From: Eledone cirrhosa
Taxonomy: Eukaryota
DNA: 64,000 nt
Assembly: GCA_964016885.1 (NCBI GenBank)
Contig: OZ024743.1
Location: 35,960,001-36,024,000 of the forward strand
Direction of reading: 5' to 3'
Under the pieces are notes generated by a model, which was not told the DNA's origin, did not search any database, and saw only the letters and a list, made by a program, of their open reading frames with translations. Positions 1-64,000 of this stretch are shown piece by piece. Each line of letters starts with the position of its first letter. Within the stretch, counting starts at the first letter, position 1. The position numbers and the translations under genes were made by a program.

Positions 1-1437
1 GGTTTTAGCATTGTCTTGAAGAGTGCCATTTTCATCAATTAGAGGGCCAACAGTAGGGCCAGTGATTTTGTGTTTTTTTGCAAATGAAAAGAACACTTTG
101 GGATTGAGTTTGATCTTCTCAATGGCCCAGGCCTCTTCAGCTCTTCTCTGATTGTTGATGAGAGACATCATGTTGTTTTGGAGGTTATGTTTTTTAATCT
201 CTAGTGATGAAATGGCAGTCAAGTTGATGTGTTGCTGCTGACAGTATTTCAGCTTGTTGATTTTTTTGTTCGTTCTCTTAATTTTCCTGATGAGCGTTTT
301 TCTATTTCTAGGGATTCTGCTCTTAGATTTGTTTATAGTTCTTAATGGGGTGTGTTCTGCACATATGTTTGTAACAGTGTCCACAAATGTCTGCCAGGAC
401 TTTTTGATGTTAGTGGGTGTATGAGTGTGCGTGAAGGACCAGTCGACATGTGCAAGATCATGACTGATTGCTTCCCAGTTTGCATTGTGGAAATCCATAG
501 CGTCAAACGGATGGACAGGAGAGATGACATTGGGTTTGTATATTGGACGGTGGAATCTCAGATCACAGAGAACCATGTCATGATCAGAGAGTAGAGTTTT
601 CTCCACTGCAATATTGTGGATATTGTCAGTGTGATTGCTGAAAATTAAGTCTAGGACGTTTTTGTGGCACCTCGTTGGTTCGAGCACCAGTTGGGATAGG
701 AAGAAATCATCCATGAAGTCAAGAAGCGATTCCACTGCTTCCCTGTCAGAGGTTGAGGCAGAAGAACCTGGTGGCAGGCTGTTTGTGGACCAGTCAACTC
801 CGGGGAGGTTGAAGTCCCCCATCATTAAGATGTTGTCAGGGTGACACTCTTGGATGAAACACTTTATGCTGTTGAGGCATTCCTTGAAGCATGGTACAGG
901 CGTTTGGGGTGGCCTATAGAGCCCAACTACTATTAGGTTGTTGGTTTGACTGAATACAGTGACTGCTTCGCAGTATCCATTAGTGAATATGTTCATAGCC
1001 TCTGTTGAGAAAGAATTATGGACATAAATGGCAGTCCCGCCCTTTCTTCTGCCAGCGCGATCAGCACGGATGGCTTTGAAATTTTTCACTTTCACCTCGG
1101 CTTCCAAGTGGAGGTTACTGAGATGGGTTTCAGTGAGGACGAAGAAAGGGATGTGGTTTGGATGGACATCAATCCAGTCCTCCAGGAATTTGATCTTCCA
1201 TTTTTGAGTATTGGTGGAAGGGCTGATGCCTTGGGCGTTAAGCAAAAATGTAGAGGCGAGAGTGGATGGTTTTAATTGTTTTGGTGTGTTGTTAATTTGT
1301 TTGTTTGTTAATTGCAGCAATGTGAGTTTGTGCAGTGGGGTGATAGTGGAGGGTGGTGCTGGGTGATAGCTCGAATGTTTTTTTCCAGTTCTTTTGCCAG
1401 ATTCATTATGGCTAAAAAAGAGGAAGAAGTTTCCTGT
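1..1437 (-). CDS. LINE ORF2, N-terminal part (AP-endonuclease domain plus linker toward RT), CR1/L2/Jockey group; continues beyond window start
   Basis: Manual translation is stop-free from 1437 to 1 (479 codons; absent from the ORF track, probably because it leaves the window). APE motifs: FLLNAQG, VLTETHL, RADR..RKGGTAIYV, LYRPP, MGDFNLPGVDW, QLVLEPTR..NVLDLIFSN, LSDHDMV, followed by AIEKIKLNPKVFFSFAK..VGPL. First in-frame ATG is at 996. Confidence 0.92.
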
Positions 1438-1782
1438 TTAGAAGACTGTTGGTGACTGTGGTAGTGGATATTTTTATGTAGGTTATGGTTTTTCTTTTTG
1501 CTTTTATTTTTAATTTTATTTTCATTTGTCCGACGGGTCCCCGGAAGATGGGTAAAGGGACAATCCCGGTCTAAACACAATCTGTCTCGCAGGGAAAAGC
1601 GGCAGATTTGTGGATTGTTTGAGTTATTGGTGGTTGTGTTGGTGTTAAATTAGAGTATGTATTATGGTGGTGGCTGTTTGTGGGGATAGACCGTTTTGTC
1701 CTAGGTAAATGGTTGAATTTGCAGCCACTATCCATACATATTCTATAGCGTAGAGAGTAGCGGCAAATGATGGGGTTTCGAG
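1308..1782 (-). pseudogene. LINE ORF1 C-terminal part with two CCCH zinc fingers; 5'-truncated at (TA)n and frameshifted
   Basis: [19 protein letters not shown] and [19 protein letters not shown] are both C-x8-C-x4-C-x3-H. They lie in different frames (frameshift around 1620-1660). ORF1 ends at 1308 and overlaps ORF2. Confidence 0.75.
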
Positions 1783-1827
1783 TATATACATATATATATA
1801 CACATATATATACACATATATATACAC

Positions 1828-1860
<33 letters not shown>

Positions 1861-2022
1861 CATACACATATATATATATACATATATATATACACATATA
1901 TATATATATACATATATATATACACACATATATACGAATATATGTATATATATACATATATATATATATATACATATATATATACATATATATATACATA
2001 TATATATATACATATATATACA

Positions 2023-2056
<34 letters not shown>

Positions 2057-2648
2057 CATATATATATATACATACATATATATATATACATACATATATA
2101 TATATACATGCATATATATATATACATACATATATATATATACATACATATATATATACATACATATATATATATATACATATATATTTATACATACATA
2201 TACATATATATACATACATATACATAAACATACATACATATACATTCATATATATACATGATGGCTGCCAACTCGTTTTCGAGTACGGCCCCTACTTTAT
2301 ATCCATGTAGGAGAACTCCTACCGATGCGCTGAACGAGTGTGACTTTTTAGTCCAGCCAGCCAGTTGAAAACTCTGGTACAAACACTACACTTGTGACAA
2401 TTATTGACACATAGTGCTGGGCCCATGGTACCATGTGACGACAAGTGCAGAGAGATCTCCAGATATAAAGCAATGCCTGTGCCGTGAAGCTTTTATAGTG
2501 AGCAAAGGCACTGCACAAAGCCAGTCCCACTCTCTTAACCAATATGATATTTACCAAAAGGAAGAACATGTCAACATCATTGGATACCATCAGAGTTGCA
2601 GGTGTTATATCAGAGTTTTCCCCTTCTCCTAGAATTCTGCCTTGACAT

Positions 2649-2731
<83 letters not shown>

Positions 2732-3134
2732 CATACATATATACATATACATACATATATATACATATACACATACATATATATATATACATACATATAC
2801 ATATACAAACATATATATACATACACATATATACATATATATATATATATATATACATACATATACATACATATATATATACAAACATATATATACATAC
2901 ATATACATACATATATATACACATATATACATACATATGTATATACATACATATATACATACATATATACACACATATATATACATACATATGTATATAC
3001 ACATATATATACATCTATACATATATACATATATATATACATATATATACATATACATACATATATATATATATACATACATATATACATACATATATAT
3101 ATATATAAATACATATACATACATATATACATAC
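1783..3134. repeat. Compound (TA)n/(TACA)n microsatellite, interrupted by an element at 2259-2646
   Basis: Directly visible; it produces the YI/HT/CV pseudo-ORFs. Confidence 0.95.
2259..2646. mobile_element. Short non-coding interspersed element inside (TA)n; diverged homolog at 30195-30438
   Basis: Both copies share ends (atggctgcc... / ...ctcctagaa..tgcc.tgaca) and internal blocks (gcaatgcctgtgc, cccactctc, caacatcat, gcaggt.ttatatc.gagtt). Confidence 0.6.
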
Positions 3135-3482
3135 AGCTTGAGATCGGTGTGGAAGTCGGACCTTCGTAAAGACCTGAAAATCCGCCTCTTCATTGCTGTA
3201 GTGGAGTCTGTGCTGCTGTACGAGTCTGAGACTTGGACACTGACCAAGAAACTCACTCAGATGGTGGATGGGTGCTACACGAGATGCCGAGGATGGCTCT
3301 GAACATTAATCAGTATACACTGAGGATGAAAAAATCAGAGTTGCACGGGAGCCTCCCAAAAGTCAGCTCAAAAGTGACAGAGGAGACTGAGGTTAGCTGG
3401 ACATGCTCACCGACATCCAGAGTTGACATTGCACTCAGTGCTCCTGTGGGAGCCCCTACATGGATACACTGGAAGAGTCAGA
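3135..3482 (+). mobile_element. RTE-clade LINE fragment (C-terminal region after RT), degenerate
   Basis: [55 protein letters not shown], frameshifted; flanked by (TA)n; homologous copy at 56094-56454. Confidence 0.85.
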
Positions 3483-3989
3483 CATATATATATATATTTG
3501 ACTGCTATTTCTTGTAAATAAACATTCACTTTCATCCTGACGTCACTAGCCCCGTTTTTCCTCATGTGCGTTTTCATAATCACGCATGATGGCGAACTAG
3601 CCAGTTTTAGAATTCCCTTTTCGGATTATAATACTGTGGTAGCCCTGGTTTCTGTTGAGCTCTGCTGACGATTGAAATCCAACCGTGACCATCTCCACTG
3701 AAAGTTTTCATGAACTAGTCTTTTAAGACTATACAGAGCATTTGATGTTATTCCAAATTGAAGGATAAGTGTTTTAAACTTTATTTTATCATGAGTTAAA
3801 GGTCTATTGATTTTTCCCTGGATTTCACTAAATTCTGTGGATGAATTTGTATCCTGATTCTCTTTTGAGATGAGCTTGAATTATTTTTCCTAAATCTTAC
3901 GTTAACTACTTTTCCCATCTTGACGTTATAGTCGCATATATGTTATAGAATACTATTAGCTTCTCGCTAAAACAATCTCTATACCTCTC

Positions 3990-4035
<46 letters not shown>

Positions 4036-4802
4036 TCAACACAGAGTAGAGAGTTTGACAACATGTCGATGACTTTAGTCTAGATAGGGGGTTAATGACA
4101 TGTGATGGTGGGGAGAGAGTGTAGACGTTATTGTGGTGGCGGGGGACAGTGAGATGTATCTAGTTCATTTGTCCGTTTTCTTCTCTTTGCAAAATTTGAA
4201 TTTTAGCCATGTTATATTGAGATGTAAGTAAATGTAAAATGTAAAATATAAAAAAGGATTGCTCTGGTAAAATATACCAAAATATTTGTGTAACTTCCAC
4301 AAACTTCTGTCGTGACATTCCCGAGTTCAGTGACCAAAAAATTGTTGTATTTTGATGTTTCAGAATACAAAAATTAATTAAAAACTTACCCCACGAAAAG
4401 ACAGCGTGTGTTGTCCTATCTATAAGCTCCCTCATCTACATACATACATACATACATACATACATACATACCGACCACTTGCCTGCCAGAACCTAATGTA
4501 CAAAGTGTATACAGCCTGACTAAGTCTATTTCCTCCAGGATCATTCTAACAATAACAACATCATCACAGATGAGCAAGCAGCTGAGAAGGGGTTTGAGGA
4601 TGCGACCAGCAACCCCTTAACAAAAGCATGATGCCATAGGTACCGTGATATAGGTGGAACTTGATTGCAGTCTGGTTGGATTACAAGAAAGCTTTCCATT
4701 CTGTTCAATACTTTTCGATGCTACCTCCACAAATGCATACAGACATACATAATTACGCCCCCCCCTCTCTCTCTCTCTCTCTGTGTTGGCGAAAATTGAA
4801 AA

Positions 4803-4997
4803 TATAATTGTTTCTACTTTTGGCACAAGGCCAGCAATTTCCCTGTGTATTACTGGTGCTTTGTTTTATCGACCCCGTAAGGATGAAAGGCAAAGTTAAC
4901 CTCGGCGGGGTTTGAACTCAGAATGGCAAGGGCCGTAACTCTATGCGTCAAAGCATGGCGTCCGACCCTCTACCGATACTGCCAATTCACCGCCCTT
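4803..4997 (-). mobile_element. tRNA-derived SINE, major family
   Basis: Minus strand has A-box-like TGGCAGTATCGG, B-box GAGTTCAAA, central CTTTGCCTTTCATCCTTACGGGGTCGATAAAA and tail GCTGGCCTTGTGCCAAAAGTAGAAACAATTAT; many similar copies in the window. Confidence 0.88.
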
Positions 4998-5057
4998 TGA
5001 AAATTGAAAATATAATAGAACTAGAACATACGCACAGATACACACATACACACACAT

Positions 5058-5097
<40 letters not shown>

Positions 5098-5368
5098 CAA
5101 ATATCGCCATGATAATTGTTATCAGCAACCAAGTATTAAAGTATTAAAGCCAAACAGCTATTTGTTATCAATAGTCAACATCAAAAGCATATGGTGGTGA
5201 GATCAGTGACATTATTAGGCAACTTAAATGTATCAACTAAATGATGCCATGATTAAGATATTCTATTATCAATAATTGTTTCTACTTTAGGCACAAATCA
5301 ATAATGATTCGCAATTTGATATTAACAACACTAGCAGGTAAATATATTACTTGATATTAATACGACTA

Positions 5369-5539
5369 GCAATAATTGTTTCTACTTTTGGCACAAGGCC
5401 AGCAAATACCCAGTACATTACTGGTACTTTATTTTATCGACCCCGTATGGATGAAAGGCAAAGTTAACCTCGACGGGATTTGAACTCAGATCGTAACTAT
5501 GCTGGAAAGCATGTCCGACCCTCTACCGATACTGCCAAA
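5369..5539 (-). mobile_element. tRNA-derived SINE, major family
   Basis: Same consensus; absent from the paralogous segment near 11020. Confidence 0.85.
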
Positions 5540-5561
5540 TATTATTAATTTGAGTCGAAAC

Positions 5562-5760
5562 CAGACCTGTCAACTCTCCCCATCCTATGGGGAGATCTCC
5601 CACCAACTTTGGGGGGGGGGGGGGGATGTCATTCATCTCTTGTAAAAATGGGTATAATTTTCATTATGTAAAATCTCCCCATTTTGCCTAATTTCTCTTG
5701 GTTTTGGGGCACTTTATTCATGATACTCCCGGTTTGGGTTTTTAGAGGTTGGCAGCTCTG
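5562..5760. mobile_element. MITE with imperfect TIRs (hAT-like CAG termini)
   Basis: CAGACCTGTCAAC...GTTGGCAGCTCTG; second copy at about 12253-12588 is interrupted by a SINE; TSD is degenerate. Confidence 0.65.
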
Positions 5761-8746
5761 GTGAAATTATTGTACAGTTTAGATTTCTTATTTAAAGACA
5801 CCCCATTTGATTTACCTCGATAAGGCTTTAAGAAAGTTATAGAAACATCAAGTTCTTATTTGGCCTCTTCTAAAAATGTAGGGAATTGTGCTTAGACGAG
5901 AACAAGTCAGTTTGAGTAGTTAAGTTGTGTTGTATTATAGCAATAACAATATCAATCAGATACTTCTTGACATCGAAATCAATATCAAACATATCAATTA
6001 CACTACCAAAGATATACAATTATATATTATTAACTAGAAATAACAATGATATATGCCATTCATGCGGATACCAACTCTAAAATATTGAAAGGGGTGGTCA
6101 AAAACATGAAGAAGAAAGAAAGAAAAGCTGGCAACCAATTAATTTCTAATTATATTGTTTGTTAACAAAGGAAAAATCGTTTTGGTTGTAAAATCTGAAT
6201 TTTGAAAATATGTTAGCTTATTGTAAGCTGTTACAACGCAGGTTTTATTGTAAAATAGTTGAAAAATTTGGGCATTTAAAACTCCTAGAATAAAAAAAAA
6301 AGTGGACAGAGTCGCCTGCGAGAATCGAACTCACATCTGCCGCATTCCGTGTTACTGTTACACATTCTTTATATTTTATTCTCATAAATTCAGAGATGCG
6401 ATAGCTGGAGATAAAGTACCTTACATTGTAGTAATATGATAGATGGGGGTTAGATTGCAGTACATGGTACTTTACATGGCTGTATAATGAGATGTAGTAC
6501 CCTATGTTGCAGTTATTTAATGGTTGTCGGCTTACATTGAGGTGATACGGCTTACTCCACCAAACAAATTCTAAAATCTACAGACACATACGTAACATGT
6601 TCACACAGTCTTTTAAACATATTTTAAAACTTATCCATGTTCATATCTTTCTGATTTCCCTGTTTTCACTGTTTTGGTTGTAAAACACCATTCTACCCCA
6701 TTATGCTTTAACAAAGCTGCATTTTATATGTTGTTCTTTTCTATTTTTATCCTTGACGAAGTACAACTGTCCGAAACGTTATTTCTACCTTGCTCCTTCC
6801 ACACATCTTCTCTATTTATTGTTTTTTTTCTTTTTCACCAGATGTTTAGAAGTTTATGTATACATGAATATGCGTGTGTATCCATACTGTGTATACATAT
6901 GCAACCATATCCATGAATCACTGGCTGTTAGCTTATGTGTGTATGTGCCTGGGTAATTATGCATTATGAAAGTGTATGTACGGCTGTATGTGTGTGCATG
7001 CATATGCATGCGGATGTACCCACGTGAGCATTTTATTGTGAATGCGCGTGTGTGTGAACTTATTGCTGTGTCATAAAACAGAATAATTTTATATGGAAGC
7101 TTTGTCCATTGAGGTCTGAAACCGGGAATAGATGGTGGTGGTGAGGGTGGTGGGGTGGGCAATGTTACAATTCAGACAGCAACAACAATAATAATAACAA
7201 TAATAACAAAGAAAAACAGTCTTGTGTACTTTTATTTAATGAATTCTCCCCATTCAATCAACCATACTTCCTCATTTCTCCCTTCTCTTTCTCTCTCTCT
7301 TTACATCTCTCATTGTCCTTCTGGTTTTTTCCTTGATTTTTCACATAACATTCACATTTCCTTATGCAAATGTTCGCCCTTTCAAAAAGCACAATAAAAA
7401 ACGACAAAAATAAAATAAATAAATAAATAAAATAAAAAAATAAAACCCTAACTATTTTGCATATTTGGAGAGACGATTTCTGTTCTTTTTATTTTCATCT
7501 TTTCTTTAAAAAAATATATTTTCATTATGGAAGTTAATATTGAAATGGCCATTTGATAATTTTGATACTTCGAACCTGGGTATAATTTTGATACTTCTAA
7601 GGGTTCTCAATGTCTCTCTTTCCAGGGTTACTTCCTTGCTCAACTTTCTCTGCCCTCGCCTTCGTGTTTTGTCCCAGTTGTAAGACCGTTTTGTATAGAT
7701 ATCCCCTATTTCGTTGCCTACTGTGCTGTTTGGCTGTTTGTTCTAGTTTTAAGAGTTTCTCGTTATACGCTTGCTTGGAATTTCTTTGTCCTTGTATTGA
7801 TTTGCTAGTAATTCTGTTGTTCTTGTATTGATTTGCTAGTAATTCTGTTGTTCTTGTGTATTAACCGTACGATTGTTTTCATGTTGTTATATTGTTCCAT
7901 ATGCATCTTCGTAGTGGTTAGTATTTTGATAGCCGTTGTAAATACTAGAAATAAACTAGCAAACCCACATTAAATATAAGAAAACGTATATTAGACGTAT
8001 AAGTAGGTTGAGCCTTTTGTTCGTTGTTTGTATCCGTTTTCCCTTTCCCATGTAAAATTTTCTCACGTACAGACACGCACACATATGCATGTACATACAC
8101 ACATATTCATGTACACACACTCACACACACAAAAAACAAACACACACACACTCACACGCATTTTATGTTTAGCCAAAATCTATTTGTTATGATTTGGTTT
8201 CTTTTTGAATTGGAAGGTGAAATAACAATAAGAAGTGTAAAGTTGTAACCTTCTCGCTTAAGCGGCGTAATTAAAGTGGTTCTGAAGTGGTATTGAAAGC
8301 CAGACGGAAAATTGACAAGCTGAGAGCTAACCCTTGTTACCATGACGTTTGCCACAACATCAAAAATCATAAAAGGAAAGCTCAACTGCTCTTGTCCCTT
8401 CTATAGTAGATAATGCCAAGTTTGTAAAATATTTAGAATAACGAACTAAATATCAAACCATGTACATAAAGAGTTCAAATCCCATAAAAGTTCCCCGTCT
8501 CTTTGAATCGATGAAATATGGCTTCTTGTCTAGTCAAAAGAAATCAATAGTAATTTTTCACCTTAGTACATTGACAGCTTGTAATCGATTGAATAGAGCA
8601 TGGTACATTACTAACATATATTTTATCGACAAGAAATGGATGAAAGACCAACTCAACCCCTGCAGGAGTTAGATGTAGGGACACCAGAAACGGCCCCTCA
8701 GATATTTGGGGGCATATGATATCTATAAGGTATAGGACCACTGTGA

Positions 8747-9075
8747 AGGCGCATGGCTTAGTGGTTAGAGCATTGGGCTTGCAATTAAGAGGTTGTGAGT
8801 TCGATTCTCGGACCGGATGATGCGTTGTGTGCTTGAACAAGACACTTTATTTCACGTTGCTCCAGTTTACTCAGCTGTTGAAATGAGTTACCACGTCACT
8901 GGTGCCAAGCTGTATCGGTCATTGCCTTTGCCTTGGACAACATCGGTGGTGTGGAGGAGAGGAGACTGGTATGCATGGGTGATTGCTGGTCTTCCTCAAA
9001 ACAACCTTGCCCAGGCTTGTGCCTCGGAGGGAAACTTTCTAGGTGCAAAACCATGGTCATCCGTGACCGAGTGGG
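8747..9075 (+). mobile_element. tRNA-derived SINE, second family (CORE-like body)
   Basis: A box TGGCTTAGTGG, B box GAGTTCGATTC, then gtgtgcttgaacaagacactttatttcacgttgctccag; related minus-strand piece at about 13340-13485. Confidence 0.75.
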
Positions 9076-9551
9076 GCCAAAGCATAGGACCACCATTTTA
9101 TCAGGTATTAAATAGAAAAAGTTGTGAGAAAAATTAAACTCGGGTAAGCTCCTCTTACACCATCTGTTACAGAAATCCAGAAATGGAACCATTCTTTCAT
9201 CTCATACAAACCAAAGATAAACTTCCTCCGGTTGCAACGTTTTTTGAAATATTCACTTGTGCTTTCACTCAGGTAGTTAAATGTTCTTTATACTGACTGC
9301 TGTTGATATTACTGATGTTCATATGGCAGAGTCAGTAAGTGGCGGATTTACGATCCCGATCCAATAACAACAGCTGGTCCTCCACAGAACATCTTCAGAA
9401 TATATGCCCTGGTGATGAAAGGCAGGGTCTACTCTGAGTAGCAGAATTCCCATTATCCGAACTGTCCCTCTATTCCAATTATATAGATATATATTTATGT
9501 GTATGTTTCAGTGTGTGAATATTCTTCTGATTCAATTTGTTGACAGAGCTT

Positions 9552-9582
<31 letters not shown>

Positions 9583-9615
9583 GGAGAGAGAGAGAGAGAG
9601 GGAGAGAGAGAGAGA

Positions 9616-9653
<38 letters not shown>

Positions 9654-9744
9654 AGAGACAAAGAACGGGAAACAGAGAGATGAGACAGAGTAGGGGAAGA
9701 CAAAGTGGGGGAGACAGAGAATGAAAAAGAGTGAGTGAATGAAT

Positions 9745-9792
<48 letters not shown>

Positions 9793-10333
9793 TAGATAGA
9801 GAGAGAGAGAGAGGGAGAGAGATAGCGAGAGGGAGAGAGAGGGAGAGAGAGACAGAGGTTTCTAAACGCTCAAAAGGATCTTTTATTTAAATTATGACAT
9901 CAATGAGGTATTAAGATTTCTGCCCCTAACAGTAAATTTTAGTAGAGCTGATTCTTTGTAGACCAAACGCACAGCTATTTCTAGCATTCCCGTTGGCCTG
10001 TCTGTATCCTCATATTATTATGTTTCCTCACCTTGTACGTTCAAATCCTATTTTGAAGCTATGAGGATGAGTCGCATATAATGCGTTTAGTAAGATGAAC
10101 ATTCTACTGATGATTGAGTGTTTCATCCTATGGTTCCAGCCATTTCTATTTCACCCATGAAGCAGCTGTATAGAATACTAAAATCTCGGAATTTTAACAT
10201 TCTTAAGTAAATTTTGTTTTACTTGCTCTCCGATTTGAAAACAATCGAAATTTTACCCTCTATGTAAGTTCTTTGACTTGCTACCCGACTTTTGTTTGGC
10301 AATGCACATATATATAAACCGAGCTGATGATCC

Positions 10334-10398
<65 letters not shown>

Positions 10399-10490
10399 AC
10401 TCTCTCATCGATTCGACATATGAGGGTTCAACAGTCTTTTCAGTTCATTGTTTTATGTTTATGCCTCAAATGGCACTTCAATCCTATATA

Positions 10491-10544
<54 letters not shown>

Positions 10545-10547
<3 letters not shown>

Positions 10548-10671
10548 ATGATTTCTCCCGAATGAAACAGTTCTAGTCCTGTAGAAGCTTTTTCTATATT
10601 AAATATTTATACTCTGCTTTGTATTGAGTACCTTACTTACTGTGGTTACCTCCGATTGAACCCGGGATAAA

Positions 10672-10675
<4 letters not shown>
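10545..10675 (+). mobile_element. Hammerhead-bearing element, family A (5'-truncated, C3 lost)
   Basis: aTGATGA-tttctcccgaat-GAAA-CAG ttctagtc CTG-TA-gaagc, with a tail shared with 55884-56005. Confidence 0.65.
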
Positions 10676-10706
<31 letters not shown>

Positions 10707-11321
10707 GCCTACCGCATACGGACGCTTTAAGCACCCCACACCAAATATATATATATATATGAAAACAATCGTTTACATATGAAATTGGTAATAAAATATC
10801 GCCATGATTATTATTATCACTAACCAAGTATTAATAGCAAACTGCTATTTGTTATCAGTAGCAGTAGTTAACTTCAAAAGCATATCATGGCGGGATTAAT
10901 ATCTGTAACTTAAATATTTCATCTAAAATCAGCCAAGTTTAAGATATTTGATATTAGTAATAATTGCCAATTTGATATCAACACCAACAGCAAGTAAATA
11001 TATTACTTGATATTAATACGACTAGAAATATTACTATTAAGTTGATTCGAAGTTTGTCTACGGCGTGGTTTGGATTTCTTTTAAAGACACCTCCTTTGAT
11101 TTACCTCGATAAGGCTTTAAGGAAGTTATAGAAACAACAATTCTTCTAAAAATATAAGGAATTGTGCTTAGTCGAGAACAAATCAGTGTGAGTGGCTATA
11201 GTGAGTTGTGGTATAACAATATCAATCAGATACTTCTTGACACCGACATCATTATCAAAGGTAACAATTACACTACCAAAGATCATGCTTTGCAGCATAG
11301 AGTTATGGCCCCTTGCGTTCT

Positions 11322-11487
11322 GCAATTTGGGGAGAAGAGAAAGTCGATTAAATCTACCTCAGTGCATTACTGGTGCTTTATTTTAAGTTAACCTTGGCCG
11401 GATTTGAACTCAGAATGCAAAGGGCCTTAACTTTATGCTGCAAAGCATGGTGTCTGACGCTCTACCGATACTGCTAATCCACTGCCA
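11322..11487 (-). mobile_element. Major-family SINE, internally deleted
   Basis: gatttgaactcagaatg...gacgctctaccgatactgc. Confidence 0.75.
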
Positions 11488-12252
11488 ATAATAACAATAA
11501 TGACAACAATAATAATAATAATAATAATAAAAACAATAATAATAATAAGAAGAAGAATCCTTTATTAGCCACTCGGGCCCATACATATAATACATAATGT
11601 CATAGAAAGGTGATTATAAAATATGTGGTTCCTTGGTTTTTGTGGTTTAGAAGAGAAAGTGAATAGGTTTGCCTCCACTCTGCTTGTTCCAGTTGCGATC
11701 TGTGGTGTAATGAAATGGAAGTAGTCGTAGTGATGTCTTTCATATCTGAGGCCGGCTGTAATTGTTACTGCTGCTGCTTCTGCTGTTACTGCTTCTGCTG
11801 CTGCTGCGTCTGCTGCTGCTGCATGTCATCTTCTTTTATTTATTAAAAAAAATTCTTCTGGCAAAAGATTTTCAAGCTGTAAATAACTTTCAGCATATAA
11901 CATTAGATGAAACGGTGGATAAACCTGGTCTCTAGTCTTCCCATGTAGAACCACACATACTGGCTGAAATAAAAACTAGCTGAACTATTATCTTGAAATA
12001 TCCAAGAAGATATTCCTCCTCGACCGAGACCAGTAGATTTAGCTGTTAGGACGGAGTTTATCGTAATAAAACGATTATTAAATAAAATTGATTTTTTTCT
12101 TTTTAGTTATGGAAGGAAGAGCAGCGCCATGATCCTTTTCAACTCCTTTGAGTTGTGGGAAGAAGTTATTCTCAAGCCAAGAACCTAGCTCAAGTACTTG
12201 TAAAAGAATGAACTCCATTAAAGACAACTAAGGGCTAGATGGTGATGTTAAC

Positions 12253-12588
12253 ACACCTGTCAACTCTCCCCGTCCAACAGGGAGATCTCCCACCAACCTT
12301 TGGGTGGGTGTGAATTGGCAGTATCGGTAGAGGGTCAGACGCCATGCTTTCCAGCATAGTTACGTCCCTTTACGATCTGAGTTCAAATCCCACCGAGATT
12401 GACTTTGCCTTTCACCCTTACGGGGTCGATAAAATAAAGTACCAGTAATGCACTGGGTAATTGCTGGCCTTGTGCCTAAGGTTTCTACCTTATGTAAAAT
12501 ATCCCCATTTTGCCTCATTTCTCCCCGTTTTGGGGCACTTTTTTTTCATGGTACTCCTCGTTTGGGTGTTTAGAGGTCGGCAGATTTG
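12253..12588 (+). mobile_element. MITE (same family as 5562-5760) with a nested plus-strand major SINE at about 12305-12490
   Basis: MITE halves align to 5562-5610 and 5665-5760; the SINE head tggcagtatcggtagagggtc lies between them. Confidence 0.75.
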
Positions 12589-13834
12589 TATTAAACCGGG
12601 TGACGGATTAAGTCTACCACCAATAAATTGATGCATTTTCAACATTGTGATAAGCTACTTATGTTAAACGGAATCAAAGCTATCTGGTATTGTATACGGG
12701 CACATGCAAGGTTCTTTATACGTATTTTTCCATCAAATTGTTTACAAGAAGCTAGTCAGTTGCTCGGCGGGATTGAGTATACACTCTTGTTCCTGAATAT
12801 TGTTTTCGTTGCTGCAAATATATTCTAGTATCTTATTGGATAATATTTTGAGAACTATGTATAAATTGAAATGAAATAAGAATGAAGTTTCAGCTCATAC
12901 CTATGTAGACTTAGCTGATTTCCTACGAGGTTACATTCCATAGGAAGTTTCTCGAGTATTTTTTATAGTAGGGGCCTCAGTCGTATCATGAAGAGCAATG
13001 CAAAATGATGCATCCTGTTTAAGAACCCAGTGCGCCACTTAGTCCAATACCCTAACAACTAGGTCATGCACCATCACATAGTTTATAAATTACCGGTAAA
13101 CAATTAGTAATAGGGTTCCTATTGTGGTAGTCACTTGATATTTTAGGGAGCTATCTATACTTTTAGTATGGATTGTCCCAGAAGACGTTGGAAACGACGT
13201 TGTCTGATGGTGTAACATATCGAATGAAAATCACCAACCTTTTGTAATATTGCCAAGGCGATGCCCCATTATCGCCGCAATCTAAAGATTGAAATGCAGC
13301 TAACCGCTCAGACCAATGAAAGTTTAACTGATTTTTCAAGTGTTTTGGTGTTAGGGCTCTCAGTACTACCGTGGAAAGCAATGTGCAATAAAGAGTCTTG
13401 CTCAAGAACACAACGTGCCGTCCAGTTCCGAAATAGAATCCATAACCTTATGATCGTAAGTCAAATGCCTTGACCACCAGACCAGTAAAAAAAATAAATA
13501 AATAAAGGAAATAAATCAAGTGAGCCTGAAATTAGATATGAAATTAGATGAAATTAGATATGTTTGGGGTGCTGTAATACAAAAGGTTATAAATTATTTG
13601 AAATATTCTTCTTAGTTACAGAAATTAAACAAACACCTAGCAGTAATTGTTAGCAACTCTCAGAAAACAAAACAAAGGAAATTTCTCTCTACTTCGAGAG
13701 TCACTATCAATTACCGTTATCGATTGACTGCAGTCTAATGTCAGAAATCAGTAAAAACCTAGTTCCAACGAAATATATTTGGAAATGCAATAGCGTAGAA
13801 AAGATGTTCTACATACGATTCACCTCCGAGTAAT

Positions 13835-15137
13835 GATGAAAGGCAAAGCTAAGCCTTGCGGGGTTTGAACTCAGAACGCAAATGGGCGTACCTCTATGTC
13901 ACACAAGTATGGTGTCCGACGCTCTACCGATACTGCCAATCCACAGCATTGAGTGATATCTATAATACTACTAATAATGATTTCTAGTATAGGCACAAGA
14001 CCAGTAATTTAGGGGGAGGGGAAAGTCGATTAAATCGACCCCAGTACGTTACTGGTACTTTATTTTATCGACCCCGTAAGGATGAAAGGCAAAGTTAACC
14101 TCAGTGGGATGGCGTCCGACCCTCTACCGATACTGCCAAACCACCGCCCTTATAATACTACTAATAATTGTTTCTACTTTTGGCACAATGCCAGCAATTA
14201 CCCATACATTACTGGTACTTTATTTATAATACTACTAATAATTGTTTCTACTTTAGGCACAATTACCCAGTGCATTACTGGTACTTTATTTTATCGACCC
14301 CGTAAGGATGAAAGGCAAAGTCAACTCGGCGGGATTTGAACTCAGATCGTAAAGGGACGTAACTATGCTGCAAAGCATGGCGTCCGACCCTCTACCGATA
14401 CTGCCAATCCACCGCCCTTAATAATACTACTAATAATGATTTCTAAAATAGGTACAAAGCTGCGAAATATGAGTAAAAGTTAATGCTAATTGTAAACAGA
14501 GGTTTAATGGTTTTTCATTTATTTTCAAGGCCAGCAATTTCTGCTTGGGGTGAGGATGGAAAATGGATTAAATCGACCCTAAGTACTTGATTTGTACATT
14601 ATCTTATTGACCCCGGAAGAATGAAAGGCAAATTTGACCTCGGCGAGATTTGAACTCAAAACATAGGGAATCGAGACAAATAATTGTTTCTACTTTTGGC
14701 ACAAGGCCAGCAATTATCCCCGTAAGAATGAAAGGCAAAGTGAACCTCAGCGGGATTTGAACTCAGATTATAAAGGGGCGTAACTCTATGCTGCAAAGAC
14801 TGACGTCCGACCTTCTACCGATACTGCCAATAACAAATAATTGTTTCTACTTTAGGCACAAGGCCAGCAATTACCAGTGCATTACTGGTACTTTTATTTT
14901 ATCGACCCCGTAAGGATGAAAGGCAAAGTCAACCTCGGCGATAACAAATAATTGTTTCTACTTTTGGCACAAGGCCAGCAATTACCCAGTGCATTACTGG
15001 TACTTTATTTTATCGACCCCGTAAGGATGAAAGGCAAAGTTAACCTCGGCGGGATTTGAACTCAGAATGGCAAGGACCGTAACTCTATGCGTCAAAGCAT
15101 GGCGTCCGACCCTCTACCGATACTGCCAATCCACCGC
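13835..15137 (-). mobile_element. Head-to-tail cluster of about 8-9 complete and partial major-family SINEs
   Basis: Repeated aataattgtttctacttttggcacaaggccagc / aggatgaaaggcaaagt / ctctaccgatactgccaat blocks, all in the same orientation. Confidence 0.88.
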
Positions 15138-15474
15138 AAATAATGCAAAACAATTTGTCCAACTCTTTAGATAGAGAAAGGTGAGAAAAGGAACGAGAGA
15201 AAGAAAGATAAAGAAAAAGAGGAAATGAGAAAGAGGAAGGATCTACATTTTTATCGCCACGAAAGGATAAGAGGTAAAGCCAATCTGGGCCTGATTTTAA
15301 CTCAGAGCGCAGAGAGCCAGAACAAATACCGTAAAGTATTCTATTAGAGTCGCTGCTATAAGTATCAATTCTGAGTTCAAATCACGCTGAGGTCAACTTT
15401 GCCGTTTATCCTTTCGTGAGTGGACGATAATAAAAGTAGATTCTTTCTCTATATCTCTTTCCTTCTCCCCCTCC

Positions 15475-15541
<67 letters not shown>

Positions 15542-15834
15542 CTTTCCCTGGATGTCACCGTAACGCCCTTACAACTCTACTAGGAGTTATGGATCCAATA
15601 AATCAGAATATCAACTTTAGGGAGATGGAAAGCAAAGTCAACTTCGGATGTGGGAAACAACAATAGCAACATCAACAACAACAATAATAATAGTTCTTCC
15701 ATTTCTCTTTTATTACTGATTACTTTTAATAATAATAACAACGATAAAAAAAAATGATCACGATGATGATAATGATGGTGATGATGATGATATTGATGAT
15801 AATGATGATGAGGATGAAAAGGATTTCAACTTAC

Positions 15835-16072
15835 CGAATTTGAGTGTGGACAATAAAGCAGTAGGATTAGCAAGCAACATTGGCCATTGAAGTTGTATGG
15901 TCACAAGCACTGATGTCCAAACACAGTTCTTGGTTTGTCATTACAAGAATTGCGTTTGGACAATCATCGCCTGAAAACTGATTATTGTGCCAATCGTTCT
16001 TAGTCTTAGATTTATTGCCGATTTGTGGAGTCCTTGGATACAGCAGCTGTCTAAAGTGGTTTCATAAGTTTC
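15835..16072 (-). other. Exon-like unique island (possibly 5' UTR or start-codon exon of an unidentified gene)
   Basis: Minus strand: acceptor ttttaccacag|G and consensus donor TCG|gtaagt bound 238 nt of non-repetitive sequence. All three frames contain stops; a short ATG-MLLANPTALLSTLKF reaches the donor. Confidence 0.3.
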
Positions 16073-16718
16073 CTGTGGTAAAATGTGACGAGTGTGCAGC
16101 GAATCCGAACCACATTATTCAATGTGTTCTTTTCTAACAGTGAATATTGTGACGTGAGGGAATTTGGTTGCTATTTCTAGCAGGTTGAGTGACTGCATAG
16201 AAACTCCCTCATTGGCTCGCTATTCGTAGTAATGCTGTTGGTGATGTAATGTGAAGAGATAACATTGGTGGTGTTAAGGGAGGCAATTATGTTAGTCTTC
16301 GTGATGGTTGCGGTAGTGATGCTGAGGTGTTGTTAGAGATGGTGATGCTTATGTTGATGTTGCTGTTGGTGCTGGTGATCTTACTGTTGGTCATAATGAA
16401 GACATACCTAATATTTACCGGCGAAATATTGCTGTTTTTGAAATATTGCTGTTTTTGTTTTAACATACACATCAGCTCTGATTGGGCAAACCATTGATCA
16501 ACGATGTTCCCCTCGGACTATCGCATCGTTCTCTTTCTAGGATTTGATCTGAAGAGTTATCTACTTCTACTAACAGATCAAGCAGCAACGTAGAATCCAA
16601 CTCACTGACTCACGAGACTAGCTATCATTGGCATCGGAATATTATTATCTTAATGTGCTACTGAAAGATATTTTATAGCATATTGAGGTTTAGAGTAATC
16701 CTTTACAAACCGGAGCCT

Positions 16719-16756
<38 letters not shown>

Positions 16757-16800
16757 TCTCTCTCTCTATATATAAAAGATACATATAGATACACAAGTAT

Positions 16801-16890
<90 letters not shown>

Positions 16891-17130
16891 GGAGAGAGAA
16901 TGTATTGTTGTAAATACATTTTGATTCCTCGTAGTAGCCATTGTCCACTTCCCCCGTCTTCTGAGATATCTTACCTGATTTTCTAATCTATTATTTGTAG
17001 TAACCAACTGTGTTTACAGATAATTCTCCCCCCCCCCCCCACCACACACTTTATCATTGAACAGTTCTCCAAGAAGCAAGGCTAGAATGATTGCGATGGC
17101 TTCTATGCTTTTAGAATTGTATCGATCCTC

Positions 17131-17162
<32 letters not shown>

Positions 17163-17165
<3 letters not shown>

Positions 17166-17339
17166 GGCGGTGGATTGGCAGTATCGGTAGTAGTTCGGAC
17201 GCCATGATTTGACGCATAGAGTTACGGCCCTTGCCATTCTGAGTTCAAATCCCGCCGAGGTTAACTTTGCCTTTTATCCTTAAAATAAAGTACCAGTAAT
17301 GTACTGGGTAATTTCTGGCCGTGTGCCAATAGTAGAAAC

Positions 17340-17344
<5 letters not shown>
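17163..17344 (+). mobile_element. Major-family SINE
   Basis: ggggcggtggattggcagtatcgg...gagttcaaatcccgccgagg...agaaacaatt; flanked by (TA)n. Confidence 0.85.
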
Positions 17345-17375
<31 letters not shown>

Positions 17376-17452
17376 GTTTCTCTTCATATTGTGTTCTTTA
17401 CTTTGTAACTTCCCTCCTTACTCTCAGAGTTCCTGTTCTCCCTCTATTCAAA

Positions 17453-17490
17453 CTTTCCAGATGAAGGACTTATGTCCAAAACGTCGAAAC
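17453..17490 (+). ncRNA. Degenerate minimal hammerhead motif (family D)
   Basis: tttc-CAGATGA-a-ggac ttat gtcc-AAAA-cg-TC-gaaa: stems I and II intact, two core substitutions relative to CTGATGA...GAAA. Confidence 0.55.
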
Positions 17491-17847
17491 CTCCACCACT
17501 TCCACCAAGCGCGAACCTAATTTAACTGTGTACAATTGCCTCCTGTGTTTTTTTCATTAATTATATATATATAAATGAAAGTTTGGTAAAGTCGAAGCTT
17601 CGGCTGTAGCCAAACCAACGAGATATAATGAAGGATGTGCAGCCAAGCACTCGATGAGGAATCTCAGAGTAATAACATTCGTTAGACGGTATGACAAATT
17701 GAAAAATGTGGCAGGCTGGCCCAGCCACAACACCGAAGCAACGAGAAAACCAACAGGTTATATATATATATATATATATATAACTATATTTGATATATAT
17801 TTATCCTTATCGAGCCCTCTTTGGATTTTAGTCTTCACATTTATTAT

Positions 17848-17889
<42 letters not shown>

Positions 17890-18106
17890 TCACAGCCACA
17901 CACACACACGCACACACATATATATATACATACATATATATTCACTTCACCCTATTTATTGTTTCCAAGTCTTGCATTTCCTGCGGTAGAATCCTTACAC
18001 ACGAGACTCCAAAACGTTCTGGAAATAAAAAAAAGAAGAATATTTAGACATTTATCGAAAGAAATATGGATTGTAATTAAACACACGTAAAATAATACAA
18101 AAGTAT

Positions 18107-18144
<38 letters not shown>

Positions 18145-18178
18145 AATACATCTCTTCCTCTTTCTCTGTCTTTCTCTC

Positions 18179-18292
<114 letters not shown>

Positions 18293-18704
18293 TATATGTA
18301 TATGTACATACATATATATGTATATGTACATACATACATGCATTCATATATCTATCTCTCTCTCTTTATATATATATATATATATATCTCGAAGGTATAT
18401 ATTGAGTTAGAAACTCAAAATAGTCTCTTACAATTAAATAGCTCAAGGAAATAGATTTTTCCTGACCGTGTAATATAATTGAATATAAAAAAGAAATAAA
18501 AATAGATATATAAATATATGTTCAAATCGTTAACGAATCTGGTCCCTTACGATTTGAACGCATATATGTATATATCTCTGTTTATCCCTCTTTTATAGTC
18601 AATTATATATATATATATATAAATTTTATATATATATATACCTATATCTATATAGATATGTGTCTATATATACCTATATCTATATAGATATGTGTCTATA
18701 TATG

Positions 18705-18781
<77 letters not shown>

Positions 18782-19572
18782 TATCACAATGAAATAGAAT
18801 ATGTATATAAGTTAGAGAGACAACCAATATAACAAAATGTGTTGTAATGGGCTGTGTGTGTGACATTGAGCAAAAGACATAAATCAATTTGTTTTTACTA
18901 TACAATATTTAACGTACTTTAAAGATATACCCACATGGATTAACTACCGTCATACGGATGGTTGTACATAAGAGTGATAATTTATTTTATTCAAACGTCC
19001 ATATAGAACTAGTAAGCCATGGCTGACTAGAGGAAGTATCAGTACTCCTTACAGTTAGTAATAAAAAAGAACTAGTGAGACAAATAATTTTAAAAAAACC
19101 TAAAAAGATGAAAGAAAAAAAATTCAAATATTGAAGTAATTCAAATAAGGAAGGCCAGTGGGGAGCTGTAAACCAGATGTTTCTCTTATTGAATCTTTCC
19201 GTAGCTTTGAAATATTTAAAGATTTTGTTTATATTTGGTAGACCTCAAATCATATATTGAACTTCCAATCGTGGTAGTTTTTTAAAGATTGGTTTCAATA
19301 TGGCCTCTCTCTCTCTCTTAGACTGATAGTTTCTATATTTGAACGAATAGTAACAAATGGAACACTTTTGTAATAAATTGTAAATCATATACTCTTTATA
19401 TATACTAATTTATATACAGGAAGTATGTTGAGATAGCGGCTAGCGGAGTTTGAACATTGAAATAGAAGACTTCGCCGTAGCTTTTTGACTAAATCGAAGT
19501 CTAATAATAACGGGACGTATAAACCCCTGAACGGAAAAAGATGGGTATCGACACACATGGAAGCTAAACCCA

Positions 19573-20252
<680 letters not shown>

Positions 20253-20305
20253 TATATATATATCTATACACATACATACACATTCATACACACACATATA
20301 TACCT

Positions 20306-20338
<33 letters not shown>

Positions 20339-20913
20339 CAGCAATGTCAAAAAAACAACTAAAAAAAAAAAGACAAATACAGTGAATTAAAAAAAAATGT
20401 TATTGGGTTAACGCAGGGCACTGGATTAACAGAATCTGTGGAGCGCCGGACATAATACTTGGTAGCATTTGTTTACGGTTCTTAACATTCTACGTTCTCG
20501 TTCTGACGAGGTCAACTTTTCCTTTCATCCTCCCGAGGTCGATAGAATAAAATATTAGTCAAGTACTTTCCCAAAAAATTACTAGTGAGTGCCTATATAT
20601 GTGTTTAGGTGCGTACCGGAATAGCTTTCGATTATAAGCATGCCTGATCTATCATGAGGCTTGACATGGGCTACAGAATTCCAGTAACCCGAGGAACACG
20701 TTTTTATTCTACAAATGTACTGAGTTCTCAGTTTGATTTCGCCGTAGTAGCACATAGTATACTATAATTACTCTTCTATCTGAGTAGATAGATAGTTGGA
20801 TAGATAGGCAGGCGTAGATAGACAGACAGACGTAGATTGATAGCTGCATGGACAGTTAGACAGTTACATTCATAGATAGATGAATATATAGATAGACAGA
20901 CAGATATTTAGAT

Positions 20914-20970
<57 letters not shown>

Positions 20971-21269
20971 AAAAATAAGATGAAAACATGTCTGCTTCTG
21001 TATTGTTCACTCCTACTGTCCATTCATACCATATTGTTTTGAAATGCTTCAAAATCTTAGATCAGCTCATATTACAGTATTTCTCTCCCTTGCTTGCTTC
21101 ATACGATTCAAACACTTCCAAATGGAGTTTCAGTTGTGAAATTGCAAGGATAATCTCAGGTCTCAACTGAATGAAATTTTTCTTTTTCAGAATGCGAGAT
21201 TACTTCCATGCACACACACATATATATATGTATAGAGATACATACACAAACACGCAGACACACACACGC

Positions 21270-21349
<80 letters not shown>

Positions 21350-21397
21350 GATATTAACTATATTTATATGGAAACTATATTTATAAAACCATATTTA

Positions 21398-21458
21398 TTT
21401 CATTATATATATTTCAAGGATACCAAGTTACATTATGGTATGCCTTCATCAGACAAAA
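21398..21458 (-). ncRNA. Minimal type I hammerhead ribozyme, family B
   Basis: tttgt-CTGATGA-aggcatacca..tggtatcctt-GAAA-tatata-TA-atgaa. Confidence 0.75.
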
Positions 21459-22151
21459 TACAATATATAACAGTTTTATAAATAGACATTGACGTACCCC
21501 TTTAAAAATTGACCGTTGCTTTTGGAGGCCATCAGGATAGTGATTTGTTTACTTTAGTAAGTCATAGTGTTAAGAGTAAGTAAAAAGATGGAGAGAGAGA
21601 GAGAGAAACGTGGAGAAAAGAAAGGGAGAGATAGATAAAGAAAAATATTATATATATATAATGAAGAAAAACCAAGGTTAACAACGAAGACCGTTAAAAC
21701 ATTGTCCGTTAAAGACCATTTCATACTCAGCCTTCGTTTTATGCTTGCACACGTTGAACATTTGATATGGCACCTATTCTTATGATTTGACTTTGATCAA
21801 AGTTATATGTATTACGATTTGTATAAATAATTGCTAATTAATTGTTTCCGATTAACTTATTGTTTGATTATGTATGTAACATTGTAACCTGCATAGAAAC
21901 GTACGTAGAAATTAAAGAATGGTTTAAGTTGTTAAACTTGGTATTTTCTTCATTTTAAATATCAATGTTCCGCTAACAATACTTTCGAAGAGTATTTCGT
22001 TGGTTTTGAACTTCTTGCGCGCTGAGGACCTTTCGTGTACAGGGACTTTTCGTGTACAAAGTCTTGTCACCCTTTGTCACATATTGTTTTAATTTTCATT
22101 ATTTTTTATTTTAATAATATAATATATAATATCATTAATTATAATATATAA

Positions 22152-22608
22152 TAATAATTGTTTCTATTTTTGGCACAAGACCGTAAAGGGATGTAACTAT
22201 GTTAGAAAGCATGCCATAGTTACGTCCATAATAATTGTTTCTACTTTTGGCACAAGGCCAGCAATTACCCAGTACATTACTGGTAATTTATTTTATCGAC
22301 CCCGTAAGGATGAAAGGCAAAGTTAACTTCGTCGGGATTTGAACTCAGACCGTAATAGGACGTAACTGTGCTAGAAAGCATGGCGTTCGACCCTCTACCG
22401 GTACTGCCAAATCGCCTTCCATAATAATTGTTTCTACGTTAGGCACAAGGCCAGCAATTACCCAGTGCATTACTGGTACTTTATTTTATCGACCCCGTAA
22501 GGATGAAAGGCAAAGTCAACCTCGGCGGGATTTGAACTCAGATCGTAAAGGGACGTAACTATGCTGGAAAGCACGGCGTCCGACCCTCCACCGATACTGC
22601 CAATCCAC
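22152..22608 (-). mobile_element. Tandem cluster of major-family SINEs (two full, one partial)
   Basis: Consensus blocks repeated head-to-tail. Confidence 0.85.
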
Positions 22609-22619
22609 ATAATAATGAC

Positions 22620-22859
22620 ATCATTTTCTATTTCAGATGGCTGACACGAGCTTTCTACAGTTTGGAAGAGAGGCTGCTTGCAAATGTATGGACACATGAT
22701 CGCGTACATTCTGGCAAGAGCATGGAGGATGTGCGACATGACTTCACTGCAAGATTCGGCAAACCAGCTCCCCCGAAGAGGACGATACTGCGATTGGAAG
22801 AAAAACTGTTTCTCATTACTTTTTGGTAGGGGGTGACAAGACTTTCGGACTACCCTGTA
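22620..22859 (+). mobile_element. Tc1/mariner deletion derivative: transposase N-terminal HTH relic fused to a TIR
   Basis: Frameshifted MADTS.YSLEERLLANVWTHDRVHSGKSMEDVRHDFTARFGKPAP.RTILRLEEKLF, resembling the DUF4817-type HTH; ends GACTTTCGGACTACCCTG+TA. Confidence 0.65.
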
Positions 22860-22943
22860 CATTCAATTTCTCTCACCTTACCGAAAGTAATAGTGGAACA
22901 TTCCATTATAATCACATAATAATGTATGCAAACATACCGCGCA

Positions 22944-23104
<161 letters not shown>

Positions 23105-23346
23105 GTCTGGTTATCATTTATTTTTTATCATTTATTTTGTTTTGACCTGTTTAGCTTGAGTTGGTTTTAGGCTTGGGTGGTTAATGCCTTCTTGACCACC
23201 TTTTCAGTTTTGTATGGCTTCTTAACACATTGTTTAGCTCTGGTTTTTCTTAACTATTGAGCACTTTGCCAGTATCATTTCTGATTTTTGCGTTTCGCTT
23301 CGCTTTTCCTGCCCGCCGAAAATGCGATTCTCGCTGAATCTTTATT

Positions 23347-23413
<67 letters not shown>

Positions 23414-23682
23414 AGAGAGAAGTGGCGAGATATTAATGGTAATGGAGGTTCGTCGTGGCGCTTGTAGAAGGGGGGGGGGAGTGGATAAAGTGGACGGATA
23501 GAACTGTAGAGAATGAGAGGGTTAGAGGGGTAAAGAGATAGGGAGAGGGAAAGAGAGAGGGAGAGGGAGAGAAAGGATGTTATGAAGTGAGTCACAAAGA
23601 CGATGAAGGGAATTAAAGAGAGGGAGAAAGGGTAAGTGGTTGTGGGGTTTCATAGATGAAAGACAATGAAAAGTATTAGAAA

Positions 23683-23714
<32 letters not shown>

Positions 23715-24004
23715 AGGGAGAGGGGGAGAGCGTGCGTGTTTGTGTACGAGTGACATTGTGCGTGTGGTAAAGTTAGAGAAGAAAGAAAAGATAGAAGGAT
23801 AGATGAAAAGAGAAGGAGGGGGGGGGGGTGAAGATCAAAGGTAAAAAAAAGTAATAGTGAAAAATTCATATAGGAAAAATGAGAAATAGTTAGATAGATA
23901 GATAGATACATAGGGAGATAGAGAGATAGAGAAGATAGAGGGAGAGATAGAGAGAGAGAGAGAGAGGGAGATATATATATATAGAGAGAGAGATAGAGAG
24001 ATAG

Positions 24005-24086
<82 letters not shown>

Positions 24087-24217
24087 TAACAGACAGAGGG
24101 GGAGAAAGGTAGAAAGAAACTAAATGACATAGGGAAAGTAAAGGAAAAAGGGTGAGAGAGAGGGAAGGGGGAGATAGAGACTGAGAGAAAAGGGGAGAGA
24201 ATAAGAGAGATAGAGAT

Positions 24218-24258
<41 letters not shown>

Positions 24259-24520
24259 GGGGGTGAGATCAAAAGGATGAATGAAAAATCAAAAGGGATA
24301 AAAGATAGCTAAAGAGAGAGAGAGTGAGAGAGAGAGAGAGAGAGTGAGAGATAGAGAGGGAGTGAGTGTGTTTATGGGGGGTGGGATTAAAAAGGAAAGA
24401 AGTGATTGTGAGTGAGAAAAGGATAGCGATATATCCATCTTTCTATACACATTTAAAACATGTTAGCCATGGTAGAATATATGATACACACACACACACC
24501 TATATATGTATACACACATA

Positions 24521-24572
<52 letters not shown>

Positions 24573-24606
24573 TATATGTATACACACATACTCACACACA
24601 CACATA

Positions 24607-24651
<45 letters not shown>

Positions 24652-24792
24652 ACCTATATATATATAAAGATAGACAGAAAGAGACAGGAGAAAGAAAAAG
24701 AGAACGTAAGAGAAAATATGGACGCAATGTACTTGTGAAAAATGAGTTATAACGACTGAACAAAAGTCAGAAACACAAATCATTGTGTGTGA

Positions 24793-25152
<360 letters not shown>

Positions 25153-26623
25153 AGAAAGAGTCAGAGAGTGAAACAGAGTTAGAGAAAGAAAGGAAGCTAA
25201 CTAAATGGATAAATAGAGAGAATAGAGAGATTGAGATAGATAGATGTTGAGGGAAAAGGAGATAAATAGATATAGAGAAAGAGTGAGCGAGTGAGATGGA
25301 GGGAGTGAGGGTGAGGGAAAAGGAGATAGATAGCTAGATAAAGAAAAAAATTGAGAGCGAGTGTGTGTGTATGTGAGAGAGAGAGAGAGATAGTGAGAGA
25401 GAGACAGATAGTGAGAGAGAGAGAGGGGGAGAGAGAGAGAGAGAGTTCCATGTCTAGAGAAAAATCGTTACAAATTATATTCGGTTTGAGCGAATGTTAG
25501 ACTATCTTGCAATCACATTGAGTTTGTTTTCCGATCTGGTTATATGAAAGTATGTGTGTATATATGTGTGTGAATGCGTATTTATTTGAGTGTCTGTGTA
25601 TCTGTGTGACTGTGTTTCTGTGTGCAGATGTGTTAATACGTTCTTTTCTCTGAGTATCTGAATGTGAATCAGCAGCCCCATTGGCATAATGGTTTTATAT
25701 GTTTCCTTGTAGCAAGGAGTCATTGAATCTTGAGGAAAAGCCTCCAACAAATCAATCGTGGATCACATTTTGAATTCCCTTTGTTAGGAGCCAATTTCTT
25801 CCTTTATGATACCTACACAACTAATGGACGAAGAAAAACATGGACGCCATAACATGACCTTCTCTTCCTTATAAGGCTCGTGCGGCTTATTTAGCCAAAA
25901 TTGAACCTGATGTGCATGAGCACCTTCTCTAGTTAAATAATATGATAGGACTGAGGGACCTATCGTTAAAACATCCAAGAAACCTCATATTAGATGCAAT
26001 CTTGTAGGAGGCTAGCTAAACCATACCAGTTTGACTTATTACCAAGTGGTTTCGTAACCATAAAAACGACCAGCACTTTTATATGTGATCAAAAGAGAAG
26101 TGAAATTTGAAATAAAGAAGCTGGTGAATCGGCGTTTTACGAATACGAGATGTTTAAACCGTCTATGTCGATAAAACACAGGGGATGAAGCTGTAATATA
26201 GTTGACAGGTAGTTTTCTGGGTTTCAAATGTTGCTAAAGTGTCAATGTAGACATCACTTTGGTATCTCTGCTGTTAGTGTGAAGTTAAGTCAAGGCACTC
26301 TGATATATATATGATATACCTGCAGATGTTCTTTTGGTATGCCGGTTGGCCCTGCACATGCACAAAGTTTGATGGAGCTAAGGTGGATCTTGCGGCATAG
26401 CCAGAGCTTGAAGTTGGTGAAGAAGGTGTTTCTACAGAGAGAGTTAAACGTTAAATCAGTTTTTCTGCAGCTGAATATCGCTTGTCGCTGTTGTATGTGC
26501 AACCTCTCGTGGAGGCCAAGTTGGCAGTAGTGGCCACTGGGACGATAACAGGATGCCCCATCAAGGGTACTCCATTTGATGTACACACGTATACACGTAC
26601 ACAGGTATATATTCCATTTGATA

Positions 26624-26677
<54 letters not shown>

Positions 26678-27166
26678 TAACTATTACACTAACTTTGCTA
26701 CCATTTCAGGTACAGGTGTTTCATTGGGTGCTTCTTTCAGGTATTTCGGAAACAAGACGTCATTTGTTTACTTATTTTTGATGTAACTAAAAATTGGTCA
26801 AACATACAGAAAAAAAGCAGCATTGGAAAGGACTATAAATGCCATAAATGAGAGGAAAAGGAGAGGAGGATCAAGGACTATTAGACAAAAGAAGAAAGAA
26901 AGGTGGGGTGGCGTTGACAGAATCTATATCTAGGCGAAAGCGGTGTTTCGGCTCCGTCCCGCAGACCAAAGGGCAAAGGCATTTCCGCGGACGATGGCCA
27001 GCGACACCCATTGCAACAACTATCCCAAGTAATTCATCAACCTTTAGGTTAGAACGTTTTCTAAAAGTTAGTGTAATAATTATCTATATGCCACAACTCG
27101 TCTCACCAATTGAGTGGCCTACCAATTTAAAAAAATATCTTTTACCAAATTACCAAATTATACTAC

Positions 27167-27238
<72 letters not shown>

Positions 27239-27469
27239 GGTAAAATGACAGGAGGACGGTCACGTTGTAATTCTTTAGATTTTATTACTGCAAACACAGT
27301 TCCCATTTCAGTGGCCAGGTTACGTATGGATCCAGTGACATCATCTGGTGTATTATTGCATAAGAGTTAGGAAGAAACAGAGAAAGAATATATATATATA
27401 TATATATACAAGAAGACGAAGCAAGTCGAATAAAACGGATACAGCTTCGGCCGTCTCCCTACTCACTCA

Positions 27470-27876
27470 ATGGAGACCTGGCGGTATCCGTAGAGGGCCG
27501 GACACCATGCTTGGACGCATAGAGTTACGGCCCTTGCCATTCTGATTTCAAATCCCGCCGAGGTTAACTTTGTCTTTCATCCTTACGAAGTCGATAAAAT
27601 AAAGTACCAGTAATGTACTGAGAAATTGCTGGCCTTGTGCCAAAAGTAGAAACAATTATTAATAACATTTTTTTTTATAGGCACAGGCCAGCAATTTTTG
27701 GGGAAGGGAAAGTCGATTAAATCGACTCCAATGCGGGACTGGTACTTTATTTTATCGACTCCGTAAGGATGAAAAGCAAAGTTAACATCGGCGGGATTTG
27801 AACACAGAACGGGAAGGCCCGTAACTCTATGCCGCGAAGCATGGTGTCCGACGCTCTACCGATACTGCCAATCCAC
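27470..27876. mobile_element. Two major-family SINEs in tail-to-tail inverted orientation (+27470-27660, -27676-27876)
   Basis: The second copy is the reverse complement of the first; spacer about 15-20 nt. Confidence 0.85.
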
Positions 27877-28226
27877 AGAAACAATTATTAAACTTCGAAC
27901 CCAGTTGACCAGAGTGACACTTTCGTTAAACAGTGAGGAAAACCACAGACAATCTCTATAAATACCACCTCCTCCTCACCGCCTTCCTGCTTGTTGCTCA
28001 TGTTATCATCGCTTCGATGGCTGCTAAATCACAAGGAAGCTATATTTTTCATAACACCACGCCGGGTGTCGATAACAATAAAACACCCGTCAGGTGTCGA
28101 TAAGAATAAAGCACCCGGATGTAAATTCCCCGGATATCGATTACTCGCTCCAATGTATCAATAAAACGGCAAATCAAAACTTATAACTGAGAAATGTTAA
28201 ATATTAGATGATTGATTGATAGTTTG

Positions 28227-28284
<58 letters not shown>

Positions 28285-28337
28285 CAGTAGTAGTAGTAGT
28301 AGTAGTAGTAGTACTGATGGTGATGATGCTGGTGAGG

Positions 28338-28387
<50 letters not shown>

Positions 28388-28533
28388 CCTGATCAAGCAG
28401 ACACTTGCTCTGACCATACCACCTTTTTCCATTGACCAGTGAAACCAGGGTCACATCCAATATGTCCTTTTATGAAATGTTGAGGTGTAGATTATTGGAG
28501 GTTTGGCTGCCATTTTATGGTAATGCTGTTGTT

Positions 28534-28569
28534 GGTGGCGTTTCAGAACGGCCTTTCCTATGGTGGTGG

Positions 28570-28600
<31 letters not shown>

Positions 28601-29215
28601 GCTGTTGCTGTTGTTGGTGGCGTTTCAGAACGGCCTTTCCTATGGTGGTGGTGGTGTTGTTGTTGTTGTTGTTGTTGTTGTTGCTGTTGCTGTTGTTGGT
28701 GGCGTTTCAGAACGGCCTTTCCTATGGTGGTGGTGGTGTTGTTGTTGTTGTTGTTGTTGTTGCTGTTGTTGTTGTTGCTGTTGCTGTTGTTGGTGGCGTT
28801 TCAGAACGGCCTTTCCTATGGTGGTGGTGGTGGTGTTGTTGTTGTTGTTGTTGTTGCTGTTGTTGTTGTTGCTGTTGCTGTTGCTGGTGGCGTTTCAGAA
28901 CGGCCTTTCCTATGGTGGTGGTGGTGTTGTTGTTGTTGTTGTTGTTGCTGTTGTTGTTGTTGCTGTTGCTGTTGCTGGTGGCGTTTCAGAACGGCCTTTC
29001 CTATGGTGGTGGTGGTGTTGTTGTTGTTGTTGTTGCTGTTGTTGTTGTTGTTGTTGCTGTTGCTGTTGTTGTTGCTGGTGGCGTTTCAGAACGGCCTTTC
29101 CTATGGTGGTGGTGGTGTTGTTGTTGTTGTTGTTGCTGTTGTTGTTGTTGTTGTTGCTGTTGCTGTTGTTGTTGCTGGTGGCGTTTCAGAACAGCCTTTC
29201 CTATGGTGGTGGTGG

Positions 29216-29292
<77 letters not shown>

Positions 29293-29332
29293 TTGCTGTT
29301 GTTGGTGGCATTTCAGAACGGCCTTTCCTATG
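28534..29332. repeat. Compound minisatellite: nine conserved cores separated by variable (GGT)(GTT/GCT)n tracts
   Basis: Core GGTGGCGTTTCAGAACGGCCTTTCCTATGG starts at 28534, 28616, 28698, 28792, 28886, 28977, 29077, 29177 and 29304. Confidence 0.95.
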
Positions 29333-30013
29333 GACTGGCTGTTGTTGTTGTTGTTGTTGCCGCTGTTTATGTCACCTTGTAACGAACTATTATTGTTGTT
29401 TTTGTCTCGGATATTGTTATTTAGCTAATTCAATTTACACCTCTTATCAAGGATTATCGGGTGTGTGTATGAATATATATGTGTGTGTCAATGTATACAT
29501 GTATTTGTATACTCGTGTGTGCGTGCGTGTGTGCGCGTGTGTGGATGTGTGTGGGTGGGAGGGGTGTAGGCGCGATATAATATTCCATGAATAGGACATA
29601 TCATGGCTCACCAGCCCATGCAGTCATCACATGTAGTGTCTAATCCGAACAATTGTGGTAAGCTAATCAAATACACGGCATGTTCTGCACCATATAAAAC
29701 ACACATTAGCAAGACATTCGTGAAAAGTACAAAAAAGCACTATCTGTGCATCACGTTAAAGATTAAAGTATTTACTGCAAATTTTCACAACGATCTTTCC
29801 TCAAATGAAAATACTATTATAAACAAACTATAATTTACAAACACAACATAAAATATTTCCTTCTAAATTATTACAGTGTGTGAAGAGTTAATTATACAAT
29901 GTCCTCTACTATTCCAACTGTTAGTAAATTTGTAACTTCGTCTATGCTGCATATTTCTAACGAGGTGGAATCTAAAGGCAGCAAATGTTAAACCTCTAAA
30001 CCACAGGCATACC

Positions 30014-30088
<75 letters not shown>

Positions 30089-30194
30089 TATATATATATA
30101 TGTGTGTGCATATATTAGTTAAATGTTAATTAGTCTCTAATACATATATACATACATACACACATACATACATACATACATATATATACATACA

Positions 30195-30438
30195 TCATGG
30201 CTGCCCCCCTCGTTATTAATAATTATTAATTAATTCTATCGTGCAATGCCTGTGCGTGAAGATATTTTTTAAAGTGAGGAAAGACTGTGCACTGAGCCAA
30301 TCCCACTCTCTGAGCGACAGTAGCTATAACCCGAAAAGAAGAAAATATCAACATCATCGGTAACTACTGAGCCGCAGGTTTTATATCGGAGTTATCCCAG
30401 TTTCCTGAGTTGCCTTCTCCTAGAAGAATGCCCTGACA
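30195..30438. mobile_element. Shorter, diverged homolog of the 2259-2646 element
   Basis: Shared termini and internal blocks; embedded in (TACA)/(TA)n. Confidence 0.6.
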
Positions 30439-30459
30439 AACATACATACATATATATAA

Positions 30460-30517
<58 letters not shown>

Positions 30518-30961
30518 CTTTACATATATTTATATATATATGCATATATATATATTTATATAAGCAAGATGATACTATCGAAACACCAAAAGCTTAACCG
30601 TAGGGGAGAAAATCCTTATATATATATACATATATATATATATGCATTATATTACGTATATACATACATATATATGTATACTATATAGTCACATATATAG
30701 TATGTATGTATGTATATATGTATGCATGTATGTACGGACGTATGGATGTTTGGACGTATGTATCAGGGGAAGTAATCAAGGCCCCAAAACATGCAGCGTT
30801 TCCGGTGAGTGGCAACTGGGAAATTTAACAACAGTGAAGGCGTCCAGTTTCCTGCGAACCACCAGGAGATTGATTCCACATCAAAGCTGGCGGCACTGGT
30901 GTCCCACATGAAAGAAATTAATTAGGGGAGAAATATGAACAAATTTTAATATCGAATCCAG

Positions 30962-32141
30962 GATGATGGCGGTGTTGGTGGTGGTGGTAGACATAGTAGG
31001 GGGATAATGGTGGTGATGTGTGTTGTGGTGGTGCTGGTGACGATGCTGTTGTTGTTGTTGGCGGTGCTGGAGTAGTAATAGTTGTGGAAATGGAGGAGGA
31101 GGAGGGGGGGGAGGAGGGGGCGTAATGATGGTGATGATGATGATGATGATGATGATAGATCTTGATTTGAAGCAGATTTAGTTTTTAGCTCTAGCTGGTC
31201 ATGTGACCACGAATAAGCTCCGCACCCCATCGCTCATTTGTTGCTAATGATGGTGTTGTTGTTGCTAGTGGTGGTTGTGGTAGTGGTGGTGGTGGTTGTG
31301 GTGGTAGTGTATGATGGTAGTGATAATTGTGTTGGTGGAAATAGTGATGATGAAGGTCGTGTTGCTGGTAGTGATGGTGGTGGTGATGGTGGTGGTGGTT
31401 GTGGTGGTGGTTGTGGTGGTGGTTGTGGTGGTGATGGTGGTGGTGGTTATGGTTGTTGTTGTGGTCTATGGTGGTATTGCTGGTAGTGATGGTGGTGGTG
31501 ACGGTGGTGGTGACGGTGGTGGTGACGATGGTGGTGTCGGTGGTGGAAGAAAAGGTTCCATTTGTTCAAGAGTAAAGCGCCATCTAGCGACATGGAGTGA
31601 TCTTTGTTTTTCTTTCATTGATGTTGAAATTATGTCATTAGTAAGTTGATCTCTTTATTTTTACACGGCTTTCTGCACACAGATGTACATATGTATGTGT
31701 TAACTCAAACACACACACTCACATAACTACACATAAGTACACATAAGTACGCACAAGTACACATATGTACACATATGTACACATATGTACACATAAGTAC
31801 ACATATGTACACATAAGTACACATATGTACACATACAAGTGCTATAAATATACAAACTCACAAACGCATAGACATACTCAGACACAAACACAGACACACA
31901 CATATATGATGTATATATGTATATATATCATACATATTCATATATTTATATACATATCCAAATATATATATGTATATATTCTGTGCATGTGAATTTATAT
32001 ATATATATATATATACACTCATATATATTTATATATTTTGTGTATGTGAATTTATATACACACGCACACACACACAGACACACACATATATATACACACA
32101 TATATATATGTATATATGTATATATATGTATATATATGTAT

Positions 32142-32188
<47 letters not shown>

Positions 32189-32969
32189 CACACAAACATA
32201 CACATTCACATATACGTATACGTTTGCTAACTCCCACTCCTTCCATAAATAGCATCCTCTTTTACATCCCACCACTATAACTAGTGTTATCACCACCACC
32301 AACCACCACCATCACCTCCACCATCGCCACCACCACTACATCACCACTACATCACCACCACCAATACCAGCACCACCACCATCATCACCACCACCACTAA
32401 ATCACCACCACCACCACCACTACATCACCACCGCCACCACCACCGCAATCACCACTACCACCACCATCATCATCATCATCATCATCATCAGCTGCAGCAT
32501 TTCCAACCCAATAACCACCATCACCACTACCACTACCACCACTACCACCACTACCACCACCACAACCACCACCACCACCACTACCACCATCACCACCATT
32601 ACCACCACCACCACTACCACCACCACTACCACCACCACTACCACCACCACTACCACCAGCACCACCAGCACAACCACTACCACCACCACCATTACCTACA
32701 CTACCACCACCACTACCACCATTACCACCACTACCACCACTACCACCAGCATCACCAGCACCACCACTACCACCACCACCACTACCGCCACTACCACCAC
32801 CACTACCACCATTACCACCACTACCACCAGCACCACCAGCACCACCAGCACCACCACTACCACCACCACCACTATCACCACTACCACCAGCACCACCAGC
32901 ACCACCACTACCACCACCACCACCACTACCTCCACTACCACCACCACTACCACCATTACTACCACTACC

Positions 32970-33000
<31 letters not shown>

Positions 33001-33540
33001 CTACCACCACTACCACCAGCACCACCACCACTACCACCACTACCACCAGCACCACCACCACTACCACCACCACCACCTCTACACACAGTATCCACTCCAT
33101 TCCCCCACCAACCCACAGAGTCAGTGTAACGTCAAATGAAGTCAACAAGCCGGGTTAAGAAGAACTTGAATGGTAATGGTGAATTATGTAAACCACGAAC
33201 GTTAACCCCCGAGAGTCGGCGAGATTCCAATAGTATCGCCACCATCACCATTACCATTACCACCACAATCACTACCATCATCATTACCACCACCACAACC
33301 ACCACCACCACCACCACCACCACCACCACCACTACCACAATCACCACCATCACCACCACGACAATAACTACCACCACCACAATCACAACCACCACCACCA
33401 CCACCACCGCAATCACCACAATCACCACAATCACCACCACCACCACCAACAACAAAACAACAACAACAACATCAACGATAACGACAACGACAACAACAAC
33501 AATGCCACCACTGGTGGTGGTGGTGGTGGTGGTAGTAATT
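30962..33540. repeat. Degenerate (GGT)n then (CCA)n trinucleotide fields with small unique islands and a 10-bp GTACACATA(A/T) array at 31727-31833
   Basis: Directly visible low complexity. Confidence 0.85.
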
Positions 33541-33646
33541 GTAGGGTGTGTTATTAAGGGCTAGTGAGTGTTGGGGTGGGGTGTGTAAGTAGCAGGGCGT
33601 GAGAACATGGTACCGGCATATCGTAATTGTCAACTAATGCCATACT

Positions 33647-33753
33647 ACCTTTATATGTATGTATGTATGTATGTTTGTATGCTTGTATGCTTGTATGTAT
33701 GTGACATACATATAAACATATACACATACATGCATACATATAAGATCTTGCAT

Positions 33754-33820
<67 letters not shown>

Positions 33821-33945
33821 ATATATATATATGGATGCAAGATTTTATATGTATGCATGTATGTGTATATGTTTATATGTATGTCACATACATACATACA
33901 AGCATACAAACATACAAACATACAAACATACATACATATAAAGGT
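33647..33945. repeat. Long imperfect palindrome centred on (TA)n
   Basis: Arm acctttatatgtatg...gtgacatacatataaacatatacac...atcttgcatccata is mirrored at 33828-33945. Confidence 0.85.
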
Positions 33946-34272
33946 CCAGAAATAGCCGTCGAAACGGCTTGAGCTCAGCCGTCGGGGTCCTACTCGTTCC
34001 TATATATATATATATATATCTGTGTGTGTATGTGTATACATGTGCATACATGTGTATGTACTGTATTTAGGAGTACACACACACACACCCACATACACAC
34101 ACACACGCACATACACACACACACACATGCATACATACATACATGCATACGTATATATGGGAGGAATATTTGAAATTCTATAAATGGTAAAAGGATAAGC
34201 ACAAAGTCCTCGCTAATTGTAAGAGCCATTCTCGGTGAATTATAAGTGGCAAGCTGTATGCAGCGGTATACC

Positions 34273-34452
34273 TAATTGTTTCTACTTTTGGCACAAGACC
34301 AGCAAATACCCCCAGTATATTACTGGTACTTTATTTTATCGACCTCGTAAGGATGAAAGGCGAAGTTAACCTCGGCGGGATTTGAACTCAGATCATAAAG
34401 GGGCGTAACTCTATGCTACAAAGCATGGCGTCCGACGCTTTACCGATACTGC
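34273..34452 (-). mobile_element. Major-family SINE
   Basis: Matches consensus. Confidence 0.85.
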
Positions 34453-36285
34453 TCACATAATACTCTTTCACATGATGGTCCATTTAGAGTCTTAGAAGTT
34501 CCGACCAGAAGACGAATTGATAGAGTATGTAGGGCGTCTGATTAAACACGCCTCGACATTTGTTCTGGCTCAATGCACTCTCAATGCCTTTCATCCTTTC
34601 AAGGTCGATAAATAAAGTACCAGTACTGAGGATCTAGTCTTCTTTCCTGTATCTCTCTCTCTCTCTCTTTCTCTCTTTCTCTCTTTGTTTCTCTTTCATT
34701 CTTTGGAGGGGTGAATTCCGCCAGGTTTAAAACCCTCCAACCACACCGTATGTCAGGACGACATCCCCACGTCTTCATCAGGAGTGTATGGCTCTTTACC
34801 TAGTTTCGGTCAGATCCAATTGTTTTAAAGTATTTTGGCAATCGATTGATGCAGCATTTGTTTGAGGGACATGAAGGAATATTAGCTGGTTAGCCTACTG
34901 GTCCACATTGAGTTTCATTGCATGAACCTCTATCTGATCCTTAAACCTATTAAATCGAATCGCCATCACATTACATCCTTCTATTTCAATAAAAAATATA
35001 GATGGATTCATATAATGAATAGTAGACTACGCTAAATGCACCCAAGAACCAGGTGGTGGTGTTAAATCGGGCGGTGGATTAAGTCTACCGCTCAAGTAGG
35101 TTGCACAGATATTTGAACTCAAATTGCAAAGAGTCGGAATAAATACTACAAAAGAATTTTGTCCGACATTCTAACAACTTCACCAACCTACCTGGAATGG
35201 TACCTTATTTTATGGACCAGGAAAGGTAGAAAGGTACCATGGATAGCCACGGGATTTGAACAGAAAACGCAGACAGCCGGAACATACACTACAAGAACCT
35301 TTGGCCTATGTTCTAAAAACTCTTCTAATTCGTTGGGAGAATGAAGGTTACGTAAGAATTTCTAGAGTTCAGGGGCACTGTGTGCTGTGTGGGTGAAGGG
35401 AACTGGGGTTTAAGAGTGAAACACATAAGGATCTAACAATAGAAGTAGAGATGAAGGCATCGGATGTAATTGGGAGGAGGTTGTACACAGCTTCTTGGCG
35501 AGGTCGGAGAAGGAGAAAACGTTGTAATAACTGTAGAAGAGACACAATCAGGATATATGACACACGTGCAGCTGTCCTTATTGTTATTGCTGTTGTTTAA
35601 CTGGAAGCTATCCCTAATCGAGTAGAACTATTGGTAGAGTTATTCCGGCAGTAACAGTTTCACCTATGATCAAACGTGTACTGCTTCAAAGCATAAGGTG
35701 TAATTTAAGAGGGATTTCGACTGTTATTTCTTGTAGAACCAGCGAACAGATAGAAGTTCCGTCGTCGGTTCGAAATTTAGCCAGAATGTTTGTATGTGTA
35801 TGTAACATGTTTCGTCTCAATCTCATCTTTAATCGACTTAAGGAAGACGTATCAGAAACAAAGCGAAACAAACTCGCGAGTTTTTGCTCGACGTTTCGGA
35901 CAGTGATCTTTTGACAGGGAAAAAAAAAAATTAAAAAAAGGAAAGAAAAAAATTTAAACTAGAGGAGAAATGTATGCGCTTTGAGTAGTGTCACACATGG
36001 TATTTTTCTTCCGAGTGTGGGTGTCAAACAGAAAGAAATAGACCGCATATATAAATAGACATAAAAAGACAGGATAACTGTTGAACTACATGGTATTGTG
36101 GTGGTTGGTACACACGGACGTGAATCGACCTGTAAATAGCTTCTTTCCCATAGGACAATTTTCACTTCTTTTCTTCTATATACTGACTTTATCACAGCTT
36201 GTTTCTTTGTTCATGTTCAAGTTGTTTAATTTGTATAAATATATCATTAGAGCATGACTGCCTACACACACTCACTCACACTTTC

Positions 36286-36397
<112 letters not shown>

Positions 36398-36757
36398 GTC
36401 TATCTATCTATCTGTCTATCTAACTAACCCACCTCTCTCTATATATATCCATTTACCCCGCGTGTGTATAGATAAATCAAGTTAAGAAACAACAGTAAAC
36501 AACTAACACCAATCGCCAAGAGAGTCTTCTTGGTTGCTCGAACGGATGGTAGCCCTAACTCTCTCCAATCCTTCTCTTACTGCTTTAAACAAAGGAAAAC
36601 ATATTGTATAACGTAGTCCTGAGTTTGTATGTATGGTCCCGTAACTCCTGATAGAGTCGTATTTACATACGGCGTTTCTTGGGCATTTAAAGCCTGGTGG
36701 AGCTCATCCCTCTCTCCAGGCATGAGTACAGCAGATTTCTTTCAGAGAAAGATAGAA

Positions 36758-36835
<78 letters not shown>

Positions 36836-37674
36836 GAAGTGAGAAAAAATATAGAGGAAGAATCGACCCCAGTACAAGACTGGTACATTTTTATCAACCT
36901 CGAAAGGATGAAAAGCAAAGTTGATCTCGGCGGAATTTGAACTCCGAGAGCAGAGACCCAGAGCGAATACTATAAAGTATTCTATCCAACGTTCTAACGA
37001 CTCTGCCAATTCGCCGCCTAGTCCTGAGTACATTACACAAAAATATGATTAGATACCGTCATGGCTGGAACGCCTATGATTATAGATCTGCTTCATCGGA
37101 GTAAACTTGAAACGACCCCGCCAAACACACACGTGCGCGTACACATACATTTTCTTAATATATAAATGTGAATGGTTGTATATTCCAAGTTGTATATTCC
37201 ATATGATAGTTATGCACCTAGGTTATTGAAATTCTCTATAAGGGCCCATCTTTACAAGGACAAGGTCATAGGTTATGAGAACTTTTTATGAAAACTGTTT
37301 CTTTTAGCTCCAGACAGAAACAAATTATTAAAAAGACTAACAATATTGTATACCCTAAACGCAGTAATAAGCATTGGTAAAAATCACTACTGATTAAAGA
37401 AATAATTCATCAGGAGCAATTATGTAAATTAATAAAGTATTTTTAAAAAAAAGCATGTTTTTACAGGAAATGAAAAACATGGGAACATAAAATTATATGT
37501 TCTATATTTATTTGTTTATTTTTGCACAGTTTTATTGAAGCTCATTTTGAATCACCTTCTAGATGGCTTTGATACAACAATTCTGAGTGAATCAACATTT
37601 CTGGATCAAATAGAACGCGGCGGTACCTATTTAAAGCCTTTTTAACCCCCCCCCCATAGTGAATACATGTAAAT

Positions 37675-37713
<39 letters not shown>

Positions 37714-37858
37714 AATGAGTGTATACTAACACGAACTTACTATCTTACAGATAGTGTATTTCTCTTGTTACATAAGTGTATGTATATATAGAAAACATAG
37801 GTAGAAGAGAGAGAGAGTGAGAGAGGGGGAGAGGGAGAAAGAGAGAGAGAGAAGGAGG

Positions 37859-37913
<55 letters not shown>

Positions 37914-38215
37914 TTGCAGTGTGTTCCACCTGACTTTTTTCCTCATAACTTTCTCAGTGTATACTTTACAAAAATATTTTTGTTGGTGTAGATAACGATT
38001 ATGTTGATAAAATAAAAAATAAAAATGGTCATTTTCACTTACAGAAAATACCGGAAGTTCTATGTGATGTTAAGACGAAGGATTATCAAAGTTTTATTTA
38101 TAGAAGACGCCATGTATACCCGTATATAAACACTGTTCTGATAAATATACAAACTTATACGCATACGTTTCTGTAGACACGCACACATACATACACACAC
38201 ACACGCACACACACA

Positions 38216-38239
38216 AAAAATTATAATCATGCATAAAGT

Positions 38240-38273
<34 letters not shown>

Positions 38274-38411
38274 TAGATATATATATATATATATATATAT
38301 AGATAGATATATACGACTACATAAATGTAAAAACGCGCGCGCGCACACACACACACGCACACACACACGCACACTCACACACACATAAAAAGGTATAATC
38401 ATGCATAGAGT

Positions 38412-38459
<48 letters not shown>

Positions 38460-38567
38460 TAGATATATACGACTACATAAATGTAAAAACGCGCGCGCGC
38501 ACACACACACACGCACACACACACGCACACTCACACACACATAAAAAGGTATAATCATGCATAGAGT

Positions 38568-38603
<36 letters not shown>

Positions 38604-38975
38604 TAGATATATACGACTACATAAATGTAAACGCGGGCGCACACACACCCATGCACATGCACACACAGAGGTACACACACAGAGCAAAAATTATAATCAT
38701 GCATAGAGTGACATATATGTATATATATATATGTATATATATATATTATCTGATGAGAGGGTACCAACATTTTGGTACCCTTGTATATATATAATAAAAT
38801 AAATATGGTTTTATAAATATAGTTTCCATTTATTAACATCATTGATATTATACTCCAGAAAAACTGTAGAGTGCTTCGAATCTGTTATAAATAAATTTGT
38901 TGAATAACCAACAAATTATATATCTCTTTGCTTATGTATATATATATACGACTACATAAATGTAAAGGCGCGCAC
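38216..38975. repeat. Tandem repeat of about 145-175 bp, four units with internal (TA)n and (CA)n; unit 4 interrupted by a family B element
   Basis: tataatcatgcatagagtgaca-(TA)n-tacgactacataaatgtaaa-gcgcgcacac repeated. Confidence 0.85.
38746..38799 (+). ncRNA. Family B hammerhead, GAAA degenerate
   Basis: ttat-CTGATGA-gagggtaccaa cat tttggtaccctt-GTA..tatata-ataa; downstream tail matches 49370-49510. Confidence 0.6.
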
Positions 38976-39017
38976 ACAGACACTCACACACACACACACA
39001 CACACGCACACACGCAC

Positions 39018-39058
<41 letters not shown>

Positions 39059-39242
39059 GAACGACTAGTTACAGAGAAACGGAGAAATTAATTTGAGGGA
39101 TGAAGCAAGGCATTGTGACGACAGAAATTCGACGACCAATCAGTGGAGAATGAGTGGGCGTGGGAGGAATATTTGACTCACGTAAAAGGGCATGGCAAAA
39201 GAAAAATATATTTTTAGTTGGAGGATGTTCAGAATGGCACTT

Positions 39243-40248
39243 TGGTAGTTGCAAATCGGTAGAGGGCCGGACGCCATGCTTTGCAACATAGAGTTACGGC
39301 CCTTTATGATCTGACTTCAAATCCCGCCGAGGTGAACTTTGCCTTTCATCCTTACGGAGTCGATAAAATAAAGTACCATTTCCTAAATTAAAGTACCAGT
39401 CACGCACTGGGGTCGATTTAATCGACTTTCCCCTCCCCCAAAATTGCTTACCTTGTACCTATATAAGAAACCAATAATTAATATATTCTTTGTTCATGTA
39501 TACTCTTTTATTCTTTTACCTGTTCCAGCCAGTCGGCTGAGGCCATGCTGGGGCACGGCCCTTGGAACATATTATTTTAATTATCAATTGTATCTATTTA
39601 TGGCTGTTGTAGCTTCCTGGTCCCGGCAGATATAATAGTTTTTGATTTAGGCACGAGGCCAACAATTTTGGGGGAGGGGAATTTCGATTAAATCGATCCC
39701 AGTGCATTGCCGGTGCTTTATTTTATCGACCTAGTAAGGATGAAAGGCAAAGCTAACCCCAACAGGATTTGAACTTAATTCGATTTTAAAGGGGCGTAAC
39801 TCAATACCATAAAGCATATTGTCTGAAGCTCTACCGATACTGCTAGGCGGATGTTATGACGACTGCCTTACACGAGAGGATGGTGAGGGAGATATATTGA
39901 AAGGCCCAGTCACATACGCGCGGATGACCATCTTCATCGTCATCGCAGTTGGTAGGGAGGTGGTTTGGGGACTCAGGATGCCACACTAAAACTATATTGA
40001 TAGAATAAACTCACAATATGAATAATGGTTTCTTATATAATAATTTCTACTTTAAGCACAAGGCCAGCAATTTTGGGGGAGGGGAAAGTCGATTAAATCG
40101 ACCCCAGTGCGTGACTGGTACTTTATTCTATCTTCCCCGTAAGGATGAAAGGCAAAGTTAACCTCGGCGGGATTTGAACACTGACTATAAAGGGCCGTAA
40201 CTCCATGCTGCAAAGCATGGTGTCCGACCCTCTACCGATACTGGCAAT
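39243..40248. mobile_element. Three major-family SINEs (+39243-39475, -39635-39845, -40040-40248)
   Basis: Consensus blocks present in both orientations. Confidence 0.82.
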
Positions 40249-41367
40249 GATACATAATTATTTTATGCAGGGGTTAGATAAGACATGAAAATAATTTCAA
40301 GGGTTCCACAAGGTTGAGAAACGCTGGTCTAGATACTGGGATTCACAATGAAAGGTCATTGGGTGCCGTTTAAAATTTTGTAGTTTTGTTTCGTTATTAA
40401 CGTTGGTTCCAACGACTGGGAGAAAATGTACTCCATAACCCGAAGTAATGATTAGTAGTTCTATAGCCTCATCAAGTTGCCTGTTACTTTGGAATTTCCC
40501 CAGCATATGGTCTATTCGAAATCTGTCTACGAACCTTTATGTATATTTGCATATGTATTTATATATATATATGGACATACATATGCACATATATAAATAT
40601 GAACATGCATGTATGTATGTATGTTCTTCTGGTTTTATAATTTCACAAATTTTTGCCAATAGAGAGAGTCGGTTTCTAACAAGACTCTCTCATTGGAATT
40701 TAAACAACATCAACTAGGTAGATATGTATGCATGTGTGCATGCATGCATGTGTAGATATGGATGTTATTGTATGTGTGGATGTGGATGTTTTGAGTTGTA
40801 TGTGTGCATATGCATACGCTTTGTATCTGTATATGTATATAAGCAGCTATTAGATGCAAAATCTTTGGAATGTTTTATATATTTTTACTGTTCCATTAAT
40901 GGATTATACTTGTAATTTCCTAACTAGTTGTGTTCTTTCTGTTCCTGTGAAGCCCAGCTGCTCAAGATTTGTACTGAGGCAGTTACTAATATATCCCAGT
41001 GTCCCAATAATCAGTTATAAATCTGAAGGTATAGTCAGGGTGGAGTATCTGCAGATATGTAAGTATATATGTATGTATTTATGTATGTATGTATATATGT
41101 ATCTATCAACATAGAGAAATTTCTTCCTATCAGAAGTGTGGAAAACAATGCATATTGTACAATGGACATTGGACCTCAACGTTAAAGCTGACCAAGACAA
41201 AACAGGGAACCAAAGTGGAAGCAATGTTCATTACCGCAGCATAAACAGAAAGGGATGTAATTCCTTGACAGGGTTGAAGAGTCATGTTCCTGTCATCCGG
41301 GTGTGAGAGGGATCGATCAGATGGTGGTAGTTCTTAAAATCAAGCTGCAGGCCTCATGTATATATAT

Positions 41368-41421
<54 letters not shown>

Positions 41422-41443
41422 CCAGGGAGTGTTATATATATAC

Positions 41444-41581
41444 GTATATTTGAAAAAAAGGAAAAGAATTGTAGTTCTAAATAATTTGATTTAATTTTAT
41501 AATATTATAATATTATAAAATTAAATCAAATTATTTAGAGCTACAAATGAAGTCATTCTTTTCCTCTTCTTTCAAATATAC
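41444..41581. repeat. AT-rich fold-back palindrome
   Basis: gtatatttgaaa..ggaaaagaat..tgtagttctaaataatttgatttaattttataata mirrored, with a small insertion in the right arm. Confidence 0.8.
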
Positions 41582-41656
41582 CTAACTGTACCAAGGATCT
41601 AACACATTTTCAAATATACATATATATATCTATATTTACATCTCTCTCTCTCTCTC

Positions 41657-41748
<92 letters not shown>

Positions 41749-41751
<3 letters not shown>

Positions 41752-41985
41752 TTCATGGAGAGACCAAGTTAGCGATAAGGTAGTGATGAGGAGGTCAGGA
41801 TTGGACAGGTTAAGGGACATTGCCCGGAAAAGGAGACGGCGGTTCGCGGGCCACATCCTTCGTTTGCTGGCTGATCGACCTGCTCATATGGCAATATGAG
41901 CAGGTCTAGAAAGGCCGCCAATGACAGGATCAAGTGGAGGAGGGCTCGTCGCCCAATGTTCCACAGGGGACTGGTGGAACTAAGA
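41749..41985 (+). mobile_element. RTE-type LINE 3' end fragment (second RTE family)
   Basis: ISWRDQVSDKVVMRRSGLDRLRDIARKRRRRFAGHILRLLADRPAHMA...AANDRIKWR; flanked by (TA)n. Confidence 0.75.
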
Positions 41986-42004
41986 TATATATATATATAT
42001 ATAG

Positions 42005-42036
<32 letters not shown>

Positions 42037-42212
42037 GTATATACATATATATCCGTATGTGGTTGACGATTGAGAGGAATTGTTTTAAAATTCATTTTAT
42101 TAAGGTCAAATAGTGAGTCTTGTTGCTCTGGAGTTTTGCCTGCGAGACTCCACAGTAATAAGACTCACTATTTAGCCTTAACAAAATGAATATGTATATG
42201 TATATATATGTA

Positions 42213-42306
<94 letters not shown>

Positions 42307-42669
42307 AGCACGTGTAGAAAAGCACTCACACGTACTTAGAGACACGTTCACGTACACTCAAATTTCCATACGCACACACCCACCCCGCATATATTCACAC
42401 ATACAAGCACGTGCGCACACATAACACACACATACACGCACACATATATATATATATATAGAGAGAGAGAGTGTGTGTGTGTGAGAGAGAGAGGGGGAGG
42501 GAGAGTGAGAGAGAAAGAGAGAGAGTGAGAGAGAGAGATATCGGGAGAGAGAGAGAGAGGGAGAGCAAGAGAGGGAGAGAAAGAGAGAGAGAGCGAGTGT
42601 GTGTGTGAGAGAGAGAGCGAGAGAGAGAGAGAGAGAGTGTGTGTGTGTGTGTGAGAGAGAGAGAGCGAA

Positions 42670-42703
<34 letters not shown>

Positions 42704-42728
42704 TGAGAGAGATAGCGAGAGCGAGAGA

Positions 42729-42808
<80 letters not shown>

Positions 42809-42933
42809 TACATCTCCGAGGAAGGTGAAGCCTGACCGTGTGAAAAAATGATGAATCGGATATGAAATATAATCTGGCGGGATTTTCTTTTTCTTGATGT
42901 AACATATCTACATACACACACACACATATATAT

Positions 42934-43525
42934 ATACAGAAGTACACACACACACACACATATATATATATACAGAAGTACACACACACATACACACATA
43001 TATATATACAGAAGTACACACACACACACACACACACATATATACAGAAGTACACACACACACATATATACAGAAGTACACACACACACACATATATATA
43101 TATACAGAAGTACATACACACACATATATATACAGAAGTACATACATACGCACACACATATATATACAGAAGTACATACACACACACATATATATACAGA
43201 AGTACACACACACACATATATACAGAAGTACACACACACATATATATATACAGAAGTACATACACACACATATATATATATACAGAAGTACATACACACA
43301 CACACACACATATACAGAAGTACATACACACACATATATATACAGAAGTACACACACACATATATATATATGTTCAAAAGTACATACACACACACACATA
43401 TATATACAGAAGTACACACACACATATACATATATATATATATATATACAGAAGTACATACACACACACATATATATATATATATATACAGAAGTACATA
43501 CACACACACATATATATACAGAAGT

Positions 43526-43560
<35 letters not shown>

Positions 43561-43693
43561 CAGAAGTACACACACACACACACACATATATATACAGAAG
43601 TACATACACACACACACACATATATATACAGAAGTACATACATACACACACACATATATATATATATATATACAGAAGTACATACACACACAC

Positions 43694-43742
<49 letters not shown>

Positions 43743-43995
43743 AGCACATACAGACACACATATATATACAGAAGTACACACACACAGATATATATATACA
43801 GAAGTACATACACACACACACATATATATATACAGAAGTACATACACATACACACATATATATATACAGAAGTACATACACACACACATATATATATAGA
43901 AGTACACATACACACATATATATACAGAAGTACACACACACACACATATATATACAGAAGTACACACACACACATATATATATACAGAAGTACAT

Positions 43996-44030
<35 letters not shown>

Positions 44031-44115
44031 CAGAAGTACACACACACACATACATATATACAGAAGTACATACACACTTACACACACATATATATATATA
44101 TACAGAAGTACATAC
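42934..44115. repeat. Compound minisatellite: core TACAGAAGTACA with variable (CA)n(TA)n spacers, roughly 35 units
   Basis: Directly visible; source of the long CV/YI pseudo-ORFs. Confidence 0.92.
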
Positions 44116-44142
44116 ACACACAAACACACACACAAAACACAC

Positions 44143-44206
<64 letters not shown>

Positions 44207-44401
44207 TTATAATAAAACACATGATCAAGTGTAAACACTTTTTGCTATCTTCCTTCCTACCACTCTCTCACACTCAGTGTTAACAAAGCCTCTCTACCCA
44301 CTAGATGGTCATACTTAACTGCACCTCTACATGTGTATCTATGTTTCGACCTATCAGTCTGCTTCTCGATACCTCTGTATATGTGTGCGTATATATGTGT
44401 G

Positions 44402-44472
<71 letters not shown>

Positions 44473-44480
44473 CTATAAAT

Positions 44481-44600
44481 GGTCTGAGTTCAAATCCCGC
44501 CGACGTTAACTTTGCCTTTCATCCTTAAGTGATCGATAAAATAAAATACCAGTAATACACTGAGATGATTGCTGGACTTGTGCCAAAAATAGAAACAATG
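44481..44600 (+). mobile_element. 5'-truncated major-family SINE
   Basis: ctgagttcaaatcccgccgacgttaactttgcctttcatcc...agaaacaat. Confidence 0.8.
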
Positions 44601-44636
44601 ACTAAAGAAATCTATCTATCTATCTATCTATCTATC

Positions 44637-45016
44637 GATTCTTTTTTTCAAATACCACTTTGGAAGAAGAATCAGGATGGAGAGAGAGGTGCTGTACCCC
44701 AGCAAGTTTTATGAAAGGTGGGTGAAAGTGGCGAGAATGACCTGAGTGAATGGGCCTTCTCTCTATATCAGCCTGTAGGTTGAGGAAAAGGAGGAGGAGA
44801 GGAAAGGAGTACAAACTCTTCGTACTCCTGGAGATGAGGGTTGCACATTTTTTCGGGGGTATGTGTTACCCATATGAAATGTCTCCCCCTATTGGGGAAA
44901 ATCGATTAACTTTTAAATTGCATTTGTGATAATATTTTACACGTTTTTATTGTACATAAACTTCCCCCTTTGTATTTGTCCCCTTCTTTTGTGCCCCTGT
45001 GGTTAATAAAGAAACA
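44637..45016 (+). mobile_element. 3' end of an L1/Tx1-like LINE inserted in (TATC)n
   Basis: Relic frame FFKYHFGRRIRMEREVLYPSKFYERWVKVAR, then a 3' UTR and AATAAA at 45005; (TATC)n on both sides. Confidence 0.5.
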
Positions 45017-45078
<62 letters not shown>

Positions 45079-45660
45079 ACTATATGTTTTTTGTATAATT
45101 ACCAATATATTTATTTTCGGGCAAAAACCAAAATAAGAACAACAGCAAATGACAAATCTGAAGAGCAGATGGAGGATAGATAAGTATATAGGTAGAACAA
45201 AGACATCGTAATTTAGTGGATATGTATTTGATAATAATTAATAAGAATGTATTTGATTTAAATGAATATAAAATGAAATACAGGAATGATCCAGCTAGCA
45301 AGAGAGGGTCAAGGAAAATAGCGCATTCAAGCATTTTTACATAGTATATCGTAATCAAGGAATTATTAAATTAATAATTATATTTATTTAAAATCACGCC
45401 ATTTTTGATGGGTAAATCTTGTCAAGATGGAGTAAACAGAATAAGACCAGAAAGAATAGGAGACACTGAGAAGAAGAAATAATTATTTAGGAGGTCGCAG
45501 AATGTGTGACGAAAGAGCTTTGACGAAATAACCAATAACTGATGATAAAACAGTTTAAGTGAAAGACAAATAGCGCGTATGATTTTAGAGCACATTGGCA
45601 AAATGACCATCCACAAATATATACATACATACATATATATAGATGTATATATACACATAT

Positions 45661-45734
<74 letters not shown>

Positions 45735-45776
45735 GTACACATATACATATATATATATATATATGTATATGTACAC

Positions 45777-45841
<65 letters not shown>

Positions 45842-46165
45842 TACATATATATGCAAATGTTCTCCCCGCTCCACAATGACGTATTATCTTCGTTTTTTCC
45901 GTTCATTGCCAGAGAACGTCTCTATGAATCACTTAATAGAATATTAGTCTACGACTTCTTTTATACCATAAACGTGGTTTTGTCTTTGCGTGTAATTGTT
46001 CTCAACGCTCCAAATAATGACATATTATATTCGTTTTTTTCCGTTCTTTGCCAGGGAATGTTTCCAAGAACCAAAGTATCGTCTTCCTGTCTTCCTCCGG
46101 CTGCAACGTTTTTTGAAATATTCACTTCTGCGTTCACAGATTGACTTTGTTAGTTTCAGAAGATC

Positions 46166-46283
46166 CCGTTAAGGGTGAAAGCAGCGATTCTTTGCTTAAA
46201 CTTTAATCTGTTATTTTAATAAATTAATATATATATATAACATTAAAGTTTAAGCAAAGAATCGCTGCTTTCACCCTTAACGG
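46166..46283. repeat. Perfect 42-bp inverted repeat adjoining a hammerhead motif
   Basis: 46166-46207 is the exact reverse complement of 46242-46283. Confidence 0.9.
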
Positions 46284-46333
46284 ACTTCCTGATGATTTCT
46301 CCCGAATTAAACAGTTCTAGTCCTGTAGAAGCC
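46282..46333 (+). ncRNA. Family A hammerhead motif (G12 mutated)
   Basis: ggacttc-CTGATGA-tttctcccgaat-TAAA-cag..ctg-TA-gaagcc. Confidence 0.6.
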
Positions 46334-46485
46334 ATTGACAGGGATGACTACAGGTAAAAAAGGTACACAATACCTTAGAGTACAGGCATCTTTTATATAT
46401 ACATGATTGGAACTGTTTCATTCGTCTGAAACTTGGACATTCCTAATGATTTCATACAAATGAAATGAAACGTCATTTCTATATA

Positions 46486-46668
46486 ACTGTTGATACTTTT
46501 GGCACAAGGCCAGCAATTACCTCAGTGTATTACTGGTACTTTATTTTATCGACCCCGTAAGGATGAAAGGCAAAGTTAACCTCGGCGGGATTTGAACTCA
46601 AACCGTAAAGTGCCGTAACTCTATGCTGCATGGAGTCCACCCTCTACCGGTACTGCCAATCCACTGCA
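46486..46668 (-). mobile_element. Major-family SINE
   Basis: Matches consensus. Confidence 0.85.
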
Positions 46669-46675
46669 TAATATG

Positions 46676-46760
<85 letters not shown>

Positions 46761-46840
46761 AATGTGCACGTATATATACGTATATGTATGTACATATATA
46801 TCTATATAAACGTGTAATATATGTTTATATATACCCACCC

Positions 46841-46931
<91 letters not shown>

Positions 46932-47033
46932 TATATATGCGTGTGTATGCGTGTGTGTCCCCGTATACGAACATATGTATGCGTATGAATAAATGCCTCC
47001 AGATTTCTATATTCCTTCGCTACTCTGAGTTTC

Positions 47034-47080
<47 letters not shown>

Positions 47081-47309
47081 ACAGCCACAGCAATAGCAGT
47101 AGTATTAGTTGTGGGAGTGGGGTGGTAGTAGTAGCAGTAGTGGTGGTGGTGGTAGTGGTGGTGGCAGTTTTAATAATTAATTGTGGTTATAGAGGGAGTA
47201 GAGTAAATAATAAATACCATCCCTCCCACACTTAGAATCCTACGCTCTAATTCCTATTCCGCCAAATAAAGAACAAAAATTATGGCGACCTATACCTTAC
47301 ATTAATATG

Positions 47310-47360
<51 letters not shown>

Positions 47361-47504
47361 TTACACTCACATACACACCCACATATACATACACACACAT
47401 ACATACATACACATACACACACACATTCATATATATATATATATATATATGTTCACACAAATACATACACACACAAGGCCACTTTCTATCTCTTTCTCTC
47501 TCTC

Positions 47505-47540
<36 letters not shown>

Positions 47541-47706
47541 GTGTGTGTGTGTGTGTGTATATATAAATATATGTGTATATCAGGTGCGAAGGGTCCGTGC
47601 ATGCAACACATGCAGTGCATGCGTTATAGAATCTTGAGTTGATCAATTGCGTCGGTTGAAGCAACCAGAATTTTGACTGCTTACTAAAACGTATAGACAC
47701 AAAAAG

Positions 47707-47743
<37 letters not shown>

Positions 47744-47833
47744 ACAAACACATACACACAAACACACGACAGCTCTGGGGCAATCAGAATTTTGACTGCT
47801 TACTAAATCGTAGATACATAAAAAGATTACACA

Positions 47834-47928
<95 letters not shown>

Positions 47929-48358
47929 TATATATATATATATATAACACTACATGCGGCTTTGACCGGGAGGGTCATTTAGAGGGAATTGGGGGGTTAA
48001 GTCTGCACAGCCCCACTTTCTGCCATACCGATTGGACTGCATGCCCTGCTTTCTAGGTTACCCTTCTAACTGATGTATATGTATGTATATACATATATAT
48101 ATATATATCATATATTGAGTTATAAACTCAAAATAGTCTTTTACAATTAAATAGCTCAAAGAAGGGAATCTTTCCGAGCCGTGTAATACAATTGAATATA
48201 TGAGAGAGATGAACACCAATACAAGTATACATGTGTTCCAATTGTAAATGACCAAGTTAGCTAGGTTGAAAAATACTAATTTAAAATAATATGGTTTGCC
48301 TGTTTCGATTTAAAGTAATAAATCAATAAAAATAACAAACCTATATTGGGCAATCGCC

Positions 48359-48453
<95 letters not shown>

Positions 48454-48982
48454 TGTGTGTATGTCTGATGGTAGCAAAGATGCTTCCATAGGCGGTATGC
48501 CGGTTGAGCACTCTATGTTCTTACAGAGCAGTGTATGATAGAATAGATGCATCACTGATTTTTCGTTTTCTATTCTATATATATATTCTATATATATATA
48601 TATATATATATTTCATCCTATAACTCGCAACATAAGTTTAGCGTTCCAATCTTTGGTTCACACATTAGACCATACAGACACCCACTATAGATTCTTTGGG
48701 TAGCATTTTTTACGCGGCATTTTCTAACATGAATGTAGTTTGACCCTTACACTACACTTCTTTCTCCCTTTCTTTCTTCCCCTTCTTCTTTGACGGAGTG
48801 GTGGTAGTATATGATAGCCCTGCGCCCCCTTACCAGATATTCACTGGTAGTTTTCAGTTGCCAACACTTTGAGGGCGGCTGGCTGTGAAGCTAGTTGGTC
48901 AGCCGCCCTTTCTGTCTCTGGTTTACCAGACTCATGGTTTTTCGGACCCATGGCTTTTTACATATTCCTTTGTTATATTCCA

Positions 48983-49040
48983 ATACCTGATGATATCACC
49001 AGATTCATATGGAACCCGGTCATTGAAATGATCATAGTAT
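48983..49040 (+). ncRNA. Minimal type I hammerhead, family C
   Basis: atac-CTGATGA-(31-nt imperfect stem II)-GAAA-tgatca-TA-gtat; stem III is the palindrome ATGATCAT; AATAAA follows immediately. Confidence 0.7.
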
Positions 49041-49129
49041 AATAAACCTTTAATTTCTTTAATCAAAATACGGCAATAGCTTATATTTCTAATTTCAAAA
49101 TCGGTCGGTGTTTCGAAAATATTCTTACT

Positions 49130-49189
<60 letters not shown>

Positions 49190-49198
49190 AGTAAGAAT

Positions 49199-49237
<39 letters not shown>

Positions 49238-49317
49238 CCCTTCACTTTCCAGGGATAACTTGAACCGTTAAGGCATATTATCCTTGGACATGTCAAATAT
49301 TTATAAAACATTTTGTA

Positions 49318-49375
49318 TTTTATCTGATGAGTGCGTACCAAAATTTTTGGTACCCTTGAAATATATATAATAGAA
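49318..49375 (+). ncRNA. Minimal type I hammerhead ribozyme, family B (intact core)
   Basis: ttttat-CTGATGA-gtgcgtaccaaaa t ttttggtaccctt-GAAA-tatata-TA-atagaa; predicted cleavage after 49369. Confidence 0.78.
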
Positions 49376-49972
49376 TAAATATGGTTTTATAAATATAGTT
49401 TCCATTTATTTAATATCATTGAATACTTCCTCCAGAAACCTTTCGAGTGCTCTGAATTAGTTATAAACATCTATATTTGTTGGATTTCCAACAAATTGAA
49501 TATTTCTTCTACATATATATATATGTATGTATATGCATATATTTATGTAATTAATATGGACGCCTGTATGTATGTATATATGGCGAGGTGGTGGTATTGG
49601 TGTTGATGACAAAGTGGTGGTGGCGGCGGAGAATGTATCGGTGATAAATTAGCGAGGAGATGGTGGAGGTGGTGAAAGTGGTGCTAATAGTCTAGACGAA
49701 AGTGAAACGTTCATTTATTTATCTATTTATATTTGCCAATGAAATTATCTATTAACTACCACTCCCGACGACGACGAAGACTTCCACCACCGCCACCGTC
49801 ACCACCACCACCACTATTACGACGACGATGACCACTTTTTTATCTGTATATGCATATGTGCATATTCGTATCCATATTTATATATGATGTGAAGAAGTGT
49901 GTGTGTTGTCAACACACACAAAAACAAAGGACAGAACAAAGGAGAGGCACAAAAGAAAGAAAAGAATCCCCA

Positions 49973-50015
49973 GTCACTGAAGAGGTCACAGAATGTGTGA
50001 CGAAAGAACTTTGAC
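49973..50015 (+). ncRNA. Minimal hammerhead motif, family F
   Basis: gtca-CTGAAGA-g-gtcaca gaatg tgtgac-GAAA-gaac-TT-tgac; a homolog lacking CUGA is at 45486-45526. Confidence 0.62.
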
Positions 50016-50225
50016 AATATATGAACAACAGTCCGGTTATGAAACCAACCAACCAACCGGAAATTTATAAATTCTTAAATTTATAAATTTAATTTATAAT
50101 AAATTGGAGTGAAAGCAACTGGTGCGTGTGTTTCTTATTAGCAACATGACCCTCCCAAAGCATAACAATATGGGTTTCAACATACGTTTTCAGATAAAGA
50201 ATCTTGCTAAACAAATTCAGAAACG

Positions 50226-50261
<36 letters not shown>

Positions 50262-50266
<5 letters not shown>

Positions 50267-50690
50267 AATGAAGAAGCTCTTGTTGCTACATCATTCGAAG
50301 AGTCTTGTAATTCGAAAATCGTTTGTCAATCGCTACCACCAAAGCATTTAAGTTTATCGTCAGCAAAAAAGATGACTGGAGTTGTCCACCAACCACCCCT
50401 CTCTACTACATCCAAGCAGATAGGTGATGTCAAACAAGGACCATCAAATCACCAGTTTCCATCTACATCTTTTAAGATAGAATGAAAGAATCTCAAATAC
50501 GTTAAGTCATTTACATATCTAGGCACCAAAGAGGGCTCAAACGCATCCCTTGTTGACGAGATTGACCATCGAATTGCCAAAACATCTAGTGCATTTGGTA
50601 AACTCCGTCATCGTCTGTGGAAACAAAAATTAGAGTTTATAAAGCTGTTGTTCTGACTATCCTTTTCTGAGTCCTGGACACCGTACTGCA
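50262..50690 (+). mobile_element. Degenerate RTE LINE reverse-transcriptase fragment
   Basis: YANEEALVA...VVHQP...LKYVKSFTYLGT...SLVDEIDHRIAKTSSAFGKLRHRLW..KIRVYKAVVLTIL...SWTPY, with stops and frameshifts. Confidence 0.8.
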
Positions 50691-50843
50691 AAAACAGTAA
50701 TGGTATATATATGAGGTCACCTATCTTGGTAAATGGAATAATTGCATTGTGTTGTTTATTACATAATATGTATATATATATATATATACTGTATATATAT
50801 CAGGAAACAAGGAATCAGCGTTGCATCATATCCATATTTAATA

Positions 50844-50934
50844 ACATATTACATATGTTTCACTGTCGATCAGCTCGAGGAACGATCGATTAAAGATCAA
50901 TCCTGACTCTGAATCGGAAGCTTCTCAGATATGT
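50844..50934 (-). ncRNA. Hammerhead-like motif with extended stem II (family I)
   Basis: acatat-CTGAGAA-gct...(about 60 nt)...agt-GAAA-catatg-TA-atatgt; 6-bp stem I and palindromic stem III; core is one base short of CUGANGA. Confidence 0.55.
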
Positions 50935-50984
50935 GTTAATATGTAGACTCGCGTCTAAGAGTGGTTGGATAGCTATCCTGATTC

Positions 50985-51058
<74 letters not shown>

Positions 51059-51786
51059 AATTTTAGTACAGCATAATCGAAGCTCTGGCTGCAGCCAAGC
51101 TAACGAATGCAATCGGGGTGTGCAGCTAAGTACTCAATAAGGTATATTACCCTAGAGTTATAAAATTACGTTTAGACAGCTTTGCAAATTGAAGACAGCG
51201 ACCGATAGGCGAGCCGCAGTGACCATAGCGACGAAAAAAACTCAGGAAAATATGACAAACCTGGACCGTCGCGTTGATACTATATATAACATATCATATA
51301 TAATACATAACATATATAACATATAACATACAATATCTCCGCTAGGTTTCTGTAAATCCGAAATCAACAAAATCCACTTGCAGGGGCCTGCAAGTTATTG
51401 GTTTTGGAAGATAGAACAGTGGAATTTATATATATATATATGTTGGCATATATATACCACCACCACCACCACAACAACAACACCAACATTCACCACCACC
51501 ACCACCACCGCCACCACCACCACTACTGTCACATTACACTCCATGTCTGTTTATATGACATACTTCAAGTCCTGGCGTCTCACCAGCCAATGTTGCCGTT
51601 AGTTGGTGCAATGTGTTTTCCATATTGCCCCTTTCACCCCTACCTCTATCTCACTCTTACTTTTCTCTCTGACACCCTCTCTCTTTTCTAGTACACACAT
51701 ATTTACGCATATGTACAATTTTAAATAATTATGTATATATATATATATATTTATAGATACATATATATAAATAAATATATAAATAA

Positions 51787-51834
<48 letters not shown>

Positions 51835-52027
51835 TTCGACGGCTAATTCTGGACTAGCCGTCGGGGTCCTACTTGTTCCTATTACCCACTCTACTACCCT
51901 AAGTATTGAGTACTTTGGTGCGTTATGGTCCATCTGGTTCCTTACCACATTTCCTTCGTTATATATATATATATGTATATATATGTATATATAAATATAT
52001 AAGTATATATATATATGTATAATTATA

Positions 52028-52145
<118 letters not shown>

Positions 52146-52416
52146 TCATGCGCACACACATATATATCAGTGTGTGTGTGTGTGTGTGTAAGTCTCTGCA
52201 TGCGAGTATTATATATATATATATATGTTCATTTTTATCCCCCCCCCCCTTTATATTATTATCCTTCATCATCATCATCATCATCATCATCACCATAAGC
52301 ATCATCACCACCATCATCAAAACAAACAAAATTCCACAAAACGTTAATTTGCACAAATTTTAGTTACATTTAGTAGTACTGATGTGAATAGCAGTGGAAA
52401 AAGCAGCAGCTGCAGC

Positions 52417-52466
<50 letters not shown>

Positions 52467-53457
52467 ATGTGGTAATAGTAGTAACTGTCTCATTAATTCA
52501 TTTGAAGTCTTCACTGCAGGAGGTAAAATTAAGTGTTGGTGTTCCCATGGTTTCTGGAACGATAGTACAGATTTCTATATTGAAGGAGGGAGTTGTTTGA
52601 TTAACCCTTTCGAATGTAAATGACCTGAAACCGCCCCTTATTTTATGATACAAAGCAGTAATGATTGAACAGAAAAGGAAAATATCTAAAAACCAGTTTG
52701 TCAATTTAAATGTTTATAATTTATTTATGTTAACTATTGAAAAGATCATTGTGAAAATTTGCACTATTTTGTACTTCTCAAGAATATATTGTTAATGCGG
52801 TTTCACGTGGAAGAGGATGTTACGATTTAACATATTTATATTTATCTAAAAAAAAGCTTGTATCATAATTCTATGTAAGAACATTGATTTAGCTATATCC
52901 TAAACACTAACTAATGGAAAAGTTAGTTGTATTAATAAATTCCTTTAAATTCTTCATTATTTTAAAACTGACATGAAAATTATAGGCATTAGAAATATGC
53001 TAATGAAATAGTTAACAGTTGGGGTGGAGGTGGTGGTGATACTGGGTATTATTGATGGTGATGGTATGTGTGTGTTCAATCATCAGCCTCCAACCATCAG
53101 CTTCTAATCATCAGCACTTCTAATCATCAGTATTTGGGGGCAAAGACAATTAGTTATTAAATAGTACAGTACACCGACCTTGGAGTTAGTTACTATGGAT
53201 GATATACAACTGACTGTTATAAGCAGCTGTAATGTCTATATAATTAATAGATGTTTGCTTAGTTTAAATTGCTGACTTCAGGTAAGTGGACTGCTTTTAG
53301 GCATGAATACAAAATGAAAGGCAGACATATTGAACATAAAGACGAAAGCAATAACAAAAGCAGCTTTGTTCATTGTATAGGACAAGGAACATAGAATCAA
53401 ATGTATATTTCCTACAAGGTCGCTCGATCTTTCTTGTTATGATTTAGTAAAAAAAGT

Positions 53458-53750
53458 AGCAGGATAGCTAAATGGTTATGAGTGCAATTTGCAATCATTA
53501 GGTCTCAGGTTTGATCCTATGGCTTGGTATCTTGGGCAATATCATTTATCATAGCCTCGGGTCGACTCATGCATTGTGAGAGAAATCGGGTAGATGGAAA
53601 CTGTTTGGAAGCCAATCAGATGGGCTTTATCTGTCACGCAGTATTTCCTGCTGAATCTCTCTGTAGAATGCTCAGTCACTTGTACGTCATGGGCAAGCAG
53701 TTCCGTTGATCGAACATCTGGAACACTCGTCTTCGAAACCAACGGAAGTT
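53458..53750 (+). mobile_element. tRNA-derived SINE, third family; related copies at about 54000-54155 (-) and 63820-63965 (+)
   Basis: Degenerate A/B boxes, then cttgggcaa...atagcctcgggtcgac...tagatggaaactgt. Confidence 0.6.
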
Positions 53751-54618
53751 CATCAAACACTCGATTATCAATGAGTCACGTGAATGAAAGAAAAAAGAGC
53801 AGTGCATGTCTTTGAACTTTTCATAGTCTCCAAGAGGAAGAAAAGATAAAACCATGACACATGAGTGATGCTCAGAATGGAGACCTGGTCCAAATACTTA
53901 TAAAAGTAAATTCCAGTAAAGGTACCCAGGGATAGGGGGTGGTCTTAAACGGGACGAAGGATTAGGTCTATCATCCAGTGACAGGTACAGTTCACTCGAG
54001 AGGCTTCTGCACAATTTCCGCCTATCCAATTTACCTCACATCCTTTGGTCGATCTGGGGTAGAATTCATTTGCTCAAGGTGGCCCGTTGTGGGATAGAAC
54101 TGAGAACTATGTGAGTACAAAGTGAACTTCTTAACGATGCAACGATGCCTGCACAGAATATTAGACCATTGAATATAAACAAGTAGGGTGATGTTCAACC
54201 TATTACCCAAGGTAAATTATTTTGGAACAAGATGATCACGTGGTCATATCCTATTTACAAATCCTCCCATTTTCTTAGCCGCATCTTTGAAAACCGGTAC
54301 AATACTAACGTCTTTTTCTGTGTTTTGTTTAGGATGCTAACTCCGCAATTATACCATTCCATGACCTAACTGACTGTATTGCAACACTGGTTCCAACATA
54401 TACTGACTGTGTAGTAATACAGAACAAATAAGACCAATTCTATGACAAACTAAGACAAATTATGACAACATAGACTCTGTGCCAACATATGTTAAATGGC
54501 ATCACCGACGCCATGGTAACATCAATTCCATGGTAACACAGACACCACAGTGGTAGGACTTATCTTAACCCTCACCTTGCACTTATTCATCCCATACATC
54601 CACACACTGACATAGATA

Positions 54619-54670
<52 letters not shown>

Positions 54671-55295
54671 TCACATACACACATACACAATACACACATT
54701 CACATACACACATACACAATACACACATATGCCTGAACACATCACATAACCAACACTCATTGACACATACATGAAGACAGAACTTTAGAGACATCCTACA
54801 GTGAACAGCACGTCGGGATATCACCCGCCATTTCAACATCCTGTAATTAAAGCCGTCTCGCTTTCTGGTTTTCATTTATGTGCGTATGTGTCAGAATGTA
54901 TGAACGTGGGTATGTGTGTATATACCATAATGACCGTGTATCTGTGTGTATGTCTGCAGACGGTAAATATGATTGTATCCGTATGAATTCATATAAGTGT
55001 GTGTCTGTCTTTAATTTCATATTTAAATATAAGTTGGCATGTGTGTATGTGTGTAGCAGAGCGACTGTGAATGTGTAAGTTATATTAGATAATATAAGCA
55101 CCACTTTGAGACGAAATATTCTCTCCCCCCTCTCACTCACCCTCTCACTCCCCCTTCACTATGTCTCTCTCTATATATATGTATATAGACATATATATAT
55201 ATACATATACATACACATGTATATATATATATATATTATACACACACACAGAAACACATATATATACATACACACACATATTTATATACATACAT

Positions 55296-55361
<66 letters not shown>

Positions 55362-55419
55362 ACATACATACATACACACACACATATATATATACATACA
55401 AAGTGGGGGAGAATTTGTG

Positions 55420-55485
<66 letters not shown>

Positions 55486-55511
55486 CGTGAGTGGGTGTGA
55501 GTGATGGAGAG

Positions 55512-55581
<70 letters not shown>

Positions 55582-55753
55582 AAGAGAATCAAATACAGGA
55601 AAACAAAATATTTAAGTACAAAGCATAATTTCTTTAGCATAAGCAAGTTCTTGAATATTTCATAGATGTCACGTGATTAGCATATGTCAACATTTGGAGA
55701 CGCATGCTATTACAGTAGCTTTATCCCCCCCACCTCTCTCTCTATATATATAT

Positions 55754-55825
<72 letters not shown>

Positions 55826-55831
<6 letters not shown>

Positions 55832-56005
55832 TGGCTTTTACAGGACTAGAACTGTTTCATTGGAGGAAATCATCAGGGCTTTCCTGATGATTTCCTTCGA
55901 ATGAAATAGTTCTAGTCTTGTAGAAACCATTTCTATATTAAATATTTATGCTCTGCTATGTATTGAGTACCTTACTTACTGTGGTTACCCCGATTGAACC
56001 CTGAT
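55826..56005. mobile_element. Family A element with inverted duplication: back-to-back hammerhead cores on both strands
   Basis: 55826-55878 mirrors 55882-55935; TCATCAG at 55870 and CTGATGA at 55884, each with its own GAAA and stem III. Confidence 0.75.
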
Positions 56006-56039
56006 ACACACACAGACACACACAGACACACACACACAC

Positions 56040-56093
<54 letters not shown>

Positions 56094-56095
<2 letters not shown>

Positions 56096-56451
56096 GGTGG
56101 ATGGGTGCTACACGAGAATGCTGAGGATGGCTCTAAACATTAATCAGTATACACTGATGATGAAGAACTCAGGGCTGTACGGGAGCCTCCCAAAAGTCAG
56201 CTCGTGAGTAGCACAGAAGAGACTGAGATTAGCTGGACATGCTGACCGACATCCAGAGTTGACACTGCACTCAGTGCCCCTGTGGGAGCCCCTACATGGA
56301 CACACTGGAAGAGGAAGACCGAGGTTAACATATGTTGATGCCTAAGGACAGACACTGGTCTCTTGGAGACGCAGGACATGGCAGCGATAATGAGGGACAG
56401 AGACCGCTGGAGAGAACTCATCCATGGATCTCGGGAATTTTACCCGCACTA

Positions 56452-56454
<3 letters not shown>
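56094..56454 (+). mobile_element. RTE LINE 3' fragment, same family as 3135-3482
   Basis: [19 protein letters not shown]...RRLRLAGH...GRGRPRLTYVD...AIMRDRDRWR; flanked by (TA)n. Confidence 0.85.
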
Positions 56455-56482
<28 letters not shown>

Positions 56483-56554
56483 TTCAAAATGTAGAAGCCC
56501 CAGACGCAGAAAATGCTTTAACCACAGTCGATCGCTATAAATAATAGCTTCGAA

Positions 56555-56739
56555 CAGGGTTTCCCAAACGTTTGCAAACGCAGAACCATTTTTGGTTGAG
56601 AAACGTTTGGGGGGACGCCAAAGTCTAATACTGTTATATGGTCGTAATATAAATATACTCCTCTACTTTTTCTCACGGAACCCCACGGAATCCTTCGCAG
56701 GACCCTTGGGTTCCGCGCAACCCACTTTGCGAACCACTG
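56555..56739. mobile_element. hAT-superfamily MITE with exact 8-bp TSD
   Basis: GCTTCGAA (56547-56554)-CAGGGTTTCCCAAA...TTTGCGAACCACTG-GCTTCGAA (56740-56747). Confidence 0.9.
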
Positions 56740-57346
56740 GCTTCGAAATACCTCTAGTGACGGCAAAATGTGGCCAGCTGTAGCGGCCATTGGCCACATT
56801 TTGTTAAAGTTATTAGGATTGCTAGATATTCAGAAATTTCAATACACCCAGCTCCTCGACAATTTCTAAAAACTTTCTTTACATCTGATGTTGTTCAGGA
56901 TAACTACCTCAACTTGACGGAATCTATACACGATTTTTCCCGCCTCTATGGGTATTTTACCAGATCTTCTAAGCTATCAATTACAGCCCGCGCGCGCACA
57001 CACACAAACACATATATATATATATTTTTTTACATATATATATATATTATTATATATATATATATATTGCATATATATATATTACATATATATATATACA
57101 TACTACATATATATATATATCATATATATTACATATATATATATATTACATACATATTACATATATATATATATTACATATATATATATATTACATATAT
57201 ACATATATATATATATATACGTATATGAAATTTGAAATGTATTCCTTCCAATGCCTCAGTCCACTTTTCCATCTTCAGGCGTAATTTACTTGATTTTCTC
57301 AACTTTATAGTGATCAATTATTGTTATTGTCATTTGCATTGGGACG

Positions 57347-57443
<97 letters not shown>

Positions 57444-57553
57444 ACACACACACACATACACACACATACACACTCATGTATATATATATATGATGATTTC
57501 TCCCGAATGAAACAGTTCTAGTCCTTTTCTATATTAAATATATATATATATAT

Positions 57554-57880
57554 AACGAAGGAATTGTGGTAAGGAACCAGATGGACCATAACGCACCAGA
57601 GTACTCAATACTTAGGGTAGTAGAGTGGGTAATAGGAAAAGGTATGGCCCCGACGGCAGAGCTCAAGCCGTTTCGACGTCTATTTCTGGACTAAATTAGA
57701 ATTTTTAGCCTTTTTTATTTTTATTTTTTTTTATTTTGACCAATCCTCTTGACAACTACAATCTTCCCATATAAGGAAGTACCCATTGACAAGTTCGGGT
57801 ATTTATTTACCAGGCTAAAAATTCTAATTTAGTCCAGAAATAGCCGTCGAAACGGCTTGAGCTCTGCCGTCGGGGTCATA
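57554..57880. mobile_element. Family G element as an inverted pair; other copies at 33944-34001, 51834-51960, 58795-58845
   Basis: Shared tagccgtcGAAACGGCttgagctc.GCCGTCggggtc motif and tail; 57645-57702 is inverted relative to 57813-57877. Confidence 0.7.
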
Positions 57881-57907
57881 TATTTTCGTACACACACACG
57901 CACACAT

Positions 57908-57969
<62 letters not shown>

Positions 57970-58024
57970 GGTGTGGGATGCTTAAAGCGTCCGTAAGCGG
58001 TAGGCCATTTGAGCACTCGATGCT

Positions 58025-58120
<96 letters not shown>

Positions 58121-58541
58121 ATGCATGCTATGTATGCTTTGAAAATATTTCGCTGTATTATATGTTCTTGTCCATATTTCTAACGAAAAACATTTTATCT
58201 GAATTTTTTACTGAAAGATTTGGAAGTACATACTAACTATTTCATTATTACGATAGTATTTGTAACATAACTTAAGAAAATGTAATTGTTGGGATATTTA
58301 ATTTAAATAGGAACCCTTTAAAATACATTTTTTTATCATTGAAACAGAAGTGGGTTTTTTTTGGCTAAAAAAAAAAGAGTAAAAAGTTCAAAATAAAAAC
58401 TGAAAGTTACAAGACTTACTTTACTGTTTATGAATTCGAACTTTGAAGAACTACCAGATTTCCATTTGCAATAGTGTAGTGTATCATTCTAAAAATAAAT
58501 AGAATAAATAAATAAATAAATAAATATATATAAAGGTGTGT

Positions 58542-58586
<45 letters not shown>

Positions 58587-58717
58587 TAGCAACCAACCGT
58601 GAGATATATACAATAAATATGACTCTACCACAAGTATAAATTCACATCAGTAAATGTAGTTTATATATCGATAACTCTACAATTCAACATTAATCTCTCT
58701 TTCACTCCCTCTCCCTC

Positions 58718-58771
<54 letters not shown>

Positions 58772-59004
58772 GAGAGAGAGAGAGAGAGAGAGACATCGAA
58801 ACGGCCGGAGCTCAGCCGTCGGCGTCCTGACTCTTTTCCTATATATATGTATATATAACCAAAGATTAGTATGGTTCGTTGATTACTCAACGAATACAAT
58901 TTTAGAATAGATTAGAAGCACTCAACAGTGAAATTTTCCTGGAGTTTTTAATATTATTCGAAATGTTAACAAATGAAAAATATTCTCATAATCAAAATAT
59001 ATAC

Positions 59005-59064
59005 TTTATTATATATATTTCAAAGGTACTGTGTTGTTTTTTCAGTACGTCCTCATCAGACAAA
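59005..59064 (-). ncRNA. Minimal type I hammerhead ribozyme, family B
   Basis: tttgt-CTGATGA-ggacgtactg..cagtaccttt-GAAA-tatata-TA-ataaa. Confidence 0.75.
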
Positions 59065-59144
59065 ATATATGATTTGATATATGACATACCGCTACGGTCT
59101 TGATTATTCAATTCCAGTATTGACTGCCAATACTAATCTTTGGT

Positions 59145-59178
<34 letters not shown>

Positions 59179-60371
59179 AAAGAATAACCATAAATATGAA
59201 AATATAAAAGTGATGTGGAGGGTATACCCACTCATAATCTCTAACAATACTAAATGGCTGTTCCAGTTAGAAACTCTGTAAAATATAGACGTAAATGACC
59301 AGACAAAGGGAAGAAAGTTTACACATCAGAGGAAATCTGTTGCCCAGAAGATGTTAACGTAATTTTAAACAAAAGATAAGACTACATATATGGAGAACTA
59401 ATAAAAAATCTGCGGATATATTTATATATATCCCTGTAATTATTGGGAGGTGGGTTGTCATTGTCGTTAGAGCATCGGATTAAATGTTCCGATGTTTGTT
59501 CCGACTCACTGCACTCAAATCATAAAGAACTCTTCCTTGCCTTTCATTCTTTCGGGTTCGAGTGATAAAGCGTCAATGAAGTAGTGGAGTCGATCCCCCC
59601 CCTCTCTCTCTCTCCCACTCTCTCTCTCGCTCTCTCAACCAGTTCTACCCATTGATGAACCATAAAACATAATCGTTTGACAGACCCTAACAATATGCAA
59701 CAATCACCGCTGTTTCGGATATTTAGTGAGATATTGATTAAATGTGGGAAACTATTATATATTTAAGTCACTTATACACATTTATATAAAACTGTGATCC
59801 TTTAAAGTTATTTAACGTACAGAGATCTGCGCCATAAGTAGCCACTGCTCAAATAGATGTACAGGCTGACAGACAGCAGCTATTGAATGACGCATGAGGC
59901 AATTGACTAACTATAATTTATATGTTGTATATCAATTTTACTATCGTTTTCACTCTCCTCAAGCAACAGTTGTTTACCAAGTAACAAAATATGTGAAGTT
60001 GAAAGGTATACAACGGTGAAAGTATTTTGAAAAGGATTAAAATAATGAACCAAAGAAAAAAAATAGAGAAAAGGGGGCGGAGAAAAAATTAAGTAATGTA
60101 AAAAAGGTGAAGAGAGATGGGAAGGGTCAAATTCTACACCTTTGACTAGGAAGTATAACTGAACCGCAGCATGCGTGTCCAAGATGGCGATAGCAGCGAG
60201 TGACACTTGCTGCACCAGCCTTTCAACTTCACATCATATGGCTTTCGCTTGCATAGGGTGCTAAATCCCCAGGCGTTGGCCCTGTTAAATCTGTTCCCAC
60301 CTATTGTTCTGTAATATCCAACTGGCTATCACAGCAGGTCAATTCAACAACCACCTAATCCCCTTGCTTGT

Positions 60372-60700
60372 TAGGTTGTAAGCCGCAGCCTGGTGCAGTC
60401 TGCGACTAACCCAGGTTCTGCTGCACGTCGGGCTAAGGAGGCCAAGCTCTCCAAATACCGGTCGCTCTCCGACAGGTTTGCGGTTGTACCCCTGGCAGTG
60501 GAGACTTCTGCTGTCTTCGGCCCTAGGGCTACCCCCCTACTCACCACCATAGGTGCTGAGCTGGTCAGCCGCAGGTGTGAGCCTCGCGAGTTGGAATGGC
60601 TCTTCCAGCGCGTCTCCCTTGTCGTCCTCCGGGGAAACGCCTTCTCCATTCTGTCCGCCGGGGCCGTGGGGAGGCCATCAATATGATTGACTGACTTGAC
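60372..60700 (+). mobile_element. 3' fragment of a CRE-like non-LTR retrotransposon (restriction-like endonuclease C-terminus)
   Basis: GC-rich ORF: GSAARRAKEAKLSKY..F..VPLAVETSAVFG...LFQRVSLVVLRGNAFSIL, matching the K..KY / P.A.ET / QR.S....RGNA pattern of REL-type elements. Confidence 0.75.
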
Positions 60701-61239
60701 ATAGAGTAGAAACAGAAGACATTGGTCAGTTCGTCACACACATCTCAGTCATACATTCACAAAACCAACATTACTCATGTGTCATTAAACCAATTCGTTA
60801 TCATATAATGAAAAACGTGGCCGATGATGTTCAGTTAATTTTGAAAATAATCAATAATTTGAAGAAACTTTGGAAAATACTTAACTTTGAAATAATTCAG
60901 CAAATGTTCGGAAAATAAAAATATTCTTACATAAATTTATGATAGAAAATTGTGATAGAATAAATACAAACATTTTACAACAGAGTGTTTTGTATTGTAG
61001 AAACGGGGGCGGTTTCAGGGAGTTTAGTATGAAAAGGGTTAATGGGCTATACGTTGTGTCACGCAGATTCTAACTGAAAATTACGTTGAAAGTGTTCAAG
61101 TGTGTGTGGAATACTCAACCACTGACTATTTTGATATATGAGCAGGTAGTTCACTTGAACAAACAACTGGAATGCACATCATTGAAACTGACAGAAGTTC
61201 ATTTACTTTATATGCATATATAAATATTTATCTCTCCCC

Positions 61240-61327
<88 letters not shown>

Positions 61328-61700
61328 AGCAAGTGTATGTATGTGCCTGTGTTTGTACATATACATATATATGTATTTATTTATTTATTATATATATATT
61401 ATATATTATTTATATTATACATATGTGTGTGTGTGTGTGTGCGTGCGTGCGTATGTGTGTGGGTGGGTGGGTGCGTGCGTGTGTGTGTGTGTACGTATAT
61501 ATACATATATCCAAAATACCACACACGCTATAATGTCTTTGTTTTTGTGGAAACGATTCACCGTTTTGAAAGAATTCATACTTTTCTACACAACCCAACC
61601 AGTTTTACTGTCATATACTCTGACTCTTTCATTTATCCTTTCTTTCAACCCCCCCCTCTCTAAACTGTATTAGAGACAGTTAACTTTGTAGAGTTATATA

Positions 61701-61729
<29 letters not shown>

Positions 61730-61734
<5 letters not shown>

Positions 61735-61908
61735 AGTTAATATAAATTAATATATTTGATAAACACAAATACCAACATATCCATGTTTGTATTGTAAACG
61801 ACTAACTTAGCTAGATTGAAAATCTAGCTAACTTAGTCGTTTACAATACAAACATGGATATGTTGGTATTTGTGTTTATCAAATATATTAATTTATATTA
61901 ACTTGTAT
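61730..61908. repeat. Near-perfect 88-bp-arm palindrome (3-nt loop, one mismatch) at the end of a repeat also found at 18405-18610 and 48112-48280
   Basis: 61730-61817 against 61821-61908; adjacent 61905-61980 is the reverse complement of about 48115-48190. Confidence 0.9.
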
Positions 61909-61987
61909 TACACGGCTCAGAAATACTTCTTTCTTTGAGCTATTTCATTGTAAAGGACTGCCTGAGTTTTGAACTCATTATTAATAG

Positions 61988-62018
<31 letters not shown>

Positions 62019-62363
62019 TGAAACAAAATGAAAACGAAATTTCATTTCTCACTCTTAGTATGGCACTTACTTAAATGTAAGTATGCATGTATACGTACAT
62101 ACATATATGTATACAGACGTACAGTAGCATGCACATATATATATATATATACATATATACATACATATGCATACAGGTACACATACATATATGCACGTAT
62201 CAGTTTAGCGGCGCTAACGTCGCTTTGTTCGTTTGTAAACAAACTGAACAGCCTGAATTTATGCCATACGGTGTTAAGGCAACCACGTCACCTTTTTGTT
62301 CAACACTGACACATGCTACTGTACGTCTGTATACATATATGTATGTACGTATACATGCATACT

Positions 62364-62390
<27 letters not shown>

Positions 62391-62394
<4 letters not shown>

Positions 62395-62572
62395 TCTACC
62401 TTTGGCACAAGGCCAGCAATTACCCAGTTCATTACTGGTACTTTATTTTATCGACCCCGTAAGGATGAAAGGCAAAGTTAACCTCGGCGGGATTTGAACT
62501 TAGACTGTAAAGGGACGTAACTATGCTGGAAAGAATGGTGTCCAACCTTCTACCGATACTGCCAATCCACCG
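62391..62572 (-). mobile_element. Major-family SINE
   Basis: Matches consensus. Confidence 0.85.
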
Positions 62573-63027
62573 TTATATATTAATATATAACTCTACAAAA
62601 TTAACTGTCTTTAATATATATATAGAGATATATATATATATATCTATCTCTACATCTGTCTATCTATTTTAATATCGATTTCTTTCTCACACTATAAATA
62701 ACACAAGTAATATAAATGATTTCTAACATAGTATTAAGCCTGGTATTTTGAGGAGGTGGCGTATATTGGACGATTAAATCAAGTGGCGAATTATTTAATC
62801 AAACCTAGTATTTAATGATGGTGGGATTTAGATTTAGAACGTAGGTACACAGAAATATTCTACCGCCATAATAGTCATATCAATCATCATTTCTAAGATA
62901 AGCACAAGGCCATAAATTCGGTTCTAGGGGTTAGTCGACTATATCAAACTCAGTACCTGACTGTTACTTTATTTTATGAAACCCAGGCCTAAGGATGAAA
63001 GACGTAGTTGACCTTGACCGGACTTAA

Positions 63028-63260
63028 CCCTTTAGCATTTAAACCGGCCATATCCGGCCAGAATACACTCACTTCTTTCTGTTCAAACCGGCTGTAACCG
63101 GTCACTCATACTGTTATTAAGGTATTGTTCTTAACATAAATAATATCATAATCTCACAGATTCAATATCATGTGTGATAATTATATAAGGGAAAGCCTTT
63201 ACCATGAAAATATAAGAGTAAATATAATAGTATATATAGAGTAATGTAAATGCAAAAGGG
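63028..63260. mobile_element. piggyBac-type MITE inserted in an older SINE
   Basis: TTAA-CCCTTTAGCATTTA...TAAATGCAAAAGGG-TTAA; the flanks rejoin as SINE gaccttgaccggac|ttaa|actcagaatgtaaaggg. Confidence 0.85.
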
Positions 63261-64000
63261 TTAAACTCAGAATGTAAAGGGCTCTACCCAAAAAGTATCT
63301 TGTGTGACGTTCTAACGATTAATACCATGACCACCACCACCACCACTACCACCACCAACAACAACAAGAACAGCAATATCAACAACAACGATGATTGACG
63401 ATGATGATGATGATGATGATGGTGGTGACTATGTTAAATAATATTGTTGAAATTTCATATTTTTGTAGCAAGGTGTAAACAATGGAATTTATCCCAGCAC
63501 TTTTATTTCTTTTTCTGACACACTGAATCATCTTTATAACGATGTCAATTTACAGAGGTCGTAGATGCTAGCGGAAAGCTTCTTCGTGGTTACTTGATGA
63601 TATAGTCCATGGTTCCCTGCATATAGTAAAGAGACGGTATGTCCATGGAAAAATATCTTTGATCATAGCTCCATTGGATAAAGAGTGAGCGGAGAGGGGC
63701 TAAGTAAGAATATGTACCATCGCTCTTTTAATAAAAAGGATTCTTAGTATTGCTACACGGCCAAACAGTTTAGATGTAGGGTGTCGTTTAATAAAGCCAA
63801 AGTTATTGTAATTTTGACGCAGGGTAAGAAGTTCGCTTCACAGTCATGATGTGATGGGTTCGATTCCACTGCATGGTATCTCGGACAGGTGTCTTTACCT
63901 TAGCCTCGTGTCACATTGGGAGTGAAGCTGAGAAGACGGAAACTGTGTCGATGCCTTTCGTATGGATTGTCATATCACGCGACATGCCATTTTGCATCAC

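Follow-up and report, generated by a model that had tools for sequence, protein, structure and literature searches.

Can the RNA end left by a self-cleaving ribozyme direct a retroelement into (TA)n? This question is raised by a short element in a 64,000-nt window of the Eledone cirrhosa genome (the window being the whole stretch of DNA analysed), where a minimal hammerhead with a helix III of UA dinucleotides lies between two (TA)n tracts. The original prediction had taken stem II changes among four copies as a sign of selection on the fold, and the cleaved UA-repeat end as a possible link between cleavage and microsatellite targeting. The idea of cleavage-directed targeting is refuted by counts across this microsatellite-rich genome of 3.0 Gb, and the part worth following is a hairpin that accompanies the element ends. 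Taken as a whole, the most satisfactory explanation is probably that of a hammerhead, predicted to cut as a dimer or with protein help, in the pseudo-LTR (pLTR) of a Hydra-clade element, in which reverse-transcription starts are set by the hairpin and targeting does not proceed via cleavage.

Fold and family of the element

49316-49377, + strand: minimal type I hammerhead, from motif reading, pairing and an imposed fold
49316-49323 and 49370-49377, + strand: stem I, TATTTTAT/ATAGAATA
49324-49330, + strand: core CTGATGA
49331-49357, + strand: stem II, upper arm GTACCA/TGGTAC
49358-49361, + strand: GAAA
49361-49368, + strand: palindromic helix III, ATATATAT; predicted cut after A49369
38742-38802, + strand: sister hammerhead, stem II GTACCA/TGGTAC
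21396-21460, - strand: hammerhead copy, stem II ATACCA/TGGTAT
59002-59067, - strand: hammerhead copy, stem II GTACTG/CAGTAC

The four window copies exist with the stem II arms claimed for them, and the observation of a minimal type I hammerhead with compensatory changes was confirmed: imposing the fold gave 78 paired cells out of 80 and three pairs changed on both sides, a result reached by 6 of 500 shuffles in a test that omitted the sixth upper stem II pair, which MAFFT had misplaced. CTGATGA is present in all four copies and GAAA in three, being damaged to GTA (38750) in the copy at 38742-38802(+), and the parts of a type I hammerhead (CUGANGA and GAAA core, UH cut site and three helices) are complete in three of the four. 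The invariant core is weak evidence in itself, because these copies were found via the core motif and, by eye, the core was altered in 3 of 27 copies picked independently of it. The four copies represent three distinct subfamilies, for each of which a first look at the genome gave over 2,000 candidates, and the stem II changes thus separate source lineages rather than neighbouring copies. Among the 17 haplotypes found at two or more loci (from 71 haplotypes and 174 copies), 7 of 21 pairs had changed on both sides, six of them in stem II (6 of its 9 pairs), and 98.6% of 357 cells were paired, a value that none of 500 shuffles reached and that stood at 58.9% or less in slid controls; the shuffles disregard the relatedness of copies, and their fractions are not probabilities. 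This covariation supports the proposed selection on the hammerhead fold in active lineages. Core, stems and palindrome are also retained across families with flanks beyond alignment.

The Rfam hammerhead model gave no match at the gathering threshold, nor within the best 150 of 464 E-value rows; minimal hammerheads of Penelope-like elements (PLEs) differ in form from canonical motifs. In the focal copy, the catalytic monomer fold has a calculated energy of -1.0 kcal/mol against a minimum free energy of -9.7 kcal/mol, and the helix III self-duplex one of -3.2 kcal/mol. The catalytic monomer lies 7-9 kcal/mol above the minimum, with stem II as the sole stable helix. Cleavage of the hammerhead is predicted only for a dimer or with the help of a protein.

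The elements that carry these hammerheads are bounded as follows:

49237-49512, + strand: solo pLTR plus tail, assigned to a Hydra-clade Penelope-like retrotransposon; 5'-truncated, no ORF
49206-49233: 5' (TA)n flank
49513-49524: 3' (TA)n flank
38742-38935, + strand: sister copy with damaged GAAA; hairpin 1 at 38852-38875; ends at site B
21349-21643, - strand: young-subfamily copy (98-100% identity among hits); hammerhead at 21396-21460; ends at site A
58858-59144, - strand: third-subfamily copy; hammerhead at 59002-59067; hairpin 1 at 58917-58945; ends at site B

A first look at the genome returned 3,232 candidates for the 278-nt element and 4,941 occurrences of a 31-mer across the cut; among 40 scored candidates, the focal element shared 93-96% identity with the 39 next-best. 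No Hydra ORF was found within the window, the four copies of which are solo pLTRs. The sequence of the focal element follows a GIY-YIG ORF and approximately 1.2 kb of UTR at locus L031 and precedes an ATG at L080. Longer copies contain, on one strand, RT, GIY-YIG and a UTR of 1.2-1.8 kb followed by the hammerhead, and in read-through copies the same repeat sits before the ATG. The order is RT-GIY-YIG ORF, long 3' UTR, hammerhead, site A, hairpin 1, a tail of approximately 90 nt, site B, hairpin 2 and ATG. Head-to-head inverted 5' copies and direct pLTRs are common, and the single ORF with RT and C-terminal GIY-YIG, the inverted 5' copy, the optional tail and the hammerhead in the pLTR are all features of Penelope EN+ elements.

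An intact ORF of 742 aa in a young-subfamily copy contains RIRWR (at 35), DKT, YRDD, CxCx5C, CxxC and CxH and lacks GxKF/Y. An RWK-like motif, DKT, CxCx5C, CxxC and CxH are together described as diagnostic of the Hydra clade (PMC8557442). In the octopus element, RWK is represented by the K-to-R variant RIRWR, DKT replaces DKG, the CxCx5C linker is present together with CxxC and CxH near the end, CCHH is absent as read from the list of Cys and His residues, and insertion is into (TA)n. The cut-to-cut unit of 4.1-4.2 kb (L209, L222, L226) exceeds the usual Hydra size of <3 kb owing to the long 3' UTR. By eye, the ORF resembles the Hydra-1_Obim rows, and GIY-YIG and RVT_1 clusters are among its Atlas look-alikes at 0.96-0.98; a direct Pfam scan of the ORF recognised neither RT nor GIY-YIG, and a PDB sequence search returned nothing useful. 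From ORF motifs and architecture we assign the repeat as the pLTR of a Hydra-clade PLE. In the young subfamily, L211:6175-8403, L209, L210, L222 and L226 have direct repeats of 97-98% identity around an uninterrupted 742-aa frame, which indicates recent activity. The element is a new family of a known kind: hammerhead, palindromic helix III, dimer cleavage and (TA)n targeting have already been published for such elements, so that the finding as originally given is an ordinary one. Classification as a non-LTR retrozyme was rejected, since the copies are solo, inverted or ORF-linked and form no tandem arrays of short hammerhead units.

The window has further features of its own. Family A, a second hammerhead-like repeat, lies at 46289-46328(+), 55884-55923(+), 55839-55876(-) and at about 10546 and 57491, with a head-to-head pair at 55.8 kb; the repeat is followed by the same RCTC...GAGT hairpin as described below and by TA ends, and is probably another Penelope-like pLTR. 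Short inverted duplications surround (TA)n at 49121-49199 and 46166-46283, the second of which resembles head-to-head element ends. A short interspersed repeat that is very abundant and also interrupts several element copies is present in tandem at 14830-15051 and 22225-22603, and a mir-219 precursor is located at 15903-15974(-) (Rfam 73.4 bits, above gathering).

Two ends beyond the predicted cut

49412-49428, + strand: end site A, located after 49421 and 52 nt beyond the cut; many sister copies have it as their short 3' end; from 2,220 junction matches and unselected copies
49503-49517, + strand: end site B (+143), with the element end at 49512
49429-49451, + strand: hairpin 1 (family ACTC-stem-TN-GAGT-GCT), 7 nt downstream of site A

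This element does insert into (TA)n, as the Hydra clade is known to do (PMC8557442). The 2,220 exact matches were obtained with one variant of the site A-(TA)n junction alone. In 46 copies unselected for their ends, the microsatellite started at A (+40 to +62) in 16 and at B (+125 to +160) in 14, i.e. at one of the two sites in 30 of 46 copies compared with a background of 9.7%; the other 16 lie outside these strict bins, and several of them stop at A or B all the same, the run there being short or imperfect. An overlap of 4-5 nt of UA between junction and target is frequent, and in some subfamilies there is almost none at site A. In the focal copy, the 5 nt after 49512 (ATATA) occur in the template as well as in the (TA)n target; letters peculiar to single subfamilies indicate that the UA overlap at site B is templated. 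UA microhomology alone was rejected as the end signal because UA tracts of at least 4 nt are common at unused places too (21 of 50 control windows).

Priming of insertion by a cleaved UA end predicts copies that end at the cut. The boundaries lie approximately 52 or 143 nt beyond the cut and almost never at it: genome-wide, 9,019 exact matches cross the predicted cut and 23 enter a TA run there. For 5' ends, the cut is no hotspot either, with 31 matches (about 18 of 30 true by eye) compared with 39 at a control UA tract, and these junction counts led us to reject the cut site as an element boundary on either side. Helix III does supply 9 nt of UA, and for 22 of the 23 TA junctions at the cut no downstream element follows within 400 nt, so such ends exist; these 22 may represent rare priming events, or equally deletions between two TA tracts. 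That cleavage leaves a (UA)n 3' end which sets the insertion site by annealing to (TA)n DNA is very improbable and, as the main route, refuted.

Variation of helix III points in the same direction, as its palindrome is conserved and its UA content is not. In 245 hammerhead-like hits (1.16 Mb of DNA), helix III was ATATATAT in 154, ATATGTAT in 30, ACTAGT in 17, ATGCGCAT in 14 and ACCACTGGT in 6, besides others, and in the repeated families it is always self-complementary, remaining palindromic as the sequence varies. All helix III variant families end in microsatellites, mostly (TA)n, including the families with ATGCGCAT, ACCACTGGT, ACCTCTGGT or ACAATGT, which end in (TA)n. File S2 includes no Hydra hammerhead with a (UA)n helix III, File S1 gives (TA)n as the target of 26 of its 27 Hydra families, and Naiads target (TA)n without canonical hammerheads (all PMC8557442). 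The hammerhead is therefore likely not the cause of (TA)n targeting. What stands of the earlier view of the (UA)n helix III is its self-complementarity, which would suit dimer cleavage as modelled; the role of its cleaved end in targeting does not. The compact hammerhead with helix III ACTAGT belongs to family F (L034:1034, L053, L054, L091 and others), which has one end 120-135 nt past the cut.

A bulged hairpin beside each end

In read-through copies, a bulged hairpin of the form RCUC-stem-UN-GAGY is found mostly 6-12 nt downstream of each end. In the DNA, RCTC-inner stem-TN-GAGY is usually followed by RCT, with ACTC/GAGT after site A and GCTC/GAGC after site B, the outer pair of the hairpin swapping between A-U and G-C. 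Hairpin 1 of the focal copy has a private A>C at its first base; hairpin 2 lies 9 nt beyond site B in read-through copies (L252, L263, L277) and is absent from the focal copy. The hairpin is present in 10 of 11 hammerhead-bearing repeat groups from this genome: it follows an end in subfamilies B1-B4 and families C, D, E, G and A, and two copies of it precede the ORF in a more distant family (35-43% protein identity). Hydra-like ORFs are linked to B1, B2, C, G and this distant family, and not to B3, B4, D, E, A and F. Family F (17 copies, with hammerhead and TA ends) gave no hairpin match.

Inner-stem pairing, which was outside the search pattern, was found in 47 of 78 cases compared with 33.7 after shuffling (p=0.0004) over 26 clusters that lack independence, some of them being antisense reads or unrelated hits, and in 139 of 282 compared with 113 over 94 singletons. 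By eye, the motif adjoins starts or ends in four of the six new Hydra consensi of PMC8557442, from three phyla (Amil-2, Ajap-1 twice, Ajap-2, and Crog as GCCC/GGGC), and was not seen in the Amil-1 and Obim consensi. The examined passages of that paper do not mention a hairpin at the ends, and a literature search that included few subscription papers, with the Repbase Hydra consensi outside its scope, found no description of one. In the window, the motif had 12 overlapping matches compared with 1.5 in shuffles, and further repeats carry it near microsatellites at 23237(+), 51158(-), 17670(-), 48529(-), 51888(+) and 57626(-); these are likely the ends of more families.

Judged from sequence, the hairpin likely positions internal reverse-transcription starts, and would thereby explain the Penelope 'tail'. 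The ends could instead be kept by flank homology, the host (UA)n of a read-through transcript pairing with the target and the hairpin being incidental, as every copy has a microsatellite after it and hairpin 2 is missing from B-ended ORF copies. Within one insertion, however, site A terminates the inverted arm and site B the main arm (of 17 extra hits, 14 stop at query 183-191), which implies that A is used internally without a flank, and the distance from hairpin to end is kept in families that cannot be aligned. We consider this explanation improbable. It is also unlikely, if less so, that the motif acts as DNA, i.e. as an endonuclease recognition or promoter element, and not as a start signal in RNA. 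In Drosophila virilis Penelope, the tail was reported to be required for endonuclease recognition (cited in PMC11167929) and to lie near a predicted promoter peak (PMC2377424), and a DNA role would agree with the weak RNA folding energy of the hairpin, which was no better than that of shuffles in four copies (z +0.5 to -0.9). Against it stand the G-U wobble pairs in the hairpin stems, the (TA)n targets without the motif and the position of the motif outside the cDNA that it would direct.

A short covarying hairpin at a near-fixed distance from both ends bears on what sets the 3' ends and the tail of PLEs. Makers of RNA-templated insertion tools would also have a use for a defined start signal of an RT-endonuclease that targets (TA)n.

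Templates and related systems

With the hairpin as start signal, each hairpin lies outside the cDNA it would direct, so that the element would need more-than-unit templates. Solo copies start mostly 85-140 nt upstream of the cut, whichever end is used: the 5' stop fell between -85 and -140 in 27 of the 35 solos that reach far enough, compared with 4 of 19 read-through copies (Fisher p=1e-4). The latter include hairpin 2 and extend up to -756, inside the upstream UTR, and none of the 41 called among 43 exact matches aligned back to an upstream ORF. The 5' ends were called by BLAST against other copies, which stops early in diverged subfamilies, and 4 of 20 second-set loci and 1 of 42 read-through loci were dropped without a 5' call. 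In B-lineage copies (e.g. L149, L179, L041), ATGTCA is conserved 35-45 nt upstream of the hammerhead core, often as the splice-donor-like GGTATGTCA. A Penelope-type intron ending in the hammerhead core, considered in view of donor- and acceptor-like letters in some subfamilies, was not adopted; the 0 matches of one spliced junction are uninformative because these elements keep introns.

In the mechanism that we propose, the endonuclease would nick (TA)n via its Zn-finger linker, as suggested in PMC8557442, and the protein would bind the bulged hairpin, with target-primed reverse transcription starting mostly 6-12 nt upstream and using 0-6 nt of UA microhomology. A transcript start at about -85 to -140 is plausible, by analogy with the Penelope pLTR (PMC2377424), and such transcripts, if uncleaved, would yield the thousands of solo pLTRs, often head-to-head. 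Two hammerheads in a pLTR-ORF-pLTR transcript could pair via helix III and release unit-length RNA, and this RNA, circularised or jumped across, could give rise to more-than-unit copies for the next round (model of PMC4209133), for which the hammerhead may have been kept. Circles from dimeric cleavage would account for the long copies and for the ribozyme being conserved, as would tandem arrays or template jumps. That a bulged hairpin RCUC-variable stem-UN-GAGY, found from corals to arthropods and in this genome, and present twice before the ORF, fixes both starts and creates the tail, while dimeric cleavage and circularisation supply more-than-unit templates, has in our judgement slightly less than an even chance of being correct.

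It is possible, though doubtful, that the hammerhead makes no templates and regulates or limits the transcript or merely rides along, the long copies being derived from tandem arrays missing from the assembly. More than 99% of the counted copies cross the cut, the 5' ends of read-through copies are scattered, and for PAc, hammerhead mutants were reported to insert normally and no RNA reads to end at the cut (PMC11167929). Against this view stand the retention of the fold across families with unalignable flanks and the failure of all 41 read-through copies to align back to an upstream ORF.

Among known systems, an octopus Hydra family with another hammerhead and a (TA)n preference is already listed in the supplement of PMC8557442; our literature search, which covered few subscription papers, returned no description of an octopus hammerhead. 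The Hydra clade including Hydra-1_Obim (Craig et al. 2021, PMC8557442) shares with the present element the single RT-GIY-YIG ORF, DKT, the CxCx5C linker, CxxC and CxH, the hammerhead near the 3' end, (TA)n insertion and inverted 5' copies. The element differs in having RWR or RWC for RWK, a unit of approximately 4 kb instead of <3 kb, ATATATAT as helix III compared with acca-a-tggt, and thousands of solo pLTRs. Minimal PLE hammerheads (Cervera and De la Pena 2014, PMC4209133) are likewise of type I, with a long helix II, a palindromic helix III and predicted dimer activity, show many compensatory changes between families and occur mostly as single dispersed motifs; here, in contrast, 10.1-11.1 is A-U, G-U or U-U and not G-C, and a C-C mismatch within stem II is conserved. 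Non-LTR retrozymes (PMC7229834; bioRxiv 10.64898/2026.07.22.740005) are also short, hammerhead-bearing, non-coding repeats related to pLTRs, whereas the copies described here are solo or head-to-head, form no tandem arrays and pass without a break into an autonomous ORF. In PAc Poseidon (Frangieh et al. 2024, PMC11167929), two internal starts downstream of the hammerhead similarly give a tail, both strands are extended and cleavage is unnecessary for insertion. Those starts lie inside the ORF at an AC-rich stem-loop, with a tail of 30-40 nt and no target homology, whereas in the octopus element the proposed starts lie in the 5' UTR approximately 90 nt apart, each upstream of its own hairpin copy and often with 4-5 nt of UA microhomology.
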